The position numbers and the translations under genes were made by a program. A stretch of DNA of 64,000 nucleotides. It comes from Bigelowiella natans CCMP2755 (taxonomy: Eukaryota; Protista; Cercozoa). Positions within the stretch are counted from its first letter, which is position 1; each line of letters begins with the position of its first letter. The stretch spans positions 48,978 through 112,977 of the forward strand of contig ADNK01000156.1 in assembly GCA_000320545.1 (NCBI GenBank). The letters are read 5' to 3'. This document shows positions 1 through 64,000 of this stretch, one piece after another. The notes beneath the pieces were generated by a model. That model made no database searches. It was not told where the DNA came from and was given only the letters and a program-made list of their open reading frames with translations.

Positions 1-272
1 ATGCATATGCATGGCTTGCTAAATTTCGATCAGGCAAATGGCCAGCACCGGGTATGTTCGTTTGCGAAACAGGGAAAAACTGCCCGCTGTGGAGATATTG
101 CTTCACATTATGAGTAGAACGTACTATGACGGTGGAATGCCTGTGGTATGTACCGCGTGCGTACAACAGCAATCATGCCACGTAACAATATCGCAAGTTT
201 ACAGGCAATTACATTTATTCCTGTGACATTTTAACACTATCGCTCGCACTTTACTTGATCCCCATTTTTTGT

Positions 273-303
273 GGTCGGTCGGTCGGTCGGTCGGTCGGTC
301 GGT
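273..303. repeat. (GGTC)7 microsatellite just downstream of the PGP phosphatase stop codon
   Basis: ggtc is repeated 7 times at 273-300. Confidence 0.95.
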
Positions 304-308
304 TGGCA

Positions 309-658
309 TCACTTATTTGTTTGCCGCTCGGCATCATCAGCAGTGTCAGAATCAGAGAACTTTGACGTTGACAACACATTTGCATCATCACCATCAATGG
401 AGACGAATGCTGGATGGTGTGCGGGCCCGACTCCGAGAAGGCGTAGCATAGGCAGCAGTACACGGTTTTCCACAGTTCTCATCACACGTGCAACTGGGTT
501 GTCCCCCTAACGATATATTAAATCATGGTCGAGTAATTACGAAACGACTCTCCCTGGCAGCAGTATTTGTCAACAACCGGGTGCCGTTGCCGTGGTTCGA
601 ATACGATCCGTGTGTGGAATATGCACGTTTATACAACGGAGCAGCAACGTATATATAA

Positions 659-703
<45 letters not shown>

Positions 704-971
704 ATATACATATATGACAGACCATCAAAGTGCCAAAAAGCCGGAAAAAGAGAAAAATAAGAAAGAATGTAACGGAGCAAGCACCTTCAACCCCAGAGGT
801 TCCTTAACGTGAACAGTGAGAATCCCATACATTGAGCCGAAAAGCACATCGGTAAGTATTCGGTCGCCTGATGATTGGTGCGCAGATGCCAGCAAGGCAA
901 GCGCATTTGAGTTAGGTTTGTTGATGTTATCATTACCGTTGTGGTTGACGATTACGATGACGATACACTAC

Positions 972-1004
<33 letters not shown>

Positions 1005-1350
1005 GGAAGTTGACTTTCTCACCGACAACGCACATGCTCTCTGGCTGGACGAGAGCCTTGTCAGGAAAGTGTTCCATAAGCTCCACAAAGCCCTTAGGCT
1101 TCTTCTCTCTAATCATCAGTAGAAGGGGGGGGGGGGGGAGAACGAACGATTTCACGATTGCAGCAGCAATTGTCGTACACAACGGTAGTGAGATGCTGCT
1201 CTGTGGTGTACGTCAACACACACATACACACATTCTACCATTCGCATAAAGCAGTACCTATGTCGCAGGACTGGAATACCCAGCGTCCTCTCGATGTGCT
1301 TCGCTTCTGCGAACTATGCGACAGGAGAGAGGGAGGGTGGATCCAGAATG

Positions 1351-1387
<37 letters not shown>

Positions 1388-1456
1388 TTTTATATATCTT
1401 ACGTTTCTGTCGTCTAGAGTCCCCGCGGAATTTGACATCAGAACCTAATACACACA

Positions 1457-1493
<37 letters not shown>

Positions 1494-1496
1494 GGA

Positions 1497-1540
<44 letters not shown>

Positions 1541-2528
1541 AAGAGGTAAATAAATCGATTCATACTACGACCTCTAATTCTTTTTCTTCTTCTTCTTCTA
1601 TTTACCCCTGCAAAGTACTAATCGATCACAGTCATACATACTACCACATTTTCAGCGCCGAATTCCTCCAGGCACCTTGCGAGTCCCTCTTTCGCAGACG
1701 CGTGGATTTCGGAGCCATAGGGAGCGGTCAGCGTGTTGTCTTTATCGAATACCACGGCGCGGATCTTTTAGGGAAAGTGAGCGAAGGGGGGGAGGGGCGA
1801 ATTGATGGCAATGATGGCAAGATAGAGCCAGCGTACACACACACACTCTCTCTCTCTCTCTCTCTCTTCTACATGTGGATCGTTCACGAAGTGGCAGAGT
1901 GTTCCCCACAAATTACGGATACTACTGCCGAAAGACTATAATTGAGATGCGGTAGAAAGGGAGAAGCGCTTGTTGTATTTCACTCTAGGAATTTATTGTA
2001 TACGATTGCGCGCATCCATCCAAACGTGAGTAATGTATTATTAACCCCAGCCTCCTTGAGCGCCTTAAAACAAATTTCGTTGACGTTGTAGGCGTTGACG
2101 TGGGGAATCAGGAACGAAGGGCGGCGGATCGCCACCCCTAAACACCGTATGGCATCTGATATAATGTGATAAGTGAGCAGCAGGTGGACAAATTGTTGTT
2201 TAAAACAACATCGGAGAAATCAGTATCGATTTTATTAGATTTGTCACACACTCATTGGACTATTACCCAAGTTGAAACTCTGGCCGAAGCTGCGCTTTGA
2301 ATTGCTGCTGTGACTGGTGCTTTTACTGCTGCTCAAAGAACGCCGACCAACACACCTGGAGGGTTTGAGGTACCCCATTCTTCCTCTCCCCCTTCCGAAT
2401 ATGATTGTCCCAGCATCTACGGTGGTGAAAACCAAAGCTTTCAATGTGCAATCACAACATGCGAGAGCACGTGTAAGATTACCGGTTCCTAGTACCGACG
2501 AAAACGTTCTGCCGAACTTGCGAAGCAT
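309..2528 (-). CDS. GEP4: Phosphatidylglycerophosphatase, HAD subfamily IIIA (GEP4/YqeG-like), multi-exon, probably mitochondrion-targeted
   Basis: Spliced minus-strand exons read GQSFNL|DAIRCLGVAIRRPSFLIPHV..., KIRAVVFDKDNTLTAPYG (HAD motif I), MSNSAGTLDD, AKHIERTLGIPVLRH, EKKPKG (motif III), VVGDRILTDVLFG (motif IV) and a last exon GDNPVARVMRTVENR ending in TGA at 309. The first in-frame ATG (2528) gives MLRKFGRTFSS, which resembles a presequence. Confidence 0.88.
662..699. repeat. Intronic (TA)n microsatellite; similar perfect tracts occur at about 27663-27690, 43486-43518, 46217-46246, 50960-50992, 60037-60066 and 62139-62167
   Basis: Uninterrupted tatata runs, all inside inferred introns. 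Confidence 0.9.
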
Positions 2529-2830
2529 ACCAGTTGACGCTGCGCTGGGGGCGGGCAGCAGGCCAACGAGCACGGCGATAAGGTAGACGACGGCTGGAAT
2601 CGTTGGGAACCTCACGGGGCGCACGCTTTTTTGCCCTTCGTCGTCGCCGTAGTCTGTCTCTCTCTGTCCGTACTGCTGTCGGAAAATATGTGTGTGTGTG
2701 TCTGTGTGTGTGTTGCTCAGGTGGTGGCACGTAGCCCTGCTCTTCCTCCTCCTTCCCCCTCCTTCTTCTTCCTCCTTGCAAGACAAACCGAGTGGCAGAA
2801 TAATCGAGAAATAATCGACTGACAATCCAA

Positions 2831-2921
2831 GGAAATCCTAGGAAATGGTCTGCGTTCCCTATCTACGTCATCAGGAAATCCTAGGAAATGGTCTGCGTTC
2901 CCCATCTACGTCATCAGGAAA
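2831..2921. promoter_or_regulatory. 43-bp tandem duplication in a divergent promoter region
   Basis: ggaaatcctaggaaatggtctgcgttccc(t/c)atctacgtcatca occurs twice with one mismatch, between the divergently oriented GEP4-like and TLC genes. Confidence 0.7.
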
Positions 2922-3490
2922 AAATACGGTACTCGTACACTCGTACAATTTTGAGCAAGCCAAACGGGTCGTTGGAGGGATTAGCGTGTGGCGTTTTTTC
3001 TCTAAGTGCGACAATGGTCTATTCATGTCGCAAGGGATAAATACATGCTGATAACAACGATCTATGCATGTCGCAAGGGACAGACACAACCTGATAAACA
3101 AACACTGCCGCCACGTGACGGTCTCTCCCCTCGCCTTCTCCTCTACCGTGCGCGTAGCTGTGTTTCTACAACCAATCCAATAATTTTACTAGTCGATTTT
3201 CTGTTTATTTCGTGATATCATCCTATTTTCTGGTGGTGGATCCGGTGGAGGAATGGGGTTGGGAGGAATAGCTGCGTTTTCTGCATCACGTTCCTTTTCC
3301 CTATTGCTCAATATTCGGTGTAGTAGGCCTCCATATCGAATTATCCATGTATGATTGACGGCCACTATTTCTATTCTTACCAGTAGTCTTCACTGTCAAA
3401 AATTCATTCTTTTATCTTTGATCTGACGGTAGACACACGTCGCTAATATTCCACCTGTACAGCCAGGCCTTTTGTACGGAAGAGTTGAAA

Positions 3491-6237
3491 ATGGGGGCCC
3501 CATACGGCGATATTCGCTTGCCAGGCGTGCAAGAATTTGCCTTGAATATAGTTTTGGTGGCGCTGGGCATGTGCGGCCTTCACATTATATTCCATCAAGT
3601 TCTCTCAGCCACATCATCTCGCTACAACCGCATCCCGCAGCTAGCTGAACAGAGGAAACAAAATTCTAAGAGCGACGACAATGGTGTGAAGAACGGTGGT
3701 GGCAGTAGGAATAATAATACGGCAACTACCCCAGAGTACAAACTCCCATTGATAGGTAATTTCAGCAGGGGTCATCATCTTTTTCTAGGGAGGCAGGGTA
3801 CCACGAATCTAGAGGGAGTTGGAATCTTAATATCCACCCTCCGACCCCCTTTTCCTCTCCTTCTCAGGTATGACGGCTCATGTGCTGACCTGTCAAGATC
3901 TTGTTGCCATTCCAGTTTCTGGAGCGATCTGCGTCTATTATCTGAGAGGCGTCTTGAGTTTTCCTGAAGGCTTGTTGTATAGCTGGGAAGATAGGTGGCT
4001 TGGGCGTTCGCACGATATCATCTATGGGATCTACATCCATGCCGCTTTCTCGATTTATGAGGTCATCATCTACTCCATTGTTGGGAAACAGGTTGCTTGA
4101 AATCATAAGAAAAACTTATATCGCGCTCAGTGCTACATGTGTTACAATGCGTTGTTAAAAATTCCCCACATAGCAGCTGAGTTTCAATAAAATCAAAGTT
4201 GTCGAGAAATTAATAACTTTCATCCTTTAGTATGTATGTATGTGATCTTTCCTTCCTCCTCCTCCTCCTCTCCTCCTCCTCCTCCTCGCCACGGACTGCG
4301 TGTGGTTGCTGTGTAAAACAATTGTTGTTGGTGTTGTTATTGCATTTCCTCTCCCAACAGTACGAATTCTACCTACACCACGTCCTTGTTGTTTGGCAAT
4401 ATGGCACCGGATTGATCTTGGGGCGTCTCCTTGGTTTCCTAGCATGTGCAGGACTCGTGGAGGTAGTACAGCGGATATGGTGTGAGTGTGTATGTGTGTT
4501 TATGTGTGTGTGTGTGTGTGTGTGTGTGGGTGTCGTATTTGTGAGGAAGCAGACGGAAAAAAGAGTGTGGTATATATGTCCTCCGAGAGAGGAGGGAGCA
4601 TGAATCGATCACAGGCTATCGACTTAAGGAATATTAGTGTAAACAGTTCTTCATCCATTTTCTTCTTATTCCGAAAGAAGAAAAGTGCAGATCTAGTCGA
4701 CCATAATATCATTGCACATCCATTCCTGTGTTTGGGCGTCGTTTTATCATCGACCAGCCTTCGTTTCGTCGACTAATTTTGCTTGTTTTCCTTCCTCTAA
4801 TTGGGAATTTCATCGCCATCATCATCATCATTGTAACTTAATACATTCTCTTTCCATCATCATTAATGATTTAAGCTCTGATTGTCACCAATATCTACCA
4901 TCAGGTAACCAACGTATTCCTCTCAAGCTTGTCGATGATGGGTCGCATGGATCTCAAGACGAGCCCTCTGTAGGAGGAGAAGAATCATCACCCAGAAACA
5001 TAGAAAATATACACGACGCGAACATACTACATTAACACACACACACGAACAGCAAACTGGACAGTACACTAGACAGCACATACACTTGGACTCGTATAGT
5101 GATGAAGTAATGTTAAAAGTTGTCGTTGAACACTACCTAACAGCTATTTGGGCGCTGGAGTTGGCCTTTACGTCTCGTACGTCATGTCGCGCCTAATTTT
5201 GGTATATTACGACGATAATTTTTGGGACGGTGATTGGTGGTGTTCGCTCAAGAACAAATGGGAGATGGTGTGAACATTGTTTTGGCTGTTATTAAAAGAG
5301 AGTGTTGACACACAGGAGCAGCACTTGCGGTGATTTTGGTTTTTGCAATATTTGCAACCGTTTGTATTGAAGTAGAAGAAGAAGAAAAAGTAGAAAAAGA
5401 GGATGCGGATTCCTGTTTTGAAGACATGATGACGGCATATTTCTCGACCTTTCTAATAGATATGTGCTTTTTGTTGTTACCCTCTTCTTCACCAGCTTCC
5501 AATCACGCTAGGATGTTTATTCTACGATATTTTCACAGTAATGATGAAAATAGAGCAGTAAAGAAGTATGTAAGTATCTGTCATTGGTAATGATATAAAC
5601 TACTACGGATTGATCGCTAGCAGAGAGAAGACCACAGGAGGAGGAGAAGGCGTATTAAAACATGAAAGAGGAGACATGATCCATATTGGGAAAATGATCA
5701 CGCATCGTCCTTGCCTCTCGGGACCAAAAATCAATTCATGCGTGCATGAAATATAAATATACTTATATCTATTATATAATGTGTGTGTGTGTGGGTGTGT
5801 GTGTGTTTTAAATTCAGATTCCAGCTTCTGTTGTGAATGAAATTAGAGTGTTTCTTATCTGCAGCACGGTAGTAAATCTCATAATTAACTGAAGAAAGGG
5901 GGGTAGGTACGGTGGGCATTAGATATGTTACAACGATGAAAACAAGGTATGGATGACGAGGATGAGGATGATGACAAAGTGCGCGTGTGTGTGAGAGAGT
6001 GTGCGTGTGTGTGTGTGTGTGTGTTTGTGCGCGTACTTGTCTGCGCAAGTATACTCGAGATACCATTCGTACTGATTGAACAGATAGCATATTATGGTTT
6101 TGTACCGAATTCATGATAACTATGTACGTTGCTACTTTCCTCATTCAGGGTGCGTGCTTAGTCATATTATCGATGTCCTGTTTGTGGTTCTCTAAAATAC
6201 ACGCTGGGCTTATGAAACATCTATACGGTAGTTCGTG

Positions 6238-6276
<39 letters not shown>

Positions 6277-6508
6277 ATTTTCAATGGAAGTCTCGTGGTT
6301 TCCTTTTACCATGTGTTCCAGCATAGTAAAATTACCTGAGCTACGTTGCCGGATGAAGAGATAGCGCAAAAGTCCTTCATGGTAATAATGATAATAATCT
6401 TGTGTCTCGTTTGGATCAGGCAAAGGAGGTGATGATAGAGCTGGATCTGAGTTGGATGCGACTTCTCATGGACACGAACACAGCAATGGGCACCACAAGA
6501 GTCAGTAG
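3491..6508 (+). CDS. TLC (TRAM/LAG1/CLN8) domain membrane protein, multi-exon
   Basis: Exons read ...HAAFSIYEVIIY, YEFYLHHVLVVWQY...GLVE|VTNVFLS, YLGAGVGLYVSYVMSRLIL|LPITLG and LVILSMSCLWFSKIHAGLMKHLY. The HH and E-x-T-N-x-F-L motifs are typical of TLC domains. Stop TAG at 6506-6508. Confidence 0.8.
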
Positions 6509-7535
6509 AAAGGGGAGAGGTAGCACAGGAGATCAATTTTCATGCTAAGCCTACTATTTAGAGTGATGGAAAGAAGCTCACCTTTTCCTTTTTCAACCTC
6601 CCTGCTTTCTCTGCTGTGAGCCAATCCTATATACTAATATGCTTAAATAGAATGGCGATTAATGTCATGTACGGTACGCTAGCAAATAGCAGCAATTTTG
6701 AATGTACCATGCTAGCATATTCTGTATAGCTACAGTTTGTAACATCTTATTTCAAAAATCTAATTAGCACGGAAGAATTAAGCCACTTGAAGTCACGAAA
6801 AAAATAAAATGAGTGTATGCTATTCACACCTAATGTCACCACTCTTGTAGCTTACATTGAACGCGCACATACTGTGCTATATGGCTTACAAGTACAAGCT
6901 GTGCATCGTAAGTATCTTTGGCTTGCAAATGATATGCAATTGACAAGATGCTAGTAAATCATGTTGACAATTCAGCAATAACAGAGTAGTATACACGCGT
7001 CTATATGGCGCACATGTTTAAACACATGCGTGTGTAGTCGAGGTAGTGCATGACGCCAAACGCAGCACTACACACACACACACGCACACAGAGTATACAG
7101 ATACCATGGCATAGCATATGTCATGTACATAGATGCATGAGCTAATATAAACATATGAGCAAATAATGAAAAACAGAAAATTATTGTAGGCTGTGTTGTA
7201 TCTTAATAAATTCGAGTTGGCATTCTGCGTAATAACCAGATAACAGTCACAACGTATATTCATTACACCTTAGACAAATGTCTTTGGCTTAAAACTAAAA
7301 GATGTATGGGTTAGAATAGAGGATGGTCCAGCATAAAACAATCCCACAAATGTGTACAAAGCATCGCAGAAGAAAGATATCGCACCTAGATGTCAGCTCA
7401 ACATCCTCTTGGTTTCGTGATGATGATAGGATGATGGCGGCAAGCAAAAATATGAAACTTCATAACTAGGTTCTGGGACATGAATAGCTTCCTCGATTTC
7501 ATTTGTTCCCCAGAACACCTTGTCGCCCCTTTCAT

Positions 7536-8234
7536 TTAACGCCGAAGTGACTTCGCTTTCGCTTTTTCCTTCATCGCCTTTTCCTGAGCCTCGAGTGATT
7601 TCTTATATGCATCCTTATGTAATCTGTATCCAAACACTTTCGGGACGTACTTGTCGCTCAGGGACTTTGGTTTCAATTCAGGGTATGTGAGAAAAAACAA
7701 ATGGGGGAATGTTCTTCCGAAGAAAGCCCCATCGATGTGCTCATGCCTCGACTTTTGGGGCTCAAACACATCCTCGCACTTTGGACAATAAAGTTTGACC
7801 GAGTCCTCGTCGAGTTGATCGGAGAGTCCTATCGGCAACACCGCTTGATCCCTACATAGGACATTGGGACAGACTCCAAAGTGTTTCTCTCGATATTTAA
7901 CCAGCATTCTCTGCAGGCCACGACTTGTTATGATGTATCGGGCATGGATCAGCCCGAACAGCGTCTCCGCATCGTTTTCCAGCATCTCCTGCTGGTCATC
8001 TGAGAGCATGTCATCTCTTGATTCTATATCGAGAATGAGGTCAAGAGCATTGTCATAGTAGGCGATCATGGAGTCAAGTCCCGTGAGGTTGAAGGAGTCC
8101 TGGACGTAGGAGTCTTCCACTTCACAGAAGAATTCATTCCCCTTGAGAGAACAGAACCAGGGAATCCAGGAGTACTCTTCATCAGAATGTAGCTCCGAAG
8201 AAGACGCGGAGTCCTTAGCCCTCCTCCCACTCAT
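7536..8234 (-). CDS. CSNK2B: Casein kinase II regulatory subunit beta, single exon
   Basis: 232-aa ORF with SWIPWFCSLKGNEFFCEV, LIHARYI, a zinc finger (CPNVLC...YCPKC) and IDGAFFGRTFPHLF. Confidence 0.97.
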   Translation of the reverse strand: MSGRRAKDSASSSELHSDEEYSWIPWFCSLKGNEFFCEVEDSYVQDSFNLTGLDSMIAYYDNALDLILDIESRDDMLSDDQQEMLENDAETLFGLIHARYIITSRGLQRMLVKYREKHFGVCPNVLCRDQAVLPIGLSDQLDEDSVKLYCPKCEDVFEPQKSRHEHIDGAFFGRTFPHLFFLTYPELKPKSLSDKYVPKVFGYRLHKDAYKKSLEAQEKAMKEKAKAKSLRR

Positions 8235-8550
8235 GATCGGGCTGGAGATCGATAGGAAGCACTTACTAGCCTCACCCTCCCTCGTGTTTTGTGGGGAGGA
8301 GACAAGAAGTCACCCGATATTTTAAATAACATCTCTATTAATTATTCGCATCGCATCTTCATCGCACATTTATTTATTAATTTTTCTTTGACAAAATAAT
8401 ATTTCGTCTGAGAGTCAGCAGCAGCGCTGCCTCAATGCCCCGAATCACGTAAAATAATGTGACCGGTAACGAATCACACTTATTTTGTAATTCTCCGAGA
8501 AATTCTCAGATCCGGGCAACATCTTAAAAAAAAACCGAGGTACGAGGTTG

Positions 8551-11500
8551 ATGGGCACGCAGAATCATCGTGAGGATCTCTCGAAACTGCGACAGGAGGG
8601 TATGATATTGGATCTATTAGGGGTGATATTTTGCCGAATTTAAGCGCTCCCCGAACTTGCTGCCTTGTACAATCAGAGCTACCTCGATCAGATTGGAACA
8701 AGTTAATACTTGCCCCCCCCGATTCCGAAATAAGGTGTACAAAAAAATAATATTATGCAGTAAGTGATGATGCTGTTATTCAAGGCTCTCGTCTGATACA
8801 CAGATGGCTCCGCCATTCGTAAGTGAGGGAGTAAAGACTGTACGAGCATTGGTGGAGCTCATCAAAATGGAGACTACTATGAGAGAAATGTACGTATTTC
8901 CACAGGAAGAACGAGGAAACATGAGAATCCGAAATTTTATGGTTGGAGTAAATCATAATAGCGTCTTTTTCTCAGGAAAAACCAGCAAGTTTCAAATTCT
9001 AGGAATGAATGGGAATCTTCGCTACTAGATGTTCTCTTTGAGAGTGCCTTAATGATAAACGACATGTTTAGTTGCTGGGAATCAAAGATGTATCACTCAG
9101 GTAAAAGGATATTATTGGTGCATGGGCATCAACCTAAACTGTATGCACATCATGTCAGTCGTGCAAAATGTTGAAGCTCGCTGCTGGGCTGTAAGAGAAA
9201 AGCTGACAGCCTTGGAGCGTATATTACCACCCCGCCTATACAGTAAGATGGTAAGTTGTTGTATTGGGTCGTTCTCATTTTAGTTGTCTGACTCAATGTT
9301 CTTACGGCACAGCTTGTTTCTCCAAATAGCAACAAATGGAAGTTTTGCGATGTTGCCCTTACAAGCTATAAGATCATCCTTCAAGTATTCCACTAAGTTT
9401 CATTATGATGGCATTCGGATCCAAATTTGATTCTTATATACATACTTGTGTTTAGGCTCCAAAGAAGCAGACAATCCCTTTATTTGACGAACGGTGTTCA
9501 GATGTGGTTTTGCCACGTTTCCACCGGTAACGATCAACCTCAGACTACTTTGTAGGTTTAACTTTCACGTGGCTGAGAACCGAACTGGCATATGTGTGTT
9601 ATCTGGGAAGAGCCCTGTTCTCTATCTAAGGCCAACAAAATGTCTGAAAAACTTGGATCCCTCTTCCTGGATGGTTTGACGATAGGTCTAACTCTTGTAG
9701 ATATTCAACAAGTGCGGTGGATTCAAGCTCTCACGGGCAACAAGATCATGTAGCACACAAAAATAAAACTAATCAAAGATAGTTAATGTTTGGCAACGCT
9801 GCTTATCATCTCAGCAAGGAAATGAATTCCACCATAGCCAAAATGCCTCTACTTCAGAGATCCAAACTGCTTGAATTTGTCGGAGGTCTTTCAAAATTTT
9901 ATTGTGAAACACAAAATATACCTAGCCTTTGTGTTTTCTTCAGAGGGAAGAAACCTGTTCGAACGTTGCGAGAAATATAACTTTGAAAATGATGATCAGA
10001 AAGGGGACCAACCACTACACCGTACAAAACAAGTGATTAATCAATCGATATCTATTTGAATAACTAATGTTCTGCTTTTATCAGCTCTAAGATCGGAGCA
10101 AATGTTTGACGTTCTAACCTCGTCGAAAAAGGGAGATAATCTTTTAAGTGGAAAGATTTCCGATGTGAGTATGTAAATAAGCAATTCGTTCGTTCTCTGT
10201 ATCATAGAGGACTGCTAACATGCCCGACATTTTGTGCATTGTTTGGCTATTCTATTCTTATTAGAGATACTCCAGAACTATCTCGGAATCTGATTCAACC
10301 CGCCGTATGAGCGGTGTAATCTCAGTCCAGGAAAATGTCACATTAAGTCCTCGGTAAGAGTATACATTTCTTTTTTTCCTTTACAAAATTAATTCGTTTT
10401 TCTCAGTATTGACAGAACCAGAAAGACTGCAAGCCAAGATAATGATGGGCATGATAGCGTTGGTCAAAAACCCAGAAGCGGTGATTTGATTTCCAAACAT
10501 GCCGAAGTTTTTGAGCACATCCCTCCTCTTGGGGATGCAGCTGAACTGGAAGAAGATTTAAAAGCTCTTATTAATCAAGAGGATGATGGCCCAAACGAGT
10601 ACAATTAATTGCATCAACCTACAATGAACACGAAATTCCATTTACGACATAGACATCGATTGTGGAAAATGTTTCAGGCTGCAGAAATCGGATCCATCCT
10701 CTAGTACAAGGCAGTTGTATGTTCTTCCTCCAAAGCAAGCAAAGGCATCCATCAAAATTTTCCATGTTCACACAAGAAAGCGCTCATCATCGCATCCCAT
10801 TCAACCGGTCCGGCTTTTTTGATTTCATGTAGTTTGATAAAATACTGGCAATCTTATTCTGCGCCTTTATTTAGAAGCCTTCTCTTTCAAAGGATAATGC
10901 AGAAAGCGGAGGTTTCAGCAAATTCAAACAAATCTTTCTTGGTATTTGAGTTTTTACTTTTTGAGTAGACCGTCATCTTTACGTCCGTCGACCATGCGAA
11001 ATGCCAAGCTCAAGTAAATCGCATGATAGTCTCCTGAGAGATAGGACACGAAGTTTGGACAATTCAATTCAAAGGAGAGGCGAACTCCGTTTTGGTGGGA
11101 TTGGACGCCGATTCAAACTACTAGGAAGTAGAGGTGATGATGCAGAAATTTACGTCGGGGCAGATGCAACTCAAAGAAGGTACCCCTCGTCATAATTTTA
11201 GGATCAAGATATGAAGATATTAATTTTCATCCCCATTTCATAGGATATGGATACATCGCAACCAGTGTTCGCTACACCACCTCGCTGTAGGCTAAGAAAA
11301 TTTGAATACTACAAGTCCTGAAGACTTTCTGAAGTATTCATGTGTGTGTGTTCGTTAAAGTGTACGAAGGTTGAAGTTCGTCCCTCTAATTTAAAATACT
11401 TCCAAATCAACACAGCAAAGTTAGAGGTCGCTCCAAAGTTTTTTTGGATGTTTTTCGTTTGATCATCAATATTTTAATCCGCAATTATAGCTTGAGCTCA

Positions 11501-14500
11501 GAATCGAGATTTCGGCAACAAACGGTTGCCACTATTTTTTTGATTCAAGACTTAAAAATTTAAATGTCACTTTTGTATTTTTAAATAATTTTCAGGAATG
11601 GACGACCGGGTGATTACAGCATACACTCCGATTTAGTTATGATACGGATAATAAATGTACACTACTTACACTTTGAAAGAAGGATCACAGCGAACCCTCA
11701 GCACCTAGTCGTCCCAGCACGTCAGTTCCGACTAATCGGCAGATCTCAGAAGCGGTTTTATCTTAAATCAACATAAAGAAGCTAAATTCAAAACCAATGT
11801 TCCTTACATTCAGAAGACTTTCCGATTTTGCTTCGCATCTGAAGATGATTTCAGTAGCTTTCTACGGTGAGTAAATAAAATTCGTCCATTCGAGATTTAT
11901 TACTATACTAAATGCTTGGTTCAGGCTATTTGACTGGTTTACGCACGTTGAGCCATCGAGATTCGTATTTGAGAGCTTGTTATTACGGATCCGACTCTCA
12001 CAAAGCTATTCAGTCTTGGATATGACACCGTCTCCTGTATCTAAAGGTCGTCTATGTATGACGGAAATTTTTGAAGTCATGTATGAAGCAATGCTGAGAG
12101 ATATGGCCATGTTCTCCGCATCTATTGAGTCCCGATCCCGAAGTCCCAGGAGTAGATCCTCAGCCCCAACAAGGGCCAACAACGACAAGAAAAGAGTGCG
12201 CAGGACTGAAAGTGGGAAAAGAGCCCAAGTCATTGAAAATATACACATAAATAAGTTGTATCGTACAAGAAATTTTAACCAGAATAACAACGAGGAGGAG
12301 GAGTGTGATAGAGCTAGGCTGCTGCTGCAGCTTCTTACTCGCGGTTGTGTCAAAAGAGGGTCAAATTATCTTTCTGTCGAAATGAGATGAATTAGTAATT
12401 TTTTTAAATAATATATCCAGGGATATCGTACGCGATGACCCTCTAGAGTAAGGATTTTACGTATAAAATAACGATTATCCAAAACATTTCGCACGATCAG
12501 GCACCGAGTAAATGTCGACGTAGAAGAGGGAATCGATACTCGATCCAGCATGTAATTCTTGATGAGTTTAATGCGATCCAGAAGTGTTCATCTCAGCAGA
12601 TTTATTGTAGTAGATGCTTGTGTCGAAGCGGGAAATGTTTACTGTATGCATGCCGCTTGGTAAGAGTACAAACCATCTTTTAGAATAGATTCAGAATGCA
12701 TCTTTTAACAGATAAGAACTTTTGGATCTTCCATATTTAATATCCTTCATGACACTTCGAAGTCCAGAAGTCTGAGGCTATGGTTCTCTTTAGAAACAGT
12801 CATGATCCCATTGTAATGCTTTAGTTCATCAATTTTCAATAAATTTTTGTTGTACAGGTGTATGAAGATAGCTTGGGCTCTTTCTTCGTATAACCTTTCT
12901 ACTTCTGAGTGCAAATGTCACACTCACTTAACTGCAAGGCCCTCCCCTGCATGTGAGAGTGATTCAATATCGATGCAGTCGAAACTATCTGGTACCATAA
13001 CTATTTTTCAAGTTATCGAAGTTGAACAATCACCACACTGTTTTTCCACGGAAAATCAGAAACCAAATCGTCCATCTATCTGAGACAAGAGCAAGAGGGA
13101 TTTGAACAACAAGTTTGTGGACATATTCTCAGTTTTTAAAACAATTTTAAATTAAGATTTTAGTAAATGTTGTATTATTCGATAAGGTTGAGAAGATGGC
13201 AAGAGATCCTGGTATAAGGAAGCAGATGCTTGACGTGGTACAGATGACTCTGTTCTGCAAACAGTGATTTAATTCTCATGCGTTCAGTTGTTGCTTGTAG
13301 ATGTTTGAAATAATGATACTCGGGCATAAAATGTCACTTCATAATTCGAGTGCCGAGGTAGCGATAATTTAATCCTATTCGTCATCATTTCGAAAATAAA
13401 AGTTATTGCTACAGATAGGGCAATTTCATCCAGATGTCGCATGCCCAAGCATGCTACCTGTTCTGCTTGCTACTCTCTCAAGGGTTTCTAGAAGCTTGCA
13501 AGCTGTATACCTGGGCAAACTTCTTATGTTGATAAAAACCTCGAGGAACCGGACGAAAGTAGATTCACTGTGTCTTCTGTATAACGATATATAACTCTAT
13601 TAAATGTGTTATTAGCTCTTTCTTGAGCAGTACTGTTGGCAAAATTGGTTGTTCCCTCTGATGCTTAATGCAATGCCCACACACTGCATTGATGATTCAA
13701 GTGAAGACAAAGTTAAGCAAATATCATTCGAACTTATTTGTAAAAATCATGCAAGAGATACTACCCCATTTACTTAGGATAACAGCGAAAAACCAAGACC
13801 AGAGCAAGTAAGAGCAGAAATTCCAGAAGACAAAAACAAATTAGTGTTGAGGAAAGTACCGAGAAGCAGCAGAGTACAGCAAGGAAAAGTGGCACCAATA
13901 TTTGCTTCAACTAGAGCAGCATCCGCAAAAAGGAACAAGAAGGGCTTGGCAGAATACGAGCGATGTCTAAAGCTCGTAGTATCAATTCTTGCCCACGTCC
14001 ATGCCTATGAAATCGTACGCATAACTATAACCCTTGTTTTGTTCAAACTAATGTTACGGTATGAGCTATTCTCGCCAGGTAAATTTCACTGATCCGACAT
14101 CTTGTCCCTCATCTCCTGAGCTACCGCCAATGAAGATAAAGAAGAAAAGTACATCATCCCAAGGTGATACTCGTGCATCTTGTATGTAATCATATATCCT
14201 GACGTGTGATGAACCACTTATTTTTATTCAAAATCTTCGGAAGAAATCCATTTAGCAACAAAGTAACTTGAGTGTTCATACACTAGTAAATCGTTGCGTT
14301 TTTGGTCCCTATGTTTTGATGCTCTCTGATTAAATTTACAAGGAGATAACGTAAGCCATCTGCTCGGACTTGAAGTTACACGAACAATGTTGCTGTTCCG
14401 CCAGTATCTTCCATGGTAAATATCTATCAGCCCACAAATCTCCATTGAATCAATCTCTTCGGTAAATCCTCCCAGGACTGAAGCAACGCGGTCTGTGTTT

Positions 14501-16040
14501 TCAATGGTGAGAGGGATATTTAAGTTGTTCAAACTAACAATTGACATCAAATTGCACGCAGATACTGGCATCAACGGCATTGATGATTAAAAATCTCGAA
14601 CCTGTCATAAAGAAAGAGAGATTTCTCGCTGTTGAGCAGAAAAAAGGTGCGGGAAAAATTGTCGTAGATCGTCACTTTTGTACTTTGCATTGTTGGTACT
14701 AGTTATTAAGAATGCAGAAAAGCAATAACAATTGAATGACCACAGGCAAAGGAGGTATCTTCGGATGGCTTGGAAGCAGCAACAAACAGCATATTCCCAC
14801 TGCAACAAAAGATATCCTTCATTTTATGGTGAAGATCTTCACACGCTTGAAACTTTATGAAATTTGAGACTAAAGTTAATGTGTTAAACGCAGATCTTGG
14901 TTGGGATGTTTGTATTTGAGTTTCAAGTGAAAAAAGATAATGCTCAGATCCATGCTCAAGAACTTATATTTTATAATGGATATCAAGTATGTTCTTACTT
15001 ATTGTTCAGAGAATACATAATGAATCGCCGCGGGTAGGTTGATTCTGAAGGAAAGTCCATCGATATCGGGCTCATTGAAGCAACTGTGGAGGCATGAATA
15101 TTTTTCAATATCCATAAGATGCACATTTCAGAATAAAAAAATAAATCAGGCTGGAAGGATTCTTAGAATGGATCACAAGACAGAGAAAAAAAATCGGAGA
15201 AAAAGAAAAGGATGGCCTTCTAAATCATTCATCATACAAAATGTATCCTTCGTCATCGAGGTAATAAATAATCTACTGTATTAATTGTAGACTTACATTT
15301 TCGAATATTTTGAATATTAATTTTGACCGATATCATGTAACTGTTGGCTCGTCGTCCAGATATTGACTGAGTTGGCTAACGAACTGAAGAACTTAGCTTT
15401 GCCAGGGGCTCGGAACAAACTTAATGTAAGCAGTAACAGCTTTCATCAGTTGTAATAACTTCCACCTGTGCGGCCAATGTTGAAAAAAAAAATCTACAAT
15501 ATTTACTAGGAGCTACGAGATAAATGGTATGCAAACCCCTTCATCGTCGAATACAGTTCCTTGTTTCGCACAGCCACTCCCCGACACAAGATAAGTTCAC
15601 CGACAAGATTTATTAGGAGATCGAGGCATCACAGCGATCAGCCTTCAGAAACTGAACGAAAAACCTCGAAGCGTTTTTTTCGAGCAAGCAAGCTTAGCAA
15701 AACTCCAAAGCATTCTTCAACGGTAAAGCCATTAGACTGGCGATTTTTACCTAGAAAACAACGCGAACACGTTTGCACAAGCTGTGTTTTGCTCGTTAAT
15801 GAACATGAACGTCAAAATTCTTCTAGCATGGATAGAAAAGAAAATCTATTAGCCGATTTAATCGGACCGAAAGGAGAGGAGATCGCAACAGACTTCATTC
15901 AACTAGAAATTCGAAGTGCATTTGAACGCGATCGATTAAAAAACATGGTATCAAATAAGCTAAAAAATTCATCAACAAGAAATTCTGCTCAATCTAGCCA
16001 ATTTCAACGACGCAGTAGAAGAAGTAGTGTGCCCTGGTAG
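8551..16040 (+). CDS. Large hypothetical protein with dozens of short introns; one segment resembles the neurobeachin/LRBA alpha-solenoid region
   Basis: A chain of GT..AG introns of about 30-75 nt joins mostly open exons, e.g. NQQVSNSRNEWESSLLDVLFES, KTFRFCFASEDDFSSFLRLFDWF, KTSRNRTK|LFLEQYCWQNWLFPL and LVVSILAHVHAYEI. The terminal exon lies in ORF 15561-16040. Not every junction was resolved, so this could be two genes. Confidence 0.55.
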
Positions 16041-16099
16041 CATTTAATTTAGTTTAAATCATACAAGAAAGTGATGTAGGTGATGTTATTTTAACAAAT

Positions 16100-16430
16100 C
16101 GCATTCATCCTGTGAGCATGTAGACACATCAATCAGACATGCTAGCATGCAGCTAAGGTAGCTAGAGATTGTGAAGGAACATCTAGACATCTCTAGCTAG
16201 CTCAGCTAGCCATGCTAGCATGCTAGCATGCGCGCTTGCATCTACTAGATCATTCCGACGCGTCGAACTAGCTAAATTGCTGCTAGCTAGCTAGTCAGTA
16301 CTAGCTAGCTAGAGTAGTCTAGTAGTCGTGGTAGTCTGTAGTGCTAGAGTGTGTTAGCTAGCTAGCTAGTGTGATGTGCATGTGCATGTGTGTGTGTGTG
16401 TGTGTGATGTGTGTGTGCATGCTGCATGTG

Positions 16431-16467
<37 letters not shown>

Positions 16468-16930
16468 AACTAGCTAGCTAGACTACTAGGATGTCGCAGA
16501 TTGATGATCCGTGCTAGCGTGCTGCTAGCTAGCTAGCTAGCTAGCTAGCGTGGATCGGACTCTGAGTCTAGCTAGCTAGTTGTGCTCTAGCTAGCTGGTG
16601 CTGACTAGCTGAGCTAGCTAGCTAGTTAGTGAGGGACACAGTTCTAGAGTCAGATGGCTGATAGCCATGCCAGCATGCTAGCAAGCTAGCTAGCTAGCTA
16701 GAGCATGCTAGCATGCTAGCATGGACAGCTGAACTGTGGCCATCTAGCTGTTCTTGTTTGCTGTGCACAGCAGATGCGCGTCTGACTCAGCTCACATAGT
16801 GCATGCTAGCATCCTACATGGCTTGATGGTGACAGATGTGTGATGTAGATCATGATCTGCTTGTCGAAAAACAATGTCTACATCTCCCTGCAACATCACG
16901 CCACACATTTCTTGATGCTCAACATGTGCT
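16100..16930. repeat. Low-complexity convergent spacer built from (CTAG)n, GCATGC and (TG)n
   Basis: Repeated gctagctagc, catgctagcatg and tgtgcatgtg between the stop at 16040 (+) and the stop at 16987 (-). Confidence 0.85.
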
Positions 16931-16986
16931 TGATTGAGTATAAATATTGCTGTTCATGCAGTCTTCAAACGAATAATTTATGTACA

Positions 16987-19900
16987 TCACACGGATACAA
17001 TGGCTTGTGATTTGTCTTTCTTTCCAAACATTATCTCCTTCACCTCTCGTAACCCGCTCGAGGTTGTAAGTAAGACCATTCCTCCAAAAAATAACATATT
17101 AATCAGAAATACCAGAATACTGGACGCCATTGAGGTGCTGCCATCTGAAAATGAAAGAAACGCTCCCAAATAATAGGTGAACAAGGAAGTCGTTAGTGAT
17201 GCACTCTCGGCCATATTTGCAATTGGGTTACTGTAGACTTTTAAGATGATCTGCGCCTGATGTGAACATGAATAAAATAAGAAAACATTTGTTTGTATTT
17301 GGGCTAATCTTCAAAGTTTCAAACTTACCCCTAGAGATAAAATTACGACCAATACTGCCAAGAGAGCTTGTGAAGTAACGTTTTGTACAAATATCGCAAT
17401 AATTACAATTAGAACCTGTACAGCAAGTTAAAATTCCGCTCTTACTTCATATGGATGTGCTCTAAGTTTATTATAGCAACTTACCTTTCTCAACATTAAT
17501 GTCAGCTCCCAGTAAAAATAATCTTTTTTGAATCCCTTGAAGAATATGTAGATCGGTAATATTTTCAAGGCGTTCTCGGTCTGAAACAATGAGTAGAATC
17601 CCATCAGAACAGCATTAGCGTTGTAACTTTTTGCTACGAGATGGATGTATATGCCTACCTTTGTTTTTGATCGAATTAATCTCCTATTTGTGAAAAGTTC
17701 GTATATGCAGAACAACGGAAAACCGATGACATAGACTATTAGCATCGGTAATCCAAGACCAAAAACATAGGCTCTATGAGGGTTCCCCAGGCATCTAAAA
17801 CATTCATGTGAATCTGAGTTGTGAGTACTTTATTTTAGATGTTATGTTAATTTTGATTTCACCGTTGTGACATGTCAACCAGAAGAACATTCGTGGTCTC
17901 CGATGAACCAAATTGCTCACAATGAAATATCTGCAATTTGGAGTATGTCATATCGAGATGAGAAGCAATTTAACATGTGGGAGCTTACCTCAAACGTTCT
18001 TAACACTAAAGTGGGATATAGAATGAAAAGGAGTATCAGCACCAGTGTATACACTCTTACAGAAGCTTTCTGAAGACAAAAGAGTTTCAACAATTGTGGA
18101 GGAAACAAAGATCAATACAGTAATTACGGTGCTTGCAGAGGGGTTTTGTACGTCGTTCTGACAGGAAATTTTACACAATGAGTAAAATAATACGTTTAGA
18201 GCCCACACTATTGTGAAATGTTTAGTTTTTTACCATTGTTGGAGCATATGTTCTGATGCTTTGGACATCTAAAACCAGAAACTCAGAACTCTTTTCCTTT
18301 TTACATTTTGGTTGTTTCCATCCAATCACCTGTTGCCCCTCGAGATCGCATGGAATCCACAGTCTTTGAATCGTCGACTTTTGGAACATCTTTAAGTTGA
18401 AAGAAAGTGATTCTGTTTGCTCTCATATTTTTGAAGTGCCATTTTAGCTGATATTTACACCTGTTTCTAGCATGGAACGTGCAGGGGTTGCTGCGGATGA
18501 TTCTGCGTGAGTTCCTATCATAGATGAAACACGTGCTGACACGTTTCGGTTGTTACGACGGCGTTGTGGCCGGAAGTCCTTTTGAGAGAGGTTATTTCTT
18601 GATAACTTCATATCTTGTACCGCTTGTGATCCTTGTTCTACTACTGGGCTAGCATCACTACTCGTAGATTTATTCTGTTCCCGACTTTTGATGCAAGCCA
18701 GAATTCCAAACGCACAAGCGATGACAATTATGGGTACGCAAGCCAGGATTATTGTATTAACGTAAAATGGACGTGGAAAAGTAGAAGATGCAATGCAATC
18801 AATTCTCAGCAGATACGTCAGCGATGTTCCAAAGAACTCGTAAGCTGCGAGCATATTAGTCACAAATACTGGCCACTCGTAGTCAAAGGTAAGTGCCAAA
18901 GAGTTTACCTACAAACCGAAAATAAGAAGAAATCATTTTTCTGGATTCAGTCACAGAATATATCAAGCTACCTGAGCTGCTGAAATAAAAATCTTAACCA
19001 ATGTGGAAGTGAGATCTTCATCCTCATCTTCTATTCCAAACTCTACTGTCTTTAAGATGAAGAAACTCAAAGCAAGCGCTATGAATGCTACAATTAACCA
19101 GGCACCAATAAGTTGGAAGATTACAAGCCCTCTCCCACTGCATTGCTCGCAATTGAAACGTCTAGACCTAACCCATCCATCGGAGCAAATGGTGCACAAG
19201 AAGCCTTCATATCCTTCATCGCATCTACTTCGTTCGCCAGGACATGCATTGTTTAGACATTTAAGAGCTTCTGGAGCCAAGTTATCATCAAAGGTAAGCC
19301 AATACCCCTCTGCTGGTTGCACCGAAGCATCTGTAACATTTAGCATAGAGCATTGAAGCCCATCTCTGCAAGGCTGGCACGCGTCATCTTCGCTAGGCAG
19401 AGTAAGTTTTGTACTCAGTGCTGCGCTTGCCGGAATGAGAAGCTCCTCTCTAGCAAAGAAACCGATATCACAGGTGCATCCGGTAAGGTTTGAATTTTCT
19501 GCGACAGAATTTGGTGGACAGGCTAAACACGCCGTACTGTCGTTATTTGGGATTTGATTTGCTCCACAAAAGCTGCATTCATCAGCTCCTCGAGAGGTGG
19601 AAACTGCAGAAGCCTCTGGCCACAATGCACAGTCGATGCACGCGTCTAGCCCCTCAACCGGTGCATAACTCCCGAGAGGACACGGTATGCAAGTAGTTCT
19701 ATTGAATCGAAATTCTCCCGCAGGGCAAGTAATTGTATCGCTAATAACAAAAAGAGAATCTGCACTATCAATCAAGGCAATGTTAGTTGTATTCTCGACT
19801 GTGAAGTCCAGAGCCAGTACTCGAGGGAAAAAAAATCGATCGTTAAGTCTCCCACGATTCCCTATAATTGAAGAAGCGTCTCCAGCAGCAGAAATTAAGC

Positions 19901-22900
19901 TGCGTCTTCCAAGATCTACAGTTCGGATTGCATCGTCATTCTAAATGTATTTCAGCTTTAGTTGGATTTACAGTTTTTAGGAAACGTTTCGTCAGAACCT
20001 GGCTCGTAACGTAGAATACGGGTGGAAATTTCCTAGTGTCGACTACCATGTCCAGAATGACGCCAGAGAACTGTGGGGTCGTGCTGCCTCCGAAATTTCC
20101 TTCGATGGTATTAAATAATTGCCTGGTTCTTCCTTCCGCTCCCACTACAGTTGTAACCTAAGAAAGTTATCATCTGAACGATGAAGTACTGATATCTCGA
20201 TAATGGCCAAAATTACGATGTTGCTCCGTAAATTTACAGCGCGAATACTACGGCCTGCAACGAATAGATATTCGAAGTCGGGCTTGATGTATGCTTCCAA
20301 CGCACTTGAAGGAGCCATGTCTATAATATGTCCGTGATAATTTAGGTACCGCTTCCAATTACAAACAAATGTGTAATACCAAAGATTGCATTGCTGAATG
20401 GGCCATCCCTTATATCACCACCCCGAAAGGACGGTACGACCGGGAAGTCGAAGATTTTCGTATTTACGTTCGTCGTTGTGTTGTGAACATACAAAGGAGT
20501 GAAGGCTATCCCACCTCCTTTGGAGTACAATGCGTCTTGGTGCACAGCCAGATTGGTTGGATTCTCGGGACCTACATTTATGCTGGTGACATCATCTCTC
20601 GAAATGTCAATCTTCCTAACACCGGTGGCTTCTAGGACGTAAAGAATTGGTTGAAGAGAGTCTAAATGTCGAACTAAAGCAATTTCATTTAAACTGCTAC
20701 TAAATTGAGCAATTGACAAGGATCCATCAACGTCAGAGAAAGAAGAATCTGTCCCAGCTACGACAACTGTTTCTCCGCTATTGTTAAAATCAATTCTTTG
20801 CACTTGGAAAACCTGGAAACAAACGTATGTTCATCAATATGTATACCATTTTCAAGCAAATTTACGAGAAAGAATACATTTGTCTCATTTAGTCGCGCCA
20901 CAGTGTATGCAACTTTGGCCTGGTTGTCAAATTTTAAGTCTTGAATCAAAGCTGACTGGGTCTGGTTACTAGATGTCGAAGAATCTTTATCACATTTGTG
21001 GAATGATATAATGATACCAAACTTGGAACGTACACATTCACAGCTTGAGACTGGAACATTCTCCTCGTTGTCGAAAATCGTGATTCCAAAGTCAATGGTT
21101 CGGTTTCTGGTACCCAAAAATGTATGAAATTAACGTGTGGGATATAGATGTTTATTCGTGTACCACGTGCTAGGATGATGCTACATTTCAAAACATCATC
21201 ATACCTAACTCTTCATTGCTCCTTGTAATGAACCCCCCGACACCTATACTACCACCAAATAGTGATGTACGCACCTGTGATGCATTCAAACATGCATTAA
21301 TGGTGCAAAATATGACAAAGTGTTTTGCTAATGAACTTAAGCCGTTGTTAAATACCTGCTCAAATGATGCGTATATATTTAGCAACGCTCGATTTCCTCG
21401 AGGTATCTGAGACTTTGTCAATGCAAGGCTCTGAGGTCTCACTTGCACTCCTTCAAAATTCACCGTTGCCGCTGTAAGTAACCTTCCTGGGTTTTCTGCA
21501 GAATGCCAGCTCATGATTTGTGCTATGGACGATGACTCATTCTTTTCAAAACCAAAACAAAAATTAAAATAGTAAAAAATAAATTACCTACTATATAAAT
21601 AATAAATTTTTATAAGAACCTGTGCAAGAACGTAGAAAAGGTTTGTTCCTCGAGGATCACGTACGATTCCGAATAGCACTCCGATATCCAGACTATCAGA
21701 GACAGTAAATACGGTTTCAATTTCTCCACTTGTTATGTCTAATCTTCGAATTGAATTCTGCGCGGAATCGACAGCGTAGAGAAGCCCTCGCTCATCATCA
21801 ACATCCACAGCCAGGGAGGCTGTTGTCGCCTATAAGTTGAATACCATCACATTTTACAATACTTCTTTTGAATTGACAGGAAACTTTCCCACCTGTAAGA
21901 ATTGAGAGGCTAATTCGATTACTTCCATAGAAGTCAGATTGAGAGCGAATACTGAGTAGGTTGCCTCAGAAAGTATACTGTTCTGAGATAACACACAGCA
22001 ATTATGGGTATGCGAATCATGCAGTCGCTGAATTTTAGTGCTCCAGCTTTTAGTAAAAGACTCACTCTAGCAAGAAAGAGGAGAGCCTCCGGAGGGGATC
22101 TGTTTGAAGAAGGATAGACGACGAGACCAGTTGCTCCCCCCCCTGCATTTGGAACGCTAGAGACCAGAGTAGAAACAGATCCTGTCGTGAAGTCGAGCTT
22201 TCGAATCTTAGCCTTGAAAACCGATATTATAAGTCGTGAATTTGAGTTGGAATTTGTGTATAGCACCGATCTTATTATAGCTATACTCTGTGTTAGGTTA
22301 TATTCTGTGTTAGGTACTGCGTACAAATTGAATCGCAAGGGAAGGTGACCCCAGGAAGAGGCTGTTTACGTCGTCCGTAAAATACATGTCACCCAATCCG
22401 TCAAAAGCAATACTATAGGGAAATCGAGTTGTAGCTGAAGCCACGTCTCCATCTATGAAGGCATTATTTGGGTCGTTACTAATCACTGTCTTTATGGTTC
22501 CATCAACGGGATTATATTCCCTTATTTGTCCATCCCCCTGCCAACAAAACAGTTTGTGGTAAGTAACGAACCATGCAATCACCGGAAAAAGCATCATTTT
22601 GCACTACCCATGTAGAGAAAATGTGTTGACTGGTTGGACGGACAGCAATGTCAAAGGGGCTGGTGGACACCAAACTTGCTGACCTGGGAGAAGCACAGGT
22701 AAAGATCTAAATAGACGGTGTGCGAGATTGTATATCTTCTATGAGCCTACGTTACCTCGACACCGGGAGAATATTATCTCTGTCACTGCCAATGATAATT
22801 TCAATGTCAAACGCATTTTCTCTCCGAAGCGTCGGAGACAACGTTGGCGCGGAAGTCACCGGTGTCATAGTCGGAACGGCTGATGTTGGGCTCATAGTGG

Positions 22901-24266
22901 CTGGCGACGATGAAAAGGAGGGCCCATTAAAGATAAAGAACGGAGAAGGCGGAATCGGTCGGTCAAAACCCATCGGCGGTGGCTCCTCCGTGGGACTCAC
23001 CGTTGGCGCAAAAGAAGCAGCTATGTTTTCAAAAAATCGAAACTGACTAGCCACATCGTTCGAGCTGCATTTAATCTCACGGAGCAAACATTCGTTTGCA
23101 ATCGAGTCAGATCGGAAAGAGATGCCGAGGCAACGGGGATCGTCATCGCATGATGTCTGGCACTCTCCAATTTCCAGTCCGAGTAACTGAGAGATGACGA
23201 AGCCTGTGCCCGACTGACAATCACCTTCTCTCTGGATGTATTCTTCTGAATTCCTGTAGAATGTGTTACTTCCGGAAGGTTCCCCTTGTAAGCATATTCC
23301 TGATCGAGGCCTGCAAAACCCTCCATTCACCGTTGGATCGTGCGAAAATCCAAGGCAAGAGCTTCCTAGTCTCAAACAAAGATCTCCACATTGGTCCCGA
23401 CTGTAGCCGAGCTGCGAGGAGGGAGGCGAAAAATCTGCCACATTTGGGCAATCTCCATCGTAAGGTGCAAAATCATTTGGTATGTTCCTCAAGTAGAAAA
23501 CGAAGCCATTCGATAATTCCGGAAACGTAACTTCACAAGAGGAGAATTTGAGAATGCATGCGCCAGACACTTTGTTTACTGATATGCCGGCGCATGATGG
23601 ATTTTGGATGCATCGCGCCTGACATCTACCAACAACGTCTGCGCTTGTAAATTGGAAAAAACCACCCACAATGTCGTTGCCTGCGCAATCTCCAGAGCGT
23701 AACAAGAACATAGTTTTCTTGTAGAAAATGTCCGCAGCTGCTGGAAATTGTACAGCGGCACAACTTGCTGACTTCAAAATACATCTTGAACCTGCAATAA
23801 CTGGACCACCTTCTGCCGCGTATGAAACTCCCCGACATCCCGTTTCCTTATCACATCTACTCTGGCATTCTCCCAGGGAAATATTGAAAACGAAGGGCTC
23901 AATGTCATTTCCTACGCAATCTGCCCCTTTGCTTCGGTAAGTGGATTTATAGTAGAAAGAAAGAGTTGATCTACTCACAGAAGTAGGGTTGATGCATGCA
24001 CCAAGTCTTAATGTACACTCTTGACCAAGAAGGCCTGGGTCATAACTAAAGCCAGCGCAGTCAACGTTCTCGCTGCATCTGCTCTGGCATTCATCTAGCG
24101 CTAAATCAGTGAATATTCCCAGAATCGGTTCCGCAATGCAATCTAATCCCAGACCGTAACTTAAATATGTCACCGGATTGCCATCAATAATAGGTCCTTC
24201 CTGGGCACAGACTACAATTTGGTAGACACTGATAAGCAGAAATGGTGCGGCTGCTGTGATGCGCAT
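16987..24266 (-). CDS. Large cell-surface receptor-like protein: signal peptide, 5 PAN/Apple-like repeats, Pro/Thr linker, NHL-type beta-propeller repeats, Cys-rich GCC2/GCC3-like repeats, multi-pass TM C-terminus
   Basis: Leader MRITAAAPFLLISVYQIVVCAQ; five DC..NDI..ECQxRC..CxGxS..CxLK units; TPTSAPTLSP linker; FPYSIAFDGLGDMYFTD and SLAVDVDDERGLLYAVDS repeats; CPAGEF..CIPCPLGSY; TM segments such as LFILYPTL and GFKKDYFYWELTLMLRK; stop TGA at 16987. Confidence 0.78.
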
Positions 24267-24859
24267 GAGCCCCTCAAACTGGCTCGGATTGGTTTGTAGA
24301 AAAGAAGCAAGATCCCGAATGGTAAAAAGCAGCACAATAAAGGATGGGAATCTGTAGTCTTACCTGACGACAACATTAACAACATGTCGGTCACTTCAAA
24401 CTCCAATTCTCCCTGAGAATTATGAAAACTCTCACATACGACGACGGGTGTGCAGTAATTTTGGTTTCTTCGACGAACTGAAACTACAAGCTTTCGTCTT
24501 TCTGAGACGTGCTTTGAGTCGCAGAGGCACAAGAAATGCAAAAGATCCTCTAAACCCTCTAAAAAAGTCGCTGCTTGCCGGGGGAAAAAAAGAAAGTGGG
24601 TTTTGAGGTCTTGGAGATACTCCGGAGATCCCCTCATCAAACGAAATACGACAGCAGCAAAAAAACCGGCAAATAAAGGAAAAGCGGCAGTTGACGCTGA
24701 TGTGGATAATGAAGGGCGTTTTCAGTCTGGGTGTACCCTCATACCTCATACATTGGGCCTCGAAAACAAAATGATGGATCCAATGACTGGTCCATTTCTA
24801 ATTGCATTTGATATCGACGACAACAATATTTTGCAAGTCGCACGCGTAAAGTCCCCGTG

Positions 24860-26121
24860 ATGGGAATAACAGCAAGATACCAAGCCGACATGGTGCTCGC
24901 CATCGCTCTTGCATTGCTTCTCCCCTCCGTTGCTGCTCAGGACCCCGCTCCGGGATGGTAAAATTATGACAATGATCTACATATGAAAGTTTAATTACCA
25001 TTGAAGGGATCTTGTGAAATGGGACAGCGCCCCGCAATTAATACGCTTAGCCGACGTATTTGTTATTTTTGATGTTTGAATTCGTGGCATATTTCTAGGA
25101 TGGCCTACGCAGTAGGAAGCCTCCCCGAGGGTGTTGATCGCATCACAAAGCTGACCATGAAGTGGAAAGTCGGCGAGGAACCAAGCCATTCCCGGGCGTT
25201 CTTTTCACCTTGGTTTGGCATGGACCCTTCAGACAACCTTAACCTCATCCAGCCCGTCAATCCGTGGCTAGGCAGCCAGTGGGCAATGTACACTGAGGTA
25301 AACTATTAGATGATTCAGGATTTAGGGGGGGGGGACGACAAAATATTGGGAGCATTCTTCATCTTTTTCCGATTTGCTTACTCTCTGGCATTATTTATCA
25401 TCACCTCAGTACTTCCAGTGGTCTCCCGAGCACAACTCGAACAGCAGGCAGCAAAGTGTGGAAGCCGGACAGACCTTGGCGGGATCCCTCGTTTACGATG
25501 AATCCACCGACTCGTATGAGCTGTCCCAGACAGTTGTTGAAACCGGTGTCTCAAGCTCTCAGACTGTCAAGTGCCAGAGCGGGAAAAAATACACCGTTCC
25601 CTACGGTAATATTTGTTTGCGTCCACATCCACCCTTCAACATCCTATATCTGAATTTTCCGAGTCTCCTGGATTTGTCTGTCTAAAATGAACTCGTTGGC
25701 GCCTCTCCTACCCGACATACTTTATTTTATATTTTAAAAATAAAATTGAATGTAATGCCTGTAATTCATGTATTTATGCACTAATTCAGTTGTCTACGAG
25801 AAGACTTTTCCGTGCCAGTACTACCCTCCTGACGAAAAGGTGACCTTCACGGACATCTACGTTGAGTGTGACGGTAAGGATTGCACGGATGATGTCAAGT
25901 GGGAGCCTATGGTGAAGGACGCCAACTGCAACATGCAGGCGAACATCGAAGATTCCAAGACCATCTCGATTACATGGGACACAAGCGCAGCCTCCAAGTA
26001 CGATAACTTCAGCGAGAATGAGCTCTTCCAGCTGAACTTCCATGGTTGGGCGACCAAGGTTCCTGCTCTGAGGTACCAATTCAGTCAAACAGAGAAAGAA
26101 GGATTGCCCCAGGAGCTGTGA
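24860..26121 (+). CDS. Secreted protein, possibly with a glutamic-peptidase (G1)-like beta-sandwich fold; 4 exons
   Basis: Signal peptide MVLAIALALLLPSVAAQDPAPGW|MAYAVG, then FFSPWFGMDPSDNLNLIQPVNPW..MYTE|YFQW, TVPY|VVYEKTFPC..YPPDEKVTFTDI. The fold assignment is an inference from the IQP and YEK motifs. Confidence 0.7.
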
Positions 26122-26645
26122 ATAAGCAGAGAGCATTTTAAGGGTTCATGATGATCAGCAACGTGCATCCTGCTGCGTGAAGTATCTCTGGTGCAGGCGC
26201 TCTACGATAATGGTTTGAGACTTCATCAGTGTGACATGGCCAAATCAGTATCGCGTCGTGCATCAAACGTTAGTAATTTGAACCTAAACATCGCATCTCA
26301 TAGCAGTAACAGTAGTCGATAGTCATAGCTTGTACACGTACTGGCACTTTGTGCATGCATCGCAGCTTGCAGCACGCTAGCACGTCAGGGTGCACATGCA
26401 ACACTTGCATGGGGGCACCTCACGTGTACGTGGTTGATGCCTACGTACGTGCGGTTAGCCGCGTAGCTAGCTAGCTAGTTAGGGCTAGAAGATCGCACCT
26501 CATCATCCAAGCAATAAGCGTTTTGGATGCTTTAAATTAACCACCATGATGCAACGCTGCGGAGCAGTACAATAAATCCTAGATTGCCTTCCTGGCATTC
26601 CTTTTCTCCCACATACCTAGATACATGATGTAGCTTGCATTGCAC

Positions 26646-26711
26646 AGCTACATGAGGATGACCGCATTAAACAAATTTAATTGATTCATTACATCCGTCT
26701 TACATGTAGCT
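26646..26711. repeat. Dispersed ~60-bp hairpin-like element, copy 1
   Basis: agctacatgaggatgacc...attacatccgtcttacatgtagct, with 9-bp terminal inverted repeats (agctacatg/catgtagct). Homologous to 31843-31902 and 31939-31996. Confidence 0.8.
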
Positions 26712-26876
26712 TGCACACGTGCAACTAAGATATTACTTCTTTCGTGTGGCACTATCGCTGTCAGTCTACACAAGATTGTCCGCAGGTTCGCGGAACGTAA
26801 ATGTGTATCCGATATCGTATGCAGAAGGGAGAAGGGTGGGGGGCAAGACTAAGATGCCAGAGTAGGACCTACTAGC

Positions 26877-27657
26877 TTAGCTTGCCTCTTCATTCGAGGC
26901 AAGTAGAGATTGTCGCTCCTCATCGTTGCTTTCGGCGTCGTAATTGCCGCTGTCGCCATACTGCTCCGCCTTCTGGGTTATTGCGTCCGTGTCTTGTACA
27001 TTATCGAGTTTCTCCAGGTTGATACGGTCCCATGAGTAGTAAGCCCCTCCGAGAAGTGTGATCGCACATCCAATCGCAGACAACTGATGATGATTAAATA
27101 ACAAAGAATCATTGCACGTTAACGGGATCTAGTACATTGTTGTACGCGGCCGGCTCTCCCCCCTTGGCATTGCGCTCCATTTGAACATGTGTGTACTCAC
27201 CGGTTTGTATGCCTCATGGAGAATAAGGATGCCGTACGCAATAACCACGAACTTGTTCATGTTGATGCACACGAGAAACGATGTGGCGGAGATAAGCCTG
27301 CAGTCAAAACGGGGAGAGGAAAGGGGGTCGATACGTTGTTCGTTTTTGTTTTGTTTGCAATATGTCATAATTGGTGTCGTTGTGGCATATACGGAGGTTT
27401 TGGGTATTTTTTGCCCCTCGCGGGAGGGATTTTCTTCTTTCTCTCTCTTTCTTTCTCTCTCTCTCTCTCTAATGGACCTCTGGACTCGAAAAGAGGTGTA
27501 CGATATCATAACGCCGCACAAACAACTAGCTGCGATAAATGCCCATCCAATGGTGTCAATGGCTGAAATCCCTGAACCAACCTGGAGAGGAGTAGAAGCA
27601 GGGGAGGGAAAAGGATGAGACGAAGGAGGAGGGAGGAGTAGGTACAATATCCAATAA

Positions 27658-27690
<33 letters not shown>

Positions 27691-28029
27691 CTTTGTGTGT
27701 GTGTGTGTGTGTGTTGTATTGCGTTGCAGGAATCTCTCCACCATCATTAATCGATCTCCTGTCACGTCTCCCTCATACTCGCTGTTGGCGACTGCCACCT
27801 ACCTTTGGGAATTCACCGTTGATGTACATGAAGAACGGCATGCATGCGGCGCACGCGAAGTTGTTATACAGCGTCAGGCCGGAGTCGTTACTGTGTAGTT
27901 GTTGTATGTGATGGCATAGAGTAAGTGGGAGCAAACCATTAGTTTTATGATGAGTCGCGGCACGGTCTAAATTTGAAGCTTATACATATATAAATACATA
28001 CTATATGGCTGCCTATTCTCATCATCAGT

Positions 28030-28067
<38 letters not shown>

Positions 28068-28500
28068 CATGCTCACAATGACAAATGGGCTGGCATGCAT
28101 GGTGTGCATTCGTGTATTCCACAGTAGTGTTCTTTCCTGTCTCTTACAGCAAACAAGCACGTGTTGGTTCACTGACATATCGATGGGCGATTCTGCCAGT
28201 AGGTAGCGCTGTATCAAGCGGTCCAAGGTGGCCAAGAGCTGCGAAACCAACGAAACACAACTCAGCAAAAGCAGGCATTACATTCACCCAGGGCTTGTAT
28301 CATACATGGTATGGAAAGCATGTAGGGGACGAGAAGAGAGACCAAAACGTTATAGCGTCATTAGTGTTTTGGTTGATAATAATATTATTATTATTACTAT
28401 CTTTATTCTCATTCCATGATCAGTACTACTGTCAACCAACCTACCATATTAATCACGAGGAAGATGATCCCCAACAACTCTGCATGTATCCCCTGTTTAC

Positions 28501-28532
<32 letters not shown>

Positions 28533-29460
28533 CAGTTTTGTTAGCGTGGTAGTTGTAGTAGTAGTAATAGGTGTTGTTGTTTTGTCACTAGCATTAGCAG
28601 CACAGGTTTCGTTTGAGGCGCATCCATGGAGATAAGAGAGATAACAATGGTGATAATTAAGATGATTAACGATGGTGGCTTTCGTGAGGACTACAGTGAA
28701 GCTCAGAGCAAAGTGCAAAGAAGCTTAGCTATCATGTCAGGCTAGAAGAGACAACGAGAGCGACGACATAGGAATGAATGAGTAAGCCAACAGCGACATT
28801 CACCTTTTGAAATGTTGCGTATAGAATCACACCTACGAATCATAGCACAAATCAATGTCTGAGTGTCAATAAATCAGTCGATTAATTTCTTCTTCATTTC
28901 TCTCTCTGTCTCTCTCTGTTTCTCTCTTTCTCTCGTTCTCTTTCTCTCTCTCTCTCTCTCTCGCTCTTACCCATGATGGTGATGCCAAGGGAGATGAAGG
29001 TGTGAATCGTCGTCAGGTACTTTGCCTTCTTGAAAAAGGACTCGAACACAAGCCCCAACAGCTAACGAATAAATGATAATTGGGTGGTGAATGTGTTTGG
29101 GATGCAGTTTCTTCCGGCGGCGCTGTGACCACAGGCGATGCATAAATTTAAGGGTGTTTGCAGAGATGCTGCAAGATTGAAGAATCACCAATTAGAATCA
29201 ATCAATTTTCGTTTGGAACCTACCGGAGAGCACATCCTAACGACTACAATAGAACCGAGGGAGCAGTACTTGAATGCTACCATTGACGTTCCTGTGTGTA
29301 TATGCATGCATGTGTGTGTGTGTGTGTATCAAGATCATATGCATGAAGCTAGGGGGCTGTTAAATACCAAGCATCCCTACAAAAAGGAGAGCAGCTGGAA
29401 GCCATTTAAGTTTATCAGTAAAGCTTCCTAAGAAATTAATTCAGGTGTATTATGCAAGCA

Positions 29461-29498
<38 letters not shown>

Positions 29499-30479
29499 AT
29501 GATTTGTATGTTTGTGTGTGTAGGTGAGGGAGGGTTTGTCTAAAACTTGCAAACTTAGAGAGAGAATCGTGACTGAAAACATGTGACGTCGAAGAAGGCA
29601 ATTGTATTGTCCCGAATTAAAAGTATGCGACACACTACGAATCTGGAATGAACCATCATATCTGCCAAATCGGCATCTAAATCGGTATGTTTAAGCGCAC
29701 AAATTCGATTACCTAGCTTAATTTGGCTCCAAAATGGGATGAGAATGACGCAAACCACGGCGCATTGGATAAGTACCAACAGCATCGGGAGCTGGATTGC
29801 CTTGATAGCCTAAGTAAATTACGTAACTGATCATTTCGGGTGTGATATGGTGCTTCGCTTGTTTCGTTTTTGATGCCAACATATTTGGATAAATGCATGC
29901 ATTTTATTTTGGAGTAGGCCTGCCCACCATCTTGTTGAAGATCGACATTCCAGCGGACGACGTCATGTACAAGGATATGGAAGCAACCATGTTGACCTGC
30001 AGATGGTAAGACGACCGACAACATGTGAGTGATCATCGTGAGGCAGAGACAACTATTCTCAATTTCTGTGTCTTGTATGTGAAAGATATGGAGTAATTCT
30101 ATGACCCATGATTCGCCATCTAAGTAGGAGTTTTGCTTCAGGTCCTTCCCCTTGATGCTCTGGGCTTCTTGGCTGGACAATGAGTGCACGAGAAATCGAT
30201 ATCAACAAAAAAGACGGAAAATGTTGACACAGAACAAACAACAATCGATCCGTTCTGGAACCTTATATTGTCCGCAGATTTCGGGAGGGGGTCATGATCC
30301 TTCACTGGCATGACAGCAGGTGGGAAGGAGGCCTGTTCAAATTTTTTGAATTCTGGAGTAAATCGGCCGAAATTGTAAACATTGGAGAAACCCGGTAGTA
30401 ACGGGTAATGGAACAACTCAACAGCTCGGGTACCGATTAAACGACATGCATCTTCTTCCAAAATTGGGTCCCAATTCAT
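26877..30479 (-). CDS. Nucleotide-sugar transporter (GONST/GDP-mannose transporter-like, DMT superfamily), multi-exon
   Basis: Exons read SISLYMTSSAGMSIFNK, MLLVLIQCAVV, KWLPAALLFVGML, LYNNFAC, CLCGVMISYTSFRVQR, ISATSFLVCINMNKF and IGCAITLLGGAYYSW. The start codon is uncertain (30479 or 30311). Confidence 0.82.
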
Positions 30480-30592
30480 TGTAGCGACAAGGGAAAACAC
30501 CCAGGAACTAGAACGGAACGCGTATGCTACATCGCGCGAATCTGATAACTCGAGATAACTCCCTCCCCACAACAAATCTTATTGTGTCGGTC

Positions 30593-31331
30593 ATGTCGGA
30601 AGCAAAGGATTTGGATCTTCCAGTAATATACATGCTTATTGAGATTGGGAGACGAAAAGACTAACCTATCATCATACATCTCAGTCAATATGGCCTCTTA
30701 TCTTCGATGCATTCGACGAAAATGGAGACGGTAGATAATACTACTTTTGCCGAATTATGGGAGATATGATATTAGTAAGATTGTGTTATACTTGTAATTA
30801 CTGGTAGTTATAAGATTTCGTCATTTATTACATTTATGCTCAGCAAATTAGCGACAGCACTTGATTTCCACTTTGACATGATTCACTTTCCATCGAAGGT
30901 ACTGTATCTCGGCAAGAACTGGCCAAGTTTTGGAAGGAGGGAGGTTTTTACTAGATACCACCACCATCTATAAAAAATATAACCTAATCGTATCATCAAC
31001 TATATTACATGTAAGTGCGACTTGACGTCCTGCTGTGCGATTCAAAGGTACGATCTCAAATGTTTTGGCCGGATCTGATTTTGATAAAGACGGGAAGATT
31101 ACGAAGAAGGAATGGTAATGAGATTGAACAAATTCAAATTATATATAGACATGTGCTGACAGGGCTACATTTATTTTGCCACATAGATGGTGTAATGTGA
31201 AAACTAAATCATTTGGTACATGTATCAGGACCCAGCAGTATGAACTCTTGATCAAGAAGTTCGGAAAACCGGATGCAGGTGCGATCAAAGAAGCCAAGGC
31301 AGTTTTAGAAAAAATCAAAGCTAAAAAGTAA
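30593..31331 (+). CDS. Small two-EF-hand calcium-binding protein, multi-exon
   Basis: Spliced reading MSEAKDLDLP|SIWPLIFDAFDENGD|GTVSRQELAKFWKE|GTISNVLAGSDFDKDGKITKKEW|TQQYELLIKKFGKPD...KAKK*, containing two canonical 12-residue EF loops. Confidence 0.85.
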
Positions 31332-31842
31332 GACGAATCAGATGAGCGATGAAAATACCACCATGTTTATGATGATATAAAATGTCGGAACCTTCGACAA
31401 TTTTTGCAGAACTCAAAGGTTTTTACTTATTTTAGGGATATTGATCGATATGATAGAATCGATATCCATATTGATATGTATCTTTAGAGTTATTACAAGC
31501 AATACTATCCACTGCAATAATGCTGTATGTAGCAGCGTCAGACTGCAAGATGCGCAGCATCATATGGGTGTCCTTAAAAACTAGAAAATTATGAACGTTA
31601 CGCATGCGATCGATTGTGACATATATTCAGCCAGCACTAGAGCATGTAGCCATTCGTAGTGCGCATCTATAGTTCATGCAGAGTTAGAGACACGTTTATA
31701 CAATCCGCGCGGGAGCTGTTCCTCATCAGACATCGAGCTAGCTCACATTGTATCTATTTGCAACATGAGGCGGAGTGGTTCGAAATGAGTCACGTGTAGT
31801 ATACGTAAGCATCGTCACACATTCTAGATCGACGTACACAGC

Positions 31843-31996
31843 GCTACATGAGGATGACCATATTGAACAGATTTAATATGATTGATTACATCTGTCTTAT
31901 ATTCCAGACCGAAACAACATGCATTGCATGTCTATCATCATAAGGATGACCATTATTGAACCAATTAAATTGATTAATTACATCCGTCTTACATAT
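31843..31996. repeat. Dispersed ~60-bp element, copies 2 and 3 in loose tandem
   Basis: ctacatgaggatgaccatattgaacagatttaatatgattgattacatctgtcttat and cataaggatgaccattattgaaccaattaaattgattaattacatccgtcttacat. Confidence 0.8.
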
Positions 31997-32156
31997 CAAA
32001 ACAGCTAGACAGTACAGCGCCCGCGCACGTTCATCATCAGTATTTTGAGTGTGCTGCGATGCGATGCATGGTACATATATGGCCTACTACTATAATGCAC
32101 ATACTGCCTGTAATGCTGCTCCCATAGTGCACACTCTCTGCTATTTGCTTGACTAA

Positions 32157-33248
32157 TTATTTTCCTTCACCATTCAATTTTAAACCAGCGCTGGTATCAT
32201 CTACTGATTTAGCACCTGTGAGATGAGATGAGGGGGGTGTGACAGCTACTGTAGGCTCTGAAGTAGGCCTTCGTCGCCGCCTTCTTGGAGCAGCTATCTT
32301 CCTTCTAGATGAGAGAGGTAAGCCACGTCGTGGCGGTGGATACTTTGTCCGTCCTACGGCCTCATCAAATTTACGATTAGCGTGTAGCGGAAGTTCTGAT
32401 ACCATTTTCCTACTTCTTAGACTCTCAACATCATCCAATTTATGATGAATAGGTGCCTCATGCGTTACATGGCGACGTAGATCGGAGGAATTAAATGCAG
32501 ATGGCGACGCCCGAGGAGGGTGCGTAGTATTATTGCTACTCGAAGCATCACCGTCTCTATCTGGCCATGATGTTGCCCCAGTTTTCAGTGCATTTTTTGA
32601 ATCTGATGTGCCGTAGTTCATCACCATTGAAGCCCAATCTTCTTGTGCTAATATCGACACCATATTTGACAATCAGTGAGGGCGAAAAGAGAAATGTCAT
32701 GATGAAAAGTCGTAGTAGATAAATCATAACCTTGCTCCTTCATCATCGCCCAGTCTCTGAAGTCTTTCATTAGATCACTGCATCAAAACCATGAGAAATT
32801 AATATACCATAACTTTTTCAATTTGAAGGAAAAATGAAATCTTACTCTATTCCTACGATGTACTCCTTCTCTCTCGCGTTGAGCCGTGCCACTTCCTGGC
32901 TGTGCTTTGTCTGAAAGAACAGGCGAACTTTAATGAAGTGTTCGAAGAAATTCACTAGACGGCATTATTGCTCTTCCATAACAATTATGCATTAGTTCCA
33001 TGGTACTTTGGTGTCATCCAATAGCTTCCTGACTTCTCTCATGTCATGTTGAAGGCCTTCGACCTCGGTCTGATGCTGTCTAGAAAGCCAATGGAACAAA
33101 TTCATCCAACTGCTGTCAATACCTATATTTGAAATTCACCTGTTGATGTCTTCGATTTGCTTTCTTAGTTGTTCAATAATCTTCTCTTTAGCCTGTATCA
33201 TGCCTGTATACACATATTACATTTCTTCCCTTCCTGTCACTCCCTCAC

Positions 33249-33286
<38 letters not shown>

Positions 33287-33307
33287 AGTTTGTTTGTGTA
33301 AGTGTGA

Positions 33308-33352
<45 letters not shown>

Positions 33353-33673
33353 ATGCTGTGTAGTTCAGCACACAATGTTCCACAACACACACACAAAACC
33401 AGATGCATAACGCTTTGATACCATCGAACCAAAAGAATAGCTCCTTCTTCCGGAATTCCCCCATCTCAAGCTCTTCTCGCTCTCGCTTGAGCTTCTCCTC
33501 AACTGACTGACGTTTCCAGTATCAAGAATATTTGTCATGCTGCAGTACGTACGTCAACACATTGCATGTACATGCACTTATCTACCTCCTCCTCCATCGA
33601 AACCGTCGTGCTTGTTGTTATCAGTTAAGCCGTTCCGTGCTTTCTGTAACTCCAGTGCTATTTTTGTTGTTGG

Positions 33674-33707
<34 letters not shown>

Positions 33708-33776
33708 GCCGGAGTCTTGCAATCACCTTCCCCTTTTACACTGGATTTTACCATATTCGTTTTTCCAGAAAGCCAT
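32157..33776 (-). CDS. Hypothetical coiled-coil protein with a low-complexity C-terminus
   Basis: Exons KRQSVEEKLKREREELEMG, SWMNLFHWLSRQHQTEVEGLQHDMREVRKLLDDTK and DLMKDFRDWAMMKEQ, plus terminal ORF 32157-32672. The start is uncertain. Confidence 0.55.
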
Positions 33777-34222
33777 CCCGTTGGGCTGGAAAAAAGTGAT
33801 AGTAACTTATTTTGCTTCTTCTTGACGATAATCTTAGAGAATATTCTTCCGATAGTTTTGGGTATTATGAGAGCAAATAAATCCTAGGATATTTTTTGTT
33901 GTTTGTGTTGCGATGGTCACTGGCCTGCTGCGATCGGGTCGGTCACCACCACCTCTCAGCAGCTGCTGCTGGGAGACGGAGCGTCGGAAGGAAAAACATG
34001 GAGGAGGTCTCCTGTGTTATCAGCGTGGATTCATGAGCGTGGCGCTTAACAAGAATGGAGGAGCTCTTGGAGGTACTTCCTTCGACCGCCATCTTTGTAA
34101 ATTTGTTGGGTGTTTGATACTGTTTTAAACCTCAGCCCCCGCGTCCATTCCGGTCACTCCTTGGAGTTGTCCTCGGGATGTTGCTCTTGGCTATACGTTT
34201 CCAGTCTAAAAATCCGAGGGGA

Positions 34223-37200
34223 ATGAAGCTGAACCTTGCGATTGCCCCTTCGTTAGGGAGAAGTGAGGGCTTAAATAGTCAAGCACGCAAAACATCTCTT
34301 CGAGACCGACTCCGAACTTTTTTTGAGACACATAGCCGCAGAAAGCTCTCCAACCTGGATCAGATGATTTGGTGGTACACGACAATGGAAACAGAGGCGG
34401 ACCTCAATAAGTATTTCTTAAAAAACGAAACAAATCGAGCACGTTCAACTATACTTTTACCAAAGGGTTATCGAGCACATACATAATATTTACATTATAA
34501 ATATGTACACAAATATATGCATATATTCATCCAGAATTTGCTTTGTATTTGTAAGAGCTTTGAAAGCAGAGTTTGGAGCGGATCTTACAACGCTGAACCG
34601 TTCAAGCTCTTTGAATGCTAATCTTTTCGATTCGGGTGATAAACGGAGAATCGTTTATGTGAAACTTACCGATACTCAGGAACTATTCGAAAGGATAATC
34701 TTTATGTTTTGATCTCAACATCTTATTTAGGTGACCCGTCTGTTGTGGAACGAGAGATGGCACGTTTGCAAAGAGATGCAACTACTCAAGCCCCGGATAC
34801 TCGCCCGTATCATCAGCACCAGTACCAAAGCATACAAAGGGGATCTGCTCCCAGGGCCAACCAACCTAATGTAACTGCCCCTCCTTCTACAACAACGGGC
34901 TGCGAGAGCACTGCTGCTACCGCTGCTAAATCTCTAGACATAGGCTCACTCTTACATCAACCAAATCCTATTAAAATGATGAGAATGCAGAACTCGAGTG
35001 TGAAGGGAATGTTTGCACGAGACAAGAGAAGGTGCTACACTTGCACCGCGATTCTCGCAAAATATAAGATTGCACTCACAGCAATGTACAATTTGATTAG
35101 GCAAGACGCAAGGAGAAAACAAAATAAAGCAGGAAAATTTGCATTATCATCATCATCGGAGGATGGGGAGGAGGAGGGGGACATAACATTCGCTGTGCCC
35201 ACCACTCTCATTAACGCAAAGAATCGAAGCAGAGAGATCATCCGCAAGATGATGCTGACCCACCAAATACCTACTCAACGCCGGCAACTGCGATTTGTAA
35301 ACGAGGCTAATGGTCTCGACACTTCTGTACGCTGCTGTTCCCACCCTTTACGTCCCAATATCGACCGCTTGCGTGTGGAGCAGCATCTCCTCAACCTAAA
35401 CCTAAGTACGGCCAATAGAGCGTTCAACGGCAATATCCAACAGCAGCAGAATGCTCACCGCGCGCCTCCTCCCTCCGAAAACATCTTTGCCGTGAGGAAA
35501 ATAATGCTATCACCAGAGCTACTACATACCATAGAAAGGTTGCAAAACCTTAGCAGCAGCAGCAGCAGCAACAGTAGTAGAAGTAGAAGGAGCGACAGTG
35601 ATGAAATTGCAGTCATCACCCCACTGGCGACAGTCCAGCAGCTCGAGAAAGCAATCCTGGAGAGAGATAAAAAAGAGTCTATATCCTTGAGAAATATATT
35701 ATTCAAGCATCCGTCACCGTCATCATCACTAGCGGTAGTAGCACGCGTGGGTACTAACGAAGCATCAAACTATGATTGGACTGCCAATGCCGTGAATATG
35801 GGCACGCAATGGGAGCTCATTTCCTCTTCTTCCTCATCAAGTTACTACAGCCAGGAATTCCTTGATAGGGTCAATCAGGAAGTGGCTAGCTTTTTCGTTC
35901 AACATGGTGCGAGTCCTTAAATATTTACCCGAATGAAACAGGAAAGAAGAAGATCGAAAAGGGGGGAGGTTTCGAGGTGTTAGGTTTGAACTACCATTTT
36001 TGATGATCATGTGTAGAAGAGTTGCTCATAACTACGGCACTCTTTCATCTTTGCTCTAAAAATCACTTTTGTCTGTAATAACGCAGTATTCTTTGTCATT
36101 TTCTCTCAACTATAATTGTGTTCCATTATCAGTTTTGCCCACCACATCGAAGCCGACGTCTTCGCACTCGATGATCGAGTTGCCCCTACTAACAAGGGAG
36201 GCCTGCAACACCCTTAGCAATGCTGTGGCAAATGCGCTTTGGGATCTATATCGTCAACCTCGTTATCATCCCCGTTCTTGGCACATTTCAAACTCTGGCG
36301 TGGCCGCTAATGAGATGGTGGATGCATCATCTACGGCAATCAGCTACACTAGACATGGGCCGCCGAATCGAGAAAGTTCTTTCTCGTCACCAAAGTTATC
36401 AGCTTTATTACCCAATGAGGGAATAGAGAGAGGGTTGTCTGTGCTTGAAGTAACAAGTTGGAAGTGTTTCTTACGGAGAATCCGTGGTTCTTTTCTTCTA
36501 TCAAACGACTTCAACAGTACAACAACAGGAAGAAAAGCTAGCGAACTAGACGAGCAGCTCGTGACGATGCTTATAGGTGTGAGATGGGCATTCTCCCTTT
36601 TTTACTTGTACGTTGTCCTCTATAATTTCTCTCATGCCCCCAGCCCTCACGACTTTCTTGTTCGTCTACAACATTCGTAGCTGTGTTTTGTTCCCATCTT
36701 CCTCTGATTGATCGTCATGTGTCATATAAAAGAGGCCATCCTTCGGGTCGGTGACCCCAGAATGAAGCCTCACGAGATCAAAGCTGCTGCCCGTTGTGCT
36801 CTTGAGATTGCTAGCGGTGACATAACCCATACTTTCCTTTCTCCCCCGACGATAGAGGAGGAGGAAAACTGCCAACGTAGCGCCATGGGCGAACAGATCG
36901 TCGGATGTAGTTGGTATCCGCTGCTTAATCTAGAATGGCGTACTTTTGACGTAATACGCGACCGTGTTAGGGCACACATTGCCTCTGCACTGAAAATGAG
37001 CCCGAGTGCAAAAAAAAGCCTTTTCATGAAAAGGCATCAACACGATGGCGTCCTGCAGACAGTTGACCCAGGTTAGATTCTGTACGGTCTAAACATGCGC
37101 GTCGAAGTCTCGAACAACCATCGATGACTTTGCCTTTTTGCGCCTCTAATTTAGCACCGGAACGGAAAAAAATGAATTCTTTTCTTTTTACAGTTGAATT

Positions 37201-37588
37201 CGCATCTCGGTATGAAGAACACTTATTTGAAGCTTGCAGAAGGGATGTAAGCTGGCCTGATTATCGTCGCAACTTCAATCGAATGTGGTGATGTCCGGCA
37301 TGCTTTGCTTGATTTTGTCAGCATTCATGTGACCAGGGAATTGTTCTGCATAGGTGGATTCTTGGAAAGAGGGTTGCAAGCAAACAGTTGCAAGCTAGGA
37401 TTCTTACGAACAAAATCACCCTAGAGCAAGTTTTTGAAATGGTTTCGGATGGATCTATCTTGTTTTTAGATTCTGATCAGTTGGATGACACTCACTTCGA
37501 CAACGACGTTCAGACCACTGTCTTCAAAAAGGAATTCGAATGGACAGCAAAAAGCCTTCGCAGACTCCAAGATTTTGATCAATGGTAG
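34223..37588 (+). CDS. Large hypothetical protein, multi-exon
   Basis: Open exons at 34223-34448 (RLRTFFETHSRRKLSNLDQMIWWY..EADLNK), a 400-codon exon at 34730-35908, and exons at 36170-36577, 36670-37070 and 37390-37588. No family recognised with confidence; both ends are uncertain. Confidence 0.55.
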
Positions 37589-37850
37589 CAGGTTGATTGG
37601 TCAGTTATATTTGAATCCTCTGAGATCCAGGTGTGCTGCATGTATGACCATCGATTTCAATGTGTTCAACATTGCCATGCCCATGTAAACATCAGCGGGG
37701 CAGCAGCATCAGCAACACGCAGTGTTCTTTGCAAAAACCGCAACACATGAGAAAATCCTTTCCGATTCAAGCTCTCGTCAATTATTCATACAATAGATAT
37801 ACGTATATATGATATATGTAATACGTGTAACATATACTTTGTCTATAGTC

Positions 37851-38651
37851 AACATGATGCATGCAACATGCATGACATGTGCTTTGTCTGTAGTTCATGA
37901 TCGAACACTACCAGACTGCTCTTGTGCTCGCTCATTGGCCACGGATTTGAAATTGAATGCAACAGCTGGACTCCCTAGCCATGTGTGCGCGCGCACAAAC
38001 AACACAACGCACATGCTGTGTGTAGCTATCTAGCCATGCAATCATTTTCTGCAGCGGCGGCAGGCTGCGGAAGAGCTCTAGAGCTGGAGAGTTTTGTGGA
38101 ATTGCACGTGGCACTCTTGTACAACTCTAGCTTGCTAGCGCTCACCACTGAACAACGAGTGGCCCAACAATGCAGTGCTGTGCATTCCACGCTAGCACTG
38201 TCCATCAAAACTCGGTTCCATCACCTTGCAATTTTTCAGCTTGCAATTTTCGCAACTCCCCAGCTAGCCAGAGAGCTGAAATTACCAGGAAGTTTGCACC
38301 AATCAAAACAATTCGCACAACGTGACAATGAAAAGTGAAGAGCCAATGTCTTCGAGAACAAGGAACCACAGGCTTTGGGAGAGCAGTTTCCAATCGAACG
38401 CGAAGAAAAAACACTTCCGCCACCTTCCGTGCCAGCGTGGAGTGTTTTCGTGCAAGTGTTCTTCCCGTGTTGTCGACCCATTGCACCAATCTGACACCAG
38501 AAACCATTCCATGAATCCATCGTGACGATCTGTGCCATTCCCAATTTGAACACGGATGCGTGAGCCAGTCTTTCCCTCAATCCTTCGCGGAAAGCTGCCA
38601 TTCTGAGCATCCAAAGCATCTCGAGGAGAATCTCGGGAAATCAGGAAATCC
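37851..38651. other. TpA-depleted intergenic tract
   Basis: About 13 TA in 800 bp by hand count, 7 of them in CTAG; no TA at all between 38285 and 38651. Confidence 0.85.
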
Positions 38652-38750
38652 TATTCGGACACCTTTGGACGCGTCGGACAAAAAGACCATCTCCTACCTA
38701 GGAAATCTCGGGAAATCCTCAGGAAATCCTAGAAATCTCGGGGAACATCT
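38616..38750. promoter_or_regulatory. Cluster of GGAAATCYYMGG / ATCTCGGGA motifs upstream of the molybdate transporter
   Basis: gaatctcgggaaatcaggaaatccta...ggaaatctcgggaaatcctcaggaaatcctagaaatctcggga. Related words occur in other upstream regions (2831, 8489, 24611, 30541, 33879, 55250). Function is inferred from position only. Confidence 0.55.
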
Positions 38751-39025
38751 TAAAAAATTCCAAAACAGACACAGGCCTGTACATAGATCTAATTTGAAGC
38801 ACAGCAGAGGATTTTCCTAACAACACCAAGAAAGACTAAGGCCAACATCTCAATCCACACAAAAATGCCCTGCGTTTCACAGTGAACACAGGCGCAAGGA
38901 CAAGTCGCAGGGCTTCCGAGTCTTTTGAGTCACCCACCCCCCTTTACAGGAACGGGAACGGCGAAGCTGCTGGAGGAGGGAAGGAGGTCGAACAGGACAA
39001 CTTGCATTCACACGCCCGGATTCAA

Positions 39026-41755
39026 ATGTTGGCCTCCTTGTCACGACCGATTTCCTCATTAACTGATCGGATTCGGAACATCTGCTCCCAGTGGTCCTGG
39101 TCGGAGATTTCTGGGGGCCTGGGGGATCTTGGAACTCTGCTTCCTTTTCTCGTCGCGCTTGCGAAGGAAGGATACATCAGCATTATCCCGGTAACGCCCA
39201 AGTTAAAGCATGTTCGCCATTGTTCTCTGAGCCATCAGCTTTCTGGGTCCGGGGCTAAAATGATCAACATCTTGTCCGAACTTCACAATGTATGATGACG
39301 TTAGGCTCTGTTCTGGGCAGGATTGTTTAACATCACTTCCGCGGTATGGATGAAGTATTTAGAGACATTGCAACCAACAACGATAGTTATCGGGTAGATG
39401 GGGGAAGCATTATCGAGAAGATCTTCTTTGATGGAGGGTTAGCGTTTGAGTAGCAGTTGCGCCAAGTATCCGATCTAGGAGGTCACATGTCTCCTGGTGC
39501 TTTTCAACCCACAAGACTCGCCATTTCCTTTATGCAAGAGAGAAAGATTTCGGCGTTTACGTTACAAGAGTTTATATCTGCTTATTGAGCCCTAAGCTAA
39601 GCTATATGGTTTCTACTCGAATAATCTCAGATTCACTGGAATCTACCAATGCCTGTGCAACCGATGAAAGCTATTGCGACAGTAGCTCTGACGACTAACT
39701 TCCTCAACAGTAACTCCATTATTTGCGCCGGGATTTTGACTGCAGGAACAGTGATGTTGCTTGGAATAACACGGTCCATTGACTTGCTACACAAGATCAC
39801 ACCAATGGCGGTGGTGTACGGGATTCAGGTGGGAACCGGGGCATGTGAATTTCCAAATTTGTGTTGAGGCAACAGAGGGGGGGGGGCGGGGGGAGGCATA
39901 CCTATCATAAGATAGCTTTCTTTTTACGCATCAATATCGATATTGACTTGTGTCAACTCTCGGAACCACCGTGGTATTGCTGTCCGGCGCTGTTACTAGG
40001 TCGGCTTGGGCATTCGTATGATAACACACGCATTTCGGCTAGCATCCAGCACCGGCCACTGGTTTGCATTTGATTCCCGCTTTACTGCACTAGTGGCTGC
40101 GGTATTCACGTTGAACTTTCGCCACAATCGTCATCTTCCTGTCGCTCTCATAGTATTTGCGATCGGGGTTCTAATTGCGATCGGTATCCTATGCTCACGC
40201 GGTGGGGGTGGGGAATGGCCGCATGATGGTGCCGCCCCCCTTTCGTGGAAGTTGTCAAATCTTTCCGCCGCCGATTGGCAAGAAGGTTGTGAGAAGAATA
40301 TGTCGTAGTAGCGACCTTTCTTTTGTCAGGAGTAGGCCGGTGACCATCGGCTTTTGTTGTCCATTTTGCTGATGTGAGTCATTAGTCCGCTCACGTTGTG
40401 ATTGTTGTTTGCTAGGGTTCATTCACGGAGCAATCCCCCAGATTCCACTCACAACGCTTAACTCCGTCATCGCGGTCTCAAAGCTAGCACACGATCTTTA
40501 CCCCCAGAAACGGCGAGACATCACGCGCCCAGGAGTGGCTTCGGCTGTCGGTGTGATGAATGTTATCGGGTACGATCGTGACTTTCTCCAAAAATAAAGA
40601 AACAAACGAACGATTTTTTAAAAAAAATAGAAAATTATTCCTGCTTTTGAAGTTCCCTCCACGGATCAACACGGGAAGTGGATGCAGGGGAGTGAGAGAG
40701 GGGCGGATGGCTGACAGAGAGGTAGAAGCAGCCCACATGGAAACAGCATCCCTGCCTTTGTATGCTTGAAAGGTGCGCCTTTGGCGCCATGCCGATGTGC
40801 CATGGTGCAGGCGGCCTTGCCGCACAGCATGCCTTCGGCGCTCGTGGAGGACTGAGCATAACGTTTCTCGGGATTTGCAAGATGATGCTAGCTTTGGCGT
40901 TTGGTGGAAGGTAGACTCGTGTGATATTCTCATCCTGCCTCAATAGCACTGCGTAGAAGAGATGATGATGATGACGACGACCGACCACCATCTGCATTTG
41001 TACACTCGCCGTACTCATCAACTGAGAACAGTGCCAAGTGGACGATTGCTTGTACTGATAATCTGCTAAATGCTTCTCCTGTCATTGTATGTGTGGGGGG
41101 GGGGGGGGGGGGGGGATATTTTGTATCATCATCATCATTCAGGGCTGTGCTGGATCTTCTGAATGCATTCCCCGACTCTGTGCTCGGTGCACTACTTGGA
41201 GTCTCCGGACTCGAGCTTGCTGTTAGTGGGGTCAATCGCATGTGCGAGAACAACATGCGGAAGAGGGAACCGCACGAGACTTCTCTGCGCACGGATTGCT
41301 TAATCTGTATTGCCACTGCTGGAGGGGCGGTCGCCACGGGGAGCACAGCTATCGGATGCATCTCAGGGTTGCTAATGGCAATCGCAGAGTCTCGGTGGAT
41401 GAAGCATTTCGTTAGTAGCTTTGGGAACAACTCCAGGCCAGAGGAGGGGGGGGAGCAAAAGGATGCTCTTTCAGCCGATTCCACGCTCGGTGGTTTGGAG
41501 ATGAAGGCGCGGAAAAGCAGTGACGGCGGGGCCTCTTTATCGGGCGATGCCCCAAATCTAGGGGCGCACCGTGCCGACGATTTGGAAATAGCGGAGGAAA
41601 AAAATCAAAACGAAATCGGTAGCGCTCTAGGCGCTGTCGAAGAAAACAAGGTGGAGGAGCAGAAGGCGGTCGATTCAATAGTTGAAAATGATGAACGAGA
41701 AATTGGGGCGGGCATGCTGCCAATAGAAGACTTACCGGAAGCAGAGACTGCGTAG
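39026..41755 (+). CDS. MOT1: Molybdate transporter MOT1 family (sulfate transporter 5-like), multi-exon
   Basis: SEISGGLGDLGTLLP, PMPVQPMKAIATVA, GAIPQIPLTTLNSVIAV, MCHGAGGLAAQHAFGARGG and FPDSVLGALLGVSGLELA are all hallmark MOT1 motifs. Confidence 0.92.
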
Positions 41756-42529
41756 GTGAAACCGTGGGCATTTAGGATTTGTGCTATATAGTGTACGCTG
41801 TATACGGCTGCACACAAACGCACATCATCATCACAGCTTAATCAAGTCTGTCTGTAGAAGAGTCTCCAGCAAAGTAACTTGCTGCTCTATACAGGCTGTG
41901 CTAGCTGTGGCCTATGGATGTATGATGCCATTTAATTGCATACCGCGACAGACAATTAATTTAATACGGCCACGATTTAGCTTCGCGAAACAAAGCACTG
42001 CTGCCTACTATCCAGCTGCAGTTGTCATGTGAACACTACATCATTAGCAACAATCTAGTGATGCATGATGCAGGCATTCTAGCACACACTAGCATAGCAG
42101 CATCACATAGATTTTCGCTTACTCAATCCATCTCAAGCAAAAGTTTGCGCTGCAGCGGACAGCACGTTCCATTAGAATAAAAGGGGTGTCTCACAATGCT
42201 TTTGCTCATAATGGGGAACGCTTGCGACTAGTTCTTACTAGCTTAGCTAGTAAGCTCGCGATGCGCCATCTGAGCATGCGGATATGGCGAACGAAGAGGT
42301 CACCGCCACAAACAATTTGTGAAGTCTAAAACTATGCAAGCTTTTTGTTGATGTGCATAATGCATGGCAGGCTTGGCAACTAACATTAACATTCGATCTG
42401 ATAACTTTATCTAGCTACTAGCCCGCTGTACATCCCATCGGACATGGCATGTCATCGAGCAATTTGAGTACCTAATGACCGATTCTTTTTTCGCAGAAAC
42501 GGGCATCAATATTCTCCCCCCCCCGCGCG

Positions 42530-43480
42530 CTACCTTCTATTTCCCCAGCCGTTATTATTGCTATTGTCAAACTCTTTGCCACTGCTGCCCCCCCAGATTC
42601 CTACGTCACCAACCAGACCCAAACCGCCGAAGGGGCTGTATCCTGCCCGCTGTGCGTTCGTGGAGGCCATCATCGGATCTTTGGCAATCGTTGGATTATT
42701 GGAAATTGTTGGCGAGGAGAGGGGTAGGCTTGTCTTGACATTCATTGCCGCTGCCGGAGAAGAATCTTTTACCTCGAGAATGGCACCGGACGAGGAGAGG
42801 GCGCGTAGACCAAGCCCTGGAGGGTTCAAACCACTGCTGCCTTTGAGGAGCGACGGCGGTGCCTTCATACCCGGTGGAATGCTGCTATTACTACTACTAC
42901 TACTACTACTAATCATCCTGCTCTCGCTCCTGTCCTTCCCTACCAGAGAACGATGGTCGCTTGATGTGATGATGTTGGTAACGAATTCACTCCCACCAGC
43001 ATTGGAGGCAGGGTGGTGACTCTTCAGATCAGTATTCATCTCAAAGCGATTGAGGTTGCTGCTGCCTGAGCCCTCTCTCGATTTCCAGTGGTGCAAAGAT
43101 GATGATGATGATGATGATCCGAAATTGAGCTCAATCGATGGTGCTGACGAAAGGCGGCGGTTTAAAGACGATAAAGAAGAGCTTCCTCCTCCTCCGCCCC
43201 CCCCACCCCCTCCTCCTGCTGCTGCATTCATCCCCCATAGGTTTTGACGCTTATCAGATAGCCCCGGGAACAACTAATCATGGTGGCGATGGTGGGGTAA
43301 CAATGATGATGATGATGATGATGATAATGATGGTGATGGTTGCTCTTACGACAGAGCCGGGATCCAACAACGACGACAATAACAAACGAACGGGCAGACA
43401 AAGAATAATTTGACATATAAGGGAAAAAACCAAAAATTTGCATATATTTCGCACACCGATGATCACACATCAGTGAACAC

Positions 43481-43521
<41 letters not shown>

Positions 43522-44362
43522 TCGGGACATATCACAACGAGAACTATTGTACGTTACAATTACCGCCGTCATGCTTTTCTTCGTCGTCGGTCCTGCTGCT
43601 GTGAGAGATGATAAATGTGCTGGTGGAGCAACAATGCTGTTGCTGGCAGCGGTAGAAGAAGAATCTAATACAGATGACGAATGGTGCTGATGGGAGGAGC
43701 GGTGATGATGAGGATACCGCTGTGACGGCACCAGATCTGCGGTGTTCGAAGATGGATTAGCAGTAGCGTTTGCTCCTCCAATTGCAAAGAGAGACGACGG
43801 CGGGGACGATGATGATGATGATGATAGCGACGATGGTGAAGGCCTTCCTGGCCCTGCTACTACTACACCACCCTGGGTGGGATGATGATGATGGTGAGGA
43901 TGATGATTCTGAAGATACTGCCTTGATGATGATGACGATCTTGCTGATACTGGTGCAGAAGGAGCTGCGGATTGGTGGAAGAAGGCGGCGGCTGATGCTG
44001 CTGCTGCCTGTGCCCCTTTTCTGGTCGTCTTAGCCGCTGCTTCTTCGCTAATACTCCTCCTCCGCACGGAAGATGGAGACGGAGATGCTCGCCTTCTCAT
44101 GCCTCCGCCCTGCTGCTCAAGCTGTCGTTGAGCTCTTCCTCCTCCTCCTCCTCCTCCCCCTCCCCCCCCCCCTACCGCTGCTGCTGCATAGGGGTTAGGG
44201 TGATGTGGTTGAGGGGGATGGTGAAGGTGATGACGATAACTCGAAGAAGGTGGCGGAAGGCCACGGTTATGATGAGGGTGAATAGGATGATGATGAGGAG
44301 GAGGAGGATGGTGATGATGATGATGATGATGATGACTGCTGCTGCTCCGATGCCCAACGGTG

Positions 44363-44394
<32 letters not shown>

Positions 44395-46210
44395 GCTACT
44401 TTGAAGCCATCCTCTGCCAGCTATAGCAGCAGCAGCAGCAGCAGGAGGAGGACGTGCCGACGTTGGTGGTAGCGTCTTACGCTCCTGATGCTGTCTGAGT
44501 TGTTGCTGCTGCTGCATTTGATCTTGATGACCTGCTGATGCCACCGACGCTGCTGGAACTATGCGTAAGGAATTACTTAGTTCTTGCATACCCACCCCAT
44601 TGAGAAGACTCATCACGTGCTGGTGCTGCTGCTGGTGCTGCTGCTCCCGGGGAGATGCTGGCTGCTGCTGATTCTGCTGATTCTGCTGCTGCAATGAATG
44701 AGTATGGGAGCCAAAGCCAGGATGTGGAGGGGCAGGACGATGCTGATGACGAAGGTGTGGTGGTGGTGTTGTCGTGTTGATCCTCTCTCTAGAAACCTCT
44801 CTATGCTTACCACGAAGTGGCGGACGATGATGATGATGATGTTGCTGTTGGGGGGGGGGAATATTGAAATGTTGACGATGATGATGGGGAAGAAGAGGGG
44901 GTTGTTGTTGTTGTTGTTGCTGCTGCTGCTGATGATGATGATGGTGATGATGCAGAGGAACAGGACTTATTCCGGGGGGATGCGAATGCTTATGCACTTG
45001 TTGATGATGCTCATGGCTGCTGCTGCCAGCCAGACTGCTGCTGTGTGCTTGGCTGATCGTCCTGCTACCACCAGAGGATGCCGCTGCTGGTGCTTGCAGC
45101 AGAGGAGCAGCATTAGCATTGCCATTGACATCAGTATTCGTAGGAGGTGATGCTGCTGAGGCTGGGAGTTGCCCTGATATGATGCGGGATTGTTGAATGC
45201 TGCCACCTGCTGTCATCCTTGCATTACCTCCTCCTCCTCCTCCTCCTCCTGCTGCTGCACCTATTGGCAGTAGGCCGCCTTTTACTACGTTATCATTGAC
45301 GTCAATATTTCTTTGCGGGTATCCTCCTCCTTTTCCTTCGCCATGTGAAGTCACGCTAGGATGCTGCCTGCTCCTCGCTGCTTCTCCCCTCATTTTCCAC
45401 ACATTGTTGCTCCTCTCATTGAATCTAGCAAGATCATCGTCAGTAGTGAGGGAGGAAGATGCCCTAGCTTTTGAGGAGGAATCAATCCTTCTCCCCTCCG
45501 CATTCGAAGCGTTGGCTGCGCTAATTCTTAGTGATGAAGAAGACGATACTGATGACGAGGCAATATTGGGCCTGGCTTGCTGTTCCGGCTTTGCAACGGC
45601 TCTTCCCTTCTTTGATGCTGCGCCTCCGAGCTGATTTATCGCCGCCATATCTGCTGCTGTTGCTGGTGGCTGAGCTGTGGCTTTAGCGGTGGACGATTTT
45701 GAAGGCGAAGATGATGATGAGATGGCGTCTTGTGATGACCTCGCTGCGTTGTTGTTGTTGTTGTTGCTGCTGCTGCTGCTGCGGCTCCTCCTCCTTAGGA
45801 AAAGGAAGATGAGGTCGCGTAGCTTATTTCGTGCGAGCTTCTGAACACGAATGCCGTCAGAGAACATGCCCTTGACTGCCTTGTCGCCTAGGGATTCAAA
45901 CTTACACGCTACTTTGAACTCTACATGTCCTGTTTGGCGTGAAGAGGAGGAGGAGGAGCCTTGAGGTGTCACGACACGTGTAGCTTCGTACACACCATGC
46001 AATGCATGGTCGTTGGCCGAATATATCAAAACCGCAGTTCTGCTTTTCGGATTGATGTGCCTCGCCATATGAGCATGCTGAGGAGGCAGGAGTACCGCGT
46101 GGCGTTCGAAGCATTGACGTAAAACCTAACGGTCCAAATCACCAATCACACACACGTGCACAACGTCGCCTCAACCAATCTGACGATGCACTAAAAAATA
46201 CAAATACAAG

Positions 46211-46250
<40 letters not shown>

Positions 46251-47176
46251 TAGTATATGAGAGAGAGAGAGAGGGGGGGTGTTAACATTCACCTTCCGGC
46301 CTGACACCCAAAAAACAAGACCTCGTTCGAATTGCTCCCACAGCTCCTTCTTTTGCTCCTGCTGGTGGTGGTAGTGGTAGGTCCCTGTCACGGTAGGTAT
46401 AGCTGCTACTGCTGCTGCATCATCGACGCTGGGTGAAACATCACTATGGAGGTGGTGCTTTGAGTCGTTTTCCACTTTCTTTTGAGAAATGCTACGCACA
46501 TCTCTCTTGCTCTCAGAGATGCTGGTTGAAGAGGAGGAGGAGGAGGGAGCTGTCTTAGGAGGAGTATCCTCTCTTCTCCTCCGTGAAGTTCTTGACGTAT
46601 TTGTGGAAGCCTGTGACACTGATGATGATGTAGCACGATTGGTACTAGCAGCAGCAGCAGCAGCAGTATCGTCGTTCTTGGCTTTTGCAGTTGATGCTGC
46701 CTGTGAAATCTTGTTCTTCTTCTTCTTGGATGATACTGCATTGACGACGGCGACTTCTGAGGTGTTGTGATTCGCTCGTCCATGCTGGCTGCTACTGTTT
46801 GCCTGAAGTTGAAGAGAAAGAGAGGGAGAGGTGTGAGAGATCATCACAAATGCGCGTGTACGTACGTAGAGGAGGAAGAAGAGCATGTGTAGACAAAAAA
46901 GCCAGAGGTTATTCTCAATCATCATCATCAGAATTAGAAAACAACCTTTTTACTAGATTTCTTAGACGCTGAGGATGATGGTAACGACGAGGAGGCCGAG
47001 TCCTTCGCTATAGTATTTGACACTTCTTCCGCGCTGCCCCTCTTCTTCTTCTTCTTCTTCTTCGTCTTCTTCTTCGCAGTCGTCGTAGTGAAGGCCTCGG
47101 TGTTGAGCATCGCAAAGGGATTGGTGGACCCCCCAAAGCCCAACCCCACGGTGCTTTGCGTTGGGAGACGGCGTCT

Positions 47177-47209
<33 letters not shown>

Positions 47210-50200
47210 CTCTTCGTCGTCGTCTTGTTTGCTTACCTTGCTGTCATCATTTGAAGAGGATGATGATGATGATGATTTAGAAGACAAGGAGGTAGGTGGT
47301 AGTGCCGTTGGTGTGGAGGGTGGGGGTGAGGAGCCCGTTGCCTTTGTGACAGTGCTGCTGTTTTTGTTTCTCCCTCCTCCTCCTCCTCCTGCTGCTGTGT
47401 TTGTTGTTGTTGTTGTTGTATTGGGTTTATGCTTGCTGCTGCTACTAATGCTGGTTGATTTTGTCTGCTGCTGAGTGTTAGATTTGCCCTTCTTCTTTTT
47501 TTTCTGCTGCTGTTGCATGTTGTTGCTGCTTGGGTTGCTACTCTTGGAGGTAGTGCTGCTACTGCTGCTGGTGGTGGTGGTGGTAGTGGAGGATAATAAT
47601 GCCGAAGACTTATTCTTTTCCAAAAGAGTCCCAGCAGCAGCTGCTGATTCATTCGCCTGCACCTCATTTTTGCCGTGTTTAGACATATTTTTGGTCTCGT
47701 TTTGTTTGTGCTTGGCTTTTCCATTGCTTCTCTCTGCTTTGAGATTGTTCATTTCCGCCGCCTCTGCTTGCTCCTTTTTCAATCGTCGCTGCGCGCGTTT
47801 CTTTTTCTTTGCGCGTTTTCTAGCAAGATTAAAGGAGAAAGAAGTTTCGTGCGTCAGTACTCATTAAGACTAAAATTGTAACCGCTTCCATCTCGCACAT
47901 TCTACAACAAGGCACATTATAATTACCTTTTTGCAGCCTTCCGTTCTGCCGCCTTGCTTTGCTGCTGTTCCTCCTTCAACAACTCCAACTCCAGCTCGAG
48001 TGCAACCTGTGTCAATAGTAATACAGCCCCCCTCAATGATAATTGCATTGCATCGTGTTTTTAGTGTTGACAGGGGTGTGTGGAACTGCTACGACTGGGT
48101 TCTCGACTGCTGCTGCTGCTGCTGCTGCTGTTGCTGTGAAACATGTCGCCACCAAAGATTTGAGATGTACATGATCGCACATCTATTTTCTAAAAAAGAA
48201 AGGAGCACCTGTTGCGCTCGCGACTCCTCTTTTTTGAGCAAGTATTGAGCTGCAATCTTGCACGCAAACTCAGCAAGAATGAGATTTTCCAGCATCTGCC
48301 TACCGCGCTTATCCCATTCCTCATCCGTAACACCAATGTGTCGGGTGATGCGACCTCTTGATATCTTCACTGCCTGCTCCTGATGATGGAGAGAGAGAGT
48401 AGAGCGGAATGGATGGATGGATGAAAATAAATGATAACGCTTGCGATCAATTGAGGACATCGAGAGGAGGAGGAGGAGGAGGAGGAGAGGAACTTGCATA
48501 CCATTTCGTCCTCTATCCTTTTATTCTGCTCGACAGCATCCAGCATGGCTTCTGAAAAAGTAATATCAACATGCAATTACCCCCCGCAACATTTAAGTGA
48601 ACGGGTCGACGAGGAGACAATAACGATGGGTATCTGCTGCCCATCACTCAAAGAGAATAGAGTGCGCACCGAGCATGTCCACAATCCCTCTATCTTCGCA
48701 GATGTCGTCTGCAATCGTTATGTAATCCTCTGTGATCTCGAGCACATCCTCTTCCCTACATGATCCGAGGAGCAATATTATCAATCAGCGGTGTGATGAG
48801 GGACAGAAACGAGCGCCGGCTTTCCTCGATAATGAAAAGCAAACAACATGCATACGCGCACACATAGATACAATACTGATACTAACACACATTATTACTA
48901 TCGTTCAACATGATTACCATGCGTACTGGGCATAGGATTCCAGCCCTGCTCTTAGGGTCTCCCACTGCGCTGATGCAGAGATCACGTCTGCAAGTTCTGC
49001 CGTTGAAATTTCAACCAAGCACCATCGCTCTTCCGGCGAGATCGAGGACCAGTAGTTACTGAGAGGGGGAGGGGGGGTGAAGAAGTATTGTTTTCATCAA
49101 GGCATTCTTAGGCAGCCTCATCATCATTACATGCAGAGAATGCGGGGATTATTGAACACCATTCAAACCAACCTAAGCTCCCTGCGGTGATTCACAATCA
49201 GATCATCGAGCTTTTGCCTCCGAGATCTATTGCTCTCCTCTTCATTGTCCAGCTTCCTCTCTTTACCTACGTCAATTTAGCATCATCTATGTTCGCTTCT
49301 GCTACATAACAACGGGCACTCGTGTGGTACGGTCGTTCAGATATGATAAGAATACCTCCCTTTCTCCCACGTTTACTTTTTCGCTTTTCCTCCGCCGCCT
49401 CCTCTAAAAATTGGAGCTTGAAGTTGAGCGGTAACTGATAGCACAAAGGAAGAATACAACAGTAGTGAGGTTCTTCTCATCTTGTGTTTTGAGAACAGAA
49501 CATTATCCTCTGTCCAAAATAGTAGATTTCTTAGTTGCAGAGGTAGTAGTCGTGTCCTGCTGCTGTTCGACTACTTCGGACGACAACTTGTTTCAACGGC
49601 AGTGGTACAGCCTCCTCTCTCTCTCTTTCTCTCTCTTTCTCCCCTCTCCCCTACTACCTCTAACTCCGCGATGCAATCTTGGCAAAAGCAACCGGTTGGC
49701 TTGACCGGTTCTTCGCACAGAAAAGACTTCGACATGGTAATCAGCTTCTTGAAAGTCAGCTGGATCTCGATGGAAGCTGTGGAGGGCAGCCGACACTGAA
49801 ACCACGAATCCCCCAACCTGTGACTACGAGGGAACGTCGCCTAACGATCATGCAGGACAATGATTGGTCAGTACCAAGTGTGTTTACACAGGTCATATAT
49901 GGGTGGTGGAGGAGGAGCAGCAGTAGTAGTACCCTCTCGATGGAGTTGGGGGAATGAAACATGATTCTCTTTTGCCAGAAACTCTCTCCGAACAGAGACC
50001 TCGCAAGAACGTTGACAACGGCATCCCACACGCAGGGACGCCAACACTCTGCACTCAACCCCACCAGCGAGGCACTCGTGTTGTACACCTGAACATATGT
50101 ATCATTACCATCGACGTACGATTATTGAGAGATCGATGGTGGTCACGGCAAGCAAGCAGCTGCGCACCGCACATGGGAAAATAGACCATACCTGTTCAAA

Positions 50201-50841
50201 CGCCGCCAACACGCGCTTTCGCCAAAGGAAGCTCCCCTTACGATCGCCGTCGCGTTCCCGGGCATGCCCTGAAGGGGAAAGAAGCTGAGACGATCTGTAT
50301 ACTCCTTCAGAAGTATAAGAATCAGACACAGCATTAGCAGACTGACCTCCATCCAGGAAACGAGTTTGGTGGGTCAGCTCATCCTCCTGCACCACATATA
50401 TCATTTACCACCCCATTCATAAAAAATAGTGTGCACTCTCCTCGCATTTCCTCACCGGAGTGGGCGAGAAAGATAATGCTCGCAATAATACACTACGGCT
50501 ACCTGGGGGACCATCTCGTCGCTTAATTCTTTGTCAATACGGGCTTTCATGAGAGCGAATACAGCATAGAGTGCTGACTCATTGAGAATGTTGCACCGGA
50601 TGTTGGATCTATAGCCGCTCATGCCTATTGGCAAAGAGGTAAGGGATCATCAGTCAATGAACCCGATTGCAACTTCCACATTTCGTAGGGGAGGCATTGA
50701 GGTACCTTCCGCAACCTCAGTGAGCACGATGATTCGCTCCGTGTCATTAAGCCGATCAAAGGGGTAAACCCCGAAGTTCTGGAACATGTACGAATCCTTC
50801 CCGACCTACGACGAAACCGTGACGATGACGATGATGATGAC

Positions 50842-50875
<34 letters not shown>

Positions 50876-50955
50876 CGTGTGAACCAGAGGAATAGTGAAG
50901 AAACCAATGTCGCAAGTCGTCGACAATGGCACGCAGGCTTGTGTATGTGGAACAG

Positions 50956-50998
<43 letters not shown>

Positions 50999-52603
50999 CA
51001 TATACTTAAAAAATTATGTGCACTGAATACGTTGATGTCACTGATTCAATGTGAAAATCGTTACTACCCCCATCGCTGTCCAGAACAGATAGGAAGCCGG
51101 ACCAGGAGGAAGGTCTCGGAACGGGCAACTTGCAACCTTTGGCTTTTTCAAAGCATCCTGAATGCAACAGTTGCGTGCAAGCTTCACTTAGCTACGTAAG
51201 ACAGACATCTGCATGGACACGATAATTTGACCATATATTACCGAGCGGTCTTTTTCATCGTCGCTTTCTTCATCCCAACCACTATTAACGCAATACCTAC
51301 AGGAATATGTAAGCACTAGTTGTTATGGCATGGCTTTTTACTTTCGGAAATATGACACTTACCTCTCGAGGATTAGGCGACAAATGTGGGAATTCTTTGC
51401 AGTTTCCAACGAGCTCTCCTCCTACAACATATTATATGTATATAGCTAAGTCTGTCACTTTCCCTGCATGTTCTTTACCAACTGTGTCTGTGTAAATGTA
51501 TATGCAGCTGTCTAAGATTACTTCTGCTGTGAGCACGTTCGGCATTGCTTTTACGTCGAGAAGAAGGGTAACGATTTCATGGAGCCTGTGTTCATATGCC
51601 ATAACAGGTTATAAAAACGTTTACACAACAATACAAATGATTTGCGTTCTAACTAACTCGCATATATTTCATGTGGATGTATTATGGGGTTTTATTTCAT
51701 CCGGGGGAATAGGGCGTAGAATAACCCTTCTTTCGCCGCAATATGGAGGGCCGTTGTCTGGTAGATTGATGTTGCGTGGATATTCGCCTATATAATTTCG
51801 AAGTTAGCAAAATCCATAAGTGTCTGATCTCTAGCCTACCCTTTTCTCTATCAGAAGTGAGGCACTTTGTCTCTGGCCACACTGTACTGCCGACAGCAGC
51901 GGAGTGTACCCTTGATGACATTCGGCTTCCAGATCACACCGCCCCTGAAATACACATGCCAGTAAACGGACGAAGATATTACTATCATCAACTTTGCACT
52001 TTTTTGGTGTTATAATTTATTAAAGAAAGTGGGGTCATCATCATCTCACGATACCTCTATGAGAAGTGTCATCACGTTGGTCCAACCATTGCACGATGCG
52101 AGTATAAGGGCCCCTTGCCCATTTTCATTGGCACATTCTAGATCGCTCACTTTTGGTAGCAGAACGTTAATAGCCTAGATGTGTTTACATTGTTAGACGA
52201 GAGCAATGTATGCATAAATATTGCGAACTCTTCACCGCAAGTTGCCCATATTCTGCAGAAGCCAAGAAAAGCTCATCGACAATGTGTGCAGGAACCTGAT
52301 ATACTTGTTAGAACCACAACTCGTTCGATAGTGTACTAAAATTTGTACCTCCTTTTCGGAATCTAGCATCTTTAAAACTGCTCCCCAATTTCCTGTCCGC
52401 GCTTGACGAACCAGCTGGTGTGTTCCTTCATCATGTGATGCGGCATCCTTACCGACTTCGTTTGCTCTGTTGGTCAGATCGTCGTCTTCATCTCCATCTT
52501 CTGAAAGGTAGTCATCTCCATCGTAGTAATAGTGATTATGCTGATGCCCAGAGGTGAAAGATGCCATGTTCCCACCACCGCTTGTGGATCCTGAGGCTGT
52601 CAT
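42530..52603 (-). CDS. Very large multi-domain protein: N-terminal ankyrin repeats, central helical/Cys region, coiled coil, DCD domain, very long Ser/His/Gln/Gly-rich disordered tail
   Basis: Ankyrin exons NGQGALILASCNGWTNVMTLLIE, GYTPLLSAVQCGQRQSASLLIEK and TTALHIAAKEG; YWSSISPEERWCLVEI; LLKEEQQQSKAAERKAAK..KRAKKKK; DCD-like GLVFWVSGRK|VLRQCFERHAVLLPPQHAHMARHINPKSRTAVLIYSANDHALHGVYEA. Splice phases were consistent where checked. It could still be two genes. Confidence 0.65.
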
Positions 52604-52859
52604 CAAAGCTGAAAAGGACAGGAACGATTAAATCGACGGTCACCGTGTTTCGATTCTAACAAAAATACCATTTCCATTAGTTAGTGACAGTCCCCCTCGC
52701 GGCATCTCTCTTTCCCAAAAATTGCTGGGGACGCTGTGAGGCGGGGAGGCGGGAGGCGGGAGACGGAGAGGCCAAACTTAAACTTGAAAGGTTGCAGTGT
52801 CGCTGTCGCTGTTTTTTGTTGGAGCTGCAGGGGAATATACATCGAGCGACAAGCCTTCT

Positions 52860-53740
52860 TTCATGTCGCATGTATGCTGTCAAACAATCTCAGATCAGTC
52901 TTCTCATCGATCTCCTCCGTGTGAACGAAGATGTTTCCGCGCCGCAGGTCACTCTAACACAGAAAGGCCTTCGAGCAGGAGTGCGTGGGGAAAACGTGTT
53001 GGATTATAGAGGGACTTGAATTACATGCAATGTTCTTCTCAGGGCCGATCGGCGTTGAAAAAAATCTAAAGCAGCTGCAGTTACGGGCCTCAAGCTAAGA
53101 ATGCTTCCGTAATTGCAGAACAGCATCAGCGTGTACTTTGAGAATAAAATCAAGGCAGCGGGAAACTTATACTTCCACTTAAGTCCAAGAGGAAATAGGT
53201 TTTGTCGAAGAAAATGGCACAAAGTAGAGACTTCATCTTCAATAGCATGAAAAGGAAAGAAGGGAAACTCAGTGACCAACTTGCATTAATCAATGATCAC
53301 ATCTGCAATCAGCTTGAGATCAAGAGATGGACCAGGATGAAAAGTATAGGTAAGTTCGTGATGAGACTGTTGAGCAGATCATTCAGTGACTGTGAAATGC
53401 GTAGGTGTATTCATGACAGTCATGATGTGCAACGGAATTGCAGTAAAAGCGATGTTGATATTCTGGAAATACTGGGTATGTGATTTACGAACTTTCATAT
53501 TTCAACTTCCATTTTCCTTACCAGCATTTATCTATTCCTTAGGTTTTTTGCACAATATCTGGATCTATTGCAACTCTGTGCACATGTTGGTTGATATTTT
53601 CTGTTTTTTCGGGCGACTGCAAAGAGGCGTTTTTTGCGCCTGAGATTTACACAGGACGTTGTAACCACTGGTTAGAAAAGTATGGAGTTCATTTTGATCC
53701 TGCTAGCAAGAGACTGATATTGGACGATAAATATAGATGA
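52860..53740 (+). CDS. Small hypothetical membrane protein
   Basis: Possible exons VLSKKMAQSRDFIFNSMKRKEGKLSDQL..., VFMTVMMCNGIAVKAMLIFWKYW and FCTISGSIATLCTCWLIFSVF...KYR*. The 5' structure is unresolved. Confidence 0.35.
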
Positions 53741-53869
53741 CGCAGAATACCATGTTGGTTTGGTGACACGTACCAGTGGTGTTGATTGATTTTTTGCGGA
53801 GACTTGTCATCAACCTCATCCATTAATGCCGTGTTCCAATGCATACACATGTTACTGGTTCTTTATTCA

Positions 53870-55230
53870 TCGCATGCATACATTTGTTTTTGGTGCACGA
53901 ATGCAGGTGCATGTCGCTACAAGTCGTGTTTGTCATGCTAGCATGACTGCAATTGCACATCACGGCTCATTCATCGTGTGTCAGATCTAGAGATGCAAAT
54001 GTCACGAACACTTCAGCAATTTCCCTCTTTCCTTCGCAACAAGATGAGTACATCTGCTAGTGCATGTTTGTGTAGGTCTAGGCGCTTACCAACAAACGTT
54101 TGAATGTGCGCACATGCTAGCATGCTAGCATGGCTCACAATTGCAGAATTTCGATGCGTTCAATGCATGCGTGTGTGTGTTGCGTGTCATGCGGCTGTGC
54201 ACGCGACACGGCGCACAATCCGCACAATGCTTGCGATTTTCAGAGGTAAATGCTAACAATGCGTGCTGTGCATCATGGCATGTTGGAGTGCTGTGAATGT
54301 GCTAACGATCTAGACAATTTTGTTAGCAGTGCGTGAACAATCGAACGCATTCATGTCGAGTTTGTTGTTCACGCCGCGCCTAGCCATGCTTGTCATGCAT
54401 GCACCACCTGTTTTCAGCACAGACACAACAACGTTCGTGTTGACCCCGCTAGCCCGTCTAGCCGTGCATTCCAGCATCTGCTAGATCTGGCATGTCATGC
54501 AACACACGCCACGTGTGAAGTTCGCATCATGCACACCATCACGTAATGTGAGCGCTGCACACATGTCTTGTGCGTGTCTGGCGTCTCTTGATTCTCTGAA
54601 ATGAGCGCCTGAAATCACGTCACGGCTACGTCTAGACGTGCGCATCATTCCAGAATTGGGAGCACGTCCAGCTAGCCAGGTGCGTGTTGATTGCGTTGAT
54701 TTGCAGCTGCTGGCACAGCTGGAGCGACGCACGCTTTGCTCGCATCAAGCTTGCTCAAGTGCAGATCCAGGACGTGAACGATGGGAGATCACGTACCGAT
54801 CGCTGTCATGATCGCACTCAACGTTCAACTTCGATTCGCATCGATGCAGTCGCCTGCTAGCCTGGTCAATTCGTGGCACACTTGCACAACCACCACGAGA
54901 CAAACGTGCCGAACACACGAACGTCGACAGGTGCGGCCGCTCGATCGTCAAGCCGAAATCATCCCGAAGGCCATTCGCAAGCTGAACGAATGATGGAACG
55001 AATGAAGTTGTTTTTGTTTTTGGTGCTTGCATGATTCGAAAGGATCGTGGGACTGTGGGACGTGCCAACTTGTCCACGCCCTCACACTCTCCAACAAAAA
55101 AAGAAACAGATTTGCCAATCGACCACATTTCCAAATTGTTGCATGACACTCGCAAAGTGCGAAACGCAGTGTCCTCGAGCCGAAAACATGCAACGAGGGC
55201 CACGAGCTGTGACAGCCCGCTAGCCCGGGC
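53870..55230. other. TpA-depleted intergenic tract, possibly a decayed repeat or gene
   Basis: About 26 TA in 1350 bp by hand count, about 15 of them in CTAG; no TA between 54860 and 55220. Confidence 0.85.
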
Positions 55231-55666
55231 GAGGTAGTTCTTGATGGAGTTTCGAGAAGAATCTGGGGAGTCTCTGGACGCCTGACCCCAAAAGGAAAAG
55301 AATTGAACAAAAATAATAATTCGGGGCAGGAAATCGGTTGTTGTGCATCACATGTAAACACCACAAGGAAGACGAAGAAGAAGAAGAAAAGCACGCACTC
55401 TCACAATCCAATCTTGCTTGACACCCGCCCACCACACAAGAACAGCCGGCCGTACACGGACACAGCGGCAGTGGTAGGGGCAGAAGTTTAGGGAGAGCAA
55501 CTGGACCCCACTGTAAATTCTATTTCGAGGGGGAAGAAATCGTAGGTTCGCACCAATTACGAGAAATCGAGCGAGAAGGGGTATGACTCTGTAATAATCC
55601 TATTCAGGCGGCAAGCGCAACTAGCTCGGTGAAAATACAATTGGGTTCCTCTTAGTCTTAACTATC

Positions 55667-58600
55667 ATGGGGATATGTCCGTCTTGCCAACCTGGCCATG
55701 CTTCCGCATTCCCAAAGGCTGCTTTGGCCAAGTCGAACGAGAAACAGCAGAGAAATTCAGAAGAGAGGCGTCGGAGCACAGAACGGCTTCGAACTTTCTT
55801 TTTTGGTTCGCAGGAGGTTGACACGAAGCGAAAGGTGAGAGATATCGAAATCACTGTACTTTTCTCTGGCATTATTACTATCTCCAATCTTTTTGTCTGA
55901 TTTCAACAATGTTCTAAATCCGGATGCAACTTAAACAACATTCAGCCTAACCACTCAAACTGGTCGACAAGAAAGGCATATCGATCGAAGTTCTTGCGTG
56001 GGGTTAATTTTGGCAAGAAACAGGAGGTCCTGAGCATTTTGGTCTCGTGATGGGACTTACCTCCGCGATGACTACCTCGTATTCACTTAAATTCATTTAT
56101 TAGCTTTCCAAATACGGAGGTCTAAAGTCGAAGAAAATAGGCCAAGGGACAGGCTTTTTCACAACAGCGGTTTAAACTGAAGCAATCAACACATAAAATA
56201 TGATGTGATACACATTACCCTAGATTAAAAAAATATTCCAATACACTACTCGTTCGCTTATTATTTGCAGCTGATTGACAACTTCTTGTCTACATCTAGA
56301 AAACTCGAAATGGACATTTCCTCGTCGATCCGGAAGGATATGCATTTTACTCGTATGCCACTATCTAACTATATTACACATCACAAACAAAATCTGTAAG
56401 AAGAATGAATAGAATCCAGCGACAAATTCTTGCTTTACTTACAATCCCGTTGTTACTGTAAGTTTCGGTGTGTGCTCCGTTCGTCGCGATGCGGACGGGC
56501 GTGAGGAGGCCTTCAAGAAAGTGTTTGAAGGCGGAAACGACGAATGGGTTCGACATGAGCGTCGTCGTCGTTATTATCATCACAATGATTCTCAGTATCA
56601 TCTTCATCTCCATTGGTATCGTAATCCATTATGATCCTATTTTCTAAAGGCGGCAAAGAGCATCGACCTCCTTCGCAGCATGGGGTAACGTATTTAGTAG
56701 CACAATGCTTTAAGGAAGAAAGGGAGCTTTGTTGGCACCCTTCCGCTGTGCATAGATAAATAATAGGAACATGAATAAAGAGAATATCATATTACATATA
56801 TGTATATAAATATATGTATATATGTGTATATGTATGTGTGTGTGTGTGTGTGTGTGTTAGTGTTGGATAATATATGATAAATGGTAACGTATTTGCACCA
56901 CAAATGGCAGATTTAACAATATTGGTCCCTGGAGCGACGACAAAATCCTTCGGAAGGCAAGTAATCCTCTTCCCTACACCAAGATGCTTAATATTGCGCA
57001 GGACTTTGGCAAGTCGATAGGGTATGTCCATCTTTATGATATGCTGCTGTTGTAACTCTCCAAGAAAATATATGAGTATATCTTTTCCCTCTTCCTACTT
57101 ACCGCCCTCTCTTTCCTTCACCACGGTGAACTGGCGTGTCTCCAGGGCACATAGCTCAACGTTAATTGTCGGCATTATCATCATCATCATCATCATTATC
57201 ATCATCATCATCATTATCATCATCAACACCATCTTTTTCTTTTCACCTTCCCCCTTTTCTTATTCGCTGTTAGATTCACGAAGCCGGGTTCGGGACACGT
57301 TGATTTCAAGCACCATTGCATACCCGTCTTCCATCCGGATTTCGAGGAATTTGCCATGAAACACGTGAAGAAAATAGTGGGCAAGCTCAGGTACTCTTCC
57401 TCCGCCTCCTCCTCCTCCTCCTCCTCTTCACGGAGTACGTATACCAAGCGCACTAATGGTAGCGATTGTGTTGTATGCGTTCGCCTTTCGTCCCTTATAC
57501 CGCTATCCAGCCAACCACCAACGAGACCATTGTTTTCCTTCATCGTCATCCTCTTCTTCTTCTTCTTCTTCTTCTTCTTCTTCTTGATTCTTCTTCTGAT
57601 TCAATAATATAAATAAAGTTCTGAGTCGTGGTGCTTGTGTACAACGCCACAGCTTCGATAGTTACTGTCTGGGTTTCTTCTCCGACAACGAGCTGCCGTG
57701 GCGGCGCGACATGCTGAAATGCTACTTGAAGTTGGACGCCAAGGATCCGAACCGCCTGGTAGCCCTCAAGTGGATGGAATCCAAAGGCTACATCGAGGAT
57801 GCGAGGGAGGAAAAGACAGCACACCTGTATGAGACAGATAAGGGTGTGAATATGGAGTTCCTGCAGCACGTAGCCAACCGATATTTCCAGGTAACTTCCA
57901 TATTTCCACATTCAACTGTTACTGCTAGTACGATTACTATACACCTGAAACGATGGAGTAAGCTTGTGTGTAGGTGCACGTGTTGTTAGGAGATATTACT
58001 AGTACTTTCCATAAGTAATCAAAATTCCCATTTAACTACCACCACCAAGGTATGCGCCAAAGCGATAAAGAAGGTAGCTCCTAATCATCTCTATCTTGGC
58101 TCAAGGGTAGTTGTTGTCCCTGCTGTCCCTGCTGCAATTGCATGTATACGAAGAAAATAACGCATCAATGCATACACACAAACTCTCCCTCTCTCTCTCT
58201 CTCTCACACACACACATATGCATGGATGCATGCATTGAATCAATTCAAATCCTATGTCCTCTGTTTTTTTTTCATATATGGTGTCCGACCTTCATACAGT
58301 TCCACGGCCAAGCCAAGAAGCACACTGAGTTGCTCAAAGTGAGTAGGCGGTGGCACGTGTACGCGCTTGTTCGTTTCGTAGTGCCAGTGGCATATGCCAC
58401 CAACACAAACATGTTTGTCTGTGTTGCGTTTTCTGATTTGATAATTTGGTCGTCCTAATCATGATCTCTTGGAAAATGATAATCCCACCACCACAGATTG
58501 CTGGCAAGTACGTAGACGTGGTGTCCATAAACTGGTACGATACGTGGGATCCCCGCACGAAGCCTGAATGGACTGACATGTGGACTACGGCGGCACGTAA

Positions 58601-58963
58601 TAATACACCCATGTACAAATGTGTGTGTGTGTTGTGGTGAGACGTCGAGCGTTGGAATATTGTTGCGCTTCGACCTTTCGGAGAGAGTGGTGGTGGTGCC
58701 TCACGTTGAAACATTGTTTTTCCAGGAAAACCGTTCTTAATTACCGAGTTCTACGCAAAAGGGATGGATACGAAGGTAAAAGGATTTTCCAATGCGGGGG
58801 CTGGCTGGCTCGAGTGTCAGAACAATCTTGGCAGCCGAATAATAACCAATGAGGGCGACGACGACGACAATGATGCTTCGATGCTAGGAACAGAATCTGC
58901 GTTTTTCTCTTTTTTTTTTTTAATTGTGCAAATGCGTACATACATACCTACACCACACGCAAA

Positions 58964-58999
<36 letters not shown>

Positions 59000-59130
59000 A
59001 CACACGCACGCACGCACACACACATATACACACCGTCACCATTCCGTTATCTGTTCAGCTTCCAAATAAGAGTGGTGCCGGTTGGGTGGTCAAGACACAG
59101 AAGGTGATCTGAGATATGGAAGTGGGAGAC

Positions 59131-59164
<34 letters not shown>

Positions 59165-60031
59165 CGAAGATGGAAGCCATCAGAATCATTTCCAGCAGCT
59201 GCAATGGCCCATCATAGATCATCGCCTATCATTATCATCACCATCACCATCATCACCCCTGACTCACGAACCCTATCATCACAGGACCGCGGCATCTTCT
59301 ATGAACACTTCGTGCTTGGATTAATGGAGCACACTGGTTGTGTAGGATTCCATTGGTTCAAGGTATCGTTCAATGCACCCGTCTTATCGTATCAAAAGCA
59401 CACGTCGGCCCACACATGTTGATTATTATTAATGCCTCATCATAGTATTGCTACTGAAAGAGCATGATAAAGCTTCCAATCATAACTTTTATTGTCTGCA
59501 AAGTTTATGGACGATTGGCCAAAGAACTCGGAAAAGGCCAAGATGTTATCGAACAAGGGCATATTAGACAGCAACTTCACCCCGTACGTGTATACTTTCT
59601 CCTTCTCTCAAACTGCATTTGATGATGAGGCGAAACAAGTCATGTCATTACACCCCTTTCAACATTCAACGTGTGTGTTGTGTCTGTGTGTTATCAGTGG
59701 AGTTGATTTCGATATGCAATATCTCGTGATAATGATAGTTCGTCGTAAATCAAATAGTGGTGACCAACACACCCGCTATTGCCATGATACGTATCGCCCT
59801 CGTCACCATTATCCCCAATGATGGTACCTAATCATTACTTCTAGTTATGTGGAGCTTGCTCGGTCGCAGGCAGAGCTCAACAAAGAAGGATACAGCATTC
59901 TCGAGTAAGTTGACAGGGGTTGGGATAATTAGTAAAGATGCGCTCCGGGGAAGTTTAGAATTGCAACCACCGAAAGAAAATACCAAAATACAATATGTAC
60001 ACTAACCTGTAGATATGTGTAATATTATATA

Positions 60032-60070
<39 letters not shown>

Positions 60071-60131
60071 TTATATTTGCTGCCGAGTAGTGACTCATTG
60101 TGCAATATCCAGATTCTTACGAAGATCATGA
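55667..60131 (+). CDS. Beta-agarase-like glycoside hydrolase (GH50-like, clan GH-A, Bacteroidetes-type), at least 16 exons
   Basis: LSKYGG..TGFFT, HFLVDPEGYAFYSFGVCSV, LLRSMGFNNIGPWSD, PVFHPDFEEF, GFFSDNELPW, APNHLYLGSRFHG, VDVVSINWY, KPFLITEFYAKG, SGAGWVVKTQKDRGIFY and VGFHWFK..D..SNKGI. Well supported from 56104 onward; the 5' end is a guess. Confidence 0.85.
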
Positions 60132-61372
60132 CCTCTTGCATCGAACAACTTCCCTGTCAACTTGGCGTAGATAATGGATAAAATACTAGATGATTTAAGC
60201 AACGTTTCTAATCATCTCTTTACTATACGACACTAAAAGGAAAATTTTCTCTGGAGTGTGCCTACTACCAGCATATCCTTTCATAGATTATACTTAATAG
60301 ACTTTCATAGCATCGGACTCACCTTGATGTGTCGTACTATGTAATAATGCATCAGTTGGAATCCAAGTGCAAAATCTAGTGGTACGCATACTTGCCAAAA
60401 ATTATTGCATGCAGTTGTTATTCCCCGCATGCTATCGCAACCTAACCCGTGCGACCAATTACTAGATTGATAAGCCTCAATGCCCATTCGGCGCCCACAT
60501 CGCTGGACGTTAGGACGTGCGCCGCATTTGAGCTAGATAACTGAAAACTACGCTTGTTTTTTGAGTACATGCATGACGCCTCTATGAATATACTGGTTGT
60601 ATATACGAATGATGGTATGCGCGAATAGATGGTAGAAATGATGCACACACACATGCACAATGTGCGAGCGCATGCTAGCATGTCCACGCGTGCATGTCTA
60701 GATGTCAGGCACAGCATGTGCACATCTAGACATGATAATAGACAAAGTAATCATGTCCAGCACGCTGTCTAGACGTGTATGTCTAGATTTACGCGTGGAA
60801 TTCGTACATCTATGTGCATTTTGCATGCATGTGTGCACAGGGCGTGTGAATGCACACAGCTAGACAGGTGCAGATGAGTGACCATCATCAACAAATCTAG
60901 AAATGTTGAAAAGTCGCGAGTGACAAAGACTGTTTTCAAAGAAATTTGATAGGCATAGCTCCCTCTTCGTCCCCTTTGTGGGTTCGCAGCATCCCCTACC
61001 ATTTGCTTGGGCTAAGGGAGGAGAGACCGCTCGCCTGCCTCTCGACCGGAACGAGCACCGATTTCGGATGCTGTGGCGCTGGAGCAGAACGGTACGCACT
61101 TGTCGCTGATAGGCCTTGTCGCACGAAATAAGTGGCAAGCATCTGTTGCTGATTTACCATGTCGCACAATGAAAATGGAAGGCAAACAGCAACAAGCAGA
61201 CGAGCGATCAGAACTACATCAAAACCCTGATTCGGTGAGACCAACCGCTACCCAACCCGACGCTTAGAGCCGGGGCTCTCTTTACTACGAGTTGGGCCCC
61301 AGGATTGATTCTCGGAGCCTCCCAATGGCACCGTTATCGTTATACCCTGATGCGCATCACGGGCTTCACTGA

Positions 61373-62134
61373 ATGCATCTTAGGGATTCCGCTGGTAATA
61401 GGCCAGTAGGTGCAGAATGGGGGAGAGCACCAGGGTATGGAATTCGGCGCCGACGAAACCGAGAAGGCTGCTTATTTTTGTACTTGCTGCTCGCCATAAT
61501 TTACGTGATCCAAGGACCGTTCCTGCCCCTCAAATGTAATGATGAAACCGTCGTCCGCGTCTCCATGAGGCAGTACAGAAATATGAGTTCTCTTCGTACA
61601 TTAAGAGGTGGGGTGTTCAACCAAGAACATGCGAACCGAGTCACAACACCCCAGCTTGTTCCATCTTCTAACAATCATCCTCAGACGGAAGCCTCTTCGC
61701 AATCTGTGCAGAATCCCCTCATTCCTAAAACAAATGAGCATGAAAGAGCAGCAGCGGCGGCCGCAGCTATGGTGGCCACAGCCCACGGTGGTGGTGGGTA
61801 TATGTATTATTCCCAACCGATTCCGTCACCTCTTTATCATCACCAAGGATACCCACAAAGTATAAATCATCATCATCCGAGCTACATCACCGGCATGCCT
61901 CCGCATCCTCAGCAGATCCCTCCGCAGCATCATCTCATGCCCCCTGAGGTAGATTTTAAATGTGCATTCATTAGGAGTACGATCATTCTTACACGCCGAG
62001 AGTATTAAAAAAAGGATTATGCGAGTGGAACTAGAGAACATCACAACTGCCCGTTCTGTCCCTTCCTCCTGCCTTCCTCTCGCTGAAAATATGATCTGTT
62101 GGAAATATCTACACACACACACATTTATATACAC

Positions 62135-62172
<38 letters not shown>

Positions 62173-62183
62173 TTATGTGCGTG

Positions 62184-62229
<46 letters not shown>

Positions 62230-63934
62230 TGTTGCTATTATTCTGATCCCATTGTATTTTTTGGACATCTACGTTTGATCTTCTGAAAAAAGCACAGACG
62301 TAACCAAACTCACACACAACTCAGGATCATCATCATGATCATCATCTTCATCATCTATCATTTCACAGGTGTACGCATCCTTGTACCATCAACATATATC
62401 ATCGCCACCTCCCATTCAACCTGTGGTAGGCAGCAACTACTACCCGTCTTCGTCGCACTTACTGCCACAGCAGCAGCATCAGCAGCATCAGCAGCAAGCA
62501 CGCCCACACTTACCTGAAGCGATCATGAATCATAATTTGATGAGAAATCCGTCTCCTGAACAACCGCCACTACCCCCTGAGCCTCCTCCCCCATCGGCGA
62601 GAACTATCCACCACCAGCAGCAGCACCAGCACCAGCAGCAGAGTCCACCCCAACTGCAGCACTACCATCATTCACCCACTGCTCCTCTCTACTTTCCAGC
62701 AACCCCGACAGCAACAACGCCTACTTCAGCAGCGCAATTCATGTCTACTCCTTCTCATCTATTTTCTCAGCATCATCATCATCATCAACAGCAGCAGCAG
62801 CAGCAGCAGCAACCACCACGATCCTCCTCCAACAACTCTCCCTTCGCACCTCAGGCAACGACGAACACTGCTGTTCCACACAGTGGCCCATCTCCTTCCC
62901 CTCCCCATAACGAACACGCGATCATGGGGTTCCAGAATGCTTTGGCGTCCATGCCTGCGACTGCAGTTGCGGCTGTCGCTGTAGAGATGCAGCAGCAGCA
63001 TCAACAGCAGCAGCAGCAGGGGCATGCCGGCGATGTGGAAGAGGAGAATCATCGTAAGCGGAACAGCAAACGCGACAACATCTACATCCTCAGCAAAACA
63101 AGGAAGAAGGTGAAGAAATCGCAGCAACGCACAGCGAAGGACGGTAGTATCGGCGGGGAGAACAATATCACCTCTTCTGCTGCTGCTACTATCCATTCTG
63201 AAAGAAGGTCGTCGGTGGCGTCTCATCGGCATCACAATCAAAGCATTTCTCCCTCAGCCCGTGCTTTGCACTCGAGCACTAGCTCTTCATCTTCTTCTTC
63301 GCAACACAACAATGTCGGAAGCTCCTCGCTCATTAACGAGGACCCCTCCACTGTAGTCATTGGCCACGAGGAGGAAGAACACAACGACCAAGATGCGAGC
63401 AAGGCTGCTGCTATCACTACCTCCGCCGCGACCCAGAACAACGACGAGAATAGCAACGGTGAGGGGAAGAAGAAGAAGAAGAATAAGAAAATGGGGAACG
63501 ATGCCGAAGATGATGATGATGGTGCGACCCACATAATCAGCGAGGAAATGCTTATGGCCAACATCTCCCAACTTATCGCTCTCAGAGATGCCAGAAACAG
63601 CAGGCAGCGCCGCAGCACTGGCGCAGGGACTGACGACAACGAAAACATTGCATCGTCTCTGAAGCGGTTTGAAATGGAGCTCGACTTGCTGCTGCACCCT
63701 GAGAAGCAGCGAGAGGTCGATCTCATCAAGTCCACTGTACTCCGCCAACGAAAAAGAAACATCGGGGGGGGGGAGGAGGAGGAGGAGGAGGAAGACGCGA
63801 AAGGGCCGTTGGGCGGTAAAGGACAGTTCCTAGACAGCGCAGAGCTCGCAACTGATGGGAGGGGAAATGATGGCGAGAAGGGAGGCGATGGATCGGAAGA
63901 GAGAGTCATCGATCTCAGGTCGGTGATTCTTTAA
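61373..63934 (+). CDS. Hypothetical protein with a hydrophobic N-terminal anchor, an LRGG motif and a long Gln/His/Pro-rich region; probably continues past the window
   Basis: ORF 61373-62008 (CLFLYLLLAIIYVIQG...SSLRTLRGG) splices to ORF 62369-63934; probable donor ctcag|gtcggt near 63919. Confidence 0.65.
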
Positions 63935-64000
63935 AACAAGCAGGCACATTGCATATACAGGATATATAATTGGTGATGGTGGCGGAGGAGGAGGAGGAGG

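Follow-up and report, generated by a model that had tools for sequence, protein, structure and literature searches.

A spacer of 801 bp in Bigelowiella natans CCMP2755 (tract 1, positions 37851-38651 of the 64-kb stretch of DNA that was analysed, hereafter the window) has lost most of its TA dinucleotides. We consider it probable that tract 1 is the mutational footprint of a localised TpA to CpA/TpG hypermutation, the process that has been measured in this species, and not a functional element. In this process, the T or the A of a TpA would be changed to C or G on either strand, giving CpA or TpG, and the conversion would have run near to completion across a sharply bounded domain of 0.8 kb between two genes. 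The CTAG tetranucleotides surviving in the tract likely have two sources, namely a mutability of TA that is roughly two-fold lower on each strand if the T follows a C, and an independent insertion-like supply, recognisable by the arrangement XXXX-CTAG-XXXX.

Tract 1 contains 13 TA, where 51 were predicted from the base composition (observed/expected, o/e, of 0.25) and about 38 would be present at the o/e of the whole window (0.74). All 13 lie in the left part of the tract (37852-38284; TA o/e 0.47, CA+TG rho 1.72): seven in CTAG, four in CTA or TAG and two in other contexts (GTAC and TTAC). The right part is a TA-free core of 367 bp (38285-38651) that has no CTAG either and in which 23 TA were expected by composition and about 17 at the window o/e. 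The resulting gap of 369 bp (38284-38651) is the longest without TA in the 64 kb, and the second-longest, of 363 bp (54858-55221), is the core of another erased tract (tract 2, 53870-55230; TA o/e 0.33, CA+TG rho 1.65). CTAG makes up 54% of all NTAN in tract 1 and 15 of 27 in tract 2, compared to 6% in the window. A preliminary description of this DNA had counted 13 TA in about 800 bp, with the same split of contexts, and had set the expectation for the TA-free stretch at about 20; the recount gave identical counts, and that expectation was fair. The (TA)n tracts that it reported as surviving across the window are present as well.

The loss of TA in tract 1 is accompanied by raised CA (o/e 1.44) and TG (o/e 1.63), compared to 1.19 and 1.22 in the window; in tract 2, CA and TG reach 1.65 and 1.66. 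Decay of 5-methylcytosine (CpG to TpG/CpA) was considered as a source of these dinucleotides and is excluded, as had been argued before, because CA and TG are raised in the tracts without a matching depletion of CpG (o/e 0.75 in tract 1, 0.92 in its core and 1.09 in tract 2, compared to 0.85 in the window). The GC content of the core, 0.49, arithmetically equals the average of 0.447 plus about 17 A:T to G:C changes in 367 bp. The sum of CA and TG is only mildly raised in the core (rho 1.29), about 12 short of the prediction of a simple conversion model (about 1.5 SD), and this counts against conversion.

The left edge of tract 1 is abrupt, in agreement with the earlier reading, with the last unconverted TA at 37846 and the first converted position at 37853. 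This edge lies in a tandem duplicate of about 45 bp. Copy A (37807-37851) is situated outside the tract in TA-rich DNA and was used as the unconverted reference, while copy B (37852-37901) is erased DNA and makes up the initial 50 bp of the tract. The copies were aligned in a transition-tolerant manner (37807-37858 against 37852-37901; 50 aligned positions), and all 13 differences between them are transitions, with no transversions. Nine of the ten TA of copy A (37807-37858) are converted in copy B, four to CA and five to TG, and these four T>C and five A>G changes lie interspersed over 50 bp, i.e. they affect both strands. The single TA kept in copy B is in a TAG context (ATAG>GTAG). The score of the alignment was 72.5, compared to a maximum of 41 among 500 mononucleotide shuffles, and has to be read with the partly purine-pyrimidine alternating composition of both copies, which inflates transition-only similarity. 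The homology is nevertheless real, because the copies share departures from this alternation as well as a CTTTGTCT block. Judging from these bases, both copies must once have been near-identical, and the conversion would have hit the inner copy only. Since the inner copy is converted relative to the outer one, the change would have taken place in situ, after the duplication. Moreover, because the edge splits one tandem duplicate of which the inner copy alone is converted, the domain was probably set by position (chromatin or transcription state) and not by sequence.

TpA-specific hypermutation of integrated viral DNA has been described in B. natans (Mettrop et al. 2026, bioRxiv 10.64898/2026.01.13.699255), and the preliminary description, which knew of no such report, is superseded in this respect. 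In 15 mutation-accumulation lines, 231 of the 302 nuclear single-nucleotide mutations were found in two viral inserts, a giant-virus insert of 186 kb and a virophage insert of 25 kb. All but one of these (230 of 231) were A>G or T>C and were placed on TpA by the authors. The hypermutation was confined to some lines, the mutations arose in place, in a single-copy and transcriptionally silent insert during clonal growth, and TpA mutations also occurred on scaffolds without viral ORFs. When Table S2 of the preprint was retallied by hand, 226 mutations were found in NTA/TAN contexts; four T>C are listed there as ATG or ATT, which are not TpA. Several of the de novo insertions in this table end in ACA. 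On scaffold 10, the table lists 17 T>C at CTA and three A>G at TAG (binomial p = 0.003), an asymmetry where a strand-symmetric process is expected to give equal numbers of both. Flanking context, CTAG and the sharpness of edges are not discussed in the preprint. As a possible chemistry its authors suggest deamination of adenine in DNA by the ADAT2-like candidate Bn78255 (Mettrop et al. 2026).

[quoted passage not shown] 2026). Both tract 1 (0.25; 1.52) and tract 2 (0.33; 1.65) reach these thresholds; the core of tract 1 taken alone has a rho TpA of 0 and a rho CpA+TpG of 1.29. On a fixed 1-kb grid, 54001-55000 was the only interval that passed both thresholds and no cluster of three intervals was obtained, because both tracts are too short. 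In overall composition, the window (GC 44.7%, TpA frequency 5.7%) is close to the nuclear genome (44.87% and 6.0%; Mettrop et al. 2026). Within the window itself, TA is lost and CA+TG gained, the changes on both strands are interleaved, the edge is sharp and the paralogous copies differ by TA in one and CA or TG in the other; the direction from TA to CA/TG we take from the published experiment. The directional transition process that had been proposed for the tract is borne out by the paralogous pair, and the published de novo spectrum matches it.

The 226 published TpA mutations also allowed a test of flanking context. Tallied by hand with the two strands collapsed, and with the availability of NTA in this window, not in the viral insert, as denominator, they gave relative rates of 1.06 with an A 5' of the mutated T (76 mutations), 1.33 with a T (71 mutations), 1.05 with a G (56 mutations) and 0.48 with a C (23 mutations; binomial p = 2e-5), in a three-base context that gives no view of whether CTAG itself is fully refractory. 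It had been supposed that the process is blocked when a C precedes the T. The rate at such sites is indeed about two-fold lower, but the 23 mutations with a 5' C speak against a full block.

Besides tracts 1 and 2, the window contains a partly erased spacer laden with CTAG (16038-16989; o/e of non-CTAG TA 0.46, CA+TG rho 1.58) and a small patch in which half of the TA are in CTAG (60640-60920; CA+TG rho 1.99). When the two tracts were compared by blastn to each other and to the rest of the window, only matches at the level of microsatellites were found, and the tracts are homologous neither to each other nor to other DNA of the window. Transition-tolerant Smith-Waterman alignment of the tracts to the window gave long noisy alignments at background level, the scoring being too permissive beyond the local duplicate. 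We surveyed the 23 non-coding segments of at least 350 bp without any 90-codon ORF. The signature of erasure was present in two of them (53481-54747, which overlaps tract 2, and 16038-16989), and the remaining 21 had a TA o/e of 0.57-1.19 and no signature. Erasure is thus patchy within the window. In addition, the flanks just beyond a transcript mapped at 7126-8313 are not erased (TA o/e 1.03 and 0.84). This transcript is an intronless CK2-beta contig from a JGI metatranscriptome, colinear with 7126-8313 on the - strand at 99.75% identity; it differs from the window at three of 1188 positions (7704, 7417 and 7128), which suggests that it came from a different strain of the same species. The best CK2-beta homologue with an organism name is from the chlorarachniophyte Amorphochlora amoebiformis, and still closer matches have 76-91% identity. 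A PAN-domain ORF that was likewise used to identify the species gave no match. The preliminary description had the process acting on untranscribed DNA in general and only outside genes. Neither part agrees with the unerased segments and transcript flanks, nor with the published hypermutable region, where the mutation rates of exons and of intergenic DNA are about equal (Table S1 in Mettrop et al. 2026).

CTAG is enriched three- to five-fold in the tracts. Against a background of about 2.4 per kb, computed outside the tracts and the arrays near 16 kb, tract 1 harbours seven CTAG where 1.9 were expected (p = 0.0035) and tract 2 harbours 15 where 3.2 were expected (p = 2e-6). The survival of CTAG had been attributed to sparing of TA preceded by C. 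The lowered rate works in this direction, but sparing alone cannot explain an excess over background, because even full protection never lifts a count above its starting value. The abundance of CTAG is therefore beyond what the hypermutation itself explains.

Many of these CTAG are located between identical 4-mers, such as CCAG-CTAG-CCAG, CATG-CTAG-CATG and CCCG-CTAG-CCCG. This arrangement was found for 12 of the 22 CTAG of both tracts, compared to a chance rate of 2.5% there, and for 33 of the 183 non-array CTAG of the window (18%), compared to 0.9% over all 256 tetramers (p = 3e-32); the runners-up after CTAG were its frame-shifted forms GCTA and TAGC. The length of the flank is specific, as 18% was reached with 4 bp and only background with 3, 6, 7 or 8 bp. 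There are four cases with 5-bp flanks, including AAATC-CTAG-AAATC at 38724-38737, among the short repeats that border tract 1 on the right. Tract 1 itself carries the insertion-like signature in AGCT-CTAG-AGCT (38074-38085) and in CCAG-CTAG-CCAG (38260-38271), the latter with an identical 12-mer in tract 2 (54668-54679). Ten XXXX-CTAG-XXXX are present in tract 2, ten in the spacer at 16038-16989 and five in the patch at 60640-60920. Across the window, the sites form clusters at 16142-16716, 26377-26617, 31581-32005, 38078-38264, 42238, 53938-55220 and 60675-60897, and four of these seven have a TA-depleted, CA+TG-enriched setting. Such a local setting was found for 45% of the XXXX-CTAG-XXXX sites, compared to 4.6% of random positions.

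In the tracts, two candidate converted sites stand against 12 intact ones: AGAG-CTGG-AGAG, and CGTG-CCAG-CGTG in the TA-free core (38428-38439), which would have arisen by CTAG>CCAG and is a weak, single case. Because of this ratio, the CTAG of the tracts either mutate far less readily than other TA or arose after the erasure. The spacer at 16038-16989 has 51 CTAG in about 1 kb, including (CTAG)n arrays. Arrays of (CTAG)n/(AGCT)n mixed with CATG-CTAG units are seen at 16197-16720 and 26460-26478, and repeated XXXX-CTAG-XXXX events at CTAG targets could give rise to such arrays.

The XXXX-CTAG-XXXX arrangement looks like a 4-bp target duplication with a 4-bp footprint, or like the product of an 8-bp insertion process. 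We know of no transposon superfamily that leaves CTAG. A search of the window for intact elements with CT...AG ends, a 4-bp duplication and inverted termini returned nothing but (CTAG)n noise and two candidates that did not convince. The literature on CTAG footprints and on B. natans transposons yielded nothing relevant, and no description of the XXXX-CTAG-XXXX signature was found. None of the 21 published de novo indels is a CTAG-type insertion (Mettrop et al. 2026). A speculative scenario, to which we give a minor chance, is that a mobile element that has CT...AG ends and makes a 4-bp target duplication lands repeatedly in spacers, triggers spreading TpA hypermutation and excises, leaving CTAG. 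If this were true, the sparing of CTAG would largely reflect age and not enzyme specificity, and the erased spacers would be former insertion sites. The CTAG insertions may also be a repair by-product of the hypermutation machinery. The signature is a separate lead and may point to a mobile element or a repair pathway that has yet to be characterised.

We also searched the content of the tracts. Ten ORFs from both tracts gave nothing above noise in Pfam, and the longest ORF of the core of tract 1 (127 aa) had no match by phmmer in a set of 1.84 billion representative proteins; wherever TAA and TAG cannot occur, open frames of 100-150 codons are to be expected anyway. No terminal inverted repeats, long terminal repeats or target duplications were found around the tracts, and a search of the tracts for RNA families returned a single sub-threshold chance match. 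These ORF, repeat and homology searches thus detected no viral or transposon origin for tract 1, and heavy decay could hide one. Exact 25-/26-mers of the tract core and of the first exon of the gene downstream both gave no match in JGI metagenome contigs, which makes the negative result for the tract uninformative.

Judged from the ORFs alone, the genes flanking tract 1 would be tandemly oriented on the + strand. Downstream lies a multi-exon gene (39027-41755, + strand) with a likely start codon at 39027, about 375 bp past the end of the tract. It contains GGLGDLGTLLPF and HGAGGLAAQHAFGARGG, recognised by eye, which we take to be motifs of the MOT2-type molybdate transporter family. A cluster of short repeats on the + strand (38629-38747), situated at the right edge of tract 1, contains AATCTCGGGAAATC and TCAGGAAATCCTA and a local GGAAATC repeat. 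GGAAATC is found elsewhere in the window at 2831/2874 and once at 10154, and is absent at the end of tract 2. A 43-bp tandem pair near 2.85 kb (2830-2915) carries AGGAAATCCTAGGAAATGG and contains GGAAATC. As a general promoter mark this motif was rejected, since it is restricted to two loci and not enriched (seven found in the window, 4.6 expected); the promoter motif cluster that had been placed at the end of the tract corresponds to these short repeats, whose role as a promoter is putative. In addition, the TA-free core has five CCAAT, all on the + strand (38299, 38343, 38390, 38486 and 38541), where about 0.7 were expected. They may act as CCAAT boxes for the transporter-like gene, or may have come about when CTAAT was converted to CCAAT, and they leave room for a regulatory role.

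Several other explanations were weighed against the hypermutation described for B. natans. The same outcome could be reached by a different chemistry, in which thymine at TpA is modified (5hmU/base-J type) and this base or its repair gives T>C. TpA is self-complementary, so that neither the sequence nor the published mutations can tell which base is attacked, and deamination has its sole support in a candidate enzyme found by homology (Mettrop et al. 2026). Nothing in our analysis supports a thymine-modifying enzyme or modified bases. To our knowledge, T>C via 5hmU is not established as a major pathway either, and we regard this chemistry as unlikely. Selection against TA, with the tract acting on the transporter-like gene downstream as its promoter or enhancer, would suit the short distance to the likely start codon, the same-strand CCAAT of the core and the short-repeat cluster at the right edge. 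Against it, two unrelated sequences share the loss of TA, the paralogous copy lost TA by transitions only, the DNA beside the mapped transcript is not poor in TA, most of the other non-coding segments look normal, and CCAAT can itself come from CTAAT by T>C. Moreover, we know of no regulatory code that excludes TA over 369 bp, and selection is in our view very improbable.

The enrichment of transposon and viral domains in the published TpA-poor clusters would fit foreign or transposon DNA that was already TA-poor on arrival, without conversion in place. The converted inner copy of the duplicate contradicts this, as the change would then have followed the duplication in place, and so does the lack, in our searches, of terminal repeats, a target-site duplication around the whole tract, a coding remnant or a homologue; we rate such an origin marginally below selection. 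Least probable of all, and hardly credible, is an ADAR-like A-to-I hyperediting of RNA that became fixed in the genome through reverse transcription or gene conversion. The preference of ADARs for a 5' U fits TpA, as discussed by Mettrop et al. (2026), but the mutations of the preprint occurred in situ, within a silent insert present in one copy. The T>C and A>G changes interleaved within 50 bp, with CA and TG both raised, are also unlike the clusters on a single strand that editing would leave. ADARs usually prefer a 3' G. The depletion of TAG in the published table is opposite to this preference.

Taking TpA to CpA/TpG hypermutation as the cause of tract 1, its tempo can be estimated from the published counts (210 TpA mutations at about 5,976 callable TA over 3,132 generations). 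These values would correspond to a loss, during periods of activity, of about 1.1e-5 per TA and generation, i.e. a half-life of about 6e4 generations, so that near-complete erasure would need activity for the order of 3e5 generations, which is evolutionarily short.

A TpA-specific, regionally switched A:T to G:C mutator in a eukaryote is remarkable and has already been described (Mettrop et al. 2026); tract 1 fits as a small new example of it. What is new are sub-kilobase scars in spacers beside normal host genes, too small for the published scan to resolve and with no recognisable foreign DNA. The base-pair-sharp edge that splits a tandem duplicate is also new and argues for positional or epigenetic over sequence-based targeting. 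In addition, the flanking context was checked quantitatively, with the result that a 5' C halves mutability without blocking it, and the CTAG insertion-like signature that is co-localised with erased DNA is an unexplained extra to the described process.

Tract 1 resembles the hypermutated viral inserts of B. natans in its TpA target, its transitions on both strands and the patchy distribution, and it shares with their signature the depleted TpA, the raised CpA+TpG and the raised GC. However, the published cases are inserts of 186 and 25 kb and clusters of at least 3 kb, whereas tract 1 measures 0.8 kb and has ordinary host genes on both sides. In the preprint, the process is linked to viral and transposon DNA; no foreign content was detected in tract 1. 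With fungal RIP, it has in common a dinucleotide-specific, regional and transition-only hypermutation that leaves a compositional scar and may serve genome defence. RIP itself was rejected as explanation: it changes CpA to TpA and raises AT, whereas TpA is lost here and not gained, and it hits both copies of a duplication, whereas the conversion in tract 1 has touched a single copy of a very short duplicate. RIP also needs duplicated DNA and a sexual cycle, in contrast to the published B. natans mutations, which arose in a single-copy region during clonal growth. Antiviral editing of the ADAR/ADAT and APOBEC type is similar in that bases are deaminated in foreign nucleic acid, with the 5' U preference of ADARs. 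These enzymes act on RNA or single-stranded DNA, whereas the change in B. natans is heritable, chromosomal and on both strands, and its enzyme is putative. The XXXX-CTAG-XXXX sites, finally, are reminiscent of the excision footprints of Tc1/mariner-type transposons, with a target duplication, 4 bp of element ends and the duplication again, tightly of 4 bp and occasionally of 5 bp; they differ from such footprints in that no intact element accompanies them in the window.
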